Below are positions 1 to 64,000 of a stretch of DNA of 64,000 nucleotides, one piece after another. The position numbers and the translations under genes are program-made. The first letter of the stretch is position 1; every line of letters begins with the position of its first letter. The notes under the pieces were generated by a model. That model was not told the DNA's origin and did no database searches. It saw only the letters and a list, made by a program, of their open reading frames with translations. Where the stretch lies: NCBI GenBank assembly GCA_021613535.1, contig CP075497.1, positions 3,038,001 to 3,102,000 of the forward strand, in the 5' to 3' direction. Source of the stretch: Adineta vaga (Eukaryota; Animalia; Rotifera).

Positions 1-1166
1 AAGACTATCAAGTGATCGAATTTGAAAATGATAATATGATCATTCATCATTTTGATTAAAATATTTAGTATTGTTTCTTTTGTACACTTTCAGTTGACAC
101 AATCATGTGATAGTTACTACGCGAATACAGAACAATCTGGTATTAATGACACTATTTGATTGGTGTTTAATGACTCATGTTTTCAACCTCGTCATCATGA
201 TCACTTGATCTCTTTTATCGATGAATATTCGAATTTGAAGTTTCTAGAGTAAAATAATAGAATCTGCAGACAATAAAGTTATATTCCGTAACTTTCTATC
301 CGCATATGGTGCAAAATACTATGAGTTTTGGTGTGACATATACTATAATTACTCATCTATTCATTTTAGCACTACTATGTGACATTTTATACTGAAGATA
401 GATATAATTGGTATTCTCGGTGTCTTATTTATTAACTATCATTGATAAAGAGAAATATAGATGTGGTTCTTCTTAGGATATTATCATCAACCTACATCTT
501 AGTTCTTATTTCTTAATAAATCGATTGTTGATGAACGTTACTTGTGGAAAATGAATTGTTATAAATTAATCTGAATCGTTTTTTTTTCGAAGGAATTTTC
601 AAATCATCTATTTAGGAAACGATTGTGAATTATTTCAACCTGAAAAAATCACTTATTTCAAGTCCGTTCATGAAGGACATCCATGAAATGAATATTTCAT
701 CGCGACTGAAGTTCTTATAAGAAAATATTTGAGAAAGTACAAATTATATTCGAGTAAAAATAAGCTAAATGAATATTTGAATAAATATGTAAAATAAAGT
801 ATGAAAGTACATTTATGTTGTTTTTCCATTAAAAACGCTTGAAAATTTCACTAATAAAAAGCTAAAAAAAGCAATATATGTTATTGCTGATTCATACACC
901 GTTCATAATGATAATGGGGGTGTTAAGTAAGACTAATAAAAAGGCGTCCGTTCGGTCGTTCGTTCGTTATTTATTTCCAAGAAAGTCACAGAGTATTTTT
1001 TCACTCTCACTCTCTCTCTCTCTTATATTCTGTAATTCTCGATCATCAAACGGCAACAATTAGCAGGAATGAGAAAAAAAAAGTAGAGAAAAAAAACGAC
1101 GTTTTTAACACGGCAACACATATATCATTGATCGATGTTTGGTAAGAACTGAAAGCGTGTTTATAA

Positions 1167-1903
1167 ATGCCGATATCAGACTTGGATTTTACTTTTAAAG
1201 TAAGATTTTGTAGTTTCAAAAACTTTTCCACACTTCTTTCTAGTTTTTTCATCCACCACATCGTACTGTTCCTTTCCATAATGGTCTATTAGATACACGA
1301 ACTAAACATACGGTAGCTCAAGATCGTCTTGTTGTTGCTGAGCAACGTATACTCGATATTGAACGACGAAAATCAGCAAGTAATCTTCAAACACTTATAT
1401 TTGAACAAAAACAATTCGAAAAAAAACTTGCATCATTTCATTATCATGTTAATTCAATATCGATAGAACGACCAACTAAAATGCGTGATCGATCATCGAG
1501 TGAAATCGGCCTTCCCCCTATACGTCCATCAAGTCCTTTGAGCGGATCATTACCAAATCGTCTTTCAAAATTATCTGTAAGTTTAAATGATAGCAAACAA
1601 AATCTTTTAGTTCTTCCGAAATGTATTGATTCTCGCCGACGTTTCTCTGCTTATTCCGATGGTGATGCATCGGAAAATTCTTTCTTTACCACTGATATGG
1701 AGAGTGCGGAGGAAGAAGAAGATACAGAAACTGAACGAATTCGATCTGTAACGATGAATCCTAAAACTTTAGCAATAAGACGAGACAAACCTCTGAAGTT
1801 GGTTAAAAAACCAAACAAACTATTACTACCTATTGTTTCAATAATTCCACCGGAAGAAGATGTTTTATTTCTTACACAAAATGACTGTTCGGATTATCGA
1901 TAA
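1167..1903 (+). CDS. Hypothetical protein (2 exons; predicted coiled-coil and Ser-rich)
   Basis: ATG at 1167 (MPISDLDFTFK). A phase-0 GT..AG intron at 1200-1243 is followed by an open frame (FFHPPHRT...QDRLVVAEQRILDIERRK...) continuous with the 1481-1903 ORF. No family recognised. Confidence 0.6.
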
Positions 1904-2152
1904 TATCATATTCTTACTCTACTTTTGTAAAATCTTAATAAAATCTCTTTCAATGAATAATAACAACCATGTCATTGATTATTCAAATGAGAAAATTTGT
2001 CTTTTTTTCTTGAAGAAAAAATTTATTTTAATGAGGAGAAGAATAAGAAAAAATGAAAATATCAGCATCATCAACATTTACATGAAAGAAAAAAAGTTAC
2101 TATGAAATATCAGACTGCGTGGTTATTGCAAGAAAAAGAGACCAGATGAAAT

Positions 2153-3394
2153 CTAAGCATCTGCATTAACACCATGGATTTGTTGATATCCTCGTCGATT
2201 TCGAACATAAACTTGATTACGTCGATAGATTGTTGCTCCAGCAACGATTAAGATAAATACAACAATACTAAACAGACTTGCAATAAGAATTGCTAATTTA
2301 CTAATATGAGCTTTCGATGGATGAAATGGATCTGTTGAACAATCCATGGATTCAACACGTAAATCAACTAATCGTTTACCGGTATAAGCTTTTGGAAGAG
2401 CACAAGTGAGATTCATTGAATCTTTAATGAGATTTTTTGATTCACTAAGATAACGAATAAACCAACGAGATTCACAACAATCAAATGGATTGTTATTTAG
2501 ATAAATTTCTATATCGGATAGATTTGTTTTTGCCCAGAAAGAAAGTGGAGATGATTCATTAATAACACTGATTTGATTATCACGGAATAAGAAATGTTTG
2601 GATTGATTCATTTTGATTATTTCAATTGGTAATTGTTTGAAATGATTCTTATCAAAATTTATTGAACGAAGATTTCTTATTGGAAGAAGAAACTTGGCTG
2701 AATCGAGTGAATTTGATTCGAAAGAAATCGATCGTAAATTTTGTGAAATATTAATAAATGTATCGAATTCAATTGAAGTTAATTCTGCATTATCAATTTT
2801 AAGATCTGTTAAAGATGATATTACTTTCAAATCATTTGAAGTTATCTTCATCAATTTATTATTCGAAAGAATAATCGATTGAAGATTAGTACAATTTGAA
2901 TATGATTTGGGAAATGTAGCGTTGTTTAAAGATGTATTTTCTAATTGAAGATCAGTCAGATTTGATAAAGAAAGTTCTGGAATAGTTGATAATGGATTAT
3001 TCGATAAGGTTAGTGTTTTTAATGATGTTATATTATTGATTTTATCAAGATCAGCAACTAGTAAAAGACGAACGAGAATCAAACAAGAGAATTCTCTCAT
3101 ATTTCCATTCTACCTGATTTGAATGTTAAACTATTATTGTTTAATGAAAGTACTTCAATCGTTGAATTGAACATAATATCTGATAAAGTTGTTAGATTCT
3201 TTCCATCACAATGAACAATCATTGGTGCTTCCAAATGATCACACGTACAAATATCACAGACATTGTGAACTTCACTATGAATCACACCGATGAGAATAAG
3301 AAGAACAATTAACTAGAATAAATTAAATTTTTATCCAATGCAATAAATGTTCTATGAAAAAGTTTTTTACCGAATGGTTAATCGTTAATTTCAT
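2153..3394 (-). CDS. Type I transmembrane leucine-rich repeat protein (LRRNT-LRR-LRRCT-TM, no TIR), paralog A
   Basis: Three exons (ATG 3394; introns ~3370-3313 and ~3113-3059). Signal peptide, Cys cap (CDICTC..VHCD), LxxLxLxxN repeats, LRRCT (NNPFDCC..WF..LTC..P), TM helix and a short tail RRGYQQI. Confidence 0.85.
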
Positions 3395-3565
3395 ATTGAC
3401 GAGAGAAGAAAATAAATGAATCTAAAAATAATCTACAGATAACACTGCTCGAACAAAGTTCGAATTTAATCTCGAATTAGAACATTTGAAAGAAAACTAA
3501 AGATAACACGAAAAACATTGACTGTGTCAAAACGACGAAACCGGATGAAAAACAATGAGATATAC

Positions 3566-4921
3566 TTAATGAGCATGACGTAGAAGAACTGCATTTTCGA
3601 TTGCGGAACCTCCCGTTTGACTACCATCTGCAGCATAAATGCCTTCTGCCGTTGAATGAGTTTGTGCATGAGATGGCGCATAACTTCTTGTACCATCAAG
3701 ATAGGTATAGGTTGACAGATGATCATCATCGTCATTGAGATTGGGAAATACTGGTCCACCGGGTAATGCTGGATCGATATTTACGTATGGATCATCGATT
3801 TCACTATAACCAGAACGTGATGGACGATGTCGGATAAGACGATAGAGAATGCAAATAATAACAATGATTAAAACAATACACGGACCAACAATACTCAGAA
3901 TTCGACCTATTGTCCACCAAGATTTCTTTGGTGTATCACCTCCACAATTTAATTCATCTGGATTGAGATTCATTAGGAATTGTCCAGCCAGACTTGATGG
4001 TGTCGTACATGTTAATAATAATCGATCTGCGACAAAATCTGGTGAAGTTTTTAGAAATCGAATAAACCATAAAGATAAACAACAATCAATTGAATTGTTT
4101 GCTAAATAGATTTTAATATTTGTCAAATTTTGTTTTAACCATGTATTCAAAGGTGATGATTCATCGATGATTGTAATAGAATTATGAATAAATGAGTACA
4201 TTTTAATGTATTTTGGTGTTGATAATTCTTGAGGAAGTGAAGTGAATTGATTTCCATCAAGTTTTATTGACGAAAGTTGGGCAATATTTGATAGAAATTC
4301 AGCTGATTTCAATTGATTCTGCGTTAAAGATAATGATTGAAGATTTTTCAATACATTAAATGCATTTCGATCAATGGTTGAGATACTTCCACTGTCAAGA
4401 TTTAATTTATCTAATTTTGAATTTCTTAAAGCAAAGAAATCATTTTCATTAATTGATCGAATTTTATTATCATTTAATGAAATTGTATGTAAAAGACAAT
4501 TATTATATGAGAATGGAAATAACGCCGATGTTAATGATGTATCTCTCAATGAAAGAAATTGTAATTTTGTATTATTAAATGCAGGAATTTTGCCAAGTGG
4601 ATTTTGTTTAAGATTTAAATCAATTAAATTAGATAAATTATTAATTTTAGCAATGTCATCTTCTAGAAAAATTGGAAATTTATCAATAAATGTCATTTAT
4701 AGATAGTTACCTGTATCAAAGTTAAGATGGTTAGTCACAAATGATAGTGTATTGACATTGGGAGGAAAATCAAGATCATTTAAATTATTCAAGTTTTTAT
4801 TATCACAATGAACAGTTTTTCGATTATCACTACATGCGCACGTAAGGGTTTGGCAAACATCATTAGTTGTACATGATTTAATCGTTGAAATAATAATGAT
4901 CATAGAGATAAATGCATACAT
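3566..4921 (-). CDS. Type I transmembrane leucine-rich repeat protein, paralog B
   Basis: Exon 1 (4921-~4711) has a signal peptide and LRRNT (CQTLTCAC..VHCD). An intron at ~4710-4663 is at the same position as in paralog A. Then LRRs, LRRCT (NNSIDCC..WF..LTC..P), TM helix and a tail with RSGYSEI. Confidence 0.85.
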
Positions 4922-5317
4922 TGTCGAAGATTATTTAGACAACTTTGTTATGTTTTAAACGTGAGAAATATTTCATAGATGATAAATCTAAAACACGAAT
5001 TACGTATTTTTATAAATAGTCCGTAATTAACCGTCGTTTTCTCGATAAAATACGATGATATGAATGGAAAGATAAAATTCCGTCGAAATATTATTGAACC
5101 CTCTTTTCTTCTTCTTTCATTCAGACTTCGATCATTGGCTGAATACTAATAAATTACTTTCTTCAAGAGATGCCGCATTTAGACAACGGATTTCGCGTAC
5201 TTTAGTCAATCATTTTATATAGGATTTGTATGTATTGTTTTATTTATTTGAAAAAACAACAACAATAACAAAGTAACATTCTTTTTCTATTGAAGATGTT
5301 AACACAGTGAAAAACTT

Positions 5318-5625
5318 TTAACATTTTGGAACTGGAGTATGTGTTAAAAGTAATCGATATCGTGTCTTCAATTTAAGTCGTTGACGAGAATATTGATCAT
5401 CCGGTGAAAATTTCGCTAAAAAAGAATCAGTTCAAGAATCTTTTTATATGAAATAAGACAATCAATACCTGGATGAGCCGATTGTGTTGGATTTCCCGAT
5501 GGATCGACTTTCTAAAGAGAAAAAAAAACCCGTAAACATACACATTTCAATAATGATAAATTAATCACTTACTTTGAACGTATAAACACGTTCACCTTTC
5601 TCACTTAGATAATACATAAGAAACA
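5318..5625 (-). CDS. NOP10: H/ACA ribonucleoprotein complex subunit 3
   Basis: Manual spliced translation (3 exons, missed by the ORF track): [57 protein letters not shown]. This contains the Nop10 T.SAHPA.FSPDD signature. Confidence 0.95.
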
Positions 5626-6045
5626 TTTTTGCTATCTAGAAAATCAACAACAACAAAAAAAGAAAATTAGATTCTGTATTCCTATATTAGATTGTTTGAA
5701 GAGAATATAGAAACCTATACCCACACATATATCTGAACAAAAAATAATAAGAAGTCAATCATTGAAAATATACATAAGAAAACTAATAAAGAAGGAATGC
5801 ATCATCATTGAACGAATAGAAGAAGAGAAAACAAACAAATAATAAACACATATATTGCTGGAGGCGTTTTTGTTTTTGTTTCATATCTAAGTTGAATAGG
5901 AAAATAAAATATTGAATTTTAAGCATCTGACCAAAAAAATATGTACAGGAAATAAAGAAAAGGATATGATGAATGTATTTGAATACTGTTTCCTTCTTTT
6001 TTTAGTTTGGAATTTAAGAGATACTGAATAAAAATGAAAATACAT

Positions 6046-9000
6046 CTAATCGGAATCATTGCCATTATTGATTTGCATCAATGTCCGTTTGGGTTGAGGC
6101 ATACGTAGAATTTGCATGTCTTCTGTTATTTTGAGAAAACTATATAACGAAAACAAAGAATTGATCAGAAAAATGAGAGTTCAATGTATTTCGAATTACC
6201 TTAAATCTTGTGGTGTTAAAAATATATATTGTTTTTTCTTTTCACGGGCAACTTCAAGAACAAGATTCATTGCCGTTCGACGTGTTACATGATCCTAGAA
6301 ATATTCATAATTTATCTTGTTTATTCACTTTCGAATTTCATTTTCTTACCATGAAAACATCGAATTCATCGAGACAACGTAATGGCATTTCCACAACTTC
6401 CCAAAGAGCAAGCATGAAACACACAGTTGAAAACGAACGTTCACCGCCGGATAATGATCGAGTATCTTTATGAACTTCATCTCCACGTGGTGTAATCTAC
6501 ATAGATACAGAGGAAATTGCATTGATTTTAGAGAGAAAATTATTTAAATGTGAAAACAAACTTCTAACGAAAGAGTTCGTTCTTGATGATCAAATATTGC
6601 GTCACCAGTATAATTTCTTGATTCAAGAAATGAAGTAAAACAACTACTTGTTAAATTAGCTGTTGATTCTAAAAGATTTTTATATTGTTGACCACGATAA
6701 CGTGCCGCTTTGGATAATCTCTAGAGAAAAGAAAAAGAAACGCAAATAAAATGTTGAAATATATCACGAAAAAAACATTCTTACATGAACTAGTTTATCT
6801 TGTTTATCAACGGTATGAGAGAACGAATCATACCGTACAGTTATATTTTCTAAACGTTCACTAATTCGTTCTAAATCAAGTGTCCTGAAAAACCGAACAG
6901 TTATCGATAGTTCTAGATTACTTAATCTTAAATCTTACACATTTTTATTTGTTTCAATGAATTTGAGAAGTGTATCAAGACTTCTTTTAACAGTCTTTAC
7001 ATCGATTTCATCTGTTGGTCGTTGTTTATATAGTTTTTGTGCAATTTCCATTTGTTTTTGTAATTTAGTTTCGATGAACTTCTTCGAAACTTCTTGTTGT
7101 TCGAGTTTTCGTTGATTTTCATCGAGTCCTTTTTGAAATTCATTGATAGCTCGTTGTCCATTTTCTTTGAGTGAATCACATGTTTGAAGTGCTGTTTTAC
7201 ATTGTTCAGCTTCTTCACGTTTATCCATAACACGTTTTCGAGCGTGAGCAAGATCTTCTAAGACTTGTCGATATTCCGGTAATTCAAGGTCAGCTTTTGA
7301 TTTTTGATCTTTGATATGTTGTTTAATCGTTTCAATACGAGTATCATAATCACTTAATTCATTTTCACAATCATCGATATTCGAATCATTTGGTGCTTCG
7401 ACTAGTTGTAATTCTCGAAGTTCCTTTAGTTGAAAGAAGAAAAACTAGAGTAAATATTGACACTGTCAGTTCTTACTTTTCCGAATCGACCACATTTTAC
7501 TTTAACTTCATTTATAGTTGAATCTAATGAAGCAACTGTTTGTTGATGTTCGCTAACTCGTTTTTGTGTTGCTGTTAATTTTTCTTTTGCTTCTTGAATT
7601 TGTCGTTCAATCATAGTACATTCTTTTTCTGCACGACTAAATTTAAAAGAATATTCTCATTTAATCTCAAAGAAAATTGCGCTTTTATCCATCATACACT
7701 ATTTGTTCGCCAAGATCTTCAACAAAATATCGTGGTCCTTGACTTCTGCATGTATAACAACGAAATACATTTAAGTTTTGCATTTCAGTACCATTGGGAA
7801 GATAGGCCTGATAACAACAAAGGAAGGAAATGCATTCAAAAGTAGAAATTCATAAGAATACATACAGCAATACAATTCGGTGGAGCACTTCTTTCCATGA
7901 TACGACGAGCAGTTTCATAATTATCCATTAAAATTCTTTGTTCAGCACGTCCCTAGAATGCCATGTTATTCTTGAAAGCACATGAAGTTATAAGATCAAA
8001 ACAAACCTGATCAATTAGAAAACATGCTACTGTAGGATTATCAACATTAAGCATAGATAAAATTGTTGTAAAATTCGATGGTGGAGTCTAAAATATACAA
8101 ATCATTTGTTAATTCGAAAAAAATGGAACAAAAAGCAAATTTAATTACTCGAAGTTGTTGATAAACATGAGATTGAAATTTCATAACTATGAGATATAAT
8201 AAAATAAAAGTATGGAAGAAAACGAAAGAAAATCTTATATACCAGTAACACTTGGTCGATAATCCATATCTTGTGCAGGTACACAACGTGAAAGAATTTC
8301 AAGAAAAACTCGTTCATCTTCACGACATGAACAAAGATAACCAGGAATAATATTCCCAATTGCTTGTTCAACTGCAATCGCCCATTTACGATCGATAAGA
8401 TGAATATGTCTGCCTTAAAGAAAAGATATTCTCCAATGTATAATTAAGTTTCATTATATAATTATTTCTTACCAACAGGTCCAATCGGTAATTGTTTAAA
8501 ACGATGTGCTTGTTTTTCAATTTCTTTTAAAATAGCTAATGTATAACGTCCATAAATTGTTACACGATCTTGTTTAGCAGCTTTTAATTGTTGAATCATT
8601 CCACGTCGTTTTCGTAGAGATTCTTCGTGTTGTTTAACAGCTGTTTGATCATCGAATAGAACTTGTCGTTCATCATCATATAGTTGTCGAAAATTGCCTT
8701 GTTCATTTTCTTTCATGGATAAGATTTGTCGTTGTTCAGCAATTAATACTTGTAATTCTTCAATACGTTGACGAACTTTATCATAGTCAGTGTTTCCTGA
8801 TGCTCTAAATAAATTTCCTAATGAAAATTCAAAAACTAAAATCATCTATCTACTTTCGACGCATTTCATCAATTCGATTTTGAAGTTTTTTCTTTAATTC
8901 CATTTGTAATTGTAATTCTTTTTCAGATTTATTCACTTCATTTAATAGATCTCGTCGATCTTTATTAAATTGTTTCATTCGTCGTTCAAGTTCATCATGA

Positions 9001-10507
9001 ATACGCTTTTCTTCAATAGTACTATTTGCCACTTCTTGAGCTTTTCGAAGTAATTCATCACGTTTATTTTTTTCATTTTTTGTATCTTCCTACGAATAGA
9101 AACAAACATAGAACAAAAACTAAACGTAAAACAAATAACCTACGATAAATGCATCCCGGTTTTTCGTATATTCTTCAACAGCAAAATGATTTTCGATTAT
9201 TTTCTTTTTAATCTGTTCGAGTGTCTAAAAATAAAAGGTTCATTGATCATAATCAATGAGGAAATCCATTACATTTTCAAGTTCGATAACTTCAGCCCAT
9301 TCGAGTTGTCCTTGAAGATTATCAGCATTTGATTTTGCATCTCGGACTGATTCAGCAAATTTCAATTGTGCTTTGAGATCTTCTTGTTGTGCATGAATTT
9401 CTTTTCTTTTCTATAAATTAAATTATTTACATACAAATTCATTTCAAATCGTTCATATTACTTTGACATGATCGGTAAGTAAAAGTCTTGCATTGCGAAC
9501 TTCAATTGTACTTTGTTCAAGATCATCCACCATCTTTTGTAATTGTGTTGCTTTCAAAAAGAACTTAATAAAACAAAATACCAATGTTTATCGAATGAAT
9601 TTTGATTCAATATTTAAGTTCTTACATTGTATTTTTCTTTTGTACTTTTTGTATTCAGGAAATTCTTGGCGGTATCTTGGTTAAGCATACACATTGGATT
9701 ATCAACTTGAATATTAAAATGTGCGACGATTGTTTCGATCAAATCTTTTTTTTCTGATACAGTTTTTCCTATAGAGAATAGATCAAAAGATTTTCGTTTG
9801 TCAAATATCAGAAAACAAAAAATTTACCATATTCATTTTTAATAAGATAACGACTATTGCCTTTGATGGAGATTTTACGCATAATCGTAATCGATCGACC
9901 AAAACGTTCGATGTCGATGGCTTCAAGACCTTGATTACATAAGACAACAGATATTTCGGCATTACTAAAAGAATATCAATTGAAAGAAATTCATTATATC
10001 CATAAAATCATACCTTTTGCCATGCTGAATAAAACGACCGATATTTGAACAACGACTTGTACTTGTCGCACGACCACCTAAAGTAAGTGTAATTGCATTC
10101 ATAATTGCAGATTTACCACCTATAAAAAAAGTTGATTATACAAAAAAAAGAATACAGTTTTCGATGCAATTCTTACTGCCATTATTTCCAATGACCATAT
10201 TGAGATTTTCAATAAAATCGAATTCAAGAAATGTATGACACATAAAATTCTTCACACTAATTCTTAAAATACTACCAGCATTTTTATGTAACTAATAGAA
10301 AGTATAATTAATTTCAATTTTGAAATTATGAACAACACTTACATAAGGAACGCTTTTGAATAATTGTGTTGAATAAGTACTATGATCAAGTGGAGTATTT
10401 TCATCTTGCTCTTCATTATGTTGATCATGTGTTGCTTGAGAATTTTTTTGTTTTTTACGTGGCACAGCTGTACTAGTACCAGATGTAGAAGAGCCACGTT
10501 TAGGCAT
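6046..10507 (-). CDS. SMC6: Structural maintenance of chromosomes protein 6 (multi-exon)
   Basis: Spliced N-terminus with KNFMCH, Walker A GNNGSGKSA and [15 protein letters not shown]. Long coiled coils and hinge (PIGPVG). C-terminal [22 protein letters not shown] and QYIFLTPQD. Confidence 0.93.
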
Positions 10508-11125
10508 TATTTCATACGGATAAATTCAATCAAATTTGTTCAGAAAACAATATATGTGTGATCTAAAGAGAAGAAAAGATGGTTAAAAGTTTTGAGCGCG
10601 TGTTGAAACCAATTTTGAAGAGAGCGAAAATGAATTCAGACATGTGCTCTTTAATGAACTGATTTTTATTGTGTGTTCAAATTCGAGTAACATTAGACAA
10701 CGGTCGAAAATCCATGTTATATTGTTGATACAATATTGATTGAGCATATTAACCAATGATAAATGTATTCTTAACATTTGATTATTTTAACAATTTTTAA
10801 ACAATTTTAAATAGATAAAATCATTATCTTAGAGAAAAGATCGTCTATACATTAAAAAAAGATGTCGCTTCAGTACTGTTTAACACTATTTAGTGAACGC
10901 TTCTTCTGATTAAATGAAAAATGTTTTCTTCAATAACAGTAGATTAAGAAAAACCTGGACGACAGACAGCCCAGCTGATACTCGATGAAATGTACTTCTA
11001 ATATCACTGAAATTAAGATTTAAATCTTCTTCAAAGAATGAAAATATTAGTTTAAATAGGATCAGTTACAGAAAAGCTTCAGTTATTATCAAGCTGTTAT
11101 ACGAAATTTATCGAAATATAATTTC

Positions 11126-12037
11126 ATGAAGTTGATAATAATTTGCAGTTTTTTCTGTCAATATGGTGAGACTTTTACAATGCTAACGAATGTTGATATC
11201 TATCTGATTTATTCACTTTTATCTGTTAGCTATCATTTTTGGTCGAAGTGAGTCTATTCATCCACCTTATCTAACTACCGAAGATTTTGAACGAGGAAAA
11301 CTATTGACACCCAATGAGCGTGAACCAAATACAACAATTCTTCGTGAATACCTTCCAAAACATCCAGAACTACGTGCCAATGTATGGATTGGTACAAAAT
11401 TCAAATGGCCAAATGCAAAAATTCCTTATATAATCAGTCCAAAATATAATAATCATGAGAGAGCAGTCATTGCAGAAGCAATTCATGAATGGGAATCAAA
11501 AACATGCATTCGATTCATTCCAAAAGCTAGTATCCATCCTGATTATCTTGAATTAACACCTGATGATGGAACAACTAATTATTGTTATTCATATGTTGGT
11601 CGTCAAGGTGGACGACAATTTGTTAAAATGTATGCGCCAACATGTATTAGTGTGGGTCAATATATACATGAATTAGGTCATGCTATTGGATTTGGACATG
11701 AACATCAAAGACCAGATAGAGATAATTATGTTCAAATCAAATGGGAAAATATTGATCCAAGTATGAAATTAATATTGATTTCTATAACTGGATAATTCAT
11801 AGTTAGTTTGTTTGTTTAGAATTCTACTATGCATTTGACAAATACAATCCAAGTCAATTTACTACAATGGGAATGGAATATGATTACTATTCAATTATGC
11901 ATTATCCTGATTATTCATATTCAAATAATGGACAAAAAACAATCGTACCAACTTATCAAGGTCATAATATTGCCAGCATGAACGTGATACTGACTCCAAC
12001 TGATATTCAAAAAACACAGAAGTATTATACCTGTTAA
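11126..12037 (+). CDS. Secreted astacin (M12A) zinc metalloprotease, catalytic domain only
   Basis: Signal-peptide exon 11126-11165; exon 2 from 11230 with HELGHAIGFGHEHQRPDRD; exon 3 (~11820-12037) with Met-turn YDYYSIMHY. Confidence 0.92.
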
Positions 12038-12206
12038 GATGAACACAATCTATTAAACGTATACGCTTATGTTTTGAGAGAACTCTTAGGGAGTAAAAAA
12101 AACATCCATTTTATGTGAAATTTTTTTAATGAATTTCAGAAGAATATATTTACAATGTAAAAGTAAGAGAAGAATTTGAAAAGCAAAAGCAGAATTAATT
12201 AACATT

Positions 12207-15200
12207 TCATGTTCTTTCATAATATCCATCCATTGATTCTAAAGGAATCAATTGAATATTACTTGTATGAGTAGCTGACCGTGCAAATTGCACTAATGAA
12301 TGATTTGGTGACATGAATTCACTTGCATTATCTGAAAATGATGGATAAACGATTGTAGTATCAGCTTTTCCTTCTGCCGAATCAGATAATCGATAAGTAG
12401 TAGTAAATGATCGTACGATTTGTAAACATTCTTGTTCATTATCTAATGTCCATGTATATGCAACACATAATTGATTTAAAGCGCAATGAAATGAAGTCGA
12501 TTGATTAACAGTAATTAATTGAGGACCATCCATAAAATAATCATCATCTTCTCGTTGCATTGTACCAGTTAGTATAAATAATCGTTCATTTCGTTTCAAT
12601 TGTATATTCAACACGTCTTGATCCGATTCAACTCGATAGTAAATTGCATAGTCATCTAGAAGAACTTTAATTTGTGCATAGTTTAATAAATGTATCGGTT
12701 GTTTATACATATTTATCAACATATGAAGAGCAATTTCATTATAAATCAATTGAACTGTATTAGGATTTGATAGGAATAATTGAAGTAATGATTGATCAAC
12801 GCCATAAGCTTCAACAATTCCGCTTTCTGCTCGATAAGTTCGATTTGATGGTGATGAACTTTTATCAAATAGCGAATCAATTCCAATAATATGACCCGAT
12901 CGATAACATGTTAAAAGATCTTCAGAACATTCAACAATACCTCGAACAATTAAATAAGCTTCTGATGTAATATGTCCTTTTCGAAGAAGAACTTCACCTG
13001 GTTGAAACCATTTTCTTCGGGATTCTAATAATTGTTTGAAATGATTCTTTTCATCTTCTGATAAATTCGAAAATAATGGAAGATTATTAAATTGATTATC
13101 TTGTTCCAAATGTATATCAATATTTGGTATACTCATTATATGATCATATTCTAAACGAAATAATTTCTTTTGAATTAATTGAAGAATATGTGTATATTCA
13201 TTTTCATTTAACATTCCTGTTTCATATAATTGTATGATAGCAACAGATTCATATTTTAAAAGCATTTGTGCACATCGTTTTGTCATCTCAATCGTCCAAC
13301 ATTTTCTATATGAATATTGTAAATCTTGAAGAACAAGAGAAGCACGAATTTGTAATTTTTTTGCATCGTTAAGAACATTACTAATAATATGATTATCAAT
13401 ATTTGCAAATTCGGGAATTTTTAAGAGCATATGTTCCATACGTGATGTTGCCGAATGAAATGCTACAACAAATAAGTTTTTAATTCAAAAGAAGAGAAAT
13501 ACGAAACCATACCTAATGCTAATTCAATCGTCAATATTAAATGTTCAAATAATGATTTTTCAGTTCTTCGATTTAACCATTTAATTTTCGTAAATTTAAT
13601 CAAATATTCTAACCATAATGGCATATGAAAACGATCGACAAGAAGTTGCCAATGACGTTTTAATGAAAGTTTTGTTTTGGCTTGTTCAACTGTTTCAATT
13701 AAAACTTTCAATGTTCGTCGTCGAATCATTCCTAAATACCACTGTTTTTCATAATCAACAGCCATTGCTGTTAGAAATCTTTGTACGATTTCATTTCGCA
13801 TATTGATTTGATAACAATCTGAATTTAAATCTGATGTACTTCTTGGTTGAATAAATGGTTCTAATAAATATCGATCTTTGGATAAAATATCCAAATCTAA
13901 TTGAAAAATACTATTTGTCGATATAAGATCAGAATATTGACCATTTTGTAATTGATTTGATGATGTTGAAATCGATTTTGGTATTGGATCGTATGATGCT
14001 TGTCGAGAATCGAATGTGGATTGTTGATAAATATCTATATGATGTTCATCTTCAGTTTCATCGATTAAAATTTCTGGTAAATAATCATAAAGAACTTTCC
14101 AATTGACATTAGCAAAATTAATATCATCTTTCATTTTTTTAATTTGTCCAGATGTTTGAGTTTTCATATGCTTCAATGCTTGAAAACGCACTGTTTGACT
14201 TTCCGGTGTACCTATAGAAATAAAATCAATATATTATCAAAATAAAATCACTATTTTCTCTCAAATTACCTTTATCAAGTCCAAGCATTTTCACAATAAA
14301 TTTACTACTCGTTCCATTAACAGTTAATGTTAATAATACAAGAATTGACACATGAAAAAGAAAACGTTCACTTGTTGCCTGATCAGTTTTCTTATCTAAA
14401 TAAACTAGAAGAGCAAGAATTAATGCTTGTCGACCACGTAAACCACTCCATGCAAATATCACACATTCTTTTCGATTTAAACGTATTCCACTCCATGTTA
14501 TTACCGGATATAAAACACCGACTGTCAAGGCACGATTAACATGAATTAATAAATAAAGTACTAGAGATATTCCAACATCTCGACTACTTAATGTATTTTC
14601 AATACCAACAAATGAATGTGCCAAGATTAAACCACTCAAAGTAAACGTAAGAATATTAACAATAAATATAATAATTTGCCATGCACCAGCAAGTGATAAT
14701 TGAACATTACTACTAATACAATATTTATGTTTAGCCATATATAAACCCATAAACATCAATGCAAGAACTGCTGAAACACGTAATTCAGCATCTGCTATAT
14801 AGAATACAAGATATGTTACACTAAATGTAATTGTTATTTCAATTTTTAATTCATTATTTATACGATTTAAAACAAAGACACAAATAAAACCACAGAATAA
14901 ACCAAATAATGCTCCACCTAGAAATCATATCAAGAAATTATTTAATCTTACAATTCAATCACAATAACTTACCCACACCATATCGAATAACATCACCAGC
15001 TATCTCTGTTACTGTAGTTGAAGTACCCAAAGCAATTCGAGTAAACACAGTAAATAACATAAAAACTAATCCATCATTTAATAAGGATTCAGAATCAATC
15101 AATGACGATAACGAATGGCTTGCTCCACAATCACGTAACATTGTTATGATTGTTACTGGATCTGTTGTACTTAATATACTTCCAAATAGAAGACCCGTAT

Positions 15201-15715
15201 TCCATGACCATTGATAATCGGATGGAAATAGATAAACAACAAATAAGGAAATAAAAACAGTCGAAATGAGAACACCAGGTCCAGCAACTAAAATCGTTGT
15301 TATTAATTGTTGTTTAACAATATGAAAATGTGCATTAAATGATGCATCGAAAATAATTATTGGTAGAAAAATATAATAAATCAATCTTGGACTTATTTTA
15401 CTTAAATGAAGTTCACCTCGAAGAAAATCATCTTCACTAAATCGACCTTTGATTTGTGTGGCAATCGTACCAATAACAAAACCCAAAAGTAAAACAACAA
15501 TATAAAATGAAAGATTAATTCGATGATGAAGAAATTTAATAAAAAGTATTTTGCATAAACATGAAATTAATACCGCAGAGGAAAGAACGAGAATAATTGA
15601 ACCAGTTGATGATTCTTCACTAGTGCCCGTCTTATTCACAGATGAATTGTTGAAATCTAGAATTCATTAGTTTATCTACTGTATTCTATGTTTTATTTAA
15701 ATCATTACCTTCCAT
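12207..15715 (-). CDS. CPA1 Na+/H+ antiporter with C-terminal cyclic-nucleotide-binding-like domain (SOS1/NHX7-like architecture)
   Basis: Motifs FLPIIIFDASF, LSTTDPV, ESLLNDG and WSGLRG. A helical cytosolic domain is followed by a CNBD-like segment (PGEVLLRKG..AYLIVRGIVE). Probable start ATG GAA G at 15715, spliced to (D)FNNSSVNK. Confidence 0.88.
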
Positions 15716-18703
15716 TCACGATACTTCCACTATACTTCTTAGTTCTTGTAATATTTGTTTGTAGATTTTGTTTTAAACTTTATATAACAAAATTGTCATA
15801 ACTAATGCAATCATGCATGACTTGACAAACGATAATATCATTTTTACAGACAAGAAAAACTAAAAATGTGTTAGCAATTGATTCATACAATGATAAAAGA
15901 AGATTTCACACCTTTGCTTGAAAAAAAAGGTCCATAATGGTGCACTCAACGTCAAGATTTGATCCAATAGAAAGAGAAATCTATTCATCAATCTTTATTA
16001 GTTACTGTGTAAATGATTTTCATTTCGGCATAAAATATACTTTGAAACAATTCTCCTGTATCAAAATGAACAATTTGACATTTGATATAACAAAATGGCA
16101 ATGAATGAGTACCAAACATTGAGTTATGTATCTTGATCATGAATGGCGGACACAAAATCAAATTCGAGCATGTCATACTTCTTCACTCTGTATTCAGACA
16201 CGATCATACATCAATGTTAACACTTAGGCTTTAGTTTGATTTGATGCTTAATCAACTTGTCGATAGACAAAGATCGGTTGTAGATGTTGATGAAAGACAA
16301 ATTCATTCTTGTTGACCTGTAGCATCAGAACATGTGATAACATATTTCCGGGAAAATCATTGATTAAAATAGATTGTTGATGAAGAAGACATACATATAT
16401 TGTTCATCGAAAAGGAAAGAATGTGATTGAATGATATGCAGAAGTGTTCCTCCATCTTCTTCTTCTTCTTCTAAAGCTGAACATTCATTAGTGAGGGAAA
16501 CTAATATCAAGTGGTGCTGATAGTACTAACCATATGTTTGAAAATGTCGTGAATCTAAAACATGTTTGTATAATAAGGATAGCTTCCTTATTTTCTTTTT
16601 TTATTATTCAAAAATCTTATATATATATTGTTTTACTAAATATACTTTCAATCAATATTTATGAGTGAACACATGTATCAATGACAAGATGAATATTAGA
16701 CTATCTCATCAATCATAAGCAAATCTCAGATGTCACATTAGAAATCTAGATAGTGTATAAATGTCAATGACGATTTCATAGTTCATAATTAAATTACCAA
16801 TGTAAATTTAACTTCTTCTTTTTTTTCAAATATATCTAATTAGAGAATTGGTACAATCAAGAATTAACTAAAAAAAGAAATTTATCAAGCCAGATGTATT
16901 CTTTGTGAAGACAATATGCACTGTTATTCTTTCTATTGAGAGGATGATGACGATGAACTATAGGAATAATTTTTCATATGATCTATTTCTTTTCATTTAC
17001 TGCCATCGGTTATCATCATTGACCTCGAAACAATATTTTGACGATCAGTCATTCATTTGTTGAGAGGAAGACATGATAGTAAATTTTCTTCAAGAGACAT
17101 CGTTCTTCTTACATCAAACATTTATCTAAATTGTACTTGTTATAGAGACAATCGGCATGAACTATCATGAGAGATCATAATACATCAAGATTAGCTATTG
17201 CTCAAAAGAAGAAAAGAAATTGTTTCTACATCAATCTATTCAACAGTAAGAAAAGTCGGAATGTTTCATGCGAATCTTTGTATTTATTTATAATATCCTT
17301 CGTTAATCTCTATCTATTATAGAATGTCAGAGAAGTCATACCGTTCAAGATGCTTCCTAGCTGTGATCATTCGCATAGAGATATCGAATTTATCAACAAA
17401 CACTTCGTATGAGATGAGTAAAGAACAGTAATAGACTTAATAAACATTATTCATACTTCTCACGTTCGACATCGCAGATATATGTAGATGAAAGTGTGAC
17501 TGGACATCTGACAGTATGTGCACGACACGTTCAAGAAAAGATGGATGCTATTCGTACACTTGTAAGTAGTCATAATATTTATGACGTAATATCTTGGAAT
17601 TAAAGCACGATTTTCATGTAAGTCTAGAATAATAGGAACATTTCCTATCAAAATTAGTTATTCATTCTGTGCGTGCCGCATCCGATTGATTGAGCAATCT
17701 TTAATTTCTTCTTTATACATCAATCCATCCATTCGTCCATCTATCTATCTATCTTTATATCTATCAACTGAGATTGATATTTTTTTTTGCTTCTTGTCGC
17801 CTGTTCAATCGAATCTCACTTTTCCATGTATATATTTATATACACACACACGCACATATACATAAAACATCAACACAGAATAAGATAGATGAATCAATAT
17901 ATAGATACAAACAGTGATATAAAGAATGTCAGAAGCAGAAGAAGAAGAAAACGAGAGATTGCTAGAAAAATAATATTAGTTTCTTTCATTAGAATAACTT
18001 TTTCTTGTCTATGTTTATCATCATAGACATAATGACATTCTAATCATAATTCTTTCTCTTTTTTTGCTCTCTACTTTATTATGAACAACGATTTGAACCA
18101 TTTGCATATTTCAATAGTTAAATCAAATTACTAATGTAAGTATACCTAACTTGCTTAAATTCAATTCAATTCAAGTATCATGACCAAAACAAATAAATAT
18201 CATGATACTCACGAGAAAGAATGAATTCTTCTCTTTCATTTGACGTCAATATGACGAAAAGAAGAAGAAAAAAGAAAGAAGAAGAGGAGAAGAGACTTGA
18301 AAAAATTATGAACAGTAGTCGCGTCGCGAACATTGTAATGTTTGTCTTTGTCATTTGCTCCTTTATAGGTATATATATACATGCACATTGGCACATAACC
18401 ACGCATATAATCAAGCTGTGCACTCGATTAAATAACCGTGCAAACGATCATCGTATTACCACCAGCTCAAAGCTGATAAAGAGAGGGCGAGGCACCAGTA
18501 GAGCAGTTAAATCAATAGACCTACCAAGCACGACCATTAGGATACAAAATAAACGAGAGAAATAGAGACAGAGAGAAAAAAGCGGACGTATACCTGTTGA
18601 AAACGATTGAAAAGAATCTATTCAATTACGGGTCAACTGTAAACATACAATTGACATACTAAGAAAAATTACGGTTTGTCATTGTGTATTTATACATGGA
18701 TCG

Positions 18704-21700
18704 ATGAATGTGACAGAAAATTTAAGGTAAGTATATGTTCTCATAGCGCAATAGTTTATTCAAATGACTACTATTCATAATACGAAGTAAGAAGTATAAA
18801 AAATTATTCTTTCTTAGATATTATACACTACTATCGATATTGTCTTTGTGAGTAAGTCGTTTTTTTCCGCTTGAAAAGAGAAGTCTTTATATTGTTATTA
18901 TAGATTATTTTTTCTTTTTTGAAGATAGAAATTCATTTACATATTTTTTTTATTGAGTATTTGTTTCGTTATGTGATGCAACAAAGACTTAGTTCCAATC
19001 TATTTAAAGCATTCTTCTTTTGTCCCAGACGGTCAACTAGACAGACAGAGGTCAAATTGATGACACACGAGGACTTGTATTTCGAGAAATATACATCTAT
19101 TTTATCTTATTAGCTTGATTATTTCCTTTCTCTTGAACATGAATAATACTACTCCGCCTTTCCTCCTCATCTTCTTAAACAAATCACAATTCAAATGCTA
19201 ACAAAACACAATCAATGTTATGGCTTCTTTGACTCATCCATTTATATGTTCTCTATGATCGATGATGTACATCTGCTGCTTCATCATTTTCGTGAATGTT
19301 CATATTCTCGTTTTCACCCCATACATCCTTTTCCTTCATCATCATTTCCTAGTAAGTCTGAGATATCCATAATACAAAAAAAAGAACCTTTCAGATATTT
19401 TGCTTGTCAGATGGTTAACATCTCTTATAGTCTTTCTCTTCTTTTGTCTTATACTTTCATCTTACGACCAACGAATACAAACAAATCGATTAAAGCTTTC
19501 TTTATTATTATTATACAGTTGCTTTGTACTTCTGAATAAGTGCGTGTTGTTCTTGTAATCGGAGGATCAAGCACGTAATTATTGATTGTGGCTTTTGTTT
19601 ACAATTTACTGTATGAAGACGAGTTGGTGATCATTACTATAGTTTTGTATTCTAGATTAACATACACAAAAAAAGCTTCACTATTGAGTGACTATCGACG
19701 CGAACATATTTTATTCAATATCTCCTCTTCGAATCTTCTCAATCGAATAATACATTCCAAAAAAAAAGAGAGAAAGAAAGAAAGAATGGGTCTCAATGAT
19801 TCGAAAATAGCAAAGCATCTTCAAATATCATCTAACCGTAAGTAATTCAGTTTATACATATTCGTCTAAATAATCCGTATTAGAGAACAATATATGTAGA
19901 TCACTAAAAGTTTAGCGCATTAAGAAGAGGTTCGAATGACTACTGTTGAATAAATATTGGCATCTGTTTGAACGTTTCTTATAAGAATACATGTGGATTG
20001 TTGCACAATAAAACTTAGAGAATACGAGAACGAAGACAAACAATCAGCTAAATACACTCATTCTCGCCTACCCCGCTTTTTTTCTTATTATCTAACACAA
20101 TGAATATTTAAAAAAGTCAGTCACGAAAGCTCATAAATCATCGATTATATTATCGTCAAAGGACAAGGGTATGATGAATATAGAGAAATATAATCATATA
20201 AATGTTTTAAAAAATTTCAATTAGAATTAGTTAGAAAATGTCGTCAATTGTATTTATGGATTAATAGAAATATAATCGCACTCTTATGATAGTTACAATT
20301 CGCTCGTTTTATCTATGATGAAAGAAGATTTTCTTCTTCTAGTATTATCCCATTCTTGAAGTGCACTAGACATATTTATCTTTTTCTGGACGAGATGGAA
20401 AAATGTTAATCTTATATAGTGAAAGCAAATAGACCGAGATCGAGTTTATAATCAGATCATTGTTATGCTTTATATTGATCATCATCATCAATTGACCTCG
20501 AAATGCGTTGTTGTACATTTATTCTAGTGAATTATAAATTTTTGATAGACGGTCATCATGTTATTCCCTCTTCTTATGATTATTTGATCTTACTATTGAA
20601 TATATAAAAGACGATGCGGGCGTGTTTGTCACCGGACTCTGTGTGCGTGCCACTACAAATACACACGTCTATAGACATTCGTTTGTGTATGTGTAATAGA
20701 ACTTTCAAACACTTGAGGGCGCTCAACCAACTGCTCGCATGTTGTATGTTCTAGTCTCTTTTAATCTTTTCTTTCTTTCTTTCTTTCTCTCTCTCTCCCT
20801 CACTTTCCTTCTTTTGCTCAGTTTGGTGACACTTCATGTTGAAACAATGAGAGCCGCCGCCGCCGCCACTACTATCGCCATCAACATCATCATCATCATT
20901 GACTATTTTCAGTAGAGCGACAAATTACTTTGACGGCGGGTGACCAGCCCTTCTCTAAGACGATTCATGATGATATTTCTCATGCAGTACATATATGTAC
21001 ACTGTGGTCAAGTGAACAACAGAAAGAACAAGAACGAATCTTCGATAGCTGTAATTGACTTTGGCAGATGTCCACATTCTCTTCGTTGTACCCTATTACT
21101 CTCGCGTTGATCATTTAATACTCATGTATGTCTGCGTGTGTGTGTGTTCAAATTAGTTTGACCACATGTCCATGTATGATGCTACTGTTTATATTGTCGA
21201 TGCTTTCGTCTTCTTATTCTCTTTGTCTTTTACTGTTGTAAGTAGTTTCTTTAACAGCTGACGACCTTCATCACGAGACAATTCTATTACATTTCTTCAG
21301 CTTGGTCTATCCTAAATTACTCTCCATATATATCTATATATCTATACTATTGGAAGACGGATATTGAATATATGTAGAAAAAAGACGATTGCATTAGTGT
21401 AGTTCAACACGCACGTTTTCTTCTTTCTATGTTTTCCACTGTTTCTCTGTCTCTCTTCTTCTGTCGATCATTTTTCTATCGGATGAGGAAACTTGAAATA
21501 TCAGCATGTGATTTTGCGTTAATGATGCGGTAGATAGCTATATTGATAGTATAGAAATAGAAGGAAAACTGCGGAACCTTATTTTGTCGTAATCAAATTC
21601 AATTGGGGAAATAGAGTGAGTAAGTGAATAAGCACGAGTTGACAAACGCTTGTTATTATGGAATAATGATAAAAAACTACGCATTCTGATTTTTCCCTTC

Positions 21701-24700
21701 TTTTATTCGACATCATCATCATCTATCAATTACGTCTTTTGACTGCAGTGTACACGTATACAACGTTTAAGAGGCGGAGATCACTAGTTTCCGCCCAATA
21801 CATATATGTATATTTGCATCTCTCACGTTTGACCAATTTTATATTACTATTCTTCATTCTAACAACTTCTATTATAGACGCTTGAATTTTTATCATCATA
21901 TATAATCTCTACGTAACGCATTTCAAATCTTGATCATTAGTATGACTCTCGTTGTTTTCGCTTCAAATACGTTTCAATATAAAGTTATCAGTGTGAAATA
22001 GACAGACGTGTTTATTAGTTAGATTCTTACAATAGATATAAATATAAATCATACTGATCAGTAAATTGTAAATAATGAAAGTCGATCAGACGACAAAACC
22101 GACAATGGCAGACGACAATATTTGGGTATTAAGAAATTCATCCTCATACCAACAACAACGACGATTAAAACAAGGTAACAACAAAAATCCTCATCTTCCT
22201 CTCATGAGTGTGTGTGTGTGTGTTCTTGTGTATTAATATAATAACCTTGCCATGATGATTTCTGTATAATTCAATAGAAAATGTTATTTATAACTAGCTA
22301 AAAGAAATCCTTGAACATCTTCCTTATTCTCTGCGATAGAAATTATTCTAAACTGACATTTACAACAAAAACTAATCGTGATAATATGATAAACAAAATA
22401 GTTTTGACTGATTAGACATGTATTCGTAGTTTAAATAATCGTTCTTATTAAATTTACGTTGATCAAATGACAGCCAAACAACAATGGTTAGTTCTCCTTA
22501 TCACAAAAGAAGAAAAAAACATGACTATTGAAATTGCTTTTGGCGTAGATGACTTTCAACTTCCATACTTCGTTGATTTGACAGTAAGAGAACATTTAAT
22601 AGGATACTCAGATGTATTGAAGAAAACCTATTTAGATGTCATCGATAAGATGTTCGACATCGTATGCTAGTTTTTTTTCCGTTATATACACAATATATCG
22701 ATAGATGTGAACTCCATTAAAGAATAATGAGTAATTGTCAATTCCTAGCCAGCTGCAAAGCATCTTTCTTCTTTGTATTTTCTCGAACAAAACGAGAATG
22801 ACCGATGATGGTAATGATGATCGATAGATTTCCTTTCTTCTTCTTCGTCGTCTTTTTATTTTTATTTTAACACATCATCCATTTTCAATCTCAACTTGTT
22901 GGACATTTTCCCTCCCACTTCATATGTACATGTTTGCAAGCAAAGAAATGAACATTTGTTCAAGTGAATAAAACAACGACGATGCTTATCGTATATATAG
23001 AGTTGTCGTTCTCGTTATCTTTCTTGCTCTCTGTCTGTCTCTTTGATTATTCGATGTCTTAAGTAAAAAAAAACACTTTTCAAAGAAAGAACGATGTCTG
23101 TGACAAACTAAAGAAAAGAGAAACGAAAGACGCCAGATAGATCAGAATATGATTAGATCAACCGTTGTCGTCAATGTTTTGTGAACTATAAACAATTCCA
23201 ACGAGAGACATTCTAATACGTTTTGTTAAACAATTTACAAAAGAAAATCAGAGAGTAACAACTGGGTAAGAAGACACAAATGTACATCTGGTCATTGAAT
23301 CAGTGAGGTGAATTATTTATATTGTATAGTGACTACAACATGGCCACTTTAACTGATTAGAATCGACAGTGAGAGAAAGAGAGACGAGAGAAAAGGTGTG
23401 ACAAAAAATGAATTGAGAAAGAGAGTAAAAAGAAAGTTGAACTGTTGGACATATATGCAAACAGAGACAAAAAAAGAGAGAGAATAGATAAGAAGTAAAG
23501 TGTAGTACAGTTGTGATCATTTGTAAAGTATCTTTCTTTACATATCATCACTCGTTATGTTCTCAGCATTGGCTGATCGATTTTCTGTTGCACGATCACT
23601 CGATAATCTTGTTGCCAGTGGACGAATGTCATGTACATCGACAGGTAGACTATTTTAACTATTTTCATTTTTTTGTGAATTTTAGTTTAAGAAAAAGCAA
23701 AACACATCATCATTTTCTCTTTCCCATGAGAATACTATCGTTTTTCTTTATTTCCGATTTAATGCCATCATCATTATCGGCGGCTTTATTTCACATTTTC
23801 AAAGAATCTATTTTGATTATTTTCAATAATCATGACAATCCTAAGTGCTATTTTTGTCCCAGTGATCATATATAATCATAATGGATATTTCTGTCATATG
23901 TAAGGGTTGAAAAGTAAAGAATTATGTCATGACTTCTATTTTCAAGATATACTTTTCATATCGATGATTCGAGTATATGTGAGATGAAAATATCTGAGTG
24001 AACTGATGCAAATTTGCGATCGTGAGTATCATTGATTGATTAATCTATTGAGTAATTAACTTAAAATGTGTCGTTGACGTGTTTAGAAAGCTACCGAAGA
24101 AAAAAATAGATTGAAAGTAATCGACACGTTGATTGAGTTGAAAGAAGAATGAGAATGTGATTGATAACATCCATTATTTTTACTAGATATCGATCTTTAA
24201 TGGATACATGTATTTAAGAAAGAATGAAAGAGAAAAAACCTGAAGAAAAATATTGGCACTTTGTGTGACAAAACAAATGACCTTGCGGCAGTTGTCATCG
24301 ATTGTACACGCACCCAAGGTCACATGATTGTGGGCATACATTCGCTCATGTCTTTAATCTTGTTCAATAAATCCTCAACGATCATGCGACACGAATGTCC
24401 ATACAATATTTTTCTTTCTTCTTTGCGTCCGGCATTCCTGTACACACAACATTGATTGATTAGATGAGGGAATGAGATTCGTCACCCTTCGTGCCCTGCC
24501 CTATTCTTTCCATACTTTCTCTGCCATCTCTATACAATTCGCATCGTCGTCGTCTTCGTCTCTCTCTCTCTCTACCTCCCTCCCTTCTCTTCCAAAAAAA
24601 TCTATACAATTTTTTCGTTCGATGACACGAGAGAGAGAGAGAGAGAACGAAGCGAAAGAGAGAAAAAAGAAGAATGGAAATTTGAACATTTGATGCATTT

Positions 24701-27700
24701 ATAAACGAAATGAGAAATGCGTGATAGACATTTTCAAAATCATTAGAATTTAATAAGCATGAAAAGATATCTATTCTGCTTATTAATTATTGTTATTTGA
24801 AAAAGAAATCAACTAAGAAAAATATGACAACAAATAATCATAGTATTGATTCAGTGAAAAAAATTTATGATCATGTTTGGCACTGGATTGTCAAACAGAC
24901 TTATGAAAGTAAGTAGAATTTCGATAATTTCTTTTTTGTTAATTGTTCAAATTCTATTCATTGATTTAATCGATGATGCAAGAATTTTATAAAGTTCATT
25001 GTATGTGCTCGACGCGTGTGTGAGTATCAGATTTCATAGTAGTTCATGTACCACAAACGTATATCAGTACTTAGTAAATAGAGTTTTACTTCATCATTTT
25101 ATTTTTAAGTCAATCCCTCGTCTTTATTCTTTTTCTCTTCATTACGTTTTGTTACTACCTCATATCAATGGCCTCATACATAACAGTAGGTAGTATCGTA
25201 AACCTGCGTCTTCTTTAGTTTCTTCTCTCTCTCTTTCTGTAGTGTTTATAGATCTCTCAGTAGGCGAAAAATCGATGCAAGTAATAATGATAAGTTCAAT
25301 GAATAAATCTTGAGAGAAGATTGTCATAAACCGATTCTGAGGAAATTACTTTTATAGTCTTTATTTCCTCACCTTGAACAAGACTAGAGTAACTCGTTAA
25401 CATGCTGTCCGTACAGACGTACAACATGTAACAGCAGTTTAGTAACAAAATGAAGAAGAAGAAGAAGAAGAAACGTTTCAAGTATCGACCTTTATTCTTT
25501 CAGGATGACAACGAACTTCAAAGAGTAATGCATACAATGTGAGAAGGTTATATATATATTTGAGAATAAATATATAATAGACAGATGTGAAGAGCTATGT
25601 TATTCCTTTTGTTTCGGAATTATATAAGATTATTCAAGTTTACAGACACACCTACTCATTGTTTACTTATTCAATTTCATTTAAAAACGATTGAGTGTCA
25701 ATGATACATAGCTTCATTTACCTTCCGTAAAGCTTTTACTTGTGATTTAGTAGTTTGAAGAAAAATGTGTTGAAGAATCTTGACAAGTGTTTATGTTTGT
25801 ATTTTAACATCTGTTACTTTTAAAACTAACATCCTACATTTATACACTTGAAATTTGTATAGAAGTATTATTCAAAAGAATTTCCATGTGAAAAGAAAAT
25901 AATCGAATGTGTCTAATTGTATTAGATCTTATCTGGTGATTGAATCTTTGGGGAAACTTTGTTGCTGTTTAGTTCGATCTTATCGTTTTGAACGACGCGC
26001 ATGTGTCGCCTCGATCAGAACAAAAAGGAAATGGCAATGAATGCTATTTTCTTTGTCAGCAGTGTATATAGGTTATTATCTTAGTGGCCGGTCCGTTTCC
26101 TTTTCATGATAGTTACTCATTTGTATAAAATGCTCAATTTTCTCACGCAAACATTCTTACATCATCTTTTTTCTATTAAATGTCTATTCTTCTTTGATTT
26201 TTCCTTCTAGTCACAGATTCACCCATCAATTCAACCAATATCAACAATAGAAAAACTAAAACAAATGGAATAGATCATTGTCAACAAACGAAATCTTGTC
26301 AAAATATGAAATGTATTATTTCACCTAAACAAACTTTAATCCCGCAAACAAAACGCATCACTGCAGATTATTCTGATATGGAACGAAATAATATTTATGC
26401 AGAAACACCACCAAAAACAAAACCTACTTCAACATCAATATCTCCTCCAACATTAGTCAATGGTACAAGCCATTATATGCCTATTCTTCAGCAACAGCAG
26501 CAACAACGACGACCACCACCACCACCACAACAACAACCACAGCCACCTTCAAATAATACACGAAGTGCAAATACGATGTCAAATTCGTCGATGTCATCCT
26601 TTTCCACAGCCACATCTTCATCACAATCAACAACTCCATCAAATTCATTTCGTCATGATGCAACATCAATTATGACACGTTCTGCTGATGCATCATCATC
26701 GTGTGGATTAGTAACACAAACAAAAAACGGAACAAATAATATCAAATCAAAGTCAACATATGATATTGATACAGCAATACCAGATCGATCAAAACAACAA
26801 ATCAAAGGAGAAAACTTAAATAATAATAATAATAATAATAATAGTAAATGTTTAAATTCAATGACAAATGGAAATTTTGTTCCATTACAAGTTGTTAAAG
26901 AAGATGAATGTTTGGAAGTTGATCCTGATCGTAATCAACAATGTTCTAAGGTATATTCAATCGTTTTCTTATGACCTTCATCGAAGTAGAAAATCAGATC
27001 CAATTTCAATAAAGAAAAGAAAATAGTTGTTAGAAGAGATGAAATAGGCACTAGAGAAATCTTTTCTCGCTGAAAGATCTCTTGGGAAAAGTCATTAGTC
27101 TTTGGTTATGAATGGCTAAAGATTTTTTTTTCAATTAATAATGCACTCTTGACAAAATGAAAGCAATGATAGGAAACAAAATCTTCTGAAAATGACATTT
27201 TATCTAAACTGAAAGTTTACTGATCAAAATCATCTTCTAATTATTTGATTCCTTAGAAAAAAAGTCTGCTCTTTCTTTTCCTTTGAATTACTTCGATTCT
27301 ATCTATACACATTTGTCTTTGTTTCTTTGGCACTAATAGTGGTTAGCCACCAAGATAAAAGACACTCGAGGGGACGGTCAGACATTGACTGACTGTCTGC
27401 CTCATGTGTTCATACACCGTCCATTTATTTTGTTGTAGTCAGTTCAATAATACTTTGACTCCTTTGATTATTGTCGTTATGTTCAGCTTCCCGATATATT
27501 CTTTGTTCTTTCTCTCTCTCTCTCCTTCTTTCTTTTTGACTATTATTCTATGTTGCTTCGACCTCTGCTGTGTATGTTGTATATATGGCATTAGTAGTTG
27601 ATGCCATGCTCCGGCAATTGTATATGCACATATATGCATGTATATATATATATATATTGTCATTCTGATCGTTTCTTCTTTATTCATCATTATTTGTTAC

Positions 27701-30700
27701 TGTTCAATATGAAAGAAGAATCAATGAATATTGAGTTTTCTCTCTCCTTTTCTTTGTATTGTTTCCTTTGAGATCGAGAAGATAGAAATGAAAGAAATGA
27801 AGTGTCGATAGTACTCGTTAATTTGAAATTGATCATCGTCATCAAGATGTCTGTCACTCCGTTTTGTCTCTTTTTCCTTGTTTGATTTAGATGCACGTTT
27901 GTACGTTCTCTCTTTTTTTCGCCGCATTATCATTTTTTTGTGAAAAGATGATTGTCTTGTCTGACCGAGATTTACTTGAACGAGTCGTCCGTTTCTAACT
28001 AATATGAATGTAGTAAGAGGAGAAAGAAGAAGAGAAAAAAAAGAAGGAAAGAAAAAATATAAGTAGAAGCAGCCTGTAGACACGAGGCGGCGAGTTCATA
28101 TGATGTGTTAGTTATAAACGACAAGCGCGAGTCAAAGTATTAGAAGTAGCAATTCTAATTCAACGTCGGAAATCATTGTTATTAGTATTTTTCATATGAA
28201 CCAATGATGAAGGTAAAACGAAAGAACGAGAAGTGTTAGCCTCTAGAGAAATCTAAATGAAAATTGTAGTTACAATTGAATACAAATATTATCATTGATA
28301 GATAGTAACTATCTTGTTATGAATACCAATCATGAGAAACAAAGTACCTTTACTTGTTCCACACGATTTGTTGAAGGTTTTATTACTATATTTTATCAGT
28401 GTCAGCCATCCGAATGAAATCATCAGTAATTTTTTTTGCCCAACGGGCAACGACTCTAACAAGAACGGAAGAGAACTTGAACACATTCATACATAGTTAA
28501 AGTAAGGCATACAGAAAAAGAGCGAGAGAGAGAGAGAAGGAGATCTATTAAGGAACCATCCTCATCAAATGATTGATTTGCGTGTGTTTACTACATATAT
28601 CTATTGCATAATATAGTACACATATCCAACTTATAAGATGAGGCTTCAGTGGACATCTGAGTCGAGTGAATAAGTGAGAGAAGATAGACATAGTACTCGA
28701 AAATGCAACTCGAACCTCAGATTGTATGAATGATTGTCTGAAGGCAATGAATATATAGAGGAGGGGAGGTAGATATGAATCTATAAGGATAATAATCATG
28801 TAGCTGTAAAAAGAAATTAATCGGATTGTTTGAGTATGTAAGTAAGTATGAGAAGAGGATTTTCTCTTTTTTGCTCTCTCTCTCTCTCTGCCTCTTCCTT
28901 TTCTCGTTTTCTTTTGGCTAGAGCTTGTTTGATTAGTCTTACTTAGCTATTGGTTACATATCTATCTTTACATATTAATTTACAGAATGGTGATGAACAA
29001 CAACGTATGTTGATCGACATACTCAAACAAAAATATCCACGACAGCATGTTTCATCATCATCCTCATCAGCTGTATCGACACCAATGATGGTAAAAACTA
29101 TCAATTCATTATCAGACTAAAACACTGACATGTTTCGTTTTATAGCCACGTACAAATTCACCTCATCATCGTTCATCATCAACTGATCCAACTGATGAAG
29201 AATTAACAACAAGTATGACAAATGGTTAGATAGACAAGATTTACAATTTCAGATGAAAATTTCAATTAAATCTTAATATACTCTTAGGTTTTATTCGTGG
29301 TCAACGTAATCGTTCAAGTTTGCCCTTTATCATTAAACCTGCATCGAATATTTCGAAATCGAATTCACTTGGTAAAATTTAATGAGATGATTTAATTAAA
29401 AATATATCGAAACGAATCTATTGGCTTCTTTTTAGGTCTCTGCTTTTTAATTTGTGGTGATGAAACAAAAAAAGTTCTTCTCCCATCCTATATTTCGTGC
29501 ATAGATACACTTAAAGCATTATTTGTTCGGTAAGTTTTCTTTCTTTTTTTTTCAACAGTTTCTCATTAACATAGATAAAGCCGATAGGGCTGAGAGAAGG
29601 AAGAAATGAATGATTATAAAGAAAAGGATTGTGTTCATCCGGTTTTAAATCACGAGATTCTCTTTTCTTCTTCTTCTTCTTCTTATTCATTGTCTTTATT
29701 TGAAGAGCATTTCCGCAACATCTAACTATGAAACATATGGACACCGACGATGTACGAATCTATATACGTGAACCGGATAAAGATCTATTTTATCAATTAG
29801 AAGATATGCGGTAAAATGTCATTGAAATGTCAATCATGTCTAAGACAATTTTCTCTATATAGTGATGTCAAAGATCGTTCCGTCCTCAAAGTTGTTCAAC
29901 TGCATAATAATAATAATAATAATTCTAAACCACAAGTTTCCTTTAAAGAACCAGAGTCAGATGAATTATCAATTTATGTACCATTTACATCACGTCCAAC
30001 ATTAGCAAGTGAAATAACTTATCAACGTCTAAGTCGCCTTGGTCGTATGCCATCAACAACATCAGTGTTATCAACATCAAGAAACGGTTCAATTGAAGAT
30101 AAATCGTCATCATCTGTTCTTACTAATTCACAAATATCATCAAACTCAACATCATCACGTTCTCTAAGTGAACCAAGGCGTCGAATCAACAATAATGACA
30201 CTACATCTACTGCTAATAATCAAACACATACAAATTCTAATTCATTAGGTCAGTTGAAAATAGTCTAATATGTCTGTATTATATGCTTTATTGTCTAGCG
30301 CCAAAGGGTATACTCACATCACCCAGAAGTGGTTCAACAACGCCGACAACAGTTCGATTCAATGATGATGATGCTCAGTAATAATGAATATAAATTCATT
30401 TCTTTTTCTTTTATGTTAAATCAAACTAATTATAAATTTTAGAAGTAAAATGATCTGGATGGAAAAACAACTGGACTCGTTGACAGAATTAGTAAAAGAA
30501 TTAACACGTGAACGTACATTAAATGAACAAAAATTGTCAAAAAGAACAGATGTATATAAAGGTATTTAAATGTAAAAATATTCTTTCGTAATCCTTTGCT
30601 GTATTGACTGATTACTAAAAAAAAGAAATCTACGTCGAACAACAATGAGAGTTAGTACCCCTTTGGGTTATCGATTCATTTTTAGTTGATGATGTCATTT

Positions 30701-32748
30701 CCTGCTTCGAGCGGATTCAATCGAGGACAATGACGAGAGAACGTGTCAATTAGAATATATACATATATCTGAACATAGAATAAATTGATTCCTGTACTTT
30801 GTTATTATTTTATTAACTGATCTTCATTTAGACATTAACGGCAAATCATTTCGTCAACAATTATATGAATTAAAAGTCAAAATGCATACATTACGTAATG
30901 ATTTAATATCAATACGACGTATGCAACAATCGTTAACAGATAATTTCAAAACACAATTACACGATGCCAATAAAAAGATCGAAGTAAAATAAGATAATTT
31001 CTATTATCAAGAGATTTTATTTTGATTATTTTTCTTTCTCGCTAGAATCATATTCATCAATTACATCAAACAGACACACGTTCAGCACAATGTCGAAGTG
31101 TAGAAGATGAACTTGATTTATATATGATCAACAGTACAAAAATTGATCGAGATTTAGAGTAAGTTCAAATTGAATATATTGTTGACTGAACGAATATAAC
31201 ACCTGTTTGTGAAATAATAGAGATTTAGAAGCATCAGTAGAAGAATTACAAAATGATGTTAAATCGAAACAATGTTACGTCACAATGAATGATGTTGAAA
31301 GTTTTGCATTAGTTCTCAGTACAATTAGTCGATCATTAGTCGATTTAAAAGGTAAGAAAATTTAATGTTAAATCAATATGATATAGACTGTCTATTGTTT
31401 TCTTTCTCAAACAAATAGCTTCATTTCCTGTATTACGTGAAAAGATTTCTTCACTTGGTCCACAATCAACATTGAATGATGATCAGAAGTAATTAAACGG
31501 CTACCTTTAAATGAAACGAATTCTATGTTACAATTCGTTTGTTTTTAGATTTTTACATGAAGAACCAGAACGATTAGATTATACTATCAAAAAATGTAAA
31601 CGATTAACAACCATGCTCTATCAGTTGAAACGATTGGCTATAACTCAAGAACAAAAATCATTGTCAATTAAGTCATTACAACGTCGATTTTCCTTCGGTA
31701 CAAATGGTAAAGCAGTAGATCGCAAACGTTTATTGGAACAAATCGAATCTATTTCTCAGAATTCTGATGGTCGAGTTAAAGCCATCGAAGTATGTAACTA
31801 TTTTATATAAATATACATATATTCATCTGTTTGTATTTGCAATTTAGAAAGCAGAAAAATTACGAGAATGTCGACTAAATTATGCGAATCAATTGGAAAC
31901 ACTCAAACAAATGAAATATGCATCTGAACAAGTGAGAAACGACTCTGATGACATTGTGAATAGTAGAAGAATATAATCCGTTGTTTTGCTTTTGTAATTT
32001 TTAGATCGATGGACGTGATTCAAGTCAATGTTTTGATACACGAAGTTTAACGAATTCAATTTTACTTTCATCAAGTACACGAACAAGTATATGTTCAATG
32101 CAATCGACAACTGATTCTGTTCCGTTATCAAATAATTGTCCATCACCTTCTCTTTCCTATATTGTTCGTCAAGCTCTTATTTCTCCTACAAATTCAGCAA
32201 TAACATCAACAAATGAATGTAAAATGCGTCCACAATCACTAATCAAACCACCCTCGAAAGTAACCTTTTCTCAACAATTAATAACAAATGGAAAATCATC
32301 AGCAAACTCACGTGATCATTCAACAGATTCATCTTTATCAACCAATGGTATTTGTATCAATAAAAAAAGCAAACCAACACCACCACCACGTACTCAAAGT
32401 ACATCATCATCTGCTGTTTCAAGTGCAGCATCATGTTCATCATCATCCAGTTCATCAACATCATCGAATGGTAGTGCTAATTCACGTTCAATAAATGGTT
32501 ATTGTGGTATAATTCCACTTGTTATTTCACCTGATCGACGTCATAATGGTCGATGTAATTCATTTTCATCCTCGAGTACAGATACTGATTCAGTTATATC
32601 TAATCCTCGTGGTACTATCTCACATAAATCGCCAACAGTACTTAATACAAAACCGATTTTAATATCAAATGGTTTTCATCACAAAACATCATCATCATCA
32701 TCAAATAATTCAACAGCATTGATGCGGGCTTCTGTCACTGATTTATAG
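18704..32748 (+). CDS. Sickle tail (KIAA1217)/SRCIN1-family AIP3-domain coiled-coil adaptor; multi-exon with alternative first exons
   Basis: Exons give LIDILKQKYP, RSSLP, GLCFLICGDETKKVLLPSYISCIDTLKALFVRAFPQHLTMKHM..IYIRE..FYQLEDM.DVKDRSVLKV, matching the conserved SKT/SNIP core. Coiled-coil exons at 30830-31930 (DLEASVEELQNDV, RFLHEEPERLD). The C-terminus is VTDL. The 5' start is uncertain. Confidence 0.8.
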
Positions 32749-33095
32749 TCCTTATTATTCTGTACAGTTCGCTATAGGTGTTTCTTTCTCTTTTTTTCTT
32801 CTGTACGTGTGTTTGTACAGCCTTGTCGTTTTGTTTTGTTTTTTCTTTCTCGTTTTTTTTACTATTATTTTTTTCGCTTTTCTTCTTTTTCTTTTGTTCG
32901 TATCGTTATATTATAGCAAGACAAGAATAAAAGTCAACGATTACTAAATTTTCGTCACTTCGCATAATTAGCAACTTAAATCAATAGAGCGAAACAAAAC
33001 ATAACACGGCATTGATCTAAAGGATAAAATATTTCATATGATGATTGTTTAATTTTCACTGTGAGAATAATAATGCGATAACAGATCAACTATAA

Positions 33096-34431
33096 ATGGG
33101 TGCAACATTGAGGTAAGTCATTCTATTGTTATTACCATACTTTCATATGAAGACCAGAAAGATTAATGAGTCTGTATTTAATGAGCAAGGTGTCACTTTT
33201 TTCTATATTTATATGTATTTAATTAATAGTTCGAGAAAAGATTTCAATCGTGTCCTTGCACAACAACCACGAACATCAATTCACATACCACGCTATGATT
33301 CATTACAGCCCATTCGAAGCGAAAATTCAACCGGCTCACTTCCAGTCAGTATTTCTCTCCTCTTCTTATCGGATAATATGTATATTTATATTCCATAGAT
33401 GCCTTTTCCTGAACTCACGTCGAAACCACAAATTCAACGTGAACATGAAAGTGCGAGTTTTTCAGATGCTATTTCTGTTGTTAGTGATCATACAGCACAA
33501 GTGAGAACTTCGACGTTTTCATTTGTACAAACATTTATTTTCCGACCTTTTTCAGTCAGATTCATCCTATATTATCTTCGATCAGATGCAACAAAAGCAA
33601 GTGAATGAGTTTCAACCTGATGCGCCTATGTATGATAAAATAAGAAGTAATGATACGGTAATTCTTTCTCGTTCGTTGATGCATGAAAAAGATCAACAGC
33701 AAATGAAAAATTATTGTTCTACATCTATTCGACCTGAACATACAATGGTTGAACGAAATGGAAAGAAGTTTATAGTAAAGGTTAAACATCGAACTGAACG
33801 ACGATACGTAGAATATAATGATCCAAATACACATAAGAAACGATTATTTGAAGTTATCGATTGTATACCATATCGAATAATAGAACCATACAATGAGCAT
33901 TCTAAATCAAACAATAGATCTTTACAAAGTACCGTTCGTTCTTCTCATTCACCCATTATTTTGGCACTCGCAGAGAATCGCTCAGAAACATCTTCTCCAT
34001 CCACTTCAGATCACAGTGAATATTCATCTTTTTTTCGAAGGGATACTTGCTTTTAGCATCATTTCTATCACATAGATGTAAATCCTCAAGACTATAACAG
34101 ACTATTTCAATCAGACAGTCATCGAATACAAAAAACAAATAAGACTAACAATAACTATGAACGAACTACGGATATTTCTACTGAAATCATGGGTAAATAC
34201 GAGCTATCGAGATCTTCTCATTCATTTACTGTGTCCAGAGATCCACCCGCCAATCGTCAACCAACAAACACAAATAAGTATGAACGGAAACCCGTAATTA
34301 CCCATACACACCCTACCGAAAACAAAGACTATCTCGACAAACAATTCAACTCGGTTAATTATACATCAATTCCAGTGGTAACTAAACAACAAAGTCAATC
34401 CATGATGAATAAAAGTGTGTCGTATATTTGA
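33096..34431 (+). CDS. Hypothetical protein with N-myristoylation-like start (MGATLS)
   Basis: Micro-exon ATG GGT GCA ACA TTG AG|gtaagt at 33096 splices in frame to 33230 (SRKDFNRVLAQ..), then links the ORFs at 33399, ~33560-34015 and 34057-34431. No family recognised. Confidence 0.65.
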
Positions 34432-34829
34432 AAAACAATTTTAGTTTCTTTTTGAAATTGCAATATGTGTTAGAAAGAATCACTGTTATTTGATTAATGA
34501 ATAAAATGACATTGATTTACTGAATAGTAGTCGATGGTATTTTCATTTTTTATTTTCCTTGTTAAAAATATTTCAAAAGATCAGTACGGAGAAGTAGTAA
34601 TTATTTACTATTGTTACCTATGCTTCATTATCGTGTAACTGCTGACAATATTTGCTTTCTTTTAACTCTTCGATTCCGATTGTTGTTACACAGTGAGAGC
34701 AAAGCATGTGAGAAGAAGAAATCATTTGTTTCTCGATTCTTGAAGAAATTCATTCTTTATTTTTACCTGAGACACTCGAGACACTCGAGACACTCATTTA
34801 GTATATTTTTTCTCTCGTTTCGCGGTAAC

Positions 34830-35324
34830 ATGGCAAGACCAACAAGATTTGCAAATCCTACGTTTACGGATTTTGAAATACTAAAGACAAATGATGACGT
34901 AAAGAAGGCAATAGCAGACACAAAGGATAAACTAGTTGTTATTCTTTTCAATATCCGGTAAGTGAATAAGAATCATTCGCATTGCGTTTTCATTTCTGGA
35001 TGTTTCTCATTTCATAGATATCCTGATCCTAATATGCATACTCTTGAAACAAGAATGAAGAAGTGGCTTCATCAGTACGAAACAAATGTAAAATTCTACA
35101 AATATATTGTTACCGATGAACCGCAAGATGTGAAAGGTATATATGAAATCAAAGAAGTACCAGTAGTATATTTTTTTCGTGATGGTGAAATTTCTGGAAA
35201 AATCGATGATTTCATGGAATCGGATCCTGATGCATCAGATACAACGGCACCAAATGAAAAGAGTCCGGATGAGACAAAACTTAAAAGCAAACTCGATGAA
35301 CTCTGTAAATCTGTGAAATACTGA
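34830..35324 (+). CDS. Thioredoxin-fold protein lacking CXXC
   Basis: Two exons (intron 34958-35018): ..KKAIADTKDKLVVILFNIRYPDPNMHTL..NVKFYK....YEIKEVPVVYFFRDGE. Trx secondary-structure pattern and cis-Pro motif are present; the WCGPC position reads YPDPN. Confidence 0.75.
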
Positions 35325-35578
35325 TTTGGATCGGATTAATTAATAGACTTTTTATGCCTGATAAAATTATTCTCAACTTGTTACGAAATCTCGCTATGAT
35401 TTATGACTTCAAAAACTATTTTGAAAACAGTTTATTTAAATTACATCAGTTATCTATGGTGATTCTCTCTTATTCTTGAACATTTCAATAAGATTTCATT
35501 GAAAAGTATTTTTTTTGTCCTTTTTTCATAAGAAACTTTGAGTGTCGGAAGAAAAAGAAAAGTCTATGAAAAGAACTT

Positions 35579-35644
35579 TCCAGGCAGACAAAATCAATAA
35601 AAAAACATTTTTACGCGTTTTTTTTAGACGCTTGTGTGTCTGGG
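35579..35644. mobile_element. Possible tiny MITE remnant
   Basis: Imperfect inverted termini TCCAGGCAGACAA ... TTGTGTGTCTGGG around an A/T-rich core. Confidence 0.3.
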
Positions 35645-36513
35645 TGTCAGTGGATTAGAGCCCGTGAAGAAAATTGTCAATGATTTCGTGATTTATTAGA
35701 TACTGCTTATTTTTTGTTTAAACATGAACTTCCACATACAATACAGAACTATTACCATCAATTAATGAAGTAATAGGTAAACAAATATTAAGAAAAAGTT
35801 TGTGAATCAAGAGTTATTTCAATCATGACTGACAAAGGCACAGGTATAAATCATCATCAAAATTTATTAATTTATATACATTATTGTAATCAAGATACGG
35901 GTGAATGTATTTTTTCTCTGCATTGACTTGTACACTGAAAAGAAGAAAGATTTTTGACGAAACCATTTGGATTTTGTGTAAAGTTAATGTTTTCCAAGAG
36001 TTATCGTGCAATTGTACGAAATCTATAAAAATTTCAGTACCATGTGAGCTGTTTTATTAAACTCCCATAAGTTCTTTGGAGATCAATAGTATTCTCAACC
36101 GACGCTATATATAGATTAATAGTCGACCGTCGATCAATTGGTTTTCTCCGGATCTTTGCTTCATCACTAAATTCTACCAATTTATTTTAAAATTTTATAG
36201 TTATATGAAATGTTTAGGTTTGTTTGTTACGGTCTTTCTCTCTATTGTAGAATAACTATCTACAATATCATCTTAACCACGCTTTTTTTTATTTGGTTTT
36301 CATCTAAATATGATTCAAGTCATAGTAAATCTATCGTGATAACGATTTTCTTCCATATAATTCTGTTTCAGTGGAAGAAAGGATCATGTTTTTTTTATAT
36401 CTAAATCTATTATGAATCAGTCATTTTTCCATTAATAAAACAAACAATATACATATATAAAATATTTCTGAATCTGACATTTAACATCTTTATACAATAT
36501 TAATTAAAATTCG

Positions 36514-37667
36514 TTAGGTTCGACATTTTTTGGCATTAAAAGATTGATCAAAATTTGAGTCGACTAGAGGTCGTTTTTTTCCAACTTTTACTTCACTACA
36601 TCGTAGGTGTTGTTGTTGACTACTAGTACCATGTTCATCTTCATCGATCATTTTCTGGCGTTCAGCTTGCATTGCATCATCGAGCCATTCGACACGCATC
36701 GATGGTTCGACATCTGTATTATTATGACTATTGTTCATGTTACTGATGGATCGAATGATTGAAAGTGATTTCTTATTTTGTTCATCATCAATTATTGATG
36801 AACGTGATATAGATGTATTACCGTTGTTATTATTGATGTTGTTATTGAGGAATTGTGCTAAAGAAGATTCAAGATCATTGAGCATTGTTTCTGCTTCATT
36901 AGAAATTTGTGATGATAATGGTTGTATCAAAGATGGTATGACTTTTGGCGATAAGACTTCTGATACAGGAATAGATGTGACAATCTGAGTTTTTTGCTTT
37001 TTATTGATAGGTTTTAGTGTAGTGCGAAAAGTTTGAGCAGGTTTCAAAGGTATAGTTGGTTTTATTGTTGTTATTGTTGTTAACGAAGGTACATGATTCT
37101 CTTCGTCTTCGTCATCTTCATCATTATCATCACCTGCTGAAACAAAATTCTAAAAAAAAGAATGAAATAAGATCAAAATGAATTCATTCTATTTTAACAA
37201 ACCAATGATCGATTTGGATTATAAGTACTAGCATATAATTTCTCAGCTACACGTTGTCCAAATTTTTGGCAAGCTTTGAGCCATGCAGGATGTACACATG
37301 TTGCTTGATATTCTTCAACTTTTTTATATTCTTTTCCTCGTTTACTCAATTTTCCCTAAATAAGAAAATGACAATTATTAATATATTCTCTTTGATTGAA
37401 CTATGTAATCTAGAGAAAAAAACAAACTTACCTGACAAATATAATGAGTAAAAGGTACATCGAATACCCAAACAAATTTTCCACCAAGTGCTGTACATTG
37501 TTGATGTAATACCATTCTATTTGTGGCTAGTTGTTGAGACACAAAAATAACAACACCTTGTAATGGAAGTTTACTCTGCATTGACTAAATAAAAAAACAA
37601 ATCAAATTTTGTTATTAAATGAAATATAATTTATTACTGATGAGAATGCCTGAATTTCTTCGGACAT
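36514..37667 (-). CDS. Mini-TopBP1-like protein: single BRCT (BRCT6-like) plus ATR-activation-domain motif, 323 aa
   Basis: Exons 37667-37638, 37584-37432, 37355-37203 and 37149-36514, all phase 0. BRCT: PLQGVVIFVSQQL..LGGKFVWVFDVPFTHYICQG..EYKKV..VHPAWLKAC..EKLYASTYNPNRSL. AAD-like motif EPSMRVEWLDDAMQAERQKM. Basic C-terminal NLS. Confidence 0.82.
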
Positions 37668-37938
37668 AGTCGACTCTTATTCGTTTACATATAGAAGACA
37701 ACGAAGAAATACATATACAACAACAACTGTGTGACTAGCCGTTTTTTCTTTTACCAATCATAATTGTAAATTGATAAACGACATCTATAGGTTATTGTTT
37801 AAATAAACCAATCATTTGTTAAAATACGTTTTTCATAGGTTAAAAACGGAGTTTGTTTTGTTTTAATTTCGCTACTTTCTATTTAGTTCATTGTTATATG
37901 TGATTATTTCAAAACACTCCAATGTCTTTAGTCAGGCA
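37668..37938. promoter_or_regulatory. Probable bidirectional promoter region
   Basis: About 270 bp between the divergent start codons of the BRCT gene (37667, -) and C6orf120 (37939, +). Contains CCAAT boxes (ACCAATCA twice). Confidence 0.5.
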
Positions 37939-38667
37939 ATGATCGCCTGTTGTTATAATTCATTCATTCTTCTTCTATTCTTTTCGTTTCTATCATCATC
38001 ATCATCATCTTCTGGATATGTACAATCATCCATTTATTCTTCTTTATTTAATGATGGTGGTGATGATACTAGTACTGAAACGAAAAATAACGAAGGATGG
38101 CAATCAATTGATGATGAATATATTGATGAATTAAAATATCATCGAACTTCATATCAACACGAACAAGACTTATTAGCAAGTATTTATGCACCCAATCGAA
38201 CTTATATTTCGATGCATGATGATCGAATTCAACCATCAAATTTTACATATTTTACATTTAAAAATCGTGGAACTTACAGATTTATTCTTATATCATTGCA
38301 CGGCGATGCCGATCTGTATATTTCAACACGTGATAAACATGTAACATATGATAACTATGAAATAAGTTCATGTACATGTGGTATTGATGAAATACTGATT
38401 GATCCCTATGTAAAACGACCTGTTTACATTGGGATCTATGGTTATTCACAATATCAAATAAGTCATTATCGTTTACTTGTTGAATTAGTGGATGCAACAA
38501 TTCCAGTTGATGCTGTGTACGATGACCAATCAACAAAGGAACAAGATACTTCACGAATAAATCAAAAAACTCCACGAGTTACTAGTGAAAATAAAGATGA
38601 TCAACAACACTTACTATGGAATATTCTTTTATGGCTACTGAATGTTCTGGTCGAAGCGTTAACTTGA
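37939..38667 (+). CDS. C6orf120: UPF0669/C6orf120-like protein (intronless)
   Basis: Signal peptide, then NFTYF..LISLHGDADLYIS..YDNYEISSCTCGIDEI....RPVYIGIYG and a C-terminal hydrophobic LLWNILLWLLNVLVE. Confidence 0.88.
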   Translation: MIACCYNSFILLLFFSFLSSSSSSSGYVQSSIYSSLFNDGGDDTSTETKNNEGWQSIDDEYIDELKYHRTSYQHEQDLLASIYAPNRTYISMHDDRIQPSNFTYFTFKNRGTYRFILISLHGDADLYISTRDKHVTYDNYEISSCTCGIDEILIDPYVKRPVYIGIYGYSQYQISHYRLLVELVDATIPVDAVYDDQSTKEQDTSRINQKTPRVTSENKDDQQHLLWNILLWLLNVLVEALT

Positions 38668-38904
38668 TCTATTTTTCTTTTCCAGTCTTTCATCTCGTTT
38701 TTCTTCTTCTTCTTTACGTCTATACGTATATATATATATATACATATACTTGTTTATTTGCCGGTGTTTTATTTGCTTTTTCTGATTTATTTATTTATTT
38801 TCCTCTCCGATCCTATACTTAATTCATGTCATATAACTAAACACTTTCTTTTTCTCTGTTCTTTTTTTTTCTAGATTATATTTCAATAAGAAAAACTCAA
38901 AACA

Positions 38905-40027
38905 ATGATGAGTACATTCAATCCAATGGGCGCACATTATGATACAATTAATGATAAAGATGATTTCAATATTGGAAATTCAAATAGAAATTATACCATT
39001 GATCCTTTAGAAACCGAAGCTGAACGAAATATTCGTACACGAACTGTGTAAGTAGAAATCAAACTTTTATATCTGATTTTTATTATTTGATATTCTTTAG
39101 TACACCTATTGTAACTGGTTCATCTATTGCTGCCTTCGTTTTCAATGGCGGTGTTATTTTAGCTGCTGATGTTCTTGGTTCATATGGTTCTTTAGCTAAA
39201 TATCGTAATTTACCACGTATTCATCAAGTTAATGACAAGACAGTTTTAGCACTTGGTGGCGATTTATCGGATGCTGATTATATTAAAGAAGCCATTGATT
39301 CTAAAGTGTAGGTGACCCATTTGAAAGGAACATTTTGATGATCTTTGCTTTTTTTTTATATAGTGAAGAAGATATTGTTCAAGAAGATGGTGGTGAAATG
39401 ACACCATTGGCTCTCTATTCTTGGTGCACTCGATTGATGTATCATCGACGAACAAAATTCAATCCATTGTTGACAAGTGTTGTAGTAGCTGGTTTAGAAG
39501 ATAATGAACCGTAAAGATAATTTATCAAATGAAAAAGTGAATTAATATTTATTATTCTATAGATTTCTTGGACGTGTCAATGATAAAGGCTCGGCTTATA
39601 AAGAATTTTTAATTATGACTGGTATTGCCAATCATTTAGCTCAAGTAAACTTATCGATTGTAGAAAATCATGTTGTTGAATAGTTGTTTATTTAGGGTTG
39701 GATTCGTACGATCTTAGAAAATTCCACTCAATTAAATAAAGATCAAGCTGAACAATTGATGGATCGTATTATTAAACAACTTTACTATCGTGATTGTCGT
39801 GCATTTGCTCGCGTAAAAAAAATGAATCTTTTGTTTTTGCAAATTAATTTTCTTTTTCTTTTCTAGTATCGTGTTTGTATTGTAACAAAAGATGGTGTTG
39901 AATTTAAAGCCAAAGAAGTCCAACCAGATTGGAGTTTAGCACCAAAATTGTATGTTTTAATCGATGTCTATTATTGTTCATATTTATTAAATATTTTTTT
40001 CTTTTTTCTAGACGTAATACAGAATAA
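38905..40027 (+). CDS. PSMB4: Proteasome subunit beta type-4 (beta7)
   Basis: Spliced exons give TPIVTGSS..FNGGVILAADVLGSYGSLAKYRN, MYHRRTKFNPL and QLYYRDCRA. Stop at 40025-40027. Confidence 0.95.
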
Positions 40028-41722
40028 ATGATTACATTCAAAATGATGAAAAAACAACAACAACAGAACAATATAGCCGAGAGTTTCATTCTTGTGTTGT
40101 TACTTAGTTCTTTTCTTTTTCTTTTATTATCATTCTAAATACAGACAAAGTCTTATTTCATGTTTTATATCTGTATCTATTGATATAGTATTGGCCATTT
40201 CGCTCCGAGCAGATAGATAGATATTCTGAAGGTCGCGTAAAACATCAATCGAGAAATCGATTCATTACTCTTACGATGTCAAAGTTGCCGTCATAAAATA
40301 CAATCAAGTGTGATAGAATATTTTCATTTTCTTCAAAGTATATTCAACAATCTCTTGAAATTGTGATTATTAACTTTGAACAAGTTTCTATTCTTGTAAT
40401 ACGAACAAAGGATGTAATTATACGTTGCGTACATTCATATTTCTCAGTTGATTGTTAACCATTTGAGAAGAAAAAAAAACAGAACTTCTTTTCGAAATCA
40501 TTGAGACTTCCATAGACATCTGTAGAAATTTAAAAGAACAAACACAATGATAAATAAAATTGATTAACATCTGTTTTAATCTGTCTGTCTCATCATTAAA
40601 CTGTTGCGAGAAGTGAATATGCCATGTATCATATTTCACATTTTTCATTCTTCTTCATATTTTAATTTGTCTATCGCTCGTGTTTCCATTGGCAATCCCT
40701 ATCCTATCCGAGATTAGAAGACAATGTTGTGCTCTTTCAACATATCAAACATTCAGTCTAATCAGAATGTTTGCTTTTATACTATGTCTATATTCTCTTT
40801 ATCGATTATTAAGATACATCTTCTTTGTTTTCCATTAACGTCTATTGATAGTTTGATCGGATAAGATATATGTTACTAGTCTGTCTGTAACAGATATCTC
40901 ATTCTCATAACAATAAATGAATGTATGCATCACGTCTTCAAAACAAAAAGAACTAATCATTTCTTTTTTCAAAGACTTCTTATTAGTCATTATACACATT
41001 CACACTTTTATTCAACTGTGATTAGTCAGGTAAGATGATGATGACACATCCTATTCTTCTTCTCTCTTCATACTTAATGGTACATGGCACGCGTCAATTT
41101 CTTTTTCTCTCTCTCTCTATCCCTTTCTCTTTCTTTATTTTTCTCCATTTCACTCGATTCAACTCGACATTCTTAACGCTTCTCTATCGTTCGAATAGTT
41201 CATCGAGAGGGAGAGAGAGAGAGAGCGCGACAGAGAGGAAGAGGAAGAAGGAGAGAAAGAGGGAAAGAGAGAATGACCGTTTGACCGGTTCAATGTTGCT
41301 CGCCGTATATTCATGTCATGGCTATTGGTCGATGAGGGATAGATGGAACAACGTACATGTAAAAAGTCTGTTCGTTTTCTCGTCATTGCCGTCAGTCTTT
41401 TTGCCAATGACATTAATTGAAGTGACGACTGCTATTATTGCTGTCCTACTTTCGTGATGTATGTCCCATTATGAATAACGATGCCACCACCTTTTTTTTC
41501 TATTACATTCATTAAATCGATTAGCTCCACATCTGTTCAATTCACATCGTCTATAGGACCAAGTTAACTTCGATGATCGACCTTAGTCATATTTCATTTC
41601 CAATAGAAACACGAGAAAAAGAATGCAAATGAACGAATGTTTTGTTTTTGTTGTAATATGAGTCATATATTGTAGATATTTACAATTCGATTGTCCTAAA
41701 CGTACGTTTTAAACAAAATATA

Positions 41723-44700
41723 ATGTTCAAATTTAAACTCGGACGTAAACAACCCGAGGAAAACGAAGCTCGTCGACGTCTTCAAAAAGAACTATTTGGA
41801 TTAAATAAAGTAAGATTTGAAATCTATTTTCTTTATGATTCATCTTAAATTTCTTCTAGATTTGTGATCGAGGATTTCCCTCGCGTCCATCAGCACTTGC
41901 TTACGATTCTCAATTAAAAATAATCGCCATTGGAACACATTCGGGAGAAATTCGAATGTAAGATGAAGTTTTTTTTTATGAGAGAAAAGTCTTTCTATTC
42001 TTATCCTTCTTATTTTCTAGTTATGGCCAACCAGGATTTCAATTATCCTACAGTCTCGAACTTTCACCATCATCATCAATTCGTAAATTAATTTTTCTCG
42101 ATGGTGTAGCCCGACTACTTGTTTTAACTATTGATGGTTATTTACATTTACTTGAAATTAATAATTATACTCCAACACAAAATGATTCATCATCAAATAG
42201 TACTGTACGTATTGATCGTATTTGTACATCAAATGATGATGATGCAGTTATATTGAAAAATACACAAACAATCTGTTTATTAAGAAATCATTTAAATCTC
42301 TTGATTGGTCTGAATGATGGAAATATTTACTTATTTAATATTGAAAATTTCTCATTAAATGTTAATCCAATTATTCCAACTGATGTTATTGAAAAAACGT
42401 AAGTGACCAAATGGAATAGATTCCCTTATGATTTAGTCTCATGAGAATCAGTTTTCATTTGATTTCAATAAGCAAATAAAAAATTGAGAATGATCAAAGC
42501 ATTTAGTTTTTTCTTTGAATAATTTATTAATTTTTCTGTAGAATTGTTGAATATTGCAGTGGTCGGATTGTTCATCCGGGACCTGTACAATCCATTGTTC
42601 AACATCCAATAAATGAAGATAAAATATTGATTGGATATAAGAATACTCTTATTGTACATTGGGATCTACCATCAAATAGTCATGATCGAACCTATATTTA
42701 TAAACAAGTTCGTTTTCATATTTAAAAATAGGATAATCGAATATTTTCGTGTTGTTCTTAAGGAAGTTGAATCGGTTTGTTGGTATAATAAAGGAATGAA
42801 CTTTGCTACATGTCACAATAATGGAAGCTATGCATTATGGGATGCTAAACAACAATTAAATATTGTTGAAACAGAAAAAACACCATATGGACCTTATCCG
42901 TGTACACCAATGACAAAAATTTGTGTTAAAATCATGAGAAAGTAAGTTAAATAAACGTAAAGGAATAGCATTTGCTTGTTTAATACAATTGACTAATTAT
43001 ACAAACTGTTAGAGATAATTGTAAAGCTTTAATTCAACATACATAATACAAATCTTTCCGGTGCAGTTTTCCTCTAAATAAATTTATCTCTTTTTTTTTA
43101 TTCATTTGAAGTGGTGATCCTTTAATAATATTTGCCGGTGGCTTACCTCGTTCAAGTTATTCAAATAAACATAGTGTTAGTTGTCTATCGGAAAATGAAC
43201 ATGATCATAATAATGATCGAACACGACATGTTACATTTGATTTTACAACAACAGTAATCGATTTTTTTACTATTGATAAAATATCAAACGATGGAAGTAT
43301 GTTCATTTTCTATCGGAAACTTTTCAATCGATTCATAATTTCATCTTTTAGCTCGTGATGATCCTCAATCAGTGGTCATTTTATTAAATGAAGAAATTGT
43401 AGTTATCGATCTTGTTACTGATAGTTGGCCATCATATCATTTACCATATTTAAATAGTATTCATGCATCTCCTGTCATTTGTACAACATTAACATGTAAT
43501 ATTAATCCACAATTTTATAAAAAACTTGTTAATTATGCTGCAATACAATTTGATGATTATTCTGATCGAGTTTGTTGAAAATTATTTTCGTATTTGAATG
43601 AATTCTTCTATGTTTTTGTTTAGAAATGGCCAATAACAGGAGGAGAAATAAAGCATAATACAAACAATTCAAATGATGATACAGAACAACGACATTTATT
43701 ATTAACTGGGTAAGAAATTTTCGTGAATAAGAACTTTTAAATTTCATTTCCTCTTTTTTTCCTTATAGACATGAGGATGGTTCCGTACAATTCTGGGATA
43801 TCACAAATATTTCAATGCCATTGATCTATAAATTAAAAACAAGTGATTATTTTCAAATTGAACAAGCACCTATCGATGAAACAGATGAAGAAACATGGCC
43901 ACCATTTCGAAAGGTTCATTGTTCAACTATCTATTTCAAGATTTTCATTGTCATATTTTCTATTTAGACGGGTTTATATGATCCTTATTGTGATGATCCA
44001 CGTTTAGCTATACAAAAATTATCATTATGTACAAATACAGATACATTGATTGTTGCTGGCACAGCTGGTCAAGTTCTTACTTTTGAATTTTCGACGGAAT
44101 CTACCGATGTAAACATCACTGTAAGTGATTTAATTTAAAATTATTCAAAGATTTCATCTATTTTTCTTCTTCTTCTGATAGACAACAACAGTCAATTTAC
44201 TTGATGGCTGTGAAAGTTTTGTTTGGAAAGGTCATGAAGAAATGAAAACGAAAGCAACATTTATTCCATCTGGTCTTGTTCTAACATCATTAGTTCAACT
44301 TTATCCACCAGCAGCAATATCAGCGTTAGCCATATGTTCTGATATTCAAACGTAATTTTTTTCATAGCATATTTGTTATCTCTTATAAAAAATCAATCTT
44401 TGGATATTTTAGTTATGCTGTGGGTACTGCACATGGTTTTGCAATATTTAATTATAAACAAAACCGAATTCTTACTGCTAAATGTACACTTGATCCAAAT
44501 GCATTAGGAAATACTCCACCTGTTCCATCATCTACTGGTGAATCGACATTAATTCGTGGACGTTCATTGAAAAAATCTCTTCGAGAATCATTTCGACGTT
44601 TGCGTAAAGGTCGTACCATTCGAAAAGCGACAATGTTACCAACAACAAAACGAACAGATGAAAATAATCCATTATCACAAACCAATATGCATTTAGAAGA

Positions 44701-46697
44701 TGTTATACGTGTACCTGTGGAAAGACAAGTCGAATTTCGAGAATTTAAACCTGTTGATGATCAAGTTGCTAGTATGGTTCGTTGTCTTTATTTTGCTAAG
44801 ACATATCTTAATAGTGGTAAGTTTTATCATGCGATTCAATTCTGAAGATTATTGCCTGTTTTTCTTTATCAATAGTTAATGATCGAACACGTTCACTTTG
44901 GACGGGTACAAATGGTGGTCATGTGTATGTTTATTCTATAACTGGTTTTGAACCTCAATCAGCGAATGGTGCTGCTATTGCTACAGATCAAACGAATACA
45001 TGTACCATGGGTTAGTTATTCGATTTCAATTGATATTAAACTAAGTTTTGTTGATTTTAGCAAAAGAAATTCGATTGAAACATAAAGCACCTGTATTAAG
45101 TATTGTTGTACTTGATAGTGCAAATCAATCCATCGGGCAAGGTTCAAGTATTCCAACAATAGAACCGACATGTACACCTTCAAATGTTCCTGCTCCAACA
45201 ACAGTGAACTCAGAAAATACATCACCAACATCATCAACACCAATGACTTCACATAAAGTTCTCATTTGTTCAGAAGAACAATTCAAAGTATTTACCACAA
45301 TTTTCTTCTGATAATTTTACTTAATATGTTTTTCTTCGAAAGGTCTTCACTTTACCAAATTTAAAACCTTATTGTAAATTTAAACTAACAGCTACCGAAG
45401 GTACTCGTGTACGTAAAGTGAATATCAATCAATTTACTCTCAAATCAGGTAGAGATTTTCTATTTCACACCACGTTCTTCATTCCATTCCTTCTTTCTTT
45501 TTCTTTCATCTAGATAATGTCAATGAATCGTATTCTGAATCATGTCTTGTATGTTTGGATAATATGGGCCAAATAAGTATTTACACATTACCAAATCTAC
45601 GTCGTCAAATTTTATTCAGTTGTATAAAAGCAAGTGATATAAATGCTTTATCAACTATTCAATTTTCTCCATTTGCACATGCACTCTATTTACAATCTTC
45701 ATCTGAATTAGTTCAAGTAACATTTTCACCACAAACAATTTTACCTTATTCAATGTCAATTACATACGATAAACTTCAACGTAAAACAATACAACGTTCG
45801 GATCTAGATAAAGTAGTACGACAAACAAGTCCACAAAGAAATCTATCTAATGGACATGATGCACTTTTATTGTAAGTGTAAACTAAACGATAGAATACAT
45901 TTTTATTCTATTGGCATTTTTTATTTTTATTTAGAACACCGTCAAAATTATCTGAACATGCAGATGAATCAACCATAACATCAATCAGTGAAAAAAATCA
46001 AGAAACACCATCGAAATCATCGATTTCATCTTCATTACAAAGAAATCATGAAGTAAATCAAACATTTATTAAAATATTGTCTACACGAAATCCTTTTATT
46101 TTATTTTTCAATTCTAGAATATGAATCAAAATAAAATCTCAAATGGACATGAAGAATCTCTTATGAGCAAAACGAACAATACCATTGGCAAATCATATCA
46201 AAATGGAAATATTGGAAATAACAGTGGATTTAGTACCAATTCTGATTCAGCTATTGATTTAAGTTCAGGAATAACATCAATGAATATAACAAATAATCAC
46301 AATCATCCATCAAAGTAAGAAAATTTATTTCTTCAACTTTTCTTTTTAACTGTTTATATTTTCTTAGTGATGAAATTCAAAAACCAGTTGATCGAGATTT
46401 ACCTTCATTTCAATCAACTCCATTAAGAAGTAAGTCATTTTATTCTTCATCAAATTTTTCTTCAACAGAATGTTAATTTTATTAGTATCAACTGATCTAA
46501 TGATACAAAAAGATCATCAGAATGCATTTTCACCTGTTTCTCCAAATGGCAAAGCATCTACTTCACATACAACGAAATTAATTTCAGTTAAAGTTCGTCA
46601 AGCACCAACAATCAATGAGATTCATTATTATAATGGTACAAATAATAATAATAATCCAGCATCACCCAATCAACGTACACCTGCCATACATACCTAA
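41723..46697 (+). CDS. LLGL: Lethal(2) giant larvae homolog (WD40 polarity protein)
   Basis: [72 protein letters not shown], and the aPKC-target polybasic segment SLKKSLRESFRRLRKGR that distinguishes Lgl from tomosyn. Confidence 0.93.
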
Positions 46698-47148
46698 TTA
46701 ATCTAGTTCATTTTAATGTTTATTGTTCGTTTTGCATACAGATAAATAATCGCTGTTGTTCTTTGTCTTTTGATATACTTAATCCTATTATTATTATTAT
46801 TATTATTATCCATGTCAGATATTGTTCAATGACCTTGTCTTCTTGTGTGTATAATCGTCAAATATTTCGAATGATTCTCATATTTGTCTTGATCCGTACT
46901 AATCCTACGTATTGTGTTTACTTCCATCTTTTGAAGATTTTATCGAAGAACTTTTTGTGTGTGCTGTTTTTCTTGTCTATTGCTAATTTACTCTTCTTTA
47001 TTACTCACTCATTTCTTTATACTTCTGCAAACGCTCAATGTGTGTGTGTGTGTATTTAGCAGCAATACTATGATAGTGATTGCGTCTTATTCATACATAT
47101 TCAAGGAAAGAAAGATAATAAAAATGGTAACAAAAAAAAATGAATCGT

Positions 47149-47677
47149 TTAAGATCGATTATCAAGTCTAGTGGATGAAATCAAACGAGTATTGCGTAGT
47201 AATATTGTCGGAGAAGGATGTAGTTTATTGGAAAATTTCTTTATTTCTTTCCAAATATCTTTATTAAGAAAAATCAAACAGATTTTTTCAATCATTGTTG
47301 CAATTGATGTCGCGACAATTGTAAACATATAGAAAGCATTAGATATTGCATGATTTTTTGTTATGAGTATAATTTGAATGAGACTTGGAATACCAGCAAT
47401 GAGAAAAATGACTAGGAGAATGAAAATATTTCGAATTAAATCAAGATCTCGTTTTGTTAAATGTGCTGAATGTTGAACAGTGACCGATGATTGAATAACT
47501 GGACGATAGATAATACCATAAATGATAATAACAATAAGAAATGGAGTAAAATAAGTCAGAGCAAAGAAGTAACTCGTATGGTGGATATTTACAGCTGGGA
47601 TTAAACATATATGCAATGGACGAAATCGAATGTCTTTAGTAATGAGACTTGGGAGTGAAATTACAAAGGAAATAAAG
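47149..47677 (-). pseudogene. 3' half (TM4-TM7) of a 7TM/GPCR gene split by the 14.4-kb insertion
   Basis: FISFVISLPSL..C..YFTPFLIVIIIYGIIY..KRDLDLIRNIFILLVIFLIAGIP. The ORF track's N-terminus (MGAGCLHLPPC) is transposon TIR sequence. Confidence 0.88.
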
Positions 47678-50619
47678 CAAGGGGGTAAGTGCAGGCATCC
47701 AGCACCCAAAATCAGCGTTAGATGCTGAATAGATGCTGAGATGCTGGCTGGATGCTGAGATGCTGACTGGATGCTGAGATGCTGTTAGGATGCCGAGATA
47801 TTGATTGATTTTTCAAAGAGAAGTGTGGAGTATAATCATGGTATACAACTAGACGGCAGCACCTTGTATCATATTTATTGTTACATTATAAATGACAGCC
47901 GTCACGGGTGACTCGCTTGACTCTCAACTAAAGAATTAACAAAAGGCAATTTACTGGTTATTTTTCCTAAAAAGTCTTTATTCTTGAAATGAATTTTTTT
48001 ATGATTTATGGAATAATTGTGATCAATAGATTTATACTGGTCTACATAATATGGAACGCTAATTCGTTTTATTCTAAAAGTCTTTTTTGAAAGAGTTAGG
48101 AGTGTTTTGAGCTTCTCTGTGCTCAAAAACATTATGATTGTCAATGTACCTTTAGTATCATATAATATCGAGTTCTTTTCATCATTGTCTTCTGAATATT
48201 TGTCGATATCACGATAATATTCAAAAGCATAACTATCTGAATTGTATGGCGTGACAACTGAGATTCAGACATGGATGAGAAAAAGTCAGTAATCATACAA
48301 TGGAGCAAATATAATATTAAATAGACAAGCAAACACACAAATCTTGATGATTTTTTAGGAGAATGACTATCGTTATATCGGTGTATGTTCAAGAGATCGA
48401 AATTGGATGTTTTGAGTGCTTCAATGCGCATTGCAGTTTTATTGATGTAGTTAGAGTAATGAAATATAGTTGAAATCACACCTATCTATTATTTAAAAGA
48501 ATAATATTTTCTCGAAATGATGTGTTGAGAAGTGTTAGTCACAGCTTCCAGATCCAGACCTATTAGACAAATCTAAGTATGGTCGTGTTAACCGTAATAA
48601 TATACACATATCTCTAATCATTCAAGCGATCTGTTCATTGAATCTATGCTTCCTCATAAAGCATTCGTCTTCAATGTCTATCTATCTCTATCTTTTTCTC
48701 TTCACTTTCTCTTCTTCTCCTTATTCTCATAATTAATGTGTTCTTTGAGAAAGAGAAGCGAGGATGAACTGATGTTAAAGACGCGCATATTTGTTGAAGT
48801 AAAGAGACTGAAAGTCATGAACAAAGTTTAACGTTACATTAACCAATATATTCTATTAGGTCCAATTTTTTACAAAGAATTATTTTCGCTTATACGTGGA
48901 TTGAATCATTCGATGGCTTCTCAAGCATCAAGGCTCACCTATTGCATTGATAACAAGTCTATCAAATGAACGTCTAGTCGTTCCGATTCGTAGTTTATTC
49001 TCGAGTCTACGATAAGCTAAATTCAGGTTTTGACACTCGAGAACTAATTCGTACATCGCACATCGATACCCATCTAAACAGCCGGTTGTAGTTTCTCGCA
49101 TTATCTTCAACTTGTGTTTTATTTTGAAAAGTTTATATCATTAGGAGATTGTCTTCCAAAGAGAACCAACTCATTTGTTTTGAATCTATGTGAAACAAAC
49201 GTCGCTAACGAATTCCGGTTCGAATCATATCAGAACTCGACAGCTGAGATTCCGATGAAGTTTCGAATAGTTCCGATCGAAATTATTTGTGAACGTCAGG
49301 ATCCAGTCGGATATGTTTGACCTGAGGACAATTGTCTGAATAATTTCAGACTCGTTTCAATGTTTCATTTTAAAATAACCTTTTGTATAAGCGGTTAGTC
49401 GTTCGTCGGTCTCGCTCTGATCGACCAGTCGTTACCACGTTCTTCTTCAGTATATCGTCCACTAATAGTACAGCTTTGACAAGAGTAGTTGAAGTTCAAC
49501 TATTGAACATAGTTTCGATGTTTCTTCAACAATTTCGTACCTTTCATCAATATGATCTTGGAACAGAAACTGAAAGGAAGCAACGATTTCCCAAATATTT
49601 ACGCATAAAATACACTATACGGCGACTCTTCCAAGTTTTTTGCATTTCTTAAATTGTATCATGACGTTGCTGCATGCAGTGATGCAACCATGATTTTTTC
49701 ATAATAGGCGAACTTGTATTGTGTGAAAAAAAGACTATGGGCAAAATAGGCAAGTTTTTTATTAATGGACCAAAAGCGTTGAAAGAACACAAACATAATG
49801 AAATCAAGCAGTTCTTTTCATTAAAAAAACTGAACATACAAATATCAGGTCTAAGTCGAATGGCCATTCCATTAACCTATTATCAATGTTTTGCATTACA
49901 GTTAAAACGCACGAGGAAGTATACTCCAAATTCCTTACGAAACAAATTGGTGAAGTGGGTATATGTTTGTGTGATACAAGTAGACGAGAAAAAATACAAT
50001 TGGTATCTAACTGATAAATAAATAGACCCATCGAAAAAGTAAAATTTGAATGGGCGAAGCTCAAAATAAAATGGGCAATTGCCCATTTGCCTCCCCTTGG
50101 TTGCGCCACTGGCTGTATAAGAAGGCTTAAACAAAACTTAACCAGTCACCTACATAAACATCTTTTCATCTGATTTTTTATAGCTAGATGCCGAGTTGAA
50201 TATTTTATTTCATTATGCACCTCGGTCTCAAAATACACTATGACCCAAGGGTATCTTCATAGCGTAGTAGTTGAAGATCTGAGGATCCTCATATGATAGT
50301 ATATGAGGACCAAGCGGACCTCTTATGAATAGGTTTGCGACTATTCCATTTTTCAAATAGTGATCCTTGACCAGACATAGACATACAGATATACATACAA
50401 ATCAGTTTCGACTATTAATCGTACTACACCTCTTGCAGTCGAGGGAACAAAATACGATTGATAATCAGTATATCAACAGTACTAAACATGTGTGGAGGTC
50501 TTAAAAATGTGTTAAATGGGTGTCGACATGCTGAGTGGATGCCGAGATGCTGAACGGATGCCGAGATGCCCGACAGGTGCTGAGATGCTGGCAGCATCCG
50601 GTCTGCACTTACCCCCTTG
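47678..50619 (+). mobile_element. Non-autonomous TIR DNA transposon, long copy (2,942 bp; hAT or P superfamily by 8-bp TSD)
   Basis: 17-bp TIR CAAGGGGGTAAGTGCAG ... CTGCACTTACCCCCTTG. Subterminal GGATGC(T/C)GAGATGCTG repeats at 47720-47800 and 50528-50592. No transposase recognised inside. Confidence 0.9.
50040..50111 (-). mobile_element. Solo terminus of a probable hAT-like element nested in the long copy
   Basis: The minus strand begins CAGTGGCGCAACCAAGGGGAGGCAAATGGGCAATTGCCC, a typical hAT-type end with repeated GCCCAT motifs. No partner end found. Confidence 0.35.
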
Positions 50620-51187
50620 GGAAACTTCGGATTTTATCTGAGAGTTATGTGTACTGCAAAAAGTGTATGAGAGATATGAACCATTCTAGAATGTCTACAA
50701 AACACAATTACGACGAGACATTTTTCGATGACTTATTTTTGAATGAATTTTTATGTTTGAATCTATCGGAATAACGGTCATATGCAGCCTCATAAACCTA
50801 TAAGAGATCTATGATAGATCATCAATATCAATAGCTATGGAGATCAGGTTATTCTCTTTCGATAGTCTTTCTGACTAGCTACAAAACCAAGCATTTGCGA
50901 AGCGCCCAAACTACAGGTCATCTGATGGAATATCATGTCAAAAAGGCGTTGCCTGTAACGCTACCAATACAGTGGAACCGACTTTATTTGAAAACAAAAG
51001 ACACAGTTTTAATAGAGAATTATTTTATGTTATTTCTGTAATATTTTTTTCTCTGGCTTTTGTAGAAATTCCCGATGTCGCTATCCATTTCTAGTCGTCA
51101 GTGATTGGCATTTCCAGTTCCATTTTAGTCGTCAGAACAATGTACTATTGTACCTATTTTTTCATTGTAGATTTTTTTGTTATTGAA

Positions 51188-52593
51188 ATGAATTTCGAAA
51201 AGAAACGATCAAATTTATTTGATGAAACTAATGATGATACTGATCTTGTGAAAAAGCCGAAACGTCAACGTTTGAATGATATACCAAATATTGTCAACGA
51301 TATTCAAAGGCTTACAGCGGAAAAAACACATTTAATTATCAAATTATTTATTCAATTTATCAATGGCACTACAAGTTCATTCGTGTTTGATGATTTATTA
51401 AAATCATTTATCGATAATTGTCCGTCATTAAGTCACAAACATATTATCTATGAATTGTATTATGATGAAGAATTTCTATTAAAAAAATTTTATTTCATTA
51501 TTTTGTCTTTGCTAATTCATCAACATTACAACTCTTATTTTGAATAAAAACAATTAGATAATATGAATATTATTAAAATTCTTATATTTAATTGATGAAG
51601 AAAATATCTTTCAAAAATTCGAACAAATCCCTAATGATCAATTGAATATATCATCTTACTTTTCTTTAATGGGTACATTCCTTATGACTATTATATCACA
51701 CAAAACAATTACCACTCAAGATCTTTTTACAATATCAACGGTACTGCAAGATTCAATGATTGATACCAATGTTATGAATATGCCGGTTTTAGAAGAATTC
51801 GTAGAATATTTTCGTAATATAATGAACATTAGTTTTGTCAAAAACATTTATATGGAATTACTCAATGACGAAATTGGATCTGATAATTCTATTGACGAAA
51901 TAACTTTCTCAGGTAAATACAGTTTAAAAAATATTTTTCTTCAAAATAGAAGATATTTTTTATTAAGATATTGTTCCTAAAACAATTGATGAAATTCTCA
52001 TTAAACGTGGTATTGTATTTGCGAACTTGTCGACATGTTTTACTGCTGTGACCTGTTTCAATCGTACGATAATTATCAACAAAAATGCTATTTTATTCAA
52101 CTTGTTAACCAAATCTAAACATTTGCATGACAACGAAATTCTTTTTGGTGGTTTATTGATAACAATACTACAAGAATTTTTTCACGTATTAAGAAGAACT
52201 GTTATTAAAAAAGCATTTAGTCCTTTTTATGAACGAACACCACCTCGAATTATTGCTTCACGAAATGGTATAACTATGTCGGAAGACGGTCTTCAACTAG
52301 AAGACCGTCTATTTGGCATCATATGTGAATCAATCGGTGATCTTGATTGTAAATATTTATTAAATTATGAAAATTGGAAGAACCAGAATCATCAGGATTT
52401 CAAGATAAATTTCAGCAATTCACAAACTCTCGATTTAAACACTAATCAAACACAAAATCGTTGGATTTTACCGAGCAAAAGTGGTAACATTAACTATGAA
52501 AATAACTCAGATCAAACATCTATAAACTCTTCATCACAACGATTAATATTAGCTAATTGTGTTCTTGCCTCTGAAATGTATAGATTTTCTTAA
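51188..52593 (+). pseudogene. Disrupted gene with degenerate zincin-like motif (QEFFH...TP...EDG..LE..LFG)
   Basis: Consecutive ORFs 51188-51547, ~51595-51912 and 51968-52593, with a GT-AG intron at ~51913-51967, an in-frame TAA at 51545 and a frame change shortly after. Motif ITILQEFFHVLRR..ERTPP..EDGLQLEDRLFG. Confidence 0.6.
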
Positions 52594-53647
52594 ATAAATT
52601 AAAAGATGTACCACAAAGAAGTTGTTTTCCTTGTTAATATTTAAGAATGAAATTTATTCGAAATAATTTTCTTTGAAAGTGATAAATGAAAACGTCAGCT
52701 GTTCTTATTACAGTGGACGAACTTCGTCCTTTCCTATTCTATTATGTCTTTGTTATTGTATAGTTTACATGTAAGTATGTCACAGTTGAGTTTAAAATAC
52801 GCGAACATAATAGAGGACAAAAAAGAGAAACAAAAATTAAATATAAATAGATGGATTTGAAAATATTTTTTTCTAAGTACAAACCGAAAGAAAATTCTAT
52901 GTCACGCTCGTCAAAAGATCTATTTTTGATATGAAAGCATTTCTCTCTCTCTATTTTCTTAAAAATTTCAATGTTCTGTACGTCCCGCAAATGAGAAAAG
53001 CTATCTATTTATACAAAAATCTTTCTTTTCTATTTTCTACTAATCCCAATCATATCTTTCGTATTAGACATAATTCCATACACAATTCTCAATTCTATTT
53101 GTTCTCTCTGAAATCAAAATATATATTCAAATACTATTTTTCTATGTTCCAATTTCAACTAAATTCTCTAATCGACTGCTACATATACATCATTTGGAAT
53201 GACAACAAAAAACAGGTAACACTTACTTATATGGATTTTAATCAATCATTTTCGGATAAAAAATATTATGAATGGAATATCTTAAAAGATAAAAATCCAT
53301 TATTAAATGTTTATAAATAATATAGTGGAAATTCTTAAAAACAAATCAATTTCAATATTTTTCTTCACTATCTAGAAATTATTTCTTCTTTTTCTAATGT
53401 TCAATAGGCTAAAAGGACAATGAAATATTTCATTATATTCATCGCGGTCAATATTCTATCTTTTTCATTTGATTCGTTAAAGCTCTACATAAAGAGTAGA
53501 AGAGAAACTCAAATATCATTTATTTAAAATTCATTGAGTTCGTTCAAATATTAACATTGTACTGTTAGATTATTGATCATCATTCTTTTTATCTTTATAG
53601 AGATAGGAATCTTTCTATATCTTTTTTCTTTTCATAGTTAAAATACG

Positions 53648-55515
53648 ATGAAATCAAGATTTGAACATTTACCAAATGAACTTATTTTTCTTATATTTTC
53701 TAATATATCATGGTCAAATATATTAATATGTTTTTGGTCATTAAATAAACGAATTGATCAATTAATATCTTCATTTTTATCAAGTAGAAAGAATGGCCTT
53801 GTGTTTATTGAACCAAGTTTATCACTTGAAAAACGTCAAACAAAATTATTTCCATTAATATCTCAATCATCATTACTTTTATCTTCTATTCGTCGAATTC
53901 ATTTTGATGGAACAAATTCAAATTCATTTGATTTAATTAACGAATGGTTATTTGATAATGAGAAAAAATCTTCTCGTTTTTCAAATCTTCAATCACTTAT
54001 TTTAACTCGTTGTTTATTAAATAAATCTTTATTTGATACATTACCACTTCTTATTAAATATCAACTTGATGAATTAACATTATTACTTGACAAGAATATG
54101 ATTGAATTCTCTTATAATGTAAATGATTTGTCGAAAATAGAATATGAAAAAGGTAAATGAAATCTTTTCTAAAATAAAATCAATATTATCTTTTACAATA
54201 GAAAAATTAATAAAAATATTTGAAGAAATAATTGAAATAATATTTTCCAATGAATGTCGATTAACTTCATTAAAATTTAATTTTGTTTGTGATGGTTATT
54301 CTCTTAAATTTTATCAATGTTTAAAATCACATTTGTTCAAATTTGATTTCAATTTCAAATCAAATATTTTGTCCAAAACTTCGTTATTTACATCTTCATA
54401 TTCGATATACATTTTTTCTTGAAAATGTTATTGATTATGTTCCTTGTCTTGAAGAATTAATTGTCATTTTTCAGCAATCATTAGAAATATTTCCACGATC
54501 ATCATCATATATAAAGACTTTAATAGAAACAAATGGAATTTGGTTTAAGAAAGTAAGAACTAAAGAATTCTCAAACTATGTATTTTTTTGACAGAAAAAA
54601 TGTTGCTTTTTCGATTAGAAATGATTGAAATAATGAAATATTATTTTCAAAATTTCATCTGAACACGTGTACATGAATAATAGAAATGTGTACTATTCTA
54701 TATTCTCGACTCTGTTTTGTATAACAACATGAAAAAACAACAGATGTCATATTATTGTTTCTTAGTATATTGTATTTTAGGTATCAAAATTAAAAAGTTT
54801 TACTTTGAAAAGTTCTATTTGGGACAATTTAGAATTTGCTTATTTCAAATGGTTACTTAATAATTTGAACCATATTGAAACACTTTCTATTCATCTTGAA
54901 AGTCCTGATGATTCGGAAACAGATGAAATTATTTGGAATTCTATAATTGATGCAAATTTTCTAAATATTGTTTACCTGATGAAATCATTCATTTAAAACA
55001 ATTTCATTTTTATATTATTTCACAATATGAATCAATAAAGAAAACAAGTGATGAAATCATCTATTCATTTCAAATTCATCCTGCTTTTCTTAATCATCAA
55101 TGGACAAATATAAAATGTTTATTTGATCCAATTTTATCTAATCATAAGAATTACGTTCTATTTTATAGTCATGTTCCAAAAGCTGTTAATCATTCAAATA
55201 TTCGTTGTATTCGGATTAATATCGATTCAAATCTTCATTCATCTCTTCGACAATTGAATCAATTATTTCCAAATGTTTCTTGCATTAAAGTTAATTTAGG
55301 TAAGAATATATTCATTAAAAAAGATTTTAGAATTGTTTTTTGAGAAAAATGAGTTTATTTTATGTTTTTTTAGAATATTATATGAGTTTTAATATTTCAA
55401 CAATGAATTCATTGATCACGGCATTTGAAATCGACAAATCTCGGTCGTTAAGAAATATTCAATTACATAATGTTACACGACTTGATTTTAGTCCATATTT
55501 CAGTCGTCGATCTGG
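53648..55515 (+). pseudogene. F-box/LRR-like protein, frameshifted, 3' part interrupted
   Basis: F-box start SRFEHLPNELIFLIFSNISW..FWSLNKRIDQLI, followed by degenerate LRRs (NLQSLILTRC, KLRYLHLHI, KLKSFTLKS). Frameshifts within exons near 54340 and 54960. Confidence 0.8.
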
Positions 55516-55679
55516 TAAATTTTTCTTCTATTAGAATTGAAAGTCATAAGAAAAACCAAATATGTCAATAAAGCTATTAAGAAAAGACTTTTGTAGAATA
55601 TGCTTTCTTCTCGTTTTCTCGAAAGTTTCCTTTCGAATCTCAAGAAGAGAACATATAGTAATGGTAATATAGGCAGATT

Positions 55680-56840
55680 CTTGTGTATCGTACCACGATT
55701 TGAAAAAGTTATTTTTTTATTTTTTTTTTCGATAGAAAGCTCTAAACGCTCTAGAAAACGTTGTTCATCGGAAAAAAGAAACCTTTTCCATTCAAATCCT
55801 GTACTTCTAGGTCGTTTTCTGGGAATATGTACATATACGTTTCATATACTAGTTTCCATACCAGTGATGACCTATAAAATATTTGAATCAGCTATTTTTA
55901 TCTTGAAGGTGTAGAGTGAACTTGGAGTCGGGTGTAGTCAAGCGGAGTTAGGTTGAGTCATGCAATCACAGAGTCTGCTGTTTTCCCCTTGGATTTAATT
56001 ACTTGAATAATAGAGGAGAAATCTTGAAAGTACTGAGAGGTCCATTTTTCTGGGACACTCGTTAGTTTAATATTCTTCCCATTCCCAGGAATGGAACGGG
56101 GAACGATGACACCCCTAATCTATCGGTATCTATGAGGGTTCACCAGATTTGTGAATATCCATAAAGATCCGAAAACTTTATGGCAATTATGGTTTGCTTT
56201 TCTCTCTTTTAAATTTCTCAGATAAAAGAGCTAAATCTAATGATAATCGTTCAATTTTTACTATCTTTTCTTTACTTTACGTTATATTTATCCTCCTTAA
56301 TTCTCTCGTTAAGGGGGCCCCCCCTCCTTAGAAAAACCGAATTTTTTGAAAAAAATAGAAATTGAGTTTTTTACATAGAAAGATGCGCCGAAGCTTCCTC
56401 TTTCCGAATATATGTAGATTTTTCAAAAACGATCAAGTTTTCACAGATATATCGGCAAAACTTCGACACTACTCCGACGTTTTCCGTGAAATTTTCATGT
56501 TTTTTCAAAATTTTTGCAATTATGAGAAAACTGTTACCGCATGAGTCTGTGTTGAATAAAATGTCTTTCCATTTATCACTCAGCACTTACTAACACTCAA
56601 GGCCAATGTTATATGTTTATAGGTTATCATTAATACTGAACATTTGAAGTTTAAGTTTATCGTATAGGAATCTATTCGCAAAAACTTGAAAGTTTTTCAA
56701 AACCAGATTATTAAGCTGTTCTGAAATATTTCGTTAATCTGATGTTAATCGATTGTATTGCTGTTCTTTTTATAGAAACTATATGTTCTTGAGACAGTTA
56801 TAAGAAATGAGCAGTAACTTGAAAAGAATTGGAAAAAACG
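55680..56840. mobile_element. Cluster of DNA-transposon terminal fragments
   Basis: GTCTGCTGTTTTCCCCTTG (~55973-55991) resembles the boundary TIR. TTTTCTGGGACACTCGTTA (~56046-56064) is Tc1/mariner-like. GATGACACCCCTA (~56105-56117) is the reverse complement of a TAGGGGTG hAT-like end. TTAA-GGGGGCCCCCCC (56309-56324) is Kolobok-like. Each is a single end. Confidence 0.4.
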
Positions 56841-56963
56841 TACTAGATACGAAAAAGCTCACCAAATGTTTGTAGATTGAAAATAACGTCTGGTTTTTTG
56901 GAAAACGTTTTATCATCAATGTCTGATGGATATAAACATCGGATAATTTGCTTTACTAATGGA

Positions 56964-57079
56964 GGTGAGTGAGTGTGGGTGTGGGTGAGGGTGGGTGTGG
57001 ATGTGTTTCTTCTTCTCTCACACCCACCCACACCCACCCACACCCACCCACACCCACCCACACCCACCCACACCCACCC
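56964..57079. repeat. Head-to-head telomere-like G-rich/C-rich repeat
   Basis: GTGAGTGTGGGTGTGGGTGAGGGTGGGTGTGG, a ~19-nt spacer, then about 6 x (CACCCACCCA). Confidence 0.85.
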
Positions 57080-57151
57080 TTCTTTCAATTTATATGCCTC
57101 ATTTACGAACATTACGTCTTTGGCGATCAGATGATTTTCCATGGACATCGA
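57079..57151 (+). pseudogene. Isolated C-terminal fragment of an F-box/LRR-family gene
   Basis: LLSIYMPHLRTLRLWRSDDFPWTS followed by a GTATGT donor. LRR-like LxxLxL pattern. It abuts the C-rich repeat directly. Confidence 0.5.
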
Positions 57152-57599
57152 GTATGTACAGATTTGTCTTATATAATAATCTCTTAAATAATACAATCGA
57201 AATAAAAATATTTTTCTATTTGAATTTCTTTGAAAACTTGTTTTATCGAACAATTCAATTAAAAAAATGACGTAAAAATGTCTAATAACTATATGGTCAA
57301 ATAGGAAAACTAAAGCGCTGTCTTTGATTTAGTTTCGATGTATAATGATCTTGAACTTTTTATATTTATCTTACAGGGCAAATTAAAATAATTTTCATTT
57401 TTTTCTTCTTTATTTTTTAGCAAAATCTTAAGTTCTTAACTTTCACGATTACAAGATCGAAAATAAGAGTGATTATGATAGTCAAAATGAAGCTGTGGGC
57501 AAGGACAAAAGCTAAACGATCTCCTACATCCTCATCTTCATGATCTGCTCTATTCACATTTCTCACTCTCATATTCACTCTTATGGAATATTTTTTTGT

Positions 57600-58524
57600 A
57601 AGAGAACTTCTAACGTGTTTGTAGTTATCATCAAATTTGATTTTCTTCAATTTTTTCTAATAATTATTTGTTCATTCATATTATTATAAATTTTTTATTT
57701 ATAATTTCATTTTATTATTTTTTTCCAAAGTTCGACCAATTTATCCACCGTCAAGAATAGTTTTTTCACAAACTATGATGCTACGATGGTGTAAATCTCT
57801 TCAAACATCTGATTCAATAAGTAAGGATAAATAGATTTATAAAATAAAATAAAAGTATAAAATATTTCGTTTTGTTTAAGATCAACATGTGTTTGTTTTT
57901 CAACATGACCTAAATGAATTATTTGAACAATTAAATAAATTGGTTTTTCTGGAAATTCTTGGTGAAATTCATGAAGAAAAGATTGAACCTTATCGTTCAA
58001 TGGTACAAAGAAATTTTCCAAATAGTCAATGTCATATTGATATCTCAAGATTTCGTCTTTGGATTTAATTTTATTAAATAATGTTAAATTTTCATTTGTG
58101 AAGAAATATTTCACTTACTTTCCTTCAATAGACAATAAATTTCATTTCAAACTAAAAAATATTTACTCATTGAGGGTGAGGGTGCATGTTATATATATTC
58201 AATTCCATATGATTTCGAGTATTTTCATTTGGATGATTCATTTCAAGGTGACGATGCATTTCACAAAGTTCGACACTTAAATAAGAATGATAAATTTGAT
58301 GTTATTTTTGACATAATATGTTCTAATAAGTCTTTTAATATTGCGAACAAGTCTATAGTTTCGTTCAATGAATAATCACTATGATATAAGTATCCAAATT
58401 TTGTATCTTTATACATTCCATCAATCAGAAAGACAAGACAAGCATGGACAGTATCTGTTGTGATTGTATGTAATGTAACACCTGAAGAACCCATTTTAAC
58501 ATGTACATTCTTGTTCGTCGTGTC
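57600..58524 (-). pseudogene. Degraded ORF with CheD/NTAN1-like (Cys-His deamidase fold) N-terminal motif
   Basis: The exon after the AG acceptor (~58525) reads DTTNKNVHVKMGSSGVTLHTITTDTVHACLVFLIDG..FGYLYHSD. Frameshift near 58280 and stops downstream (57773). Confidence 0.45.
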
Positions 58525-58628
58525 CTAAAAGAAATATAAAAATAATTTTCTCATTGATTAACTCATTCAAATTATTTTTCTTGAATAAATCGTTGAAATT
58601 ACGATCATTTATTAAGTAAGACACATAC

Positions 58629-61385
58629 TGCAGATGTTGTTGTTGTTGAAAGCGGACGCTTTTTTCTTAATTGTTCTTCATCATCTGATAAATTACTTGA
58701 TGATCGATCTATTAATTTTGTTTTTAAATAATTTATCTAAATAATACGAGAAAAATCGATTAAATTAAATCTTAAGAAAAAAAAATCAAATCAAACCTTT
58801 TCATGTTTTTCTTTCGCAACACATGAAGAAATAATTAAAACAACTGGATGTAGAAAAAGATCAGGAAATGATTGAGCACGAAGTTCAAAAACACGTAATT
58901 GTAATTTATCATCGAAATCATTGATACCTAATAACCAATAATTTGTTAAATTATTTTTTTCAGCCTAAATTAGAGAATAATTCATTATTTTCTTTTTCTC
59001 TTTATAAAAAGAAAAACGAACTTTTTCTTTAAGATTTAATATGAATAATGATTCTAATTGATTTTCATTCATATGTCGAAGCATACTGAGATGTCCAGTT
59101 GTTTCTAAATAATAACATTTTCCACTATCAGAAAATCTAAATAGAATTAAAATTTGAAGAAATAATTCGAAAAAACTTCAATAAACAAACCCCATCCAAG
59201 ATAATTTTGTGTTAAATCTTAATGCTAATGGACCAGTTAAAGTATGATCATTTTTAATATCCAATAAAATAGAAAACATTGCTTGTTCATTTTGAAGATC
59301 TAAACAAAAAAACGATTTCTTTTCAATAATCAATTTCTTTAAAAAAAATTTAAAAATACCTCCTGTTATTGAATGATGAATAATCCATAGTTGATTATGA
59401 AAGATAGATATTGAAACAATTGGACCTTGAAGATGAATAGATCGTTGTTGAATACCAGATAAATTCATTATTTGAATACATCTTTGTGTTGTAGCAACAA
59501 CGAGAAAATCTTCACATAAACTAACTAATTCAATTTTGTCATTATTTTCTGTATTCATTGTCCATCGATTCATATTTGAATCTGATGATTGGTATAAAAT
59601 ACAAGATAATTTTCCTGTTTGTGATGAAGCAAGTACAATTGCTAACGAAGATAAATCACCAACTGTATATTGATCTATTTTATTATCAATTGTTATTGAA
59701 TGATGAGACGATGTATCATGAAATGAAATTTTAATTTGTTCGTTATGACAAGTAATCGCACCAATATTATTCCAACGAAGAAAGCGATTTTCAAGATATT
59801 TTGATGTTGATGTTGATTGAAATGCTTCTTGTACTTCAATTAGTTTTGTTTCGGTAGTCATTGATGATTTACGGTCAAACGATTTGGGAATTACATCTTT
59901 ATATTCATGAACTACCTCCTCATCATTGGAAATCGATTGAGAATCTAAAACAATTATTTTTAATATGAAAGAAAAAAGCATTGAATTGAATTACCTTCAT
60001 TATGCGTTGTTATTTTGTCAATTTTTGGTGCAAAATTAAATTTATGTGATGATGTTGATGTTCGTTTTGAAAGATATTCAGATACATTAACATGAGCATA
60101 TTCACCCTCAAATAAATAATTGTTATAAATGAAATAAAGAAAAAGATATGAAAAATTACAGCCGTTGTTACACATGTGAATCGATATGTTTATATTGGAT
60201 TCCATGCTAATGAACAAACAGAATGTTTTGATGAATAACTACAAAGAAAAAAAACAGGTCTTTTCTTCTTCTTTTTCTTTTTCTTACGTTATACAAATAT
60301 CTAATGTTTGACGATTAGGAATAGACAATTGTCCATTAACATAAGATACAATCAATAACATTCCACATGGTGAATAATTTATTAAATGAATTATCTAAAA
60401 TAAACCAAAAGATTTTCGTACAGATCATTTGATTAAAAACAAAACAAAAACTAACTACATCATTTGTATTATTTTGATATGTTTTCTTTCGTGTCCATTT
60501 GTCACATTCATAAAATTCAATTGTATCTTTTACCGGAATTGTCAATAACTATACGAATATTACAAAGAAGTTTTTTTTTCTTCAAAGATAATCATGAATA
60601 AATATTTACTTGATCAATTTTATTCTAGTCGAATTTTATGAGAGAAAATGTCATTCTAAATAATATTGATTACTTAGGAAAATAAAAAGAAATCTTCATT
60701 GAAGAATTTACTCAATATGATAGGATTTTTGTACAAGATTTAATTGTTTAATTAATGTTTGTTTATCAATATTAAATATTCGAATTGAACCATTACAACA
60801 TGATGTTGCGTAAAAACAATAAATTTCTTGTTTTTTTTTCTTCATTTAAAAGATTCTCTTACCAGCCATTGTTTATCTTCATAAACATTCAATGAAAGAA
60901 TTGATGCTTGATGACCATCGAAATATTTCATTGTGTTTGAATCATCATTTAAATTCATCATAACAACTTTAAAATCTCTTGTACCAAGAAATAATAAAGA
61001 ATTTGATAAGCAAAGTGATGAAACTGGTTGAGTAAAATGAACAAGACTTGGCAATGAATTACCATGTGGATATGAACGAACTTCAAGTTCATTTCGATTT
61101 GTTCCAACAAAAATATAAGATTCCTTTGAGAAAAGAATAATATTCAAAAAGCAAATTCTTTTATTTTCAATAACTCACATGAACAGTTAAACAATGACAT
61201 CGTTCAGCGCATCGAATATGTTCAACTTCATCAGTTTTAGTATTAAATATATGAATATTCCCATCTTGTCCACAAGTTAGAAAATGACTGAAAAAAAAAG
61301 AATTTTACATAATAAACCTTCCATCTTTGGTATAACAAACATCCGTAAGACCAGCTACGGAAGGAGTCGATACAATAGATAACAT
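58629..61385 (-). pseudogene. WDHD1: WDHD1/AND-1/CTF4-like copy (WD40 plus SepB propeller), disrupted and C-terminally truncated
   Basis: GLTDVCY..G..FLTCGQDG, LVHFTQPV, LGTRDFKV, GHQASILSL and SepB QEAFQSTST..RFLRWNNIG..ISFHDTSSHH..LSWMGFSDSG..NYWLLG. In-frame TAA at 60190-60192 (AWNPI*), a damaged exon near 60610-60675, and no C-terminal helical/HMG region seen. Confidence 0.82.
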
Positions 61386-61943
61386 TCGAATTGTATAAAG
61401 TAGAACTAAAATTAAAAAGTAATAATAAAATTAGTTGAAATAATTCTTCTATGGTTTGAATAAAGTGGGAAAAAAAGAAAAAAAAAGAAATGTTTCTTAG
61501 TATTCGTATCTATTCGTTTCTCAGTCACGTCTCTTTAGGAAGAAAGAAAGAAGTAGATTCGCGTAAGTACGAACTTCTTTCGTTCTTCTTCTCTATAATC
61601 TTTATAGTAAAGAAACGTAAATATATTTCTGAATGAATGAAAACGTTTTCCTAATATAAATTGTCGTCTGATCGCGATGAATACGATTTGTACTATAGAA
61701 AATTATTGTTGTTTTTTTTTCATATGAAATATTCGTTCATTGTTGATAATCATCAAATTTTTCCTATAACTAATAAAAAATAAAACATTTTAAATTACAA
61801 AATCATTCGATAATTTTTTCTTCTTGACAAAATTAATAATGAATTTTATTCTTAAATTTCACAAGAAAAATAGAAAAAATGTTAAATCTTAGAGTTGAAT
61901 TGGCTATACAAATATTATGTTATAAAAATAAATGCAGAAACTT

Positions 61944-62109
61944 CAAGGGGGTAAGTGCAGGCATCCAGCACCCAAAATCAGGGTTAGATGCTGAATGGAT
62001 GCTGAGATGCTGAACGGATGCCAAGTGGATGCCGAGTGGATACCGAGATGCTGAACGGATGCCAAGATGCCCGACAGGTGCTGAGATCTGGTCTGCACTT
62101 ACCCCCTTG
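61944..62109 (+). mobile_element. MITE-sized copy (166 bp) of the same TIR element
   Basis: Same 17-bp TIRs, same orientation and same GGATGC repeats as 47678-50619. Confidence 0.93.
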
Positions 62110-62512
62110 AAATAAAGATTTGACTGATGATGAAAATGATATGACAATTGTAATTGAATAATCTTCGATGAATGTAGAAAACAATGAAAAGTAAACGAGA
62201 TATTCCTTGAATAGCATATGAATAGGATACCATATTGAGAAATGTATAATTGAGATATGCGATAATTCGACACTACCAATCGGTTAAAATCGTTTCTGTA
62301 TAGAGAAAATAAATATTAATCGTTGTTATAATTAGATAAAGAATTGTAGATAAACATGTATTACATACAAGAAGATTAGCTGGTAGATAGATAATTTTAC
62401 TGAGAGAAATTAAAGTAATAATAAAAATAGAGAGAAATATGGAAATTAATACGGCGATAATAAAAACAGCAAAGACAATTTTCATGTCGACGTAACTATT
62501 CAATCGATCCAT
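62110..62512 (-). pseudogene. 5' half (TM1-TM4) of the split 7TM/GPCR gene
   Basis: MDRLNSYV..ANLLVCNTCLS..TDW*CRIIAYL..YSYAIQGISRLLFIVFY..ISQIFI(S). One in-frame TAG at 62273-62275. Joins the 47669-47149 half in frame. Confidence 0.88.
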
Positions 62513-62940
62513 CTTTCAACGAAGAAAATAATGTCGTATTTTCATTACAATAAAACTGATTAATCACGAACAAAATAATGTTTTGAACATAACTGAATAT
62601 TCTTACGGTAAAATGATATGTTGACTTTATATTAATAGTGTTTTACTTTCATTTCGGATTTAAATCAATATCGGAATGTATTCAATAATGAAAGAGAATG
62701 TGTTTTTCTTTCACACAAATAAACTAAGTCATGATCTACTTGTTATGAACTGTTTTTTCTTACTGTTCAGTATCAAATTAAATATATCGTTCGATCGTGT
62801 TCATGTGAATTTTATCCATTTCTGTTCTACTAAAATCGAAATAGAGATTCGCAATATCTTATTGGTTATTTTCATATCTTTTGTTGTAACTAATTGTTTA
62901 GATTTAGACGTAATGTACTAAACAACATTCATATTCGAAA

Positions 62941-63510
62941 ATGAACATACATAATAACAATACATCATCCAAATCTGAACAATCTATCGAAGACGATCTA
63001 TTCATTGTGAATATGTCCGATGAAGTTACTATTAATATATCCGATGAAGAGGCATCTTTCGCACTTTTTGAACAAAATAAAACGATATATGAACTGGAAG
63101 ATGTTTCTACGGAAGATGACGAACAAAAATCATTACCAAATATACCATTTATAAAATTAGTTAAGGATAAACTTTGTTCAATATGTAATATCGATTTAAA
63201 CTTCTGTCCGCATTCAAATTTAACTCCATCTCAACGAAGCAATCGAAGAAAACGATCACGAAGATATTATTTTCAAGTTACTCGTACAATTTATGAACAA
63301 TTTACTATTACACATATCAAGCGAATATTAATTTGTATGAATATCTATTGGGTGAACATTAATGTAGTTAGAAATACTTTATATATCGGACTGAAAGATG
63401 ATCAGATTCGTCAACAAGTAGAAACTTTATTGCACAAAAAAGTGTTTACCAAAGAACATTATCAACGAATTCAAGCAAAAGATTCTCGTTTAGAAATATT
63501 ACGTCATTAA
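62941..63510 (+). CDS. Intronless hypothetical protein (acidic N-terminus, CxxC-x5-C-x-H, basic C-terminal domain)
   Basis: 189-aa ORF with CSICNIDLNFCPH followed by RSNRRKRSRRYYF. Confidence 0.55.
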   Translation: MNIHNNNTSSKSEQSIEDDLFIVNMSDEVTINISDEEASFALFEQNKTIYELEDVSTEDDEQKSLPNIPFIKLVKDKLCSICNIDLNFCPHSNLTPSQRSNRRKRSRRYYFQVTRTIYEQFTITHIKRILICMNIYWVNINVVRNTLYIGLKDDQIRQQVETLLHKKVFTKEHYQRIQAKDSRLEILRH

Positions 63511-63740
63511 CTGCTTTTTCAGGTTTCTTTGTAACGTTATATGTATAAATAAAATATCGATTCGTTTGTTAGAGACCTCTTTTGGTGTTTGAACTAATAT
63601 ACGAAGGTTTTGACTGGTCAAATTGAAACACTTTGTTCTGACCAATCGGGTGATCGATATAAAAAAAGATGGTTAAAACGACTAGAAGATATAAATTCGA
63701 TTTTAAAAGTAAAAAAAGAACTGCTTGCATAGATTTCAAG

Positions 63741-64000
63741 ATGCCAACAGTATTGTTAATTGATTGTTCGTTGGGGATGGCGGAACGTCTCTCATTTGTA
63801 ATCAAACAAGGAGATAATATGGAAACTACGATGAATATTGAAAAACGTAGTTTAATTGCGAAAATAATCGAATCATTAATGATCAATGATAATACTCCAA
63901 CAAAACTTGAAACGATGGCTGTTGTAAGTATTTTGTCTTTATCTGAATGAAGATAACTCATGTGGTAGTGTACTTAATAGGTATTATTTGCCGGTGAAGA
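63741..64000 (+). CDS. INTS14: Integrator complex subunit 14 (VWA9), 5' end; runs off the window
   Basis: MPTVLLIDCSLGM...KRSL...TKLETMAV followed by a GTAAGT donor at ~63924. Matches the INTS14 N-terminus pattern MPTVVVMDVSLSM...KLEFTAL. Confidence 0.75.

Follow-up and report, generated by a model that had tools for sequence, protein, structure and literature searches.

A short gene carrying TopBP1 BRCT6 and a candidate ATR-activating tail in Adineta vaga, a bdelloid rotifer

The window analyzed here is a 64,000-nucleotide stretch of the Adineta vaga genome (GCA_021613535.1, contig CP075497.1, positions 3,038,001 to 3,102,000), and it carries on its minus strand, at 36514-37667, a short gene of four exons encoding 323 amino acids. 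The coding part of exon 1 (37638..37667) specifies ten residues, MSEEIQAFSS. Exons 2 (37432..37584) and 3 (37203..37355) specify 51 residues each and hold the first and second halves of a BRCT6-type domain, and exon 4 (36514..37149) specifies a tail of 211 residues and the stop codon. The introns measure 53, 76 and 53 nt, intron 1 lying at 37585..37637, and all three have GT..AG ends. The clean four-exon, 323-aa reading frame of the original prediction is borne out: the exons translate to 10, 51, 51 and 211 residues, the product is identical to NCBI 'hypothetical protein I4U23_028224 [Adineta vaga]' (P0001), and RNA-type contigs carry the splice joints. Protein analyses used this database entry, which matches all four exon translations. 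As also predicted, an in-frame stop lies just 5' of the ATG, a TAA in the 5' UTR (37677..37679, minus strand) four codons before it (frame ...VNE*EST, then Met), and a divergent gene is found about 270 bp away. This head-to-head neighbor is a UPF0669 (C6orf120-like) gene on the plus strand (37939..38667; Pfam PF17065, E 2.8e-25), the reading frame of which starts at 37939.

The mRNA extends approximately over 36398..37721 (minus strand), as judged from RNA-type contigs. The three splice joints of the gene (37149/37203, 37354/37431 and 37584/37638) are present in such contigs from three studies (X1, X16 and X17) and absent from the DNA run X14. In the RNA-type contigs of these studies, no joint connects the short gene to upstream exons, in keeping with the stand-alone gene that had been proposed. 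A contig from X16 continues unspliced for 84 nt past the intron-1 joint, to about 37721, and the 3' end of the mRNA is near 36398, where the X1 and X17 contigs begin. Two further joints, 37123/37991 and 37131/37992, were rejected as assembly artefacts, as they also occur in the DNA run and involve GAT-rich low-complexity sequence.

The BRCT6-type domain occupies residues 16-108 (37215..37569, minus strand, spanning intron 2), as delimited by Pfam and PDB matches. Pfam BRCT (PF00533) matches residues 16-90 with 32.3 bits against a cut-off of 21.3 (E 1.2e-7), exon 2 matching the first half of the Pfam domain and exon 3 the second. The best PDB match of the short protein is human TopBP1 BRCT6 (3JVE, E 4.8e-14, ungapped over residues 7-108), with 3PD7 at E 2.4e-11. 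The next-best BRCT structures are those of REV1 and XRCC1, both at E>1, and the solved TopBP1 BRCT0-2, 4/5 and 7/8 are absent from the list of PDB matches. A profile built from nine bdelloid orthologs finds 118 proteins at E<1e-10. Restricted to its BRCT6 columns, it matches all 82 fetched profile hits of at least 800 aa, and in named TopBP1s the bdelloid profile match falls at the BRCT6 position. These results confirm the earlier assignment of the domain to BRCT6 specifically. Several profile hits are themselves short (P0177 at 322 aa, P0107, P0191 and others). They are metagenome or transcriptome reading frames, probably exon-level or partial, and were not counted as stand-alone forms. The domain is the sole BRCT in the 323 residues, so that the N-terminal BRCT0-1-2 module is absent from the short protein, as is, by Pfam, the BRCT7/8 pair. 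The sequence 5' of the gene leaves no space for such an N-terminal module.

All Adineta and Rotaria species examined have the short form. For the gene as a whole dN/dS is 0.28, and for the BRCT exons it is 0.14-0.17 (dS 0.44). The gene is thus under purifying selection and not evolving neutrally, which settles in its favor a point on which the original prediction depended. An environmental cDNA contig (L031, 1111 nt) contains an uninterrupted 310-aa reading frame of an ortholog, with a stop in its 5' UTR. In the alignment the start M-S-x-E-I is kept across Adineta and Rotaria orthologs. Exon 1 is a first exon of new origin: the TopBP1 of Didymodactylos carnosus has nothing that corresponds to it.

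D. carnosus is an outgroup to Adineta and Rotaria (PMC7943196). Its TopBP1-like genes (P0051/P0193 and the ohnolog P0195) hold BRCT0-5, BRCT6, and the helix and Trp motifs within one gene, and encode 1113-1145 aa with BRCT0-5 in front, whereas in A. vaga a new 10-aa exon is followed directly by BRCT6. The BRCT6 domains are about 55-63% identical between the two, the helix (LLNDLQSSVAKLM) and the Trp motif (IEWLDETARAERKK) are shared, and D. carnosus TopBP1, like the A. vaga short protein, ends soon past the ATR-activation domain (AAD), without BRCT7/8. By tblastx, the locus order LLGL ... TopBP1 - X - AIP3 is common to A. vaga and D. carnosus. The A. vaga anchors are the LLGL gene upstream (41708..42942; also placed in the gene tables of A. 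steineri and R. sordida), and the unnamed gene X (33234-33840) and the AIP3 gene (29960-32760) downstream. The loci of A. steineri and R. sordida have the A. vaga arrangement, the UPF0669 neighbor included, and this gene fills the place where the BRCT0-5 exons sit in D. carnosus. Each of the three introns in A. vaga has its match among the intron positions of D. carnosus, that of intron 1 being the intron directly before the BRCT6 exon. The short gene is a 5'-truncated TopBP1 ortholog at the ancestral locus, because the outgroup has a gene with BRCT0-5, BRCT6 and AAD at the syntenic position. None of the lost BRCT0-5 exons was found beside the relocated Snf7 gene (C6:3.151 Mb), and a genome-wide search found no matching BRCT0-5 exons anywhere in A. 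vaga.

A second TopBP1-like gene, which we analyzed exon by exon, is located at C6:9355473-9358132 (L024 3973-6632, minus strand), 6.3 Mb from the short gene and at a non-syntenic locus. It carries BRCT0-1-2-3 and a Trp motif of its own, and no BRCT6. Its tail resembles that of the short gene, with a helix ending in FLN, the motif VKVSWVDDSTEAERLRQ and identical W-x-D-D...A-E-R spacing. Its N-terminus resembles D. carnosus TopBP1 no more closely than it does the TopBP1 of other animals, and a word search with a mixed alignment for its annotated protein brought back nothing beyond D. carnosus TopBP1, one protein from a spider and several that are PTIP-like. BRCT4/5 was not found in the A. vaga genome. 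For BRCT7/8, the genome has no PF23294 match, and a search with TopBP1 residues 1277-1361 brought up PTIP-like loci alone. BRCT4/5 and BRCT7/8 therefore appear to have been lost in the lineage. Two loci with multiple BRCTs, C5:14.56 Mb and C2:2.767 Mb, were rejected as TopBP1, being PTIP-like (RTT107_BRCT_5 and BRCT_2 pairs beside an Mlf1IP gene), and a weak BRCT locus at C3:9.594 Mb does not clearly qualify as an ohnolog of the second TopBP1-like gene.

The search for the remaining BRCTs thus places BRCT0-3 in one other gene, with its own Trp motif, and this bears on the two origins that had been proposed for the short gene. A split of TopBP1 into separate scaffold and activator genes does not hold in the form proposed: the second gene is non-syntenic, the short gene is a truncated remnant, and the scaffold has not parted with its activator, since the second gene has a Trp motif of its own. 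The anatomy is better matched by the other proposal, in which the short protein, having no BRCT0-2, would be an extra activator without coupling to 9-1-1 docking.

The tail of the short protein begins with an acidic run followed by a nearly invariant EENHxPSL (residues 118-136; 37078..37134, minus strand, as are all tail coordinates), identified in the bdelloid alignment. Farther on lies block 1, EAETMLNDLESSLAQFL (residues 197-213; 36847..36897), a predicted helix at the place of t-alpha1 (F1071), all but invariant in nine bdelloids, with E206 alone varying. Block 2, DDEQNKKSLxIIRSISN (residues 233-249; 36739..36789), stands where t-alpha2 (L1123, R1127) would be expected and is predicted to form a helix at 236-245. 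Block 3, SMRVEWLDDAMQAERQKMIDEDE (residues 262-284; 36634..36702), is predicted to be helical at 266-284, in the position of t-alpha3, and its V265 and W267 (codon 36685-36687) fall at the place of human I1143 and W1145. The C-terminal basic motif KKRP...x12...KKCRT (36517..36579) has the shape of a bipartite nuclear-import signal, and K304, R305, K319, K320 and R322 are invariant in the bdelloid alignment; going by this pattern, it may serve in nuclear import.

That the tail corresponds to the AAD, as first proposed, is supported by profile comparison and by spacing. When the tail alone was compared with TopBP1 tails in hhalign, the Trp motif was the only hit, W on W, at E 0.027. The value fell to 6e-4, again W on W, with an alignment enlarged with divergent TopBP1 tails chosen partly for having the Trp motif. 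The Trp sits 159 aa past the end of BRCT6, against a median of 156 (range 103-253) in 34 TopBP1s, and in several TopBP1s, a nemertean and a bird one among them, a single HMMER envelope extends from BRCT6 across the Trp motif. V-x-W corresponds to I1143-x-W1145, and E-R occurs at W+8/+9 in both the short protein and human TopBP1. The human motif quoted in the original prediction is correct, as in PDB 9ZD1 and 23FD, and the change of SQ to SM before the Trp is real. The match of block 2 goes by position and pattern only, KKSLxIIRSIS lying 23 residues from W267 against 22 in human. Block 1 (predicted helix 193-217) aligned to the human LEMRENFQKQLQEIM region in one HMMER envelope, with a register that drifts by a few residues and no Phe at a fixed position corresponding to F1071. 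The AF2 model of the short protein is poor overall (pLDDT 41), with helices at 193-217, 236-245 and 266-284 and the rest of the tail at low confidence (pLDDT <50). The residues after the Trp are L-D-D in the short protein and D-D-P in canonical TopBP1. A canonical Trp-motif HMM does not pick out the motif in P0001, and a bdelloid Trp-motif HMM run against TopBP1s matches only D. carnosus and, marginally, Tubulanus; motif-only HMMs are too insensitive for AAD homology, and whole-tail profile-profile comparison was used instead. The tail lies right after BRCT6 in a disordered region, as an AAD does, and with moderate confidence block 3 can be read as the hydrophobic-x-Trp strand and helix of a TopBP1-type AAD. 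The presumed target is encoded in the genome: ATR was identified by way of its kinase exon (C1:8.98 Mb; E 7e-59 against human ATR). Six-frame Pfam searches gave no hit for UME or for ETAA1, a blank that carries no information.

Animals cannot do without TopBP1, since it joins damage sensing (9-1-1, MDC1/53BP1) to ATR activation within a single polypeptide. Compared with animal TopBP1 (human, 1522 aa; bird, P0130; nemertean, P0067), the short protein has a BRCT6 that is 35-40% identical without gaps and, at the same distance, a disordered tail in which two predicted helices, possible counterparts of those in animal TopBP1, are followed by a hydrophobic-x-Trp strand and helix. It differs in lacking BRCT0-5 and BRCT7/8, so that the docking of RAD9, Treslin, 53BP1/MDC1/BLM and FANCJ is missing, as are the known oligomerization surfaces. 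Its makeup is nearly the same as that of laboratory TopBP1 fragments (the isolated AAD, and the BRCT6-AAD-BRCT7/8 fragment 'b6-8'), which activate ATR-ATRIP in vitro or if forced into the nucleus (PMC13468113; bioRxiv 10.1101/2020.10.05.326181), whereas the A. vaga protein is the product of a natural, conserved gene and a putative activator. It also resembles ETAA1, a second ATR activator that has its AAD on a different targeting device and forms a 9-1-1-independent branch, but ETAA1 has no BRCT, is recruited by RPA-binding motifs, and has an AAD that is not homologous in sequence. We found no description of a stand-alone BRCT6 and AAD architecture in the searchable literature.

We hypothesize, and consider reasonably probable, that the short gene is a truncated TopBP1 ortholog whose BRCT6 and AAD-like tail stimulate ATR-ATRIP beside the BRCT0-3 gene. 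In the ancestor that Adineta and Rotaria have in common, the TopBP1 locus would have lost everything upstream of the intron preceding the BRCT6 exon, and would have acquired a new, short first exon together with a promoter region that it shares head-to-head with the UPF0669 gene. The predicted product is a 323-aa nuclear protein with BRCT6, an acidic linker, a mostly disordered tail and a basic, import-type C-terminus. Its three tail blocks appear to follow the order and spacing of the human ATR-ATRIP-binding segments t-alpha1, t-alpha2 and t-beta1-alpha3 (with the key Trp), and on this likeness the tail would bind and stimulate ATR-ATRIP as the isolated TopBP1 AAD does in vitro, where the human domain activates ATR-ATRIP about 100-fold (PMC13468113). 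As the locus now has only BRCT6 and the activator tail, the activator would be made without the parts that dock at damaged DNA, and the short protein, without BRCT0-2, could act on ATR without docking on phosphorylated RAD9. The second gene, with BRCT0-3 and a Trp motif, would go on serving replication and 9-1-1. On its own the AAD is monomeric, and its EC50 is about fivefold weaker than that of full-length TopBP1 (PMC13468113). No dimerization surface is evident in the short protein; the surfaces of BRCT1/2, 4/5 and 7/8 are missing, and its activity is therefore probably weaker or dependent on BRCT6-mediated targeting.

The short protein can also be read as a damper, monomeric and with an altered Trp segment, that binds ATR-ATRIP by means of its t-alpha1- and t-alpha2-like blocks, activates it poorly and competes with the BRCT0-3 TopBP1, lowering checkpoint output. 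Full AAD activity requires dimerization (PMC7994790), and the known dimerizing BRCTs are missing here; the Trp segment also departs from consensus. There is a precedent in the unphosphorylated ETAA1 AAD, which is a good binder but a weak activator of ATR and inhibits its activation by TopBP1 (PMC13468113), and A. vaga has been proposed to carry broken chromosomes through divisions, which would need an attenuated checkpoint (PMC13564844). However, bdelloids show no variation in the Trp, in the hydrophobic residue at -2 or in the E-R at +8/+9, and mere binding would not require them, given that human W1145R barely alters ATR binding (PMC13468113). We regard this role as rather unlikely.

It is less likely still that the tail no longer acts on ATR and that the protein has another nuclear role through BRCT6, the acidic run, EENHxPSL and the basic C-terminus, the Trp block being kept for another partner or for self-assembly. 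Motif-only searches were not significant, several conserved motifs of the short protein have no TopBP1 counterpart, and W1145 also governs TopBP1 condensation, the BRCT6-AAD-BRCT7/8 fragment being able to phase-separate (bioRxiv 10.1101/2020.10.05.326181). Against this, the three blocks are colinear and spaced like the three ATR-contacting segments, the same blocks occur within full-length D. carnosus TopBP1, and ATR is present in A. vaga. Finally, although contigs cannot prove transcript ends and eukaryotic fragments are common in databases, the view that the short gene is a mis-annotated part of some longer TopBP1 transcript, or else a remnant in decay, is largely refuted and highly improbable, in light of the in-frame 5'-UTR stop contiguous with exon 1 in RNA contigs, the head-to-head neighbor at 270 bp in three species, the lack of BRCT0-5 exons of such a type elsewhere in the genome, the 5'-UTR stop of the independent cDNA contig, the conserved start codon and the dN/dS of 0.28.

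BRCT6 is the least understood TopBP1 domain, and the short gene, almost a minimal 'BRCT6 + AAD' laboratory construct kept across the whole Adineta-Rotaria radiation, offers a natural test of an untethered AAD in an animal and of the contribution of BRCT6. The A. vaga lineage is without H2AX (PMC10809525) and, as reported in PMC13564844, passes through divisions with chromosome fragments left unrepaired. With no H2AX, apparently missing BRCTs and tolerated fragments, the remodeled ATR activator set is therefore a testable candidate for checkpoint adjustment. We tentatively raise the possibility, though we would not expect it, that the ATR checkpoint of Adineta and Rotaria was rebuilt on two TopBP1-derived genes, each with an AAD. 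One would be a BRCT0-3 scaffold for replication and 9-1-1 and the other a free BRCT6-AAD protein, a 9-1-1-independent activator or tuner of ATR, with BRCT4/5 and 7/8 gone, and the arrangement would aid the tolerance and transmission of shattered chromosomes.

If the short gene corresponds to FUN_027899 in PMC10809525, a mapping that we infer, it is not induced by desiccation or X-rays. In a supplementary table of the same source, two A. vaga genes already bear the label 'TOPBP1', assigned by KEGG orthology.

The gene encoding the stand-alone BRCT6 and ATR-activation domain (AAD) lies on the minus strand at 36514-37667. Its four exons (37667-37638, 37584-37432, 37355-37203 and 37149-36514, encoding 10, 51, 51 and 211 residues) are separated by introns of 53, 76 and 53 nt, all GT..AG. 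A word search with exon 4 retrieved P0001 ('hypothetical protein I4U23_028224 [Adineta vaga]', 323 aa), which is identical to the four exon translations and on which the protein comparisons are based. The gene is single-copy in the A. vaga assembly (G000; 100.8 Mb, six contigs), where the window is C6:3038001-3102000 of a chromosome-scale contig. We compared 5,001 letters (34500-39500) with the contigs of four runs. Three small sets of RNA-type contigs, each from a different study (X1, X16 and X17), show exon-only coverage with joints at 37149/37203, 37354/37431 and 37584/37638, all of which read CT..AC on the plus strand; none of the three occurs in the DNA run X14, in which every bin is covered. 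An X16 contig extends 84 nt past the intron-1 joint, to ~37721, without a further joint, and this stretch includes an in-frame TAA four codons upstream of the ATG. The RNA-type contigs end near 36398, ~116 nt beyond the stop codon. The adjoining gene, of family UPF0669, begins ~270 bp away on the opposite strand, and an independent environmental cDNA contig from JGI (L031, 1111 nt) contains an unbroken ortholog ORF of 310 aa that likewise has an in-frame stop in its 5' UTR. Given the RNA joints, the 5'-UTR stop, the neighbor and the L031 ORF, the short, stand-alone mRNA is real, although the transcript ends taken from contigs are approximate. The original prediction was thus right about the four-exon ORF, the upstream stop, the divergent neighbor and the stand-alone structure.

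GAT/ATC-rich low-complexity coding stretches occur in this gene (37100-37131) and in the UPF0669 gene (37991-38013). Apparent joints of ~860 nt between them are false and are also present in the DNA run.

The gene is not drifting. Neutral evolution had been named as a finding that would speak against the prediction, and it is not supported by comparison with L031, in which exons were aligned separately and then summed (dS 0.44, dN/dS 0.28). By exon, dN/dS is 0.17 and 0.14 for the two BRCT exons and 0.33 for the tail exon.

The Pfam BRCT domain spans P0001 residues 16-90 (32.3 bits). Significant matches among all PDB chains are confined to the two entries for human TopBP1 BRCT6 (3JVE, E 4.8e-14; 3PD7, E 2.4e-11), aligned without gaps over residues 7-108, to the TYNP end. 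BRCTs of REV1 and XRCC1 follow at E>1, and the solved TopBP1 BRCT0-2, 4/5 and 7/8 chains give no match even at E 10. A profile of nine bdelloid orthologs matched 118 proteins at E<1e-10 among 1.84 billion representatives; matches in long proteins fall ~900-1100 residues in, and those with names include nemertean, bird and chytrid TopBP1 and a fungal Dpb11. The original assignment to BRCT6 specifically is upheld. Directly after BRCT6 (37078-37134), all bdelloid orthologs keep an acidic run followed by a nearly invariant EENHxPSL, for which other TopBP1s show no obvious equivalent.

In Adineta and Rotaria orthologs the tail has variable linkers and four invariant or nearly invariant blocks: EAETMLNDLESSLAQFL (residues 197-213), DDEQNKKSLxIIRSISN (233-249), SMRVEWLDDAMQAERKKMIDEDE (262-284) and a basic C-terminus that resembles a bipartite nuclear import signal. 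An AlphaFold2 model from a shallow alignment was poor overall (pLDDT 41), with tail helices at 193-217, 236-245 and 266-284 and the rest unstructured. Across 34 TopBP1s from the profile search, the canonical motif has the consensus E-x-S-Q-x-x-Q-V/I-T-W-D-D-P-T-x-R-x-E-R-E-K-L and its median distance downstream of BRCT6 is 156 residues (range 103-253); the P0001 Trp is 159 residues after BRCT6. In several TopBP1s a single HMMER envelope against the bdelloid profile runs from BRCT6 through the Trp block (e.g. P0067 907-1198 and P0130 891-1172). With BRCT6 removed, profile-profile comparison of bdelloid and TopBP1 tails gave one match, the Trp block, Trp on Trp, with E 0.027 against 30 canonical tails and E 6e-4 when seven divergent tails were added, a value flattered by the choice of sequences. 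Motif-only HMMs of the Trp block gave no significant match between bdelloid and canonical motifs.

In structures of ATR-ATRIP with the human TopBP1 AAD (PDB 9ZD1, 23FD), three segments contact ATR-ATRIP: t-alpha1 (F1071), t-alpha2 (L1123, R1127), and a strand (I1143/W1145) with helix t-alpha3 (PMC13468113). The first three bdelloid blocks occur in the same order. Block 2 and the Trp are 23 residues apart in P0001 and 22 in human, V265-x-W267 corresponds to I1143-x-W1145, and both have E-R at W+8/+9; the register of block 1 is uncertain. We regard homology of this tail to the TopBP1 AAD as probable, as first proposed, and infer that it may still act on ATR. The reported change of the ATM-target SQ is also present, human S1138 corresponding to SM in P0001; replacing S1138 by Ala leaves activation in vitro unaffected (PMC13468113).

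Didymodactylos carnosus, the outgroup to Adineta and Rotaria (PMC7943196), has the closest long relatives. These are P0051 (a partial protein of 1113 aa) with its assembly twin P0193, and P0195 (1145 aa), a second copy at 70% identity. Each combines, in one gene, TopBP1_BRCT0 and several BRCTs with BRCT6 (~55-63% identical to that of A. vaga), LLNDLQSSVAKLM and IEWLDETARAERKK, and ends ~50 residues after IEWLDETARAERKK without BRCT7/8. That the BRCT0-5/BRCT6 fusion is a model artefact is countered by two agreeing models at two loci and by the introns of only ~60 nt that separate the exons around the D. carnosus BRCT6. The NCBI model of P0193 (L028 10001-18911) also joins a Snf7 gene to the TopBP1 N-terminus, probably because two neighboring genes on the same strand were merged in annotation.

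The D. carnosus order is LLGL - ELMO - Snf7 - TopBP1 - X - AIP3. In A. vaga it is AIP3 (29960-32760) - X (33234-33840) - BRCT6-AAD gene - UPF0669 - proteasome subunit - LLGL (41708-42942), and the arrangement in A. steineri and Rotaria sordida is identical. All three A. vaga introns are at D. carnosus intron positions, including one directly before the BRCT6 exon. Based on locus order, intron positions and the outgroup placement of D. carnosus, the BRCT6-AAD gene is an in-place, 5'-truncated TopBP1 ortholog; the break is in the intron before BRCT6 and occurred before Adineta and Rotaria diverged. In A. vaga the Snf7 ortholog (C6:3151203-3151669) now lies at a distance of 76 kb, and no TopBP1 exons were found beside it; ELMO has its best match on C3. 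At 37939-39500 the UPF0669 (C6orf120-like) gene stands head-to-head with the BRCT6-AAD gene, followed by the proteasome subunit gene, which has two introns of 53-56 nt. Where D. carnosus has ELMO, Snf7 and the BRCT0-5 exons, Adineta and Rotaria have these two genes. Two environmental TopBP1-like proteins from an AT-rich/Asn-rich organism, P0068 (1033 aa) and P0077 (1142 aa), have the most bdelloid-like BRCT6 among scored non-bdelloid matches of at least 800 aa. They end right after the Trp motif (LWKDE / LWNEE), without BRCT7/8, and are possibly from other rotifers.

A search of the A. vaga genome with TopBP1 from D. carnosus and from a nemertean revealed one further TopBP1-like gene, on the minus strand at C6:9.357 Mb (G000:C6:9355473-9358132; locus L024 3973-6632). 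Read exon by exon, it encodes BRCT0, BRCT1 and BRCT2 (summed E as low as 1e-36 against TopBP1s) and then a fourth BRCT, with exons that resemble the BRCT3 region and not BRCT6. Its tail has a helix ending FLN and a motif, VKVSWVDDSTEAERLRQ, that can be aligned with the bdelloid Trp block (E 0.0037) and the canonical one (E 0.017). BRCT4-8 were not found in this locus, which shares no neighbors with the D. carnosus TopBP1 loci, and in exon-level comparison its N-terminus resembles D. carnosus TopBP1 no more closely than it does the TopBP1s of other animals. Of the other BRCTs that the original prediction would have sought elsewhere, BRCT0-3 are thus present in a gene with its own activation motif, and TopBP1-type BRCT4/5 and BRCT7/8 were not detected in six-frame searches of the genome, which can miss short diverged exons. 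G000:C5:14561419-14563779 and G000:C2:2766150-2768259, easily taken for TopBP1 in BRCT scans, are a PTIP-like six-BRCT ohnolog pair; each adjoins a Mlf1IP (CENP-U-like) gene. Both ATR (kinase exon G000:C1:8980890-8981516; E 7e-59 against human ATR) and ATM (kinase exon G000:C2:14305181-14305858; E 3e-56) are present, and the genome yielded seven FATC loci in all.

The anatomy of the BRCT6-AAD protein, which has an AAD and lacks the BRCT1/2 that dock on RAD9, fits the suggestion of an extra activator uncoupled from 9-1-1. The isolated human AAD activates ATR-ATRIP ~100-fold, with an EC50 fivefold weaker than the full protein (PMC13468113), and its activity gains from dimerisation (PMC13468113, PMC7994790). 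Since an isolated AAD can activate, we rank first the possibility that the protein is an independent ATR activator, which may well be the case. A role as a competitive damper of TopBP1 is ranked second and seems unlikely, though a weakly activating AAD can compete with TopBP1 (PMC13468113). A clean split into scaffold and activator genes, also suggested originally, is too simple because the scaffold-like L024 gene keeps an activation motif and the BRCT6-AAD gene is a truncated gene rather than one of two products of a clean fission.

Two A. vaga genes are labelled 'TOPBP1' in a published table (PMC10809525). FUN_027899, with a single BRCT and without BLAST hits, is probably the BRCT6-AAD gene. 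Its mean count is ~200. After X-rays its expression shows no change at 0 h and 2.5 h in the desiccated-animal series, nor in the listed comparison of hydrated animals, and a slight decrease at 8 h and 24 h (PMC10809525). Its expression looks constitutive rather than damage-induced.

Follow-up and report, generated by a model that had tools for sequence, protein, structure and literature searches.

How did an 11.3-kb block of DNA come to lie inside a receptor gene of the bdelloid rotifer Adineta vaga, between two copies of one transposon whose target-site duplications are interlocked? The stretch that we analyzed (the window) comprises 64,000 nucleotides of chromosome 6 (GenBank contig CP075497.1, positions 3,038,001 to 3,102,000) and carries a transposon-bounded unit of the form AAATAAAG-TE1-GGAAACTT-cargo-AGAAACTT-TE2-AAATAAAG. 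A sequence-only reading of this stretch had described two transposons in the same orientation and in the order B-TE-A...A-TE-B, where B is the outer and A the inner duplication. We find that order to be correct, with identical 17-bp terminal inverted repeats (TIRs), the flanks as described and every coordinate in its place (Table 1). The 17-mer CAAGGGGGTAAGTGCAG occurs at exactly four sites in the window, 47678 (+), 50619 (-), 61944 (+) and 62109 (-), against 0 expected from shuffles. The left and right copies of the outer duplication match at 8/8 positions and those of the inner pair at 7/8, with a single-base difference (G vs. A). The whole inserted unit (TE1, cargo, TE2 and one 8-bp duplication) measures 14,440 bp, of which the cargo (50620–61943) makes up 11,324 bp. 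This cargo is DNA from a foreign locus and lies within the receptor gene on what seems to be one of the two chromosome copies.

Table 1. Features of the inserted unit and of the interrupted receptor gene, in window coordinates.
Feature	Positions	Strand	Remarks
Receptor C-terminal half (TM4-TM7 and tail)	47149..47677	-	ORF; cut off by the insertion; Pfam 7tm_1, E 8e-7
Outer target-site duplication, left (AAATAAAG)	47670..47677	+	
TE1	47678..50619	+	17-bp TIRs, GATGCTG-type subterminal repeats, mosaic interior, without transposase ORF
Inner duplication copy 1 (GGAAACTT)	50620..50627	+	
Body of dispersed-repeat copy	50620..50925	+	~375-nt family; without its first 9 nt, which are at 61927-61935
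Segment U	50926..53382	+	ORFs on the plus strand, none with a Pfam hit; essentially no second copy in the genome
Segment S1a	53383..56312	+	89-93% to C5:15927697-15930875 (minus strand); 79-87% to C2
Scar	56313..57080	.	651-nt repeat fragment and head-to-head telomere-like repeats (56964-57006 G-rich, 57022-57080 C-rich)
Segment S1b	57081..58280	+	95% to C5:15925255-15926449; ends at razor-sharp breakpoint 58280/58281
Segment S2	58821..61780	-	Third, diverged WDHD1/Ctf4-like copy; Mcl1_mid and WDHD1 WD40 domains; 74-75% to C2 and C5 copies
First 17 nt of the same repeat copy	61927..61943	+	AATAAATGC and inner duplication copy 2 AGAAACTT
Inner duplication copy 2 (AGAAACTT)	61936..61943	+	
TE2	61944..62109	+	166-bp internally deleted copy of TE1's element, in TE1 orientation
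Outer target-site duplication, right (AAATAAAG)	62110..62117	+	
Receptor N-terminal half (TM1-TM3)	62118..62512	-	ORF; in-frame TGA at 62273-62275

That the 14.4-kb unit was inserted into a receptor gene, as had been proposed, is borne out by the coding frame. When 47678–62117 is excised and 47677 joined to 62118, one unbroken minus-strand frame is regained (...IIFIISQIF/ISFVISLPSLIT...), that of a single-exon rhodopsin-type receptor. The receptor is contiguous at the insertion codon in the chromosome-3 ohnologue and in the orthologues of A. ricciae and A. steineri, and the synteny LLGL-receptor-IntS14 is conserved at the compared receptor loci. The inserted sequence (47678–62109) has no match in the A. 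steineri receptor locus, the one locus compared this way. The C-terminal half matches an annotated A. vaga protein fragment at 100%, and when the receptor was sought in the other haplotype or an older assembly, protein searches and an exact-product look-up gave only this assembly's annotated fragment. The description of the target as a GPCR gene needs qualifying: the rhodopsin-type assignment (7tm_1) stands, but the in-frame TGA makes at least this allele a pseudogene.

The comparison with read contigs covered the TE2 side and the right half of the cargo. There, a contig corresponding to 61085–61973 was found with zero differences from the window in three laboratory-strain data sets. Cargo contigs had about half the depth of the flank contigs in three data sets (ratios 0.46–0.59), i.e., the depth of the heterozygous indel allele at 63546, and this half depth was stable across samples released 2013–2022. 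These values suggest that the cargo is hemizygous, with the insertion carried by one of the two homologues. The wild isolate run X14, where the receptor flank was without coverage at 85% likeness, is uninformative on the empty site. That the arrangement is an assembly artefact or a chance resemblance we consider hardly credible. Among the contigs listed none bridges TE2 into the right flank (on the TE2 side examined), and the junction contig reaches just 30 nt into TE2, nucleotides that are common to TE1. However, a repeat mis-join cannot make two unlike transposon copies that both have a B flank on one side and an A flank on the other, and still resume at the same codon of the same gene. It would take four separate coincidences (the 8/8 outer match, the restored frame, the 7/8 inner match and a 9-nt match to a repeat family, see below), and the stable half depth fits a chromosomal hemizygous segment.

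The transposon itself has the hallmarks of a hAT element. TIRs with a YARNG-type start and short subterminal repeats are the hAT consensus, and here the 17-bp CAAGGGGGTAAGTGCAG begins in this way and is accompanied by GATGCTG(A/G)-type repeats at both ends. Target-site duplications of 8 bp are seen in the outer pair (8/8), in the inner pair (7/8) and at a mini copy on C5, which has CTTGAACT on both flanks. For the target consensus nTnnnnAn we could compare three sites only, AAATAAAG, GGAAACTT and CTTGAACT, which fit 1, 0 and 1 of its two positions. With 18 TIR hits in the 100 Mb genome when up to 2 mismatches are allowed, the family is very rare. The search for an autonomous hAT or P partner that had been advised gave none: not one of the 82 matches to the hAT transposase domain PF05699 (Dimer_Tnp_hAT) in the A. 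vaga genome adjoins any of the 18 TIR hits, and a transposase ORF is absent from the copy on C4. By its sequence the family looks like a low-copy, non-autonomous, cut-and-paste hAT-type MITE, or possibly a member of the P-type or another 8-bp superfamily.

The two copies that border the cargo are far from identical. TE1 has 2942 bp and TE2 166 bp, and in about 150 alignable nt they differ by 5 substitutions and an 11-nt indel (about 3% at the termini). The indel is a deletion in the right end of TE2, 20 nt from the tip, and identical runs extend over at most 38 nt on the left and about 20–25 nt on the right. Relative to the C4 copy each has one derived substitution, as expected for descent from one element; TE2 is, judging by this alignment, a deletion derivative of a TE1-like copy. 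These differences imply that the event was not recent and that it was not an IS26-style cointegrate of identical copies. Replicative cointegration in the bacterial sense, with the transposon copied during transposition while a circle fuses with the chromosome, is in fact highly improbable, even though the B-TE-A...A-TE-B order is its classical signature. The cointegrates and translocatable units of IS26/Tn3 resemble our locus in their interlocked B-IS-A...A-IS-B pairs, directly repeated elements and circle-equivalent cargo, but they are formed by the replicative or conservative chemistry of IS6/Tn3 and have identical copies, whereas those of A. vaga are unlike and of the MITE-like, cut-and-paste kind. 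A cut-and-paste superfamily is indicated by the 8-bp duplications and by the short, CA-initial TIRs, the family has no linked transposase and, to our knowledge, replicative transposition has not been described for hAT or P elements. The name cointegrate, in the IS26/Tn3 sense in which it had been applied to the locus, is therefore not supported.

Both ends of the cargo belong to a dispersed repeat of ~375 nt, for which there are about 200 candidates in the genome, most of them close to the ends of chromosomes. Copies of this family read AATAAATGY-GGAAACTT-CGGATTTTATCC, and the 9 nt before AGAAACTT at the right cargo end (AATAAATGC) match the 5' end of the family. The 17-mer that starts the repeat (up to 2 mismatches) is found once in the window, exactly against TE2, with 0.13 expected anywhere in the window. 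One copy of the repeat was thus split by an 8-bp duplication and the cargo ends are its two halves; in topology the cargo is therefore a permuted (circle-equivalent) version of a donor segment X-TE-Y. The earlier suggestion that the ends of the cargo once flanked a single transposon insertion is in this way supported independently, by a repeat family that spans both ends, and the inner match is not due to chance. We also considered the truncation of the repeat at 50925 as a junction and rejected it, since the copy is near full length, the family running ~16 nt further in another copy.

The same data bear on two independent insertions at one and the same position of two repeat copies that were separated by 11 kb, with ordinary composite transposition thereafter and a target hot spot behind the inner match. 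The G vs. A difference and the different transposon sizes would then follow naturally. However, the other TIR hits all lie away from the inner-duplication site of the dispersed repeat and have unrelated flanks (AACTATAC, TTTTCCTT, TGATAACC, CTTGAACT...), and so the family has no site specificity. Moreover, the supposed second repeat copy at the right cargo end amounts to 17 nt, which stop exactly at the duplication. Macrotransposons (a nearby Ac/Ds pair, or Drosophila FB) are alike in that two elements of the same family move several kb of host genes with a single outer duplication, but independent insertions give unrelated inner flanks, whereas the inner flanks here are the two halves of one site. 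We regard an origin from two independent insertions as very improbable.

Inside the cargo we found a WDHD1/Ctf4-like copy, an F-box/LRR-like region and ORFs without assigned function. In segment U only a ~220-nt repeat at the start (50925–51147) matches elsewhere (77–79%). The best candidate for the junction at which the permuted cargo was closed is 58280/58281, past which the C5 paralogue and a loose end from the wild isolate run on with different sequence, the loose end continuing like C5. There is also a second scar, at 56313–57080, that stands in place of 1247 nt of the C5 paralogue. Its telomere-like inverted repeat (56964–57080) was rejected as the simplest reading of a circle junction, the C5 paralogue being colinear across it, and resembles the scar of a local break repair or of an insertion. 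The empty donor site or source locus for which a search had been advised was not recovered from the haploid assembly: own-genome searches with the cargo in two halves gave no whole-cargo copy, but partial paralogues on C5 (89–95% for 53383–58280, 4.9 kb) and on C2 and C5 (74–75% for 58821–61780). A second copy of 50926–53382 or of 61781–61943 is absent from the haploid assembly, possibly through later loss.

The mechanism that we consider most likely, and put forward tentatively, is hybrid-end (alternative) transposition of one hAT-like element, as in the composite insertions of maize Ac. A single element would have resided in the dispersed-repeat copy at the donor locus X-TE-Y. After replication, transposase would bring together a left end and a right end from different sister copies (sister-chromatid alternative transposition) and the paired ends would insert into the receptor gene, duplicating AAATAAAG, each end dragging along a full transposon copy and its own flank. 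End joining would then close the flanks, probably at 58280/58281, to give B-TE-A-Y~X-A-TE-B, and later the interior of TE2 would be lost while the copies drifted about 3% apart. In maize, Ac/Ds composite insertions arise when alternative transposition is combined with re-replication (Zhang et al., 2014, eLife, PMC4270019). Each of their borders is a hAT-type end, the two being in direct orientation, the target duplications measure 8 bp and the interiors, of roughly 14–24 kb, consist of donor-flanking DNA with one internal end-joining (NHEJ) or recombination junction (PMC4270019). In our case transposon termini and a target duplication of the length typical of the family are present at both borders, the interior begins and ends in donor-flanking sequence (one dispersed-repeat copy), and the sharp internal breakpoint, which lies in the cargo besides the second scar, is a candidate for the internal junction. 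The maize events differ in involving two elements (Ac and fractured Ac) with reversed ends, in inner flanks that form no duplication pair and in a donor locus that persists, whereas in A. vaga the inner flanks come from one insertion site, the donor is gone and the allele is a natural one of an animal and not a screened mutant.

Several observations count against hybrid-end transposition. Re-replication copies the flanks, so that a later loss must be assumed to account for the missing donor. Because TE1 and TE2 are not identical, an origin from one element needs a later 2.8-kb deletion besides the drift, and ~3% exceeds the mean divergence between A. vaga homologues (1.7%; PMC8494291), although the insertion looks hemizygous. 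Nor did an autonomous element with these TIRs come to light, the closure junction is no more than a candidate, and the cargo bears a second scar. Furthermore, the final structure alone fits the hybrid-end model and a circle intermediate alike. The main rival, unlikely in our view, is an 11.3-kb extrachromosomal circle with one transposon copy, closed by end joining at 58280/58281, that entered by homologous recombination with a transposon already resident in the receptor gene. The same interlocked geometry is expected from it, the lack of a donor copy fits excision of a circle, recombination between two different family members would leave unlike transposon copies, and in bdelloids many double-strand breaks are repaired and homologues recombine with each other (PMC8494291). 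However, no circle has been observed, the identical runs of TE1 and TE2 offer a tiny homology for a crossover and, in so rare a family, it would take a double coincidence for one copy to reside at the target and a second on the circle. The broader idea, that the cargo is a free DNA circle cut by double-strand-break repair from a TE-rich, subtelomere-like region and returned to the gene-dense chromosome core through a single transposon copy, is conceivable but rather doubtful.

Nor is a physical circle, which the sequence-only reading had invoked, required, since the same geometry results from hybrid-end transposition in which the flanks are re-replicated, and also from macrotransposition out of a tandem duplication. 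In the latter, X-TE-Y would be tandemly duplicated (or form a rolling-circle concatemer) and TE-Y~X-TE would move by its outer ends as one long cut-and-paste transposon. A single whole-unit integration of this kind predicts the perfect 8-bp outer duplication and the regained frame, cut-and-paste accounts for the missing donor, and macrotransposons are documented for Ac/Ds (PMC9910405, PMC4270019). It demands, though, a prior tandem duplication that has left no trace, and the right end of TE2 carries its deletion close to the tip (which may be later decay); we hold it to be distinctly unlikely.

Hybrid-end transposition also has a parallel in animals. In 1996 Preston, Sved and Engels and, separately, Gray et al. 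reportedly described P-element hybrid insertion, in which the left end of one sister copy acts with the right end of the other. The likeness extends to the hybrid ends, the animal germ line, the 8-bp duplication and flanking duplications bounded by element copies, but P elements usually insert nearby on the homologue, giving duplications, deletions and recombination, and no compact block is moved elsewhere. Hybrid element insertion of Drosophila P elements is named in passages of PMC3744419 and PMC2775673. As hybrid-end transposition is documented for maize Ac/Ds (PMC4270019), to present this geometry as a new eukaryotic route goes too far.

What the locus offers is a clean natural example, at one locus, of an animal transposon pair that carried an 11-kb block into a gene of another chromosome region, and with both duplication pairs still readable it is possible to reconstruct the topology of the event. 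Most structures of this kind known so far come from screened mutants of maize and Drosophila. Bdelloid rotifers undergo heavy DNA breakage and repair and have no conventional sex, and in them events of transposon pairs could be one source of hemizygous segments and gene relocations. If the circle reading were true, transposon ends would offer bdelloids a way to take extrachromosomal circles back into the genome and to shuffle blocks of genes from one chromosome to another.

The order at the locus is AAATAAAG, TE1, GGAAACTT, the interior of the cargo (the ~11.3-kb segment between the two elements), AGAAACTT, TE2 and AAATAAAG. The 17-mer CAAGGGGGTAAGTGCAG was found four times in the window, always at an end of TE1 or TE2, while chance would predict none; with the flanks also reading as claimed, the structure and coordinates proposed by the sequence-only reading are real. 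The genome searched was a haploid assembly of 100.8 Mb in six contigs, and the window belongs to its chromosome 6. A. vaga is diploid and paleotetraploid, its chromosomes 1, 2, and 3 being homoeologous to 4, 5, and 6, with a mean heterozygosity of 1.7% (PMC8494291).

The outer pair of target-site duplications shows that a receptor gene did receive an insertion. When 47678–62117 was removed in silico, the minus-strand frame was unbroken over the joint; the C-terminal half of the receptor matched 7tm_1, and an annotated Adineta vaga protein matched the receptor fragment at 100% identity. In the ohnologue on chromosome 3, as in the A. ricciae and A. steineri orthologues, the gene runs without a break through exactly the interrupted codon, and the terminal inverted repeat (TIR) of the elements is not present in any of the three. 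The LLGL-receptor-IntS14 synteny is common to A. vaga and A. steineri, and the sequence of 47678–62109 was not found at the A. steineri receptor locus. The N-terminal half in A. vaga has an in-frame TGA (62273–62275, minus strand) at the place where A. ricciae reads Ser-Trp-Cys, so that this allele is a pseudogene even apart from the insertion. A tandem duplication of the IntS14-receptor gene pair is present in A. steineri (CAJNOE010000460.1, 7381–13700).

The inner pair connects the two ends of the cargo. The leading 306 nt of the cargo come from a dispersed repeat; it has about 200 candidate copies, most of them no further than about 1 Mb from a chromosome end. More than 25 copies place the start of the family 9 nt upstream of GGAAACTT, and six copies compared with their flanks read (T)AAATAAATGY GGAAACTT CGGATTTTATCC. 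The right end of the cargo is AAAATAAATGC AGAAACTT, abutting TE2, and when it is placed before the left end the normal 5′ end of the repeat family is restored. With up to two mismatches allowed, this 17-mer has a single occurrence in the window, the one next to TE2 (0.13 expected anywhere on both strands, 128 kb), and by this measure the inner match is not due to chance. Given the restored 5′ end and the unique 17-mer, the element struck one repeat copy and duplicated an 8-bp site, and the whole 11.3 kb of cargo now separates the two halves, one at each of its ends. The earlier proposal of once-contiguous cargo ends is thus borne out, since together they rebuild one repeat copy. A target preference of the elements could also be invoked for matching inner flanks, and is unlikely because the flanks of other family members are unrelated.

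Features of the insertion, with their similarity to C2 and C5 (other chromosomes of the same assembly)
Feature	Position	Orientation	Description
TE1	47678–50619	same as TE2	2942 bp
Dispersed repeat	50620–50925		
ORFs	50926–53382		no Pfam matches; no other genomic copy
C5/C2-like segment	53383–58280		89–95% to C5:15925255–15930875; 79–87% to C2
Scar within the C5/C2-like segment	56313–57080		651-nt repeat fragment and head-to-head telomere-like repeats, replacing 1247 nt of the C5 version
WDHD1/Ctf4-like copy	58821–61780	minus	third in genome; Mcl1_mid and WDHD1 WD40 matches; 74–75% to C2 and C5 copies
TE2	61944–62109	same as TE1	166 bp

The cargo itself is a patchwork of segments. The telomere-like runs of the scar, which follow the 651-nt repeat fragment, are a degenerate G-rich one (56964–57006) and, 15 nt further, a C-rich CACCCA run (57022–57080) that adjoins a broken exon (57080/57081). 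The whole resembles a break that telomere addition had healed before the ends were rejoined, or else the scar of a telomere-associated retroelement. The WDHD1/Ctf4-like copy is equidistant from those of C2 and C5 and its ORFs are fragmented; on C2 this gene adjoins the paralogue of the C5/C2-like segment, in opposite orientation. At 58280/58281 an identity of 80/80 to C5 ends abruptly and the window continues with unrelated sequence, while past the equivalent point C5 and a wild isolate both read CAATGA(T/C)TGAGAG... For the junction closing the permuted segment this position is the best candidate, and it is kept as a candidate because the donor locus was not found in the haploid assembly.

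For the laboratory strain, Logan contigs of three data sets (releases of 2013, 2015, and 2022) were compared over 58001–64000; coming from one clonal strain, they are independent of the assembly, not of one another. All three contained an 889-nt contig equal to 61085–61973, with zero differences from the window, that passes the junction between cargo and TE2 by 30 nt (k-1), the bases beyond being common to TE1. Among the contigs listed over this interval none bridged TE2 to the right flank. Cargo contigs were long and variant-free, and their depth was about half that of the right-flank contigs (16–21 vs. 27–33 in data set X2, 63–90 vs. 155–173 in X3, and 57–72 vs. 105–112 in X9). A single allele of a heterozygous indel (7 nt, at 63546) had the same depth as the cargo contigs. 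This is suggestive of hemizygosity of at least 58251–61973, and falls short of proof because the depth of a contig cannot be equated with copy number.

TE1 and TE2 differ by two mismatches over the left 69 nt, and by three mismatches and an 11-nt deletion in TE2 over the right ~80 nt. Relative to a family copy on C4 each carries one derived change, and TE2 resembles a TE1-like copy that has undergone deletion and decay. The family is very rare (18 TIR matches with up to two mismatches in the whole genome vs. 0 for a control pattern). A 105-bp copy on C5 is flanked by the perfect 8-bp duplication CTTGAACT. Inspection of ORFs detected no transposase coding in any family copy, and of the 82 hAT dimerisation-domain matches in the genome none adjoins a TIR match. 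Because of the 8-bp duplication and the CA-initial TIR we refer to the element as hAT-like, not as a proven hAT. The interior of TE1 (47800–50520) is a mosaic of pieces with 67–85% identity to dozens of loci spread over all chromosomes, and looks more like repeat fragments that were captured or nested than like what remains of a transposase gene. At another locus (C4:8094017–8102082) a left end of the family (C4:8096017) lies 4 kb from a reversed 100-bp mini copy (C4:8099983–8100082), and the element flanks AACTATAC, TTTTCCTT, and TGATAACC do not match one another; it may be another rearranged site, or its duplications may be old and decayed.

The geometry B-TE-A-Y~X-A-TE-B, where A and B are the inner and outer duplications, X and Y the donor flanks and ~ their closure, implies that the two flanks of one insertion became joined together. 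Among three routes to this outcome, we rank first hybrid-end (sister-chromatid) alternative transposition. After replication of the donor, one sister copy would contribute its left end and the other its right end for insertion into a new target, each end carrying along a TE copy and its own flank, and the flanks would be joined afterwards. In animals the counterpart of this process is P-element hybrid element insertion. The ranking has three reasons: a very rare element would be needed in a single copy only; TE2 looks like a deletion derivative of a TE1-like copy, with one derived change in TE1 and one in TE2; and for the second route, a circle X-TE-Y recombining with a resident TE, as the sequence-only reading had it, the crossover would have had perfect identity of 38 nt or less. 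The third route is macrotransposition from a tandem duplication or concatemer. Against the hybrid-end route, the donor is gone, and the divergence between TE1 and TE2 (roughly 3%) exceeds the mean allelic one even though the insertion seems to be hemizygous; on structure alone, no choice among the three can be made. In the bacterial sense, a replicative cointegrate is improbable, since the two TE copies differ from each other and the element is of a cut-and-paste type, and that label was overstated.

The claim of a new eukaryotic route also went too far, because the same architecture is documented in maize, where Ac/Ds alternative transposition generates “composite insertions” (14–24 kb) that have TE termini and an 8-bp duplication and contain an NHEJ junction in their interior (PMC4270019), and is implied by the P-element work, in which hybrid element insertion is named (PMC3744419). 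With the A. vaga locus, a bdelloid rotifer provides a natural example that is well preserved.
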